Source of the DNA: Vermamoeba vermiformis
Lineage: Eukaryota
DNA: 20,000 bases
Assembly (NCBI GenBank): GCA_045837725.1
Contig: JBEWZL010000246.1
Coordinates: 184,271 to 204,270, forward strand
Reading direction: 5' to 3'
Made by a program: the position numbers and the translations under genes. The notes under the pieces were generated by a model. The model made no database searches. It was not told the origin of the DNA and saw only the letters and a program-made list of their open reading frames with translations. This document shows, in pieces, positions 1 to 20,000 of the stretch. Numbering within the stretch: the stretch's first letter is position 1; each line of letters begins with the position of its first letter.

Positions 1-379
1 ACGTTGTCATACAATATTCTAGTACTAATGTATTAGCTGTATAGGTATGAGCAATGTAATAATTAATTCGTTAGCACGAGCAGCAAATAAAGTCGTAAAG
101 TATGCACGATGACTACAAGCAAATAAAAACGACAATTTTAATATGTAAATTACGTATATTTATAATTGTGAAATTTGAATTGAACGAAGGAAAGTAGAAA
201 CCAAAAATAAATCTGATGAGAAAAATATCTTTTGATTACAACTGCTGACACCGCAATAAAATCAAAAATAATTTTATATCGTATATTTTTAGAATAACTA
301 CGAATTTTCTTTCATAAATATCAAGTAGAAACGAACTTGAATTAAATATTAAAAATCAACAAATCTGATATTTTCTTAC

Positions 380-607
380 TTGTTGAGCAACTTCTCCGCC
401 AATCTTGTTTGCAGCTTCGAGGAACTTAGGAAGGTGATCAGCAACAAGATTTCCAAACTCCTTGGAGGCAGCTGAAGAGCCACCAGAAGATGAAGATGAG
501 GCAGCAGAGCCAGAGCTGCCCTTAAGCTTGCCCTCAATACGAGTGACTTGTTGCTCGACCTTAGCGAGCAATTCTTCGAGTTTCTTGACTTGAGCGTCGG
601 CTGACAT
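380..607 (-). CDS. CAP: Adenylyl cyclase-associated protein (CAP/Srv2), first coding exon; the gene continues past the window start
   Basis: ATG at 607 in an AACACA-ATG context. MSADAQVKKLEELLAKVEQQVTRIEGKL resembles the CAP N-terminal coiled coil (RLE motif). It is followed by a Ser-rich linker and FLEAANKIGGEVAQQ, typical of the CAP helical domain. Exon ends at a GTAAGA donor (379). Confidence 0.8.
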
Positions 608-761
608 TGTGTTTTGTTGGCGAGAGTTGGTTAAAATGTTCTTTTGTCGCCCTGGCGCACGAAAAACACGTTTTTCCGTACATGGAAGGAGGGAGAAAAA
701 CATATTTTTTTCTCCCAAGGGAGAAAAAACTTTTATCAATTTTATTCGCATTATAATGTTA

Positions 762-786
762 GGAGTCACGTGTCGGAGTCACGTGT
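762..786. promoter_or_regulatory. Tandem E-box pair (GGAGTCACGTGT x2) upstream of CAP
   Basis: Exact 12-bp direct repeat at 762-773 and 775-786, each containing CACGTG, about 160 bp upstream of the CAP ATG. Confidence 0.55.
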
Positions 787-789
787 TGA

Positions 790-1085
790 CGGTTCACTGA
801 ACATAGTGAATCGGTCTAAAACTCCTTGGATCTCGCTTTCTCCTCCATGTACCTGGGCGACAAACTATTCTACGCTCCTCGGGAGAAGGCTTTTCGGTCT
901 CGGGTTGATTGTTTCCCTCGCCAGGGCTCGGGAATGCAATACAAGCCCTCGACGGAAAAACGCCACTTTTCTCCCTTGGTGCGTAAATAACTATTTCCCG
1001 CTTGTCTGACCAACCCACCACAACCACAAGCCCGATGTAATTTTGCTTACTTGTAGCACTGTGATGCTGTTAAGCTTGCGAAGTG
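790..1085 (-). ncRNA. Candidate structured RNA element of unknown family
   Basis: GC-enriched, with nested helices that need minus-strand G-U pairs: 1021-1008/816-803, 975-969/887-881, 961-942/930-911 (loop UAUUGCAUUCC) and 1080-1072/1033-1025. Confidence 0.4.
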
Positions 1086-1888
1086 TTTGTATGGCCCTTA
1101 AGAAGTAGATTTGGCTACAAAATCTAATTTTTCAAAGAATGACCAAAACGATATTAGACCACTAAATTTATATGTCTTAGCGAGCGTTAAGTAATCTAGC
1201 CTTTAATCGGGTAAAAAACGAATTTGCCTATCAAAAGTTGAATTTTTGAGCGTCAAATTTCTTGCAAGTAAAAAACCGTTGGGAGTGGCTTGTTACGTTC
1301 ATGTTCACTTGAGCAAGTCATAAGACTTTGCATATAGACCTATATAACCTATTTATTAACGTTAGGTAAGTTGGCAACAATTTGCACGTATCTTTTGGCG
1401 GTTAATCTATTAATTCACTTTGCGTTACGGTATCGAGCTGAATTTCAATAACGAATTGGCTGCTACTAATGTACTATCTCGTGGTATATCAATTTATTGT
1501 TAGCGTATTGCACCATTGATTCGATCGGGCTGTTGTGACGTCAAGCCGATCTTTTTGTGCTGAAAATTAAATTTAAATGAAGAACGGCACATAATTTCGC
1601 TTATATAAATACCCGAGATAGTACTTTAGTGCTTCTTAATTATTTATGAACGAGCTTCGCGGTTGAAAAACTGATTTGCTATTTCACACCCGAAACCCTA
1701 AAGCACGTTATTTTAAATTAATTAATTATTTGTAACATAAAAGCTCGATAAAATTTCTAATCCACCTATTAAATTCTTGCATTAAAATAATAATACTGTC
1801 GATTTTTTCTGGATTCGGCGCTAAACTCCATTTTATTTAGATCCCTCACTAGAGCCCTAAACAACGAACAGCCCTACATATAGTAACC

Positions 1889-3299
1889 ATGGCTGAGCAA
1901 CAAAAGCACGTATTAGAAGCCGTGGCAGTCAATCCCAATGACGGCCAGATCACGGGTGAAGTCCCTGCGGCTATCGTGACCACTTATATTACACGAATTG
2001 AGCCCTTCGTAATTTGGATGGAACGAAGAGGTCTTCGTGCTAGCAACTTTATTATGGAGTTCCTTGGTGTATTTTTCTTAGTGTTTACTGTCGGATGCAA
2101 CGTTGCCGTTGGTTCTGGCTTGGCTCCTCTTTCTATTGGTGTTATTCTTTGCTCTGTAATTTATTCTGGTGGTACGTATAATATTTGAAGCCTATTCTTA
2201 ATTTTCAATACAGATCCAACGATATTATTTAAATTTCATTTAATTTTATTGTTTTCACAAGCCATTTATTATCAAAAACAGCTATTGATACTGTCATTAT
2301 TTAACATGACTTATTTGCTGCCACAATAACTTCTAATTAAAATTGATACTCCCGCGTGTTCTAGGCGGCACCGTTCAAATAATTTAACCAGCAATACTTG
2401 CAATGCTATATTAACAATTCACTTAAATAGGTTACGTGTCTGGTGCTCACTTCAATCCTGCTGTTTCATTGGCTGTTTACTTGCGAGGTCGTAAAATGTC
2501 TTTGTACAACACTCTCTTCTACATGGGTGCTCAATTATTGGCCGGTGTTGTTGCTGCTTGGGTAAGTCATGCTCATTAGAATCTATATTAACGCGAAGTA
2601 TCGTTATTAACTTTTCTTTTCGGTAGATCTGCTACGGTATGTTCGGTATTGCCTGGGCCCTTCCTGGACCTACTCTTCCTCCTTTCTGGGGTCCCTGGAG
2701 AGTAAGTAACAACTTGATATTAAATACATCTCCAAACCGTTCGCTATAACGTTATTCGAATTTTCAATTTCGCGTTCAGTACATCCGTAACTAACGACCA
2801 TTTATTTGTTCAATAGGCTTTGGTTGCTGAATTCTTCTTCACCGCTGCTTTGTCTCACGCTGTCTTGCACACTGGTACTCGTCAAGACAACAACAACTTC
2901 TACGGTCTTGCCATCGGTTTCGTCGTCTTGGCTGGTGCCTCTGCCATCGGCCCCATCTCCGGTGGTACGTAACTATATGCTTAATACGTAAATACAACAC
3001 GGAAATCTAATTCAATCGTTATTCAGGTGGTATGAACCCCGCTGTTGTCACTGGTTTTGCCCTCGTTGAGGCTCTTGCTGGTAACTCGTAAGTATCGATT
3101 GCAAGAGTTCTTAGTGTTCAAGTACAAGGGTACTAATATATTAAATAGTTACGAGCCTAATGCCAAATGGTTCTGGCTCTACTGGATCGCCGAAATGTTG
3201 GGCGGTGCCTTCGCTGCTGGTCTCTACCGTGCCATTCACTTCAGAGAGGACTTGGCTCGCTCTTACGCCAACCTCCCTGGCTCTGGCTCCAATGTCTAA
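1889..3299 (+). CDS. Aquaporin / major intrinsic protein, 6 exons (1889-2171, 2431-2561, 2627-2701, 2817-2964, 3027-3087, 3149-3299)
   Basis: The spliced frame is open throughout. Motifs: MEFLGVFFLVF, SGAHFNPAVS (MIP signature), AQLLAG, AEFFFT, NNFYGLAIGFVV, ISGGMNPAVV, WLYWIAEMLGG. Confidence 0.95.
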
Positions 3300-3607
3300 G
3301 CTGTAGCCGAAAATTATTTAAAAACCAAGTTGCTGTGGATGTGCAACAGACAAAAACATCAGATCTGCAGCATCTTGGCGAACTGTTATTTATATTAAAT
3401 GTTGTTAAGTTATTATGATAGTTTTGTTCAATAAACTTCGTTTTTGCGAAGCTGCCTGCATTTCTGCATCCAGACAAGAATTCCCGCCTAATAAACTCGA
3501 TCCAATCAAATTGCAATTAAAATAGTTGCAAAACAAGAACACTAGTTTAGATAGAGGAGGTTTTTTATATTTATTAATATTTTTTCGTCATTAGAACTAA
3601 CACGCGT

Positions 3608-4825
3608 TTATTGTTGGTTGGTGCTCTGCTCGACGGTGTGGGGTTGTTCGTTATCTTCTTTGGGCTTGTGCACTTTAACAACATCAGGAAGAGGGTGCTT
3701 GGGACCGCGCTTGCCTTGAGGATCGGAAGGCAACATAATAGTGACTTGGATACCCAAAATACCTTGACGGAGCAAGACAGATCGGATGGCGTGGTCAACG
3801 AAGTCGTGAGAAGGTTGACCGGACTTGATCATGTAACCGTCACGGAACTTCATGGTCTTGGCACGTTGAGATCTGAGCTTGCCAGAGATGGTGATTTCGA
3901 TACCCTTGCCACCAGCTTCCAAAACTTGGCGCATAACACCGTAGCAGACACGGCGGACGGGCAAACCGAGAATCATCTTAACACGGAGAGACTCGGCTTG
4001 AGCAACAGCGCTGAGACCTCTGTTTTGAACACGTTCGGCGTACAACTCAATGGCGCCTTCTTCGTATCCGAATCTCTTTTGGACCACTAAAAAAATTAAT
4101 ACTATTAGTCCTCTGATATTCATCTCTTGCGATCCAAACAATATCTATCTGAATAATAGCACGCTCAATAATAATAAAATTAAAGTAATAATGAACTGAA
4201 CATCTGATTTGAAAACGCATCTCCACAAAGGTTACTGGCTTAGTATCGAGTCTTTTAGCTACTTACTGGAAGTCAACTCGCGGATTCTGCGACCACGTTC
4301 ACCGAGGACGTTACCAGTCTTGGTGGCTCTAACGATGACTTCAGTAGCCTTGGGGGTGACTCTGATCTCAACACCGCTGTAACCATCATCGCCCAATTGG
4401 CGCATCAAGAAAGCGTTCAATTCAGCGTAGAAAACACCGTCAGCGACGAACTAAAAAGAAAGAGGTTTAATAAAAATACATCTAGAATTATTTTATTACA
4501 AGTGTTGTAATCACTATTATAACTAAATTAAATGTATGTATTAGCCATAATGCGATTGTGTACATTATTAAATAATTTCGCCATTATAATACAATTTTAC
4601 AATTATAAAAATACAATTATTATTTGATAAAAATTATGACCATTGGTCATCATTATTTTCGTCGTTTGACGTATCAATATCATTGAATAACTGGTCTAAA
4701 TTGTAATTATTTGTCGCAATAATATTAGGATTGTCAACAATAATTTCAAATCTGCATCGGCCAGTTTCATAGCAATAATGAATACGTACTTTTCTCTTCT
4801 TGTTAACGCGCTTAGCAGTAGCCAT
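3608..4825 (-). CDS. RPS3: 40S ribosomal protein S3 (uS3), 3 exons (4825-4790, 4450-4267, 4086-3608)
   Basis: [24 protein letters not shown]...[11 protein letters not shown]...[16 protein letters not shown]...[13 protein letters not shown]...[17 protein letters not shown]...LLRQGILGI. Canonical splice sites preserve the frame. Confidence 0.98.
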
Positions 4826-5046
4826 TACTGTGTTATTATCTCCTCTGTGACGATAAATAGAGCAAGAGAAATGAAGGGAGGAAAGGAAACTCAAACGCGA
4901 CTGCCAAAAAATGATTTTATCAATTTTATTTCGGACGGAATTTTATTAACTTTATTCACGAGCCAAAATCGCGGGAACGTGAAACGTTGGTGTTTGTACT
5001 AGTAGACTACTGAACGTATTACCAAGCATTTTGGTAATTTTAAGCA
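4826..5046. promoter_or_regulatory. Short bidirectional promoter of RPS3/PAT1, with a pyrimidine tract (5'TOP-like) on the RPS3 strand
   Basis: The divergent ATGs are only 221 bp apart. The minus strand at 4890-4864 reads GTTTCCTTTCCTCCCTTCATTTCTCTT. Confidence 0.55.
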
Positions 5047-8000
5047 ATGGATCCTAATTACGGTGAACAACCGGATGACTTGGATTACCTAGATGATGGG
5101 TTGATTCAAGAGCAAGACCTTCCGTATGACGATGAAGATGACGATAAAATTGATGAAACATTTGGTGATGATCTGCCTGTTGGTAAGCGTTTATTTCTTG
5201 TTTAAACCACTAACAGAAAATTATTTATTGTTTTCTATATAATCGTTGTAAAATTACCCTGGCTTGTAGTAACGTTACAAATATTAATATAATATTATTT
5301 TAAATTCAAGGACGCGATTGGAAGCCTGATGAAGGCAAAGTAGCCGAGTTTGAGAATTTTTTCCAAAAGGGATTGCAATCTGGGGAAAGTAAGGCATTGA
5401 AACATTCGTGTCCCTTTGCAACACCGAATAATAATATGACTTAGATATCCAAAAAGAGAAGAAAGACCAATCAGGAGGTTTTTTCCCTTTCTCAACACCG
5501 GACCCGTCAAAACTACGCAGCTTCCTTAATGAGAATCGAAGCTTAAGAAATCAACGAGAAGAACTCGGCGAGGAAGATGACGAGCGCAATGACGATACAT
5601 TCGGAGACTATGACGACGAAAATGAAGAGGAAGTTGCACTCGTACGTCAAATTCACAAATTTATCGTGCACACATTTATTCACTGAAATTTTGTATTATT
5701 AGCGATTGGATCAACAACTGTCGAAGACTTTGAGCAGTCTCGTTCTTGACGACGATACTACTAGTAACCCAAGACCCGCTCAACCACGCTTCGTAAGATT
5801 TAATTGTTAAATTTGAACTCCGCGCACGGAGAACTTATCCTTTTTCGCTTAGCCGCCTAACTTTAATATGATGCCTCCTGGTTTGAACAAGGTAAGTAAA
5901 TCATCTACGGCACTACAATTGCAGGTGTACTAACGATAGTTTCAGCCTGGTTTACCTTCAATGCCACCTGGCGTTCAGGGTTCACCCGCGCGTCAAGAAG
6001 GACGTCGCGTGTTGTCGCTCGAGGAACTTGAGGCCAAGATGACTAACTCGCCAAAGCCTGCTCAACCTCAATCGAATATGCCTCAACCACCTCCTGGTCT
6101 TGGTGTCGGTCCCGCTGCTAATCCTCAAATGCCCATGCCGATGGGAATCTCACCAATTATCATGCAACAGTTAATGCAACTGCCGCCTCAGATCCAACAA
6201 CAATACTTGCAACAACTGATGCACCAACAACAAGAGATGATGGCTCGTATGAAGATGAACCCCGGCATGAACGCACCGCCCGGTATGGTTCTTCCTCCTA
6301 ACATGATGCCTCCTGGCGTCTTGCCACCGAACAACGCTCCCAACATGACTCCCGCGTTCTTGCAACAAATGGCACAAGCACAACAAGGACAGCAACCTCA
6401 ACAAATGCAACAAAACCAACAACCTAAACCTGTTCAACTTCAACAGCCTTCCGCCGCACAACAGGCTCAAGCACACGCTCAAGTGCAACACGCTCAAGCT
6501 CAAAAGCTTCAGCAACAGCAGGCCGCTCAAAACCAACAGGCTAACAAGGAACCGTTGACCAAGGCTGAACAACAAGCCGCTGAAGCGAAAGAAGATCAAG
6601 AGAACGGTCAAAAGCAACGAAGAAAGGGCTCGTTCATTCGCCGAAGATGGAATATTGGCCGCGAGTTGATGACTGCTGAAGAAATTGATTCGATTATTCG
6701 TATGCAAGAACAACAATTGAACTTTGAGAACCCGTTCTTGGACGACTATTACTATCAGAACACTTTGATGCGAAAAGACAGTAAGTTTCATTTGCTTGAG
6801 TTTTGGCACGTGATTAACCTTCGAATAGACTCGGCTGCTACTAAGTTGATCTATCATCGCCCTATCTGTGAGGCTCTTACCCGCGCTCCTCCCAAGAAGA
6901 CTACTATCGACTTCCAAGGAGTTTTAGGACGTATTCCGACCCACTCTGTTCGCGCACCTCGCCCAATCTTGCAGCTCGAAGAGGAGAAACCTGGTGACGC
7001 CTCCAACGAACAAGCCGAGAACGAGTCTCAAAAGCCACGTGCGATCTCTACTAGAACTACTCCCGTTGGCTCGAACCACTATTATTTGCTCGCTATCGAA
7101 GACATCTACAACATCGTTTTGGAGATTGAAGACTTAGACACTATTATCAGACACATCTCCAACGACTCTCGAGACCAGTTCTTCAATAAGAATGGTTTGC
7201 TCGAGAAGCGCAAGGAGAAGACAGAGGCCTTATATCAATTATTGAGCGTTCATATCCCGGCTCCCGGTCCTCTTCCTCCCTCAAACAACGCTAGCGCTTA
7301 CTACTGGTAAGAACTCTAACCGTACAAGTACTGTTGTATTGTTGCTAATGTGCCTTTTTATTCTAGTTCTGAAGATGAATTCTTGATGCGCGTCACTACT
7401 ATTCCTAAGGGCTCGACACTCTTGGGCCGTGCTCTTCAGGTGCTGTTCCCGCCTCACTTGTTGACCATTTTGTTCCAGTACATGCGCAACTTGTCGATCT
7501 TGCTCTCTACTCCTAAGAGCGAAGAAGACGAAGTACGATTGAAGCGCGTCTTCGAGTTCATCGTGGTTGCCATTAACAACTTCCCGCACGCTCAAGTTTT
7601 GATTGCATTCCAATCACTTTTGGCAGCACATCCGGCTCCCAAGTTCATCAAGATTGCCAAGTCGAAGTTTGGTGTGGCTATTCTCGCCGCCTTCTTGAAG
7701 AAGGGCTACGAAGTGCTTCGTATTGCTATGACCAATCCTCAAAGTGCTAACGATTTGATGCCCTCTTGGCGCCATTTGTTCTCGCTCTTCTTCGAACAAT
7801 TGGCTGGCAAGGCAAGCGGCTTGTTGGCCGGTGACATTACCGTTGGCTACACGAACAAAGCGAGCACTAATCAGATTTGGGAGTTGTTTACTATTATTGC
7901 AGTTAACTCTACGCCGACCCAAAAATCAGATCTGTTGCGCGAGTTGACGTAAGTCTGATCCGCTTTAGTTTAAAAATCTTAATAGTAACTAATATGCTTC

Positions 8001-8085
8001 ATCATATAGGCCTATTATCAAGTCGATTGACATGACTCCTCAAATCAAGAACTTCTTGCATGCCCTAGGAATTCAAGGACAATAA
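5047..8085 (+). CDS. PAT1: mRNA decapping activator / P-body scaffold Pat1, 9 exons (5047-5182, 5311-5388, 5445-5641, 5703-5792, 5853-5891, 5946-6780, 6829-~7306, 7367-7948, 8010-8085)
   Basis: Acidic N-terminus with DETFGDD..VGRDW and NDDTFG (DDX6/Dhh1-binding type motifs), helical leucine motif LSLEELE, a P/Q-rich region, the mid-domain signature LMTAEEIDSIIRMQEQQLNFENPFLDDYYYQ, LGRIPTHSVRAPRPIL and a helical C-terminal domain. Confidence 0.92.
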
Positions 8086-8754
8086 GCAGATCCGCGAGTG
8101 ACTCGTCCACCTCTATTAACGTTGTGAAGTATTTAGTTCTTAAACGAAGTCCTAATATTTATTAAAGCACGGACTTTTTGCGATTATCCTTCGGTTCTAA
8201 AGGCATGTATAATATACAAAAGTAAATGTCGTTTGTGTCTAGATCCTTCTCATTTCCAGAGTTACCGATACGAAACACATTTGCTCGGCAAGTGTCGCAC
8301 CCGGCACAAGTACTCGTTGTTAATGTCGTTCATGATTGGTCAAATTTTCCTCCCGTTGGGTACTTGCGGTTTTGTCCAAACATTATTTCGCACGTGCAAG
8401 CAAACCACAACAAATCCCTACCTCCTTGCGGCCCTCTCTGTAGTACCGCACCGCTTCATCTCCATGTTAGTAGTATGAGTAAGTGTACTAAGCTTAATAG
8501 TAATACCGCTCGCGAGCGGCGTTAGTGCTGAAGAAAGTGGATCCAAATGATTCAATAGCAATGCTTTGGCTGAAAATAATGATGCCTTGTTTGTATTCGC
8601 TGATGGATCTACTATTATTTAATTTTTTTGGATTTTTGGTATTATTCTAATCCGGCTAAATCTAATCTATTTTTTATCGTCAGGTGGCTAAAAACGCTAG
8701 CAATTCCTTGCAGAAGAGTAACACATGAAAGTTAATTTATCTCAAATTATCTAC

Positions 8755-9242
8755 TTTTTGCCCTGCGGTTGCTGATCGTGGTAGCAAAGATCAGATGGGT
8801 TGAGAGACCCTGCTTCTTGTGCCTCTTTGGTTTGCATTATTAGGATATTTCTTGCGTCGCGGATTATAGAGTGTTATACTAGCGTCATGTGGCGTGAGCT
8901 GTCAGGCTTGCCGTGACTTGGCACGATCCAATTTACGAACCCGGTTCCAGATCTTGCACCAATGATTGCATTCCGGATATGCGCACATTTTGGCCCTTGA
9001 TAATCATTGCTGTTCCTACAATTTTGAAGAGGCGTGATTGCCAACCGATCCCGTGCAAAACATTCGAGATTTGCTCAAAATTCATCTTTTTTGTCCTAAA
9101 TAGGCGGACTGGGCACGTCCTTTCTATGAATCATCGCGTGTTATTATACCACGAGAGTTGATACAGCCTCATGTGAGTACAATCCAATTCTGCAGCCGTA
9201 TTTTCTCCTCGCGTGAGGCTGGATGGGCAGCATGGGCAAAAA
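8755..9242 (+). ncRNA. Candidate ~490-nt structured RNA of unknown family
   Basis: Terminal stem 8755-8766/9230-9242. Internal helices 8819-8827/9027-9035, 8851-8860/8889-8898, 8960-8968/9001-9009 and 9164-9177/9208-9221, with plus-strand G-U pairs. No credible ORF. Confidence 0.4.
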
Positions 9243-9720
9243 AATTTCGAAAAAGCGAGGGACTTTTGCGCTTTAGTCCTGTAACGTATCGTTACTGAGC
9301 AAGAATGCCCGCCGGTGCTAACCTTGCTGTAACATTTCGCCATAAAAGGAAAACGAAGCACGTGATGTACGCGTGACTTTCTTCGTTTCGGTGATGGAGT
9401 CGCGCGTAATCTCGATAATCTAACAAAAGTTGGTAACACGAGGAGTTTATTGACATTTTTTCTCTGGCCCTATCACTACACCACTAGTGTCCTGAACACA
9501 TCAAGAAACGTTGACGAAAGGTCGTGATCTTCAGTTTTGGTTCAGAGACGAAGTCTATATTGCCCTCAAACCCCAGTTAGATAGAACCAGTGATATATTT
9601 ATTATACAATTATTTATTTCAGTTTATGGCAAGGTAAGAATTGAATAACTTTCGGGTTTTTTCAGAACTCGATCTCGCTTGTAATAGCGGAATAATGACT
9701 CATATTGCTATATTAGTACG

Positions 9721-11399
9721 ATGGGCAATGCAGTGCAACCTCAACCCGTCGATTTTAAAGATTTGAGCCACTTGGCAGGACGGTGGGTGGGAATTTATGG
9801 TAAGTTATTCTAAAATCCATATAACTTTTGAACGGTCTGCGTAGCGGACCTTATTAGGTTTCTAATAATTCACCGGAGTAAATATTGGACCACTATAAGC
9901 TAAAATTTGATCGCCATATCGCGCTGGAAATAATTTTTCTGTCGGATTTGTTGGAAACGAAATCCAGCATGGCCAAATATCAATAATTAAAAGTCCAATA
10001 TGCTCTACAGTTATATAATAACCATATTCACGCATCGTTTCGATAATTACTGAGTTATAACAAGAAAACCGATTGTAGTAACGTGACACAGCGTTACCCA
10101 AATAATTGATTAGCGCAATTAGAAGAGATAATTATGAATCAATATTACCATACGATGATAGTGGATCAAATATATCCTTATCCCGCTGTCATTATTTGAA
10201 CTAGAAGAAAAATATTTGTTTCAAATCCAACAATTAAAACTCGGTCAGAAACTAATCTGCTTTTGTTTTAATAGGACCTCATGGTTTAGAAATTATAGAT
10301 GTACAATTTAATAACGGTACTCTCGTTGGAATCAAAGTCAGCGGCGATCCCAATGTTCCATCTGGTACGTGCCTTTGAATTCTCTCGAAATTTAGAGCTT
10401 TGCTAACACAAAGCGAATAATTCGTTCAATAACATACGATCGCAGTTTGACATTTAGATATTTCGATCGGACAATTGTTTTTCAAGATTATTGTCGATCT
10501 GCTTTCCTTTCGGATACGGATTCAAATCGCCCTCGCGATCTCGCGCATATGCACATTATACTGATTCTTAATATCTCAGGCGAGGTCACATTTGAAGTTG
10601 AAAGTACAGGAGTAGCGAGAGGTCGCGTAGCAGAAACAGGTTTTGTAAATCCAACTTGGCTGCCCGGAAGGTACGCTTTATTTCACTAGACAGTCCAAGG
10701 ATTCATTATAATAACGTATATTATAGGATAACATGGTCTGAAGATGAATTAGATGAATTTGTATTTACATGGGAAGGCTGTGGATCCGTCCAGTTTTTCC
10801 GAGTTCCAATGAACTTCACACTAACAGAAGACAACGTGAGGACATTTTTGGCGCAGAACTACACGAGGATAGTTTATGTAAACGGTAAGTAACAATACTG
10901 AATAATTTTGAGATCCGGGACAATGGCACTAATGCCGGCTTTCCTTAAAAGGTTATTATTTCTTTTTGAACCGAGAACACAAGAAGCGAGGCGCTAGCGA
11001 AGATTCGGTGAAGAGCTTGCCAATCATTGCTTACTCCGCTGCCTCTTGCCAGTGCTCGAGGTAAGTTTTCTTTTTTTGGATTTGAACCGAGTTGGACCCA
11101 CCCTAAATTATTTAAACCGCAAAAAGCGTTACGATCCGTTTATAATAATGAACGTGTACACGCTTTAAGACCTAGCAAACCCTAATTAAGTTTTTTTAAA
11201 CAGATGTACTGTTTGCTTGAACGATTTTGAAGAGAATGAAGAAGTTAAGCAACTGCCTTGCAAACACTATTTCCATACAGAGTGCATCGAGAAGTGGCTA
11301 CAACAACGAGATGCGTGTCCTTTATGCAATGCAGGAGTCGAATCCAGTCCAAGCAAAAGTAAAGGTTCAACAGCCGCAGCAGACGTGGCCGCCCAATAA
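9721..11399 (+). CDS. DUF3506/Cyclin-D1-binding (FBXO31/EXECUTER-type) domain + C-terminal RING-H2 E3 ligase; exons 9721-9799, 10275-10364, 10580-10670, 10727-10885, 10952-11060, 11204-11399
   Basis: Spliced product: MGNAVQ...GRWVGIYGPHGLEII...GIKVSGDPNVPSGEVTF...GRVAETGFVNPTWLPGRI..., then CTVCLNDF...LPCKHYFHTECIEKWL...CPLC (C3H2C3). Confidence 0.85.
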
Positions 11400-11807
11400 T
11401 AGCAACAAAACCAAGAAAATAATAACCAAAGAACAAAGCCAACCCAGCCTATAGCCCAACCAACCTCTTATTTATGTATTCTACCCTTCCCTCATCCCAC
11501 GACCGACGAAATCCAACCCTGGAAAGAAAACCTATCCCCTCAAACCCGAAAATCGATAGTACTAACCTAGTGTTAGTGCCTGTTGTATTAGAGCTGTAAA
11601 TTAATAATTTTGTGGACATCCAAACAAAAGCGAAGAACTTCAGCAACTCCAGAAGTTCTCTTGTAGATATAACAATAAAATTTTGAAACGATAATAGAAT
11701 GTCATAGTTATTGGTGAACTTGCATCGTAATCTTATTATTAGTGAACCAGGAAAGGTTGAGACGGATTCATAAACTTCATTCTTCGTTCTTTTTGGAAGT
11801 ATCTAAC

Positions 11808-13354
11808 ATGTCAGAGAATACGGTGGCAGCTAAAAAACAGAAATTGAATGATGGATCGGCCGTCGCTACTCAAGTAGTTGATCTAGAGGCAAATGAGGCA
11901 AGCTCAGCTGTGATCGAGGCGACAGAACCTACAAACGGTAAGAAAAATTCATAATATTCAAATTAGAATTTTATTGATACATTTATAATATTATTAACAT
12001 AATTTGAGGGCTTAAAATGTCGGTCTATTTTTTGAAATTAATTTTTAAAAAACAATTTAGATGTCACCTTGGAAACTCTATCTGAAGATGTGAGGACAAC
12101 AGTATTGTCGAATATAGATATATTTACAGCAGCGAAGCTTGCGATGACTAATAAGTACTGGCAAGCCAACACAAAGCTCATTAAAGTAGATCTACGAAAG
12201 CAAGCTTTAAAGTACGTTGCTGTACAGCGAACACTGAAGTTAATAATTTGAACGATTTGAAGACTAATTATGAAATGCTTATTAGAATCGATGATGAAGT
12301 TGTAGAAGGACTATTCCACTCGTTTCCTTCGATCCAAAAAATCAATTTCAGATCCTGCTATAAAGTTACAGGGGACTGTAAGTGGTCAAATTACTATTGC
12401 AATATGTTATCTAATATTAATTGGTTTTATAGCGTTGAGTTTGTTGCCTACTTTGACAAACTTAACATCGCTCAACTTGAGCGAGACAGGTCTTAAAGGC
12501 AGTGCTTTTGAGACCATCCCGAATTGTACAAACTTAGAAGAACTCATTTTAGTACGATGCCCGACGACCCCTGCACTAATTAGGTAGGTTCATACAAGTG
12601 CATATATTGTGAAAGTAGATCTAACACTGTTTTAAGAGCGATCTGCGAGAAACTCACGAAGTTAAGAAGGCTCAATTTATTTTGGCCGCCATTGACTCAA
12701 TCAATTTCCGATGCGTCATTGCAGCTCATGAATGGTCTCGTGAACTTGACTTACTTGAATGTATCGTGGTCAGAAGAAATTACCGACAAAGGTGTCATGT
12801 CACTTGGCGCATTGACTAATTTGGAAGTGTTGAAGTTGAACAGCTCAAAAATTACTGACAAGAGCCTCGAATTCATCGGCAAAACGTTCAAAAAGTTGCG
12901 AACGTTGCACATCCAAGATACATTGATTACAAATGAAGGCATCAGAGATCAACTCGTGCCTAATATGCCACAATTGACCGCGATTGCTTTGGGCGGCAAA
13001 AATGTTACGGATCCGGCCTTAGGACACATCGTCGGTTTGAAGAACTTGAAGACTGTTATTACTGGCGGCCCTGGTGTTACTGACGCAGGCGTGCTGTCCA
13101 TTGCAAAGATTGCAGGACTTCAATATGTCAATATTTGGCAGTCGTCTATCACTGACGAGGCCATGACGTACTTAGCCTCGTTGTTGCAGCTCAGAAAACT
13201 CAAATTGGACGGAAATATTTACATCACTGATGACGGCATAGAACGCATTGCTAGTTTGAGGAAGTTGCGACTTTTAAGTCTGTTTGGATGCACACTCGTT
13301 ACTGATCGAGGGCCACGATACGTATCAAACGACAATTTGAAGATTATTCGTTGA
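11808..13354 (+). CDS. F-box / leucine-rich-repeat protein (FBXL-like), multi-exon
   Basis: F-box-like LETLSEDVRTTVLSNIDIFTAAKLAMTNKYW in exon 2 (from 12061), then ~24-25-aa LRRs (LxxLxL..xITDxG) to TGA at 13354. N-terminal KKQK may be an NLS. Confidence 0.85.
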
Positions 13355-13516
13355 AGCGGATCTTGTTGATCTGATCCAACCAACTTTTTGTATTGTAAAA
13401 TAAACGGTTACACTTTATTAGCTTCGATCTTTGATTTAATTTATTATTAATAATAAATATCCGACTCCTTTTTGGCCAATTAGTTTTTCTACCGCCTAAT
13501 TCTTACACGAGCAAGG

Positions 13517-14946
13517 ATGGCAGCACAACCAACTCAAAGATTCCTCGAAGGAAAAGGAGATATATTTAATGGCCTTACTATCACCGAACTACCAGACACT
13601 GTTGAAGAGTTTGAACAAATTTTGACTGGTAAGATCTTGGATCGCGCCAAGTCGCGAGATAAATTTGCAACCGATTTATTTATATTCGCATTATTTTTGT
13701 AGTACGGCAGAGTCAAATTAGTCTTATTGGATCCATCAACTGATTATTTTAATTTTAATAATAATTTTTGACTAGCTTCATTGGCTGAATGGACGAATAT
13801 TAAAAAGAGAGGAATATGGATTAAAATACCGATTACTAAATCTGAATTTATTCCTATTGCAGCCAAGGTAACGTGTGACCTTCTCGAAACTTCGGTTCTA
13901 ACGTTCGATTTTAGTTGGGCTTTGAATTCCATCACACAAAGAAGGATTATTTATTCATGACCAAATGGCTGCCACTGGATGAAGAGAATAAGTTGCCTGC
14001 CTATACCACGCATTATGTTGGTACGTCAAATTTGACAGTCGAATGAAGTACTAACCATTTCAATAGGTGTTGGCGGTTTTGTGTTAAATGACGTAAGAAA
14101 TATAACTTGACTTAATTTCCCGCTGCTGACAAAAAGACAGAAAAAAGAACTGCTGTGCGTACGTGAGAAGTATTTCGCGGTCAGCCCTTGGAAGTTGCCA
14201 GGTGGCATGGCTGATCCCGGTAACTATCTTCGTTATATGACATTGAGTGTGTATTGTTGACAAGGAACAGGGGAGGACTTAGGCGAGGCAGCCAAGCGAG
14301 AGGTCTTCGAAGGTAACACGCGTTGACATGTCAACCACAGTCTAGTACTAATATGAAGCGTAGAAACTGGAATAGAAGCAGAGTTTGAATCGATCATTTG
14401 CTTTAGGCACAGACACGATGCCGCGTTCGGAGGGTAAGTAGGCTTTAGGTGACTCATACCGGTTGGGTTGAAGTTCTGTCAAAAATTCGGATCAACAACG
14501 GCTCCGTAGTATAATGGCTATTATATTGGATTCTGACTCCAAGGATCCCGGTTCAATTCCGGGCGGGGCCTCTTTCTTTTTACTTTTTTACCTTTTTTAC
14601 CTTGTTAAGCTGTCCTGACTTCTTTTTAGTGGCGATCTGTATTTTATTGCGAGATTGAAACCAAAGACTACCGAAATTAAAATAGATCCACTCGAGATCG
14701 CGGAAGCTCGTTGGATTCCGGTAGGTGATTGTGACTTTCTTCGCCATTAGCTTATTACAATTACAGATCGATGAGTACATCAATGACCCGAGCATCTATG
14801 ATACAAACAAGGAAATCGCAAAGTTAGCGATGTCTCACTGCAGCGATTCTGATCCGTACTTGTACAAAGAGACAGAGTATTCCACAATTCCAGTGCCTAA
14901 TTGGAACAAGACGGCCAATCACCTATTGTACAGAAGCGGAAAGTAA
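13517..14946 (+). CDS. Nudix hydrolase, NUDT6 / plant NUDT2-7-8-like, about 9 exons
   Basis: Spliced motifs KRGIWIKIP, GFEFHH, LPAYTTHYVGVGGFVLN, WKLPGG, the Nudix box GMADPGEDLGEAAKREVFEETG (split over small exons), FRHRHDAAFGGGDLYFIARLKP and EIAEARWIP. Confidence 0.9.
14500..14571 (+). tRNA. trnQ-CTG: tRNA-Gln(CTG), intronic
   Basis: 72-nt cloverleaf: acceptor GGCTCCG/CGGGGCC, D-arm with TAGTATAATGG (A box), anticodon arm TTGGA-TTCTGAC-TCCAA, T-arm CCCGG-TTCAATT-CCGGG, followed by oligo-T. Confidence 0.96.
14577..14598 (+). terminator. RNA polymerase III oligo-T terminators of the tRNA
   Basis: Three runs of T5-T6 immediately 3' of the tRNA. Confidence 0.7.
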
Positions 14947-15078
14947 ACCGGTCAACTCACATACAAGAATTCCCTGTTCGGTCAAAATTCTCGATAAATT
15001 CTTTGGAACGAAAAAGGTTTTGTCTCGGCGGGTTCGCCGTTTTTCATTCAAATTAGCAGTTGAGCAAGCAACACAACA

Positions 15079-16319
15079 ATGCAAAGTATAGTATTCTTAG
15101 GAACAAGCGCAGGAACACCGACCAAAACGCGTAACGTACGTGCAAACCCACATCTATTGGCAGTAAATTTTTGAATCGCTTAAAATAGTAAATCTCATAA
15201 GCTTTCGAATTTCGAAAATTATTCTAGCCGTCGCTGGATTTTTTTAAATTAATTTTCAAATTTATTTTAGGTAAGCAGTTACGCCGTCCGTTTCGCTGAT
15301 TCGAAAATCTGGCTCCTCGATTGCGGAGAAGGTATTGAGCAAATATTTTACGCTGCGTCGCTAAGATAATTCATAGGAACACAACACCAAGTTTTGAAAA
15401 CTGATCTTGTGAAACTCAACAAAATTGAGGTTATATTTGTAACACATTTGCACGGTGATCACTCTTTCGGCCTTCCTGGGTATGTAGCTGCCATTCTAAA
15501 CAATTATTGGTAAGTTCTATCGCTAACTGTTGCGTGCTTAGTTTGCTGGCCTCGATGAGTTTGCTCGCCGAGCGAGGCCCGTTAAAAGTTATTGGTCCTC
15601 AAGGATTAGACAAAATGATCAATACTGCTTTGAGTCTTAGTGCTTCGTATATTACATATCCTTTAGAGGTAAGAAAACATTCGCACAGTGGAGTTTGACC
15701 GGATCTAATTCCAATGACACAGATTATTGAATTGGAAGAGAACAAGATTAAAGACTTGGGCAATATTAACGGATTTAAAGTCCAAGCCTACCCGTTGAAG
15801 CATAAAGTAGCGTGTTTCGGCTACGTAGTTTCAGAGCCCGAGAAGCCAGGCAAACTTGATGCAGCCAAAGCCAAACAACTCGGTGCACAACCGAAGGACT
15901 TGGGTCTGTTGAAGGCAGGCAAAGACGTGACACTTGCTGATGGCACTGTTGTTAAATCTACTGACGTGTTGTCCCTGCCAACCCCTGGCAAAAAGATTGT
16001 CATGCTCGGTGACACGTGCAACAGCGACAGTTTGTTGGAGGACGGAATCGGGTGTGACGTTGTCATTCATGAAACAACTTACCACGCAGAATTGAAAGAG
16101 AAAGCAATCGCTGGCGGTCATTCTACGAGTCAAATGGCTGGCGAATTTGCGGCCAGACTAAAGGCCAAGAAGCTGATCATTACTCACTTCAGTCAACGAT
16201 ATTCAACGGCCACTGGCCCCGATGAAGTTACCGTCGATCATTTGGTGAAAGAAGCTCAAAAAGAATGTCCTGAGACTGCTGTACTCGCAGCTGCTGACTT
16301 GCAAAACTTTGACATTTAA
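15079..16319 (+). CDS. Short-form ribonuclease Z (tRNase ZS, ELAC1/Rnz-like), about 5 exons
   Basis: [22 protein letters not shown]..., LLDCGEGTQ, metallo-beta-lactamase motif THLHGDH, flexible arm [24 protein letters not shown] and THFSQRY. Confidence 0.93.
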
Positions 16320-16367
16320 TAAAAAAGAATGCAGAGTACGTTTATTTTGAAAGAATTAAACTCTTAG

Positions 16368-16387
16368 CACGTGGTTATCCACGTGAC
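16368..16387. promoter_or_regulatory. Paired E-boxes (CACGTG at 16368-16373 and 16380-16385)
   Basis: Two CACGTG 12 bp apart, about 85 bp upstream of the ATG at 16469. Confidence 0.45.
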
Positions 16388-16468
16388 CAGTAATCCTTCC
16401 TTAAAATCAGACGCCAATTTAATTTTCAATTCGCCATTTCAAACGAACACCACAAATCAACTAATATT

Positions 16469-16918
16469 ATGACGGACGCGGATAAAATAAAAAAATTGAA
16501 AGCCAATATTGTTCGTACTCTTGAAACAATGGAGAAAGCAGATCAAGAGCGTAACTGGCACGCGATCCATTACGACCACTACGACTGGTGGGCTGCGCCA
16601 ATAAAAGAGCCTTCAAACACATATGGCACATTATATAGCGTATCAGAAGCAGACGTGGCAGAATTATTGGCTGATGAAAATTGGATTCGAAATTACCATC
16701 GCGCTATAACTCTAGTTTTTAAGTCTTGGGGTTGGAATATAGAAAGCGCATGTTTTTTTGAAGATAAAGATGAAAATCAGAAATTCAACGGACCTACAAG
16801 AAGAATTCGTTTACAAAAGATCCTTAAATCGTTGGAGTTATTTGGCAGAGAAGCAATGTTAAATAGCGCCAGAAAATTTAAAGACGAGATTCATAGGTTA
16901 GGCATTTACCAAATGTAG
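16469..16918 (+). CDS. Intronless 149-aa protein, possibly OGFr_N/DUF1810-like
   Basis: Clean ATG-TAG ORF followed by AATAAA. HYDWWAAP and IRLQKILKSLELFG recall the OGFr_N motifs (H..IQW.FP; LRITRILKSL..LG). Confidence 0.65.
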   Translation: MTDADKIKKLKANIVRTLETMEKADQERNWHAIHYDHYDWWAAPIKEPSNTYGTLYSVSEADVAELLADENWIRNYHRAITLVFKSWGWNIESACFFEDKDENQKFNGPTRRIRLQKILKSLELFGREAMLNSARKFKDEIHRLGIYQM

Positions 16919-17151
16919 AATAAAATGATTTTCAAACAAAGCCATGAATCAATGTAAATTTTGTATTTGATTACGACTGGAACAAAGCCATGAAAGGCAA
17001 TTTATATTTGATCAATTAAATAGCAACACAAATGATTTGGATATCCATATTGAGTGCGATAGTATTCGTACTGCTGGCTTTGCGACGAAGAAAAAACAAG
17101 AAAGTAGGGCTGATAACGATTTTAATGGAATTTTCAGTTTTCGTTGAAACA

Positions 17152-18020
17152 ATGCAACACAATACAAGTCCCGATTATGATTACGCATTTAAGGTGATAT
17201 TTGAAATGTACTATTTACATACAAAGCAGCTTCTGATCAGAATTTAGTAGATCCTTACTATTGGCGATTCGGGGTCAGGAAAGTCGTGGTTTCTATTGCG
17301 AGTCGTAGAAGAATTAATGCCCGATGCAAATTTATATCAAAAGCTCAACGAGCTTGATTTTGTAAGTCCATCCGACCCAAAACAATTAAATTTTTAAAAA
17401 TTTATTCAATTTATTGCAGTACTATTTTACCAAATTATGAAACCAAGGTTTTAATATATTGACGTATTTTTAGAAAATAAAAACAATCACAGATCCGGAA
17501 ACGGATAAAAAAATCAAACTTCAGTTGTGGAAGCACAAAGAAGAAAGGTACATCATAATTAATACGATCAAATTAATAACACTATTTTATTAGGTTTCGT
17601 ACAATAGGCGCTAGTCCTTTTAGAGGTGCACAAGGAGTTATTGTAACTGTGGATGTCACGTCTCGCGAGTCTTTCGACAATTTGAAGAAACATTTTCAGT
17701 TGATCGATCGATATGCTATGGAAAATGCGCGAGTGTTAGTTATGGCAACTAAGTCAGACGATGTAACCAACCGAAAAGTTTGGAACGAGGAGATCCTGGA
17801 TTTCCTTGGACAAGACCGCGAATATTGGGCAGACCGCGATGTGCAATTTATTGAAACTAGTGCCAAGCAAAATTATAATATTGATCAAGCACTTCAACTT
17901 ATTGCTAGAAGTATTTTAAGGCGAATCTTGGAAATCGATCCGAATCCACAAAATAGAGTCACATTAACAGCTGGTATTAACATTAATAAGAAAGAAAAGC
18001 CTCGATGTATAGTCATGTAA
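17152..18020 (+). CDS. Highly divergent Rab1-like small GTPase, 4 exons (17152-17193, 17251-17361, 17474-17547, 17594-18020)
   Basis: PDYDYAFK|ILTIGDSGSGKS, ERFRTI, FRGAQGVIVTVDVT..ESFDNL, IDRYA, ETSAK and C-terminal CIVM. G2, G3 and G4 are degenerate. Confidence 0.88.
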
Positions 18021-18333
18021 CATATTGACGCAACAAGTAAGTCGTACCATGTCTCTTATGAACGAAACTCTCCGGCTCGCTGCCAGTGGATCTAATTGCG
18101 AGCAAAATAATACAGCAAGTTCAAACGAAGAAATTCTTGAACTTCATGAACGGGTCGCTCAAACACCAGAAAATCAGCTTCGAAACATATACAACTAATC
18201 GAGACTAAGAACGATTATGGAAGCGCAAGATCTGATTCAGAGATCGCTGTAAAGACTTAATAATATACCTTGTAAAACTTTATTGTAGGCCTATTGTTAT
18301 AAATTATCGCCAATGGTTACTTAATACACCTCA

Positions 18334-19896
18334 TTAGTGAAGTACGGCGGCAAATACAGCGAGCAATGTCAGCACACTTGTACCCCCAAGTTGACGACCA
18401 ACGGAAATCTTTGAAGGACGAGAAGATTCTGTGGGCTGTTGCGATGTCGTTGGAGCCGATGAAGTGCATGAAATGACAGAAGTACAGCTCACGTCGTTGA
18501 AGCCTGATCGTGTGAATGTGAACTCAACCATGACACTCTGTGGGCCTCTTGCGACACCACTCTGTTGGACTGACACTTGACCACAGCCAACTGACGTGTT
18601 GATCGTGAACAGAGACGACACGTTGAGTTGATTGGCATTGTCTGGAAGTGAGTCACATGAGGCCCAGGTGAGATTATGACACGTGACATCTGTTGGTTCG
18701 AGCACGCAAGGTGCTGCGCGAGTAAGATACAGCGTAGTATTGCCAAGAGGGTCGATAAAGTAAGTTTCAACTTCGAAGGTGATCACTTGTTTGTCGACTA
18801 TTGCAAGGTCCATGCCAAACATGACTGGGTTGTTGGACGTAGCTCGTTTAGTTGGAGTCCAAATGCCACTCGATTCATCGCGTTCCAGCCATATGATAGA
18901 GCCTCCGACGGTTATATTCTCGTTGTAAAATCCATCGTGTGGAGCTGTCGCAACGATGGTGTTTTGATCCACGAATTGAATGTTTTGAGCGAAGAAACTT
19001 CCGATCTGATTATATTCAACGATGCCGACAGTGTCCAAAGTGATGTTTTGAACAGGTTCCCAATCATTCTGTCTGTGCCGGACTGAAATTCCTCCGTCAA
19101 GACCATAGCCACTTCCGATGATTATGGTGTCGTTGCCATCGTATAGAATATTGAGATATTGAATGCCAGATTCGAGTAAAGGAATCGTTTCCACAAGAGC
19201 CCATGTGTGATTCGGTTGTAGAGCATAAAGTTTGGCTGCAAAAGGTTTATCGTCGTATGTGTAAACGTAATTTGGTTGGATTCTGAACCAATAAGGAAGC
19301 GTAGGATAGCTTTCGGGTATTTCAGTGCGAGTAATAGTCCAATCAGTGCCATTAAAGTTGAAAGTTTTGATCCCATCCGCGTCAAATGAAGCGACAGATC
19401 CATCGTCAAACATCCAAGAATATTGGCCCGCATCAATTGTATATGTCTCGTTGGCAAATATTCCATTCGAGTCTATTCGAAGGATCTGGCGTGATGTGAC
19501 TCGAAAATCATAGTTGGAAACAAAGATCCACTCGCCGTTCGTTGAAAGAGCTAAATATCTGCTGTATTCATAGCCCCCAATAGGGTGAGAGTCTACGTAG
19601 TTATAATAGCCCAGAGAATCTCGCTTGAAAGAGACCAACTCGCGTCTCGTGCAATCCAACGAAACGACCAGATTTGAAAATGCAACGAGAGGATAATCTT
19701 TGGGATAAGGATAAAACAAGGTATCCGTTAAAGTGCGGTTTGCCACTCGAGAAGTAGGTACAGGCTAAATATATAAATATTACTTATTTAAATAATTAAA
19801 GAAGACGCCGAATCTTTTTCAACTTACCGTAAGAGCAATAACGGAGGAGAGGCCAATGATCAATAAACAAACAATTAATATTAAAGCCTGCTTCAA
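18334..19896 (-). CDS. Secreted / probably GPI-anchored surface protein, 2 exons (19896-19828, 19764-18334); start codon uncertain
   Basis: Exon 1 encodes a signal-peptide-like KQALILIVCLLIIGLSSVIA, with a phase-0 GTAAGT...TAG intron. Exon 2 is beta-rich with many NxS/T sites, a Cys-containing region, an S/T/P stalk and a terminal hydrophobic tail (VLTLLAVFAAVLH) with no cytosolic segment. Confidence 0.8.
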
Positions 19897-20000
19897 TTGT
19901 TGTTCCTTTGTGTCAATGTTTGTGATAAACTAAAATCGCAACGTGCCGATTTTGATCCATTCTGTCACCTGTCAGTTCAGATTAACCAAATTAGCACGGG

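Follow-up and report, generated by a model that had tools for sequence, protein, structure and literature searches.

In U1 snRNA, the 5' end (ACUUACCU) pairs with the 5' splice site, and stem-loop II carries the loop AUUGCAC, closed by a C-G pair. In U1, the Sm site, RAUUUUUGR, stands before a 3' hairpin. Some Sm-class snRNAs, such as U5, are built on one long 5' stem-loop. The cores of K-turns, C/D boxes, and SECIS elements use tandem sheared G-A pairs for protein docking. The divergent transcripts of bidirectional promoters are normally poorly conserved and unstructured.

The locus described here lies immediately upstream of the promoter of the CAP (adenylyl cyclase-associated protein) gene, in a 20-kb window, which is the whole stretch of DNA that was analysed. 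The original prediction, made from that stretch alone, had drawn a structured RNA of about 300 nt on the minus strand, from 790 to 1085, with a loop resembling the U1A-binding site of U1. A real element is present, and it is smaller than was drawn: a GC-rich block from 793 to 998 that, within Rfam 15, is an orphan structured non-coding element without a described family.

Genomic setting

The window reads as eukaryotic. A Pfam search of it returned a PAT1 exon at 5940-7310, an exon of the ribosomal protein uS3 on the minus strand at 3611-4144, and also a Ras-type exon and LRR exons. The uS3 exon is 99% identical to one metagenome protein and at most 73% identical to the rest of the best 120 of 818 matches, which leaves the source organism without a close sequenced relative among the proteins searched. 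For the PAT1 exon, the best protein match is 41% identical. In the window, the reverse complement of GGTAAGT occurs 10 times compared to 1.8 expected, an enrichment that points to canonical 5' splice sites and hence to a canonical U1 elsewhere in the genome.

The name CAP follows the label of the original prediction and an N-terminus that reads as that of this protein; exon 1 (380-607) is short and had no Pfam match. In a related organism, here called organism B, the CAP cDNA has its end at about 621-624, with reads reaching no further upstream than 637. This end point speaks against the suggestion that the structured segment might be a leader of the CAP mRNA.

Structure of the element

The GC-rich island was correctly seen: positions 801-1100 have a GC content of 0.49-0.505 and the flanks one of 0.24-0.385, and the block has 0.495 compared to 0.338 for 1100-1880. 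The predicted helices are present in the minus-strand MFE fold of 790-1085 (Table 1), and this fold is better than that of any of 200 shuffles (z -4.29). The contrast between strands that had been expected is not there, as the plus strand of 790-1085 also beats its shuffles (z -3.79). The central hairpin of about 19 bp, drawn with AUUGCAUUCC as its loop, is suboptimal, with an energy of -98.4 when forced, compared to the MFE of -103.2 (a cost of 4.8 kcal/mol). The MFE fold has AUUG paired to CAAU and its apex at 925-922.

Within the block, the significant structure is the rod. It has an MFE of -53.6 on the minus strand (z -5.53) and -53.4 on the plus strand (z -4.92), none of 200 shuffles folds as well, and the slightly longer segment 865-990 reaches a z-score of -6.15. 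The whole block has an MFE of -67.4 (minus strand) or -69.5 (plus strand). Both strands of the conserved block thus fold equally well, and the assignment to the minus strand from G-U pairs fails here. The remainder (790-868) has no significant structure (z +0.71), and its terminal hairpin, folded as 788-820, reaches -12.2 on the plus strand compared to -7.3 on the minus strand.

The rod carries three 2x2 internal loops, which on the minus strand are made of purines only. Among 1000 dinucleotide shuffles, a single one had at least two GA/GA loops, and 29 had exactly one. The rod also holds three of the six CCCGAG and two of the six CGAGGG matches of the 20-kb window, all on the minus strand, on which CGAG occurs five times in the rod. 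The plus-strand equivalents of the loops are pyrimidine-pyrimidine (UC/UC and UC/UU), and the rod has two G-U pairs on the plus strand and one on the minus strand. The direct repeat AACTATT flanks the rod; for identity of a 7-mer at such spacing, the background is 1.6e-4 per position pair. A protein-coding exon was considered and rejected, given that the frames of 91 and 124 codons have no Met and no Pfam match; the 1-nt indel found in two of the homologous sequences described below (L011 and X2) also argues against coding because it shifts the frame. The view of the segment as structured, non-coding, and without an Rfam match is upheld by the Rfam, ORF, and Pfam results.

Table 1. Features of the CAP-upstream region (window coordinates)
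Feature	Position	Strand	Details
CAP exon 1	380..607	-	ATG at 607-605; supported by translation; spliced reads and contigs end at 379/380
CAP-proximal region	643..727		exact 9-13-nt inverted matches to the element
Inverted match 1	643-652/855-864		
Inverted match 2	649-657/919-927		
Inverted match 3	669-679/952-962		
Inverted match 4	678-686/844-852		
Inverted match 5	690-699/967-976		
Inverted match 6	715-727/967-979		
TATA-like CATTATAATG, palindromic	749..758	.	self-inverted 10-mer; distance to 796 about 40 nt, to the CAP cDNA end about 125 nt
Two tandem GGAGTCACGTGT copies (CACGTGAC boxes)	762..786	-	CAP orientation
Conserved GC-rich non-coding block (the element)	793..998	.	identity with L011; X1 and X2 contigs; GC 0.495
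Terminal hairpin, 9 bp	791..812	.	better on plus strand (2 G-U); A-C mismatches on minus strand
Linker, 56 nt	813..868	.	purine-rich on minus strand; holds GAGUUUUAGA, not a canonical Sm site
AACTATT, left copy of 7-nt direct repeat	863..869	+	flanks rod
Rod-like hairpin, imperfect palindrome	869..987	.	119 nt, 44-47 bp; sole part with significant structure
Three 2x2 purine-purine internal loops	876..980	-	AA/GA, GA/GA, GA/GA; closed by C-G/G-C
AA/GA loop	977-976/880-879	-	
GA/GA loop	950-949/901-900	-	
GA/GA loop	929-928/919-918	-	
UAUUGCAUUCC, predicted U1A-like motif	931..941	-	partly paired in MFE fold
AACTATT, right copy of 7-nt direct repeat	989..995	+	flanks rod
Extension	997..1085	-	GC 0.494; absent from L011 and the X1 contig; holds 5' arm of 14-bp stem and the 5' stem
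Closing stem, 14 bp	1021-1008/816-803	-	MFE fold; 5 G-U
Helix UUUACGC/GCGUAGA		-	MFE fold of 790-1085
Helix GGGAGAA/UUCUCCC		-	MFE fold of 790-1085
5' stem, 10 bp	1081-1072/1033-1024	-	MFE fold; 4 G-U

Conservation and copy number

Metagenome contigs were scanned with one degenerate pattern taken from the core, which gave 14 loci (L001-L014), and one of these, L011, is a true homolog. The other 13 (L001-L010 and L012-L014) are chance matches to the pattern, as are seven further matches of the same pattern on prokaryote genome contigs (L015-L021). Viral contigs searched with a 30-mer gave no matches, and no second copy of the element lies in the other 19.5 kb of the window.

The homolog aligns to window positions 705-996. 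Over 793-996 it equals the window except for one extra U next to 941, an unpaired position, and the same extra U is present in X2. Over 705-792 the two are identical apart from two indels; L011 has a 12-nt deletion at about 781-792, by which one GGAGTCACGTGT copy is gone and one CACGTGAC box is left, and an additional T further down on the CAP side. Since this AT-rich promoter region is just as identical as the block, L011 adds no evidence of special constraint. Upstream of 996, L011 has zero similarity to the window. Beyond the block it runs into a different, same-strand, multi-exon gene, with its last exon, stop codon, and AATAAA, and a T6 run follows the block on the plus strand.

Evidence of constraint comes from X1, a random-primed RNA library from a root metagenome. 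Two 124-nt contigs of X1 cover the CAP exon at 380-503 (depths 7.57 and 7.15; 2 and 4 differences), and in them 2 and 4 of 42 third-codon positions differ from the window, all six changes being synonymous. The block is covered by one 203-nt contig on 796-996, with ends at 998 and 796 and a depth of 4.1, and this contig has 1 difference in 201 nt. At the third-position rates of CAP, 9.6-19 neutral differences would be expected over 201 nt (Poisson P 7e-4 to 1e-7). No CAP contig of X1 is identical to the window, so the element contig comes from the diverged haplotypes. The copies found (L011, X1, and X2) are all near-identical to the window, and the low divergence in X1 is the strongest argument for function along the whole length of the block.

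Evidence of transcription

Two indexed runs contain part of the window, and four (X1, X2, X5, and X7) were aligned to it; X3 and X4 share almost no sequence words with it. The X1 library also yields a 56-nt contig that carries the CAP exon junction with a loose end at 379, the mark of spliced CAP mRNA. Beyond these contigs and the one on the block, X1 is empty over 350-1400. Depth in X1 is 4.1 on the block compared to 14.7 on the CAP exon, and zero on 638-795 and 997-1400; this zero is weak evidence of boundaries because the CAP coding sequence at 504-607 also has no X1 contig. In X2, a run whose kind is not on record, one contig covers 804-965. The contigs of both runs cross the rod boundaries without a break. 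The prediction of a minus-strand transcript stands insofar as a contig from an RNA library covers 796-996, and falls short on strand, as Logan contigs are strandless. An RNA library such as X1 may also contain DNA. In addition, L011 departs from the window (at 997 and 792/793) within 2-4 nt of either end of the X1 contig, so these ends could be branch points of the assembly graph rather than RNA ends.

Two runs of raw cDNA reads from organism B, X5 and X7, placed 118 and 165 reads, all on 350-637. None falls on the element, and coverage stops in the 602-637 bin. Fold-back joints in these reads converge on 621 and are read as the 5' end of the CAP mRNA; the loose ends start about 3 nt further upstream and contain what looks like a tagmentation adapter. 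If organism B has the element, its absence from these cDNA runs, for which poly(A) selection is not on record, would fit an RNA that lacks a poly(A) tail.

Known RNA classes

No Rfam family (4227 families, Rfam 15) matched at its gathering score, and at E <= 10 the 321-nt query gave nothing besides a spurious C/D snoRNA match. With that cut-off spread over 4227 families, very weak matches to a single family would be hidden. The U1, U11, and U12 models gave no match at the gathering score or at E <= 10; in Rhizophagus, one report gives all four minor snRNAs as found via Rfam models (PMC10639083). A U1 snRNA was rejected for want of the 5' motif, an Sm site, a four-way junction, and a covariance-model match. 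ACTTACC has 10 matches in the window and none in 780-1100, and the nearest on the minus strand (1365-1371) lies in AT-rich, unstructured DNA. Sites of the Sm type with up to one mismatch number 61 in the window and none in 780-1100, as the original prediction had said of both motifs, and no four-way junction appears in the predicted folds.

The likeness to stem-loop II of U1 (RF00003) consists of AUUGCAU, one letter off AUUGCAC, followed by UCC in a possible 11-nt loop. The difference is that AUUGCAU-UCC at 941-931 on the minus strand becomes a loop only 4.8 kcal/mol above the MFE, in a suboptimal hairpin. In the forced fold, the AUUGCAU loop is closed by a G-C pair and has an extra U, which is polymorphic in L011 and X2. 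ATTGCA is a common hexamer in the window (23 compared to 18 expected). The reading as a U1A site is not supported. A string at 1052-1040 resembles the 5' region of U12; this candidate was rejected since the string lies in a non-conserved segment and U12-type motifs are at chance level, with RTATCCTT found twice in the window compared to 1.18 expected, TCCTTRAY once compared to 2.96, and one match in L011 that 22 of 200 shuffles equal. An arbuscular-mycorrhizal fungus such as Rhizophagus, suspected as the source because of the root-metagenome run, was dropped along with it, the uS3 exon having no close named relative.

Other classes were rejected by eye. An ANANNA-like AGAAUA follows the rod, but there is no pseudouridylation pocket of the H/ACA kind, and 790-868 has a z-score of +0.7; a Dicer-type hairpin does not fit a rod whose longest uninterrupted helix is 7 bp. 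C/D, SRP, RNase P/MRP, telomerase-template, and spliced-leader RNAs were likewise rejected, as were SECIS elements and HDV-like and hammerhead ribozymes. With the Sm-class snRNAs, such as U5, the element shares a long irregular stem-loop, a single strand, and a short terminal hairpin in about 200 nt. This order exists on the minus strand only, and the element has no Sm consensus, no conserved U-rich apical loop, and no Rfam match. With the RNAs built on tandem G-A pairs it shares two 5'-CGAG-3'/5'-CGAG-3' loops and one CAAG/CGAG loop. Its loops are symmetric 2x2 loops, unlike a K-turn with its 3-nt bulge, and it has neither C/D boxes nor an AUGA quartet.

The link to the CAP promoter

The two CACGTGAC boxes and the TATA-like decamer lie between the element and CAP. 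CACGTGAC is found 4 times in the window compared to 0.34 expected. Exact inverted matches of at least 9 nt between the CAP-proximal region and the element score 8.5, while 200 block shuffles averaged 0.56 and never exceeded 2.5. Two of the matches (13 and 11 nt) are better complements of the 5' arm of the rod than its own 3' arm is. They are arranged collinearly rather than nested, which means that they cannot simply extend one hairpin; even so, a transcript of 625-998 would fold with z-scores of -7.3 (minus strand) and -6.8 (plus strand). When the CAP-proximal region is aligned locally with the element, the score is 27 (shuffle maximum 28, 95th percentile 19), and the similarity consists of short exact modules with no single long duplicate. 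A scan for bacterial-type promoters and terminators, irrelevant to a eukaryote, returned only a hairpin at 706-729.

The inverted matches fit duplication within the locus, DNA motifs for protein binding that both segments share, or cross-talk between RNAs, and none of these explains them with confidence. A more specific scheme would make the element a rod-shaped RNP RNA of a new class, whose 5'-arm modules (13, 11, 10, 9, and 9 nt) are exactly complementary to 643-727. Either this RNA or a long CAP isoform that contains it would alternate between the closed rod and a form paired to the CAP-proximal region, which would couple the RNA to the control of CAP. The scheme is speculative, and we consider it very unlikely.

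What the element may be

The best explanation, held tentatively and with less than even confidence, is that positions 793-998 hold a gene, present once and under strong constraint, whose product is a small structured non-coding RNA of about 205 nt. This explanation starts from what is established, namely the extent of conservation, the rod, the loop design, the lack of coding capacity, and the presence in one RNA library. The product would be a stable, discrete transcript, probably without a poly(A) tail, that may serve as a protein-binding scaffold. Its docking sites would be the three C-(R)A-G/C-GA-G purine loops, of the tandem sheared G-A type and present on the minus strand only, and the unstructured, purine-rich linker could be left open to protein or base pairing. 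Because of these G-A loops, the minus strand is slightly preferred, by little more than an even choice. Several facts stand against an RNA gene: the conserved sequence does not extend upstream of 996, where a minus-strand promoter would lie; the rod folds equally on both strands, as a DNA palindrome would; the 7-nt repeat around the rod resembles a target-site duplication; and inverted short pieces of the element recur near CAP, as in repeat or promoter DNA.

The RNA could instead be read from the plus strand, as a divergent transcript of the promoter region shared with CAP that starts at about 793-796, passes through the rod, and ends at about 996-998. The sole conserved flank lies on the CAP side, where 705-792 is kept in L011 bar two indels, and the TATA-like decamer is nearer to the X1 contig start at 796 (about 40 nt) than to the CAP cDNA end (about 125 nt). 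The terminal hairpin is stronger on the plus strand, the rod has one more G-U pair there, and the T6 run of L011 follows the block. The element adjoins the CAP promoter and occurs in a random-primed RNA library while being absent from the cDNA runs of a relative, much as a divergent transcript might, although this block is nearly invariant and strongly folded. Plus-strand pyrimidine loops, however, give no reason for a repeated design, the plus-strand z-scores fall slightly short of those for the minus strand, the CACGTGAC boxes point to CAP, and T4 runs lie inside the block, which matters if Pol III is used; the reading is unlikely. We regard it as somewhat unlikely that the rod is the remnant of a MITE or foldback transposon, or that it belongs to the CAP promoter as a palindromic cis-regulatory module, with any RNA a by-product. 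Such an origin would account for the strand-symmetric folding, for the inverted repeats at the rod termini (UUUACGC/GCGUAGA), for the AACTATT copies, exact at both rod ends with a 1-2-nt offset at one and resembling a target-site duplication, for the inverted matches and enriched CACGTGAC boxes nearby, and for the lack of RNA family matches. An imperfect palindrome of about 119 bp with inverted ends and a 7-nt repeat, close to a gene and with related fragments nearby, is indeed like these transposons. It differs from them in conservation far above neutral (a neutral remnant would show about 10-19 differences, and at most one is seen), in being GC-rich in an AT-rich genome, and in its repeated purine-loop build. 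The non-palindromic part (796-868) is equally conserved, and the contigs are unbroken at the rod ends. No other copy was found in 19.5 kb, among seven genome-contig matches, or in viral contigs, and the 14 metagenome matches hold one orthologous locus. For a promoter module, uniform conservation over 200 nt is stricter than usual, and each GA/GA loop needs two adjacent transversions, an unlikely outcome when a palindrome decays at random. The two sets of facts would be reconciled by an element that inserted as a transposon and was then retained for a function in RNA or DNA.

The RNA of about 300 nt first drawn, closed by the 14-bp stem and bearing a 5' domain, with L011 as a truncated allele, now appears hardly credible. 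In its favor, the extension is as GC-rich as the core (0.494 compared to a background of 0.34), both stems are in the MFE fold, and, by our own rough estimate, a 14-bp stem with G-U pairs allowed would be expected about 0.02 times by chance. But in L011, the only relative found, all sequence upstream of 996 gives way to the 3' end of a different gene, and the core is kept identical. As a result, the closing stem, the 5' stem, and with them the predicted extent are absent there, and the G-U argument for the minus strand, which depends on stems whose 5' arms lie in 997-1085, rests on non-conserved sequence. The X1 contig stops at 998, and the 10-bp 5' stem is within chance expectation, again by our own estimate. 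It is also highly improbable that the element is a very divergent universal RNA (U1-like, minor-spliceosomal, telomerase, RNase P/MRP, or SRP) missed by the Rfam models. The organism has no close relative among the best 120 of 818 uS3 matches, weak Rfam matches would go unlisted, AUUGCAU-UCC is present, and the layout loosely recalls the Sm-class snRNAs. Against these points, no family apart from the spurious C/D snoRNA appears at E 10 on 321 nt, ACUUACC, an Sm consensus, and a four-way junction are missing, U12-type motifs are at chance level, and no template-like repeat, C/D, H/ACA, or P4-type motif was seen by eye.

Significance

A long-range closing stem and a famous loop motif, both proposed from one sequence, failed a single comparison with a relative. 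If the rod is a domesticated palindromic transposon, it would be an example of one under strong constraint beside a housekeeping promoter. If, on the preferred reading, the element is an RNA gene, it would be a near-invariant orphan of about 200 nt with a triple purine-loop rod, matching none of the 4227 Rfam families. The linkage to the CAP promoter, together with the complementarity, would give a testable case of local RNA-based control, and the RNA gene would provide a family seed for a poorly sampled branch of the eukaryotes.

The edge of the conserved block

The window and L011, a metagenome locus that is otherwise identical to it here, part company structurally at the edge of the conserved GC-rich block (793-998), the candidate structured RNA. 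The divergence falls at window position 997, which corresponds to L011 283-284. Beyond the block, the window continues with an 89-nt GC-rich segment, then about 800 nt of AT-rich DNA, and then a divergent plus-strand gene; in L011, the block adjoins the 3' end of a same-strand multi-exon gene with a signal peptide. On the window side, the plus strand of the "intergenic" DNA carries AG|GTAAGT (1365-1371), with 520 nt separating it from the start codon at 1889; this site may mark a 5'-UTR intron in the plus-strand gene. Read on the minus strand, the same site is ACUUACCU; it is not followed there by U1-like sequence, and Rfam gives no match.

Toward CAP, the neighboring minus-strand gene, the two sequences differ in the copy number of a repeat. 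The 12-nt unit GGAGTCACGTGT at 762-786 is present in two copies in the window and one in L011, and CACGTGAC is enriched in the window (four observed, 0.34 expected). The 10-bp hairpin TTTTTTCTCCC/GGGAGAAAAAA (706-729) sits between the CAP cDNA end and the TATA-like box.

The linker of the block contains an exact 15-nt inverted match (816-830) to a PAT1 exon (6913-6927; BLAST E 0.007). If the element RNA is the plus strand, it would be complementary to PAT1 mRNA at these positions, but the match is probably due to chance.

Features of the window and of L011
Feature	Position	Strand	Remarks
Plus-strand gene beyond block	ATG near 1889	+	window
3' end of L011 neighbor gene	stop 392-390; AATAAA 313-308	same strand	L011 coordinates
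Further CACGTGAC copies	16380-16387; 18680-18687		window
10-bp hairpin	706-729		T-runs flanking on both strands
uS3 exon	3611-4144	-	single match at 99%, to a 13-member cluster of metagenome proteins
Stable fold, strand-specific	6426-6555	-	z -2.99; antisense to PAT1 exon
Three successive near-perfect hairpins	12401-12530	+	MFE -40.9; GC 0.37; z -4.97
tRNA gene	14500-14571	+	Rfam tRNA, 60.6 bits
Stable fold, strand-specific	15776-15905	-	z -3.50; in metallo-beta-lactamase-fold exon region

Other structured loci

The tRNA is the only Rfam match across the window. The fold of the three successive hairpins, which lie inside or beside the LRR gene, is strongly strand-specific, the opposite strand reaching -25.8.

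CAP transcripts and the source organism

In the raw cDNA reads of related organism B (X5 and X7), numerous opposite-strand (fold-back) joints occur over 460-621 and converge on 621; they are taken as library artifacts that mark the 5' end of the CAP mRNA. In X1, a random-primed RNA library from a root metagenome, two CAP haplotypes are seen over 380-503. They differ from each other at five positions, and the six changes listed relative to the window are all synonymous and in third-codon positions. The two are equal in depth (7.57 and 7.15), and a heterozygous diploid or dikaryotic population is suggested for this sample. Apart from the single close match to the uS3 exon, all matches among the best 120 of 818 are at or below 73%, and the lineage of the source organism lacks closely related sequenced members in the protein collection searched.

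Follow-up and report, generated by a model that had tools for sequence, protein, structure and literature searches.

Analysis of a 20,000-nucleotide stretch of Vermamoeba vermiformis DNA (the window, which comes from a eukaryote with many introns and whose RPS3 exon shows 99% identity to a protein from a 90% cluster that includes the Vermamoeba vermiformis entry) revealed downstream of the Pat1 gene a single-copy stretch of about 430 bases (the element) that, judged from sequence comparison, is probably a non-coding RNA of an uncatalogued family, with a putative strand, expression and job. The element is conserved in islands, carries a conserved hairpin, has no reading frame and adjoins a box C/D snoRNA. 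We regard it as fairly probable that some conserved structured RNA resides at this locus, and tentatively read it as a long, atypical H/ACA-type nucleolar RNA that would be co-transcribed with the snoRNA on the plus strand. The initial annotation, which had proposed a plus-strand RNA-like fold of ~490 nt at 8755-9242 as a candidate new ncRNA, pointed to the right place for mostly the wrong reasons. The candidate itself is upheld by its island conservation, conserved hairpin, single copy, lack of a frame and lack of an Rfam match; the fold, its limits and its terminal stem fell away, and a shallow RNA run (X22) gave 0 reads over 8704-9440.

The gap downstream of Pat1 contains a box C/D snoRNA

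The element lies in a gap that spans from the poly(A) site of Pat1 (Pfam PF09770; poly(A) reads end at 8241) to the ATG of the next gene at 9721; spliced reads place the splice site of the first exon of that gene at 9800. This gap had been described as gene-free, which is incorrect, since it contains at 8540-8610 what its sequence identifies as an unannotated box C/D snoRNA, complete with terminal stem, all four boxes and an rRNA guide before D' (Table 1). The snoRNA is identical at 73 of 77 positions (95%) to its counterpart in L001, a single metagenome contig that is syntenic with the window over the end of Pat1, the snoRNA and the element up to ~9180. Over 11 nt its D' guide (8558-8568) is perfectly complementary to LSU rRNA. 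Out of 13 rDNA loci tested, 4 contain this match, and most of the others differ at the target site or stop short of it. An 11-nt match alone was equalled by 10 of 60 shuffles, and the assignment therefore relies on the placement of the guide before D' together with the 95% conservation. No target of the D guide was found among the rRNA stretches examined, which come from eukaryotes other than Vermamoeba. All rRNA pairing was tested on the rDNA of such other eukaryotes, out of 35 loci, the 13 longer than 1800 nt served for the guide search and 5 for the 20-mer and pseudouridylation-target tests described below. We observed eukaryotic rDNA, a contamination, in at least 35 prokaryote genome records and several viral-contig records (L015-L049, L003, L006, L008).

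The snoRNA sits in a predicted intron whose donor, branch site, T tract and acceptor all recur in L001; spliced reads over this intron were absent from the four runs mapped on 7900-9900 (the RNA run X22, and X3, X4 and X5). The conserved motifs upstream of it probably belong to a non-coding host unit, as its promoter or first exon. Within the 13-nt exact match among them, the 9 nt at 8403-8411 show a 6-nt periodicity and are unchanged in L001; they may be a promoter motif or template-like.

Table 1. Features of the locus, in window positions
Feature	Position	Strand	Description
Conserved upstream motifs	8333-8447	+	exact matches to L001: 9 nt at 8333, 13 nt at 8402, 9 nt at 8439
Predicted snoRNA-bearing intron	8479-8683	+	GTAAGT donor, CTAAT branch site at 8662, T tract, AG
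Box C/D snoRNA	8540-8610	+	terminal stem; C, D', C' and D boxes; rRNA guide before D'
Hairpin A	8740-8805	+	66 nt, imperfect stem of 21 pairs, diverged top; 5' limit of conservation
Variable region	8806-8929	unassigned	41% identity to L001; z -0.6, no better than shuffled
Conserved core	8930-9085	open	73% identical to L001
Core, plus-strand model	helix 8948-8955/9066-9073; hairpin 9031-9042	+	two-sequence consensus
Core, minus-strand model	helix 9053-9046/8943-8936 closing hairpins 9042-9031 and 8976-8947	-	two-sequence consensus
Invariant 20-mer	9024-9043	unassigned	longest exact match to L001 when snoRNA and Pat1 transcript are set aside
H-box-like ANANNA	9057-9062	+	kept in L001
Short hairpin and ACA	hairpin 9130-9162; ACA 9163-9165	+	within a 6-nt exact match
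14-bp helix and 3' terminal arm	9164-9242	+	present in the window; 10-nt deletion in strain X4

The element is conserved in islands

Comparison with L001, which rests on these two divergent sequences only, divided the element into two conserved islands and a weak third. Identity was 40% at 8685-8739, 70% at 8740-8805, 41% at 8806-8929, 73% at 8930-9085 and 52% at 9086-9185, with exact matches of 20 and 12 nt in the element; for reference, it was 60% in the Pat1 intron (56-60% over introns), 89% in the Pat1 3' UTR, 59% in the promoter gap and 95% in the snoRNA. The promoter gap is conserved as well (z 10.7 against shuffles; longest exact run 13 nt), so that island conservation by itself does not prove an RNA. 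Short related motifs recur among the conserved blocks.

All frames of the element in the window are broken by stops, and the window contains no second copy of the element. Viral contigs gave 0 matches when searched for further relatives, whether by snoRNA pattern, 14-bp helix, 20-mer or Pat1 exon; prokaryote genome contigs yielded 0 and metagenomes 1. Likewise, a covariance model of the core run against nine sources recovered just its two source sequences. The papers searched gave no description of the element or of Vermamoeba ncRNAs; ncRNA annotations in GenBank or in supplements of Vermamoeba genome papers may already name the locus.

The 490-nt fold is at chance level

Every helix of the initial annotation was found at its position; their set and the whole fold, however, proved to be at chance level. 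The 488-nt stretch folds at -148.9 kcal/mol on the plus strand and -123.7 on the minus strand, which corresponds to z -1.27 (15 of 100 shuffles as good) and z +0.34, respectively. It contains 16 helices of at least 9 bp, compared to 16.4 in 60 shuffles, 17% of which contain a helix of at least 14 bp; taken singly, the 14-bp hairpin reaches z -3.63 (1 of 200 shuffles). In a scan of 8000-9999 with 48 sliding windows of 120 nt, all those within 8755-9242 stayed short of z -2 on both strands; the strongest local score of the gap (z -2.46) came from 9360-9479. The 410 nt of L001 fold at z -3.19 (0 of 100 shuffles).

L001 ends short of two 3' arms, those of the terminal stem and 14-bp helix, and could be compared at five other helices, none of which stays intact. 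Of their pairs it retains 3 of 6, 3 of 5 (the GGGUU stem of the GNRA hairpin), 1 of 9 (where one arm is missing), 5 of 10 and 5 of 9. The base of the GNRA hairpin, the GUGCCUCUU arm and the 10-bp helix all fall in the variable region. As for the terminal stem said to close the fold, its 5' arm is engaged in a local, conserved hairpin beginning 15 nt upstream of the annotated fold, and in strain contig X4 a 10-nt deletion at 9229 takes away the 3-bp extension of the stem; in strain X3 the CAAUGAUUG helix is altered at two places of its 3' arm. We do not count the GNRA hairpin, the terminal stem or the 10-bp G-U helix as conserved features, and the limits 8755-9242 find no support, conservation in L001 giving others that start at 8740.

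Hairpin A leans to the plus strand and the core consensus to the minus strand

The hairpin that takes up the 5' arm of the terminal stem, hairpin A, is paired in 39 of 42 cells over the window and L001, with one double and one single change, while slid controls gave 36-52%. Its plus-strand z is -3.12 for the window sequence and -4.40 for L001, the minus-strand values being -0.99 and -4.63; none of 200 column shuffles was as good on either strand. Its folding energy in the window is -24.5 kcal/mol on the plus strand versus -15.1 on the minus strand, so hairpin A, as modelled, leans to the plus strand. The tool's own shuffle control has no power with two sequences (244 of 500 for hairpin A). Once the folded region was extended to 8738, the best fold of the window sequence switched to hairpin A. 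A helix 8783-8788/9070-9075 with one double change was not adopted, as it competes with hairpin A.

For the core, the two-sequence consensus gave z -3.28 (0 of 200) on the minus strand and z -1.25 (25 of 200) on the plus strand. The minus-strand model is paired in 38 of 40 cells with three double and four single changes, several of which give G-U pairs on this strand only. Its closing helix, 9053-9046/8943-8936, is the sole survivor of 192 divergent candidate helices, the chance estimate being ~1; 58 of 500 tool shuffles reached the score of the minus-strand core, and as single sequences the minus-strand cores fold at z +0.48 and -0.59, with a different best fold in L001. The plus-strand core of L001 reaches z -2.86, but its 3' partner differs from that of the window, and the plus-strand core helix is invariant between the two sequences and for this reason proves nothing. 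The plus strand, which the initial annotation had derived from wobble pairs, is favoured at the 5' hairpin and disfavoured in the core, and for the element as a whole it is a putative assignment.

Read on the plus strand, the invariant 20-mer includes 13 nt that are complementary to a single foreign 5.8S rRNA (L036) at its 3' end. Over 17,417 nt of rRNA, 3 of 60 shuffles were as good as this 13-bp match, giving p ~0.05 before the blocks and strands tried are counted. It is present in one of five foreign sequences, none of them known to be Vermamoeba (score 12 versus 5.5-7.5 in the other four), and in the genome behind L036 no copy of the element was found (best E 0.155).

H/ACA-like features and comparison with known RNA families

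In box H/ACA snoRNAs an H box (ANANNA) lies in a single-stranded hinge, and an ACA follows the last hairpin, 3 nt before the 3' end. The H-like box and the ACA of the element occupy aligned positions in both sequences, the ACA immediately 3' of a hairpin, and similarity to L001 fades beyond the ACA; we propose that the 3' end of the putative RNA lies at ~9168. ANANNA is a frequent motif, with 15 plus-strand matches in the window stretch and 6 in L001. The stretch from H box to ACA folds poorly (z +0.16 and +1.13), two independent halves, if forced, cost 9 and 18 kcal/mol, and no convincing pseudouridylation target was found in the five rDNA loci, the best shared pocket scoring 9 in one foreign rRNA only. 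Since the fold is poor and no target stands out among these loci, we do not assign the element to the H/ACA guides, which combine a hairpin-hinge-hairpin-tail fold with pocket and target; the proposal is that it would work like a processing-type H/ACA RNA. T5 and T6 runs inside the element on the plus strand argue against polymerase III.

Relaxed Rfam scanning showed that none of the families suggested for this size class (RNase P/MRP, telomerase, 7SK) fits the element: at E up to 10, neither the window element nor L001 matched SRP RNA, 7SK or a spliceosomal snRNA, and on the element only a weak C/D match came up, on the minus strand (E 2.2-5.2) and well short of the cut-off. At gathering score, the single match in the whole window was a tRNA. 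Using what we take to be the nuclear RNase P CR-I/CR-V (P4) consensus, we found one CR-I-like match on the minus strand and no CR-V match in the window or L001. Resemblances to what we take to be the motifs of U1, U3, U8, U14, U24 and snR30/U17 were dropped because each occurs in one sequence only. A box C/D pair flanking the element was not found either, one conserved C-like hexamer at 9034 having no conserved CUGA behind it. Searching for RNase MRP P4 strands 100-360 nt apart, with the consensus given in PMC1796607, yielded no correctly ordered pair of 5' and 3' strands in both sequences. RNase MRP carries a GARAR pentaloop on P8 (PMC13184271); GARAR letters occur at 8802-8806 in both sequences, but they are paired within hairpin A, and we rejected them as such a loop. 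Telomerase RNA carries a template of about 1.5 telomere repeats; templates for 10 known repeats were absent from the element in both sequences. The papers searched gave no statement of Vermamoeba's telomere repeat, nor did they list as a telomere repeat the one that 8403-8411 would template.

Strain contigs and RNA reads

Contigs from other strains cross the element ends at flank depth (X3 at 8577-8810; X4 at 8714-8914 and 9152-9452), and it is from this depth, which is below 5, that single copy is inferred. Among the differences listed for these contigs, beyond which there are 44 more, X4 differs little inside the element (9 letters in 8714-8914 and 3 in 9025-9181) compared to 31 in 9620-9890, although its pieces may derive from different strains. 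The RNA run X22, from another strain and with poly(A) tails, placed 35 reads on the 2 kb out of 1,849 million letters, covering the last exon of Pat1 3-8-fold and position 8630 with ~4 reads. It shows no abundant poly(A) transcript from the element; none of its reads falls on 8704-9440, at a depth too shallow to exclude a non-polyadenylated RNA.

Discussion

From these data we infer transcription, strand, ends, H/ACA nature and target of the element as follows. Polymerase II would transcribe a non-coding unit on the plus strand from the motifs at 8333-8447, splicing would release the box C/D snoRNA from the intron at 8479-8683, and the downstream part would be trimmed to an RNA of ~430 nt (~8740-9168). 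Hairpin A, which begins 57 nt behind the predicted 3' splice site, would shield the 5' end, and H/ACA proteins would hold the 3' end at the H-like box, the short hairpin and the ACA. The invariant 20-mer would be the working part, pairing transiently with pre-rRNA, for which the 3' end of 5.8S is the best candidate. Such pairing would delay the 5.8S/28S proximal stem, as U8 does from the 28S side (PMC9196750). That 5.8S rRNA is indeed the target, making the element a protist analogue of U8, we consider quite doubtful and offer as a lead only.

The proposed RNA would resemble snR30/U17 and snR10 in its size class, H-like box, ACA behind a hairpin and extra hairpins, as well as in having a short invariant motif as the likely working part and a neighbouring snoRNA. 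It differs from them by lacking the canonical two-hairpin fold and an Rfam match, and its ACA end is predicted; moreover, the stretch 9011-9019, which resembles what we take to be the m1 motif of the snR30/U17 type, is deleted in L001. The upstream snoRNA is ordinary in size and boxes among amoebozoan box C/D snoRNAs and those of non-coding host genes. Exons of snoRNA host genes are as a rule not conserved, whereas the downstream part here is. Its predicted intronic position contrasts with Dictyostelium, where nearly all snoRNAs are intergenic and 1 of 47 is intronic (PMC8817022). According to PMC9196750, U8 acts at the 5.8S/28S proximal stem, is metazoan and pairs with the 5' end of 28S, its job being thought to be done in cis in yeast. 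The transient pairing proposed here at the root helix of the large subunit is reminiscent of the rRNA chaperones U8 (SNORD118) and snR190, which are, however, box C/D RNAs, a conserved C/D pair being absent from the element; in addition, the 20-mer would pair with the 5.8S strand, unlike U8 with the 28S 5' end (PMC9196750). If the element is a processing snoRNA pairing with 5.8S, it would be a non-animal counterpart of U8 (PMC9196750); if it is neither this nor a telomerase RNA, it is still a defined lineage-specific RNA candidate in a widely used host of giant viruses and Legionella, of modest general interest.

Several other explanations have to be weighed against this plus-strand model. The consensus score of the core and its double and single changes, the Sm-like site that both sequences retain at 9082-9075 and the formation of hairpin A on the minus strand of L001 would all suit a stand-alone minus-strand RNA, made from a promoter region at 9250-9450 shared back to back with the next gene, in which the core would be a multi-branch junction binding proteins through the invariant loop 9039-9034 and hairpin A would be the 3' end. 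We judge this rather unlikely, given that the closing helix is near its estimated chance number, that tool shuffles equal the score, that the single-sequence cores fold no better than shuffles, that the window's hairpin A is weak when read on the minus strand, and that the Sm-like site would lie near the 5' end, a place for which we know of no matching snRNA. It is also rather unlikely that no stable RNA is made, the islands being DNA elements (promoter or terminator) or an unstable host exon and hairpin A a local processing or termination structure: the absence of X22 reads, the insignificant whole fold, the recurrence of related short motifs and a promoter gap comparably conserved in islands speak for it, but a 21-pair hairpin with a double change and an invariant run of 20 nt exceed what the promoter gap offers, and X22 is too shallow to serve as a test. 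The 9-bp terminal inverted repeat at the ends of the annotated fold raised the question of a MITE, the probability of which we put close to nil, since strain contigs span both ends at flank depth, a target-site duplication is absent from the ends, the window has no second copy, and the interior occupies the syntenic place in L001 with the left-end GCCC changed.

Hairpin A might instead be a microRNA precursor in the snoRNA host transcript, with the core as a separate element; it is a 66-nt hairpin with two conserved 22-nt arms and a diverged top, and amoebozoans possess miRNAs (PMC11014262). This we find improbable, as each arm differs at 3 of 22 places, in contrast to the dictyostelid mir-1177-5p, which is identical across species, precursors there being mostly 75-125 nt (PMC11014262), and as the core would be left unexplained. 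A telomerase RNA of Amoebozoa with an animal-like H/ACA 3' end and a CR4/5-like junction in the core would agree in size and in its fast evolution in islands, and the 9-nt periodic stretch at 8403 could template a G-rich repeat. In our own comparison the order of junction, A-rich linker, small hairpin, H box, hairpin and ACA resembles that of vertebrate TR, whose P6.1 has 4 bp and a 5-nt loop (PMC4993307). Here the loop of the small hairpin 9031-9042 is 4 nt long on a 4-bp stem, neither a template for the known repeats nor a pseudoknot was found in the element, and the 8403 stretch lies upstream of the intron amid promoter-like motifs, all of which makes this assignment very improbable, despite the likeness to animal telomerase RNA (H/ACA, CR4/5) in size, island conservation and feature order. 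Slimmer still is the chance of a spliced polymerase II telomerase RNA with the snoRNA in its intron, the template 8403-8411, for an unusual 6-nt repeat, in exon 1 and the CR4/5-like and H/ACA parts in exon 2. If a telomerase RNA were indeed encoded, its H/ACA type would predate the amoeba-animal split, which would fill a gap in the tree. Finally, a strongly diverged RNA of the RNase P or RNase MRP kind would account for the size, for GARAR in both sequences and for a CR-I-like decamer on the minus strand at 8957, also in both; with GARAR paired, no Rfam match at E up to 10, an identity of 41-73% that is low against the 95% of the snoRNA, and matching 5' and 3' P4 strands (PMC1796607) lacking in either sequence, we deem it extremely improbable.

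Additional observations

The first intron of the next gene (9801 to ~10276, ~475 nt in spliced reads) is long for the window and may host another small RNA, although Rfam at gathering score gave no match in it. Upstream of that gene, 9240-9465 is nearly identical in strain contigs X3 and X4 and carries palindromic CACGTG/CGCG-rich motifs. The 8-mer GGACTTTT has three copies in the window, at 8171 and 9260 on the plus strand and 9996 on the minus strand, all within 1.9 kb around the gap. The Pat1 3' UTR (8085-8244; 1038-882 of L001), whose 89% identity far exceeds that of the introns, contains exact runs of 23 and 39 nt, and is likely to have a regulatory role in this mRNA, which encodes a decapping factor. 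A tRNA-Gln(CTG) gene lies at 14500-14572 on the plus strand, near an RNase Z-like gene.
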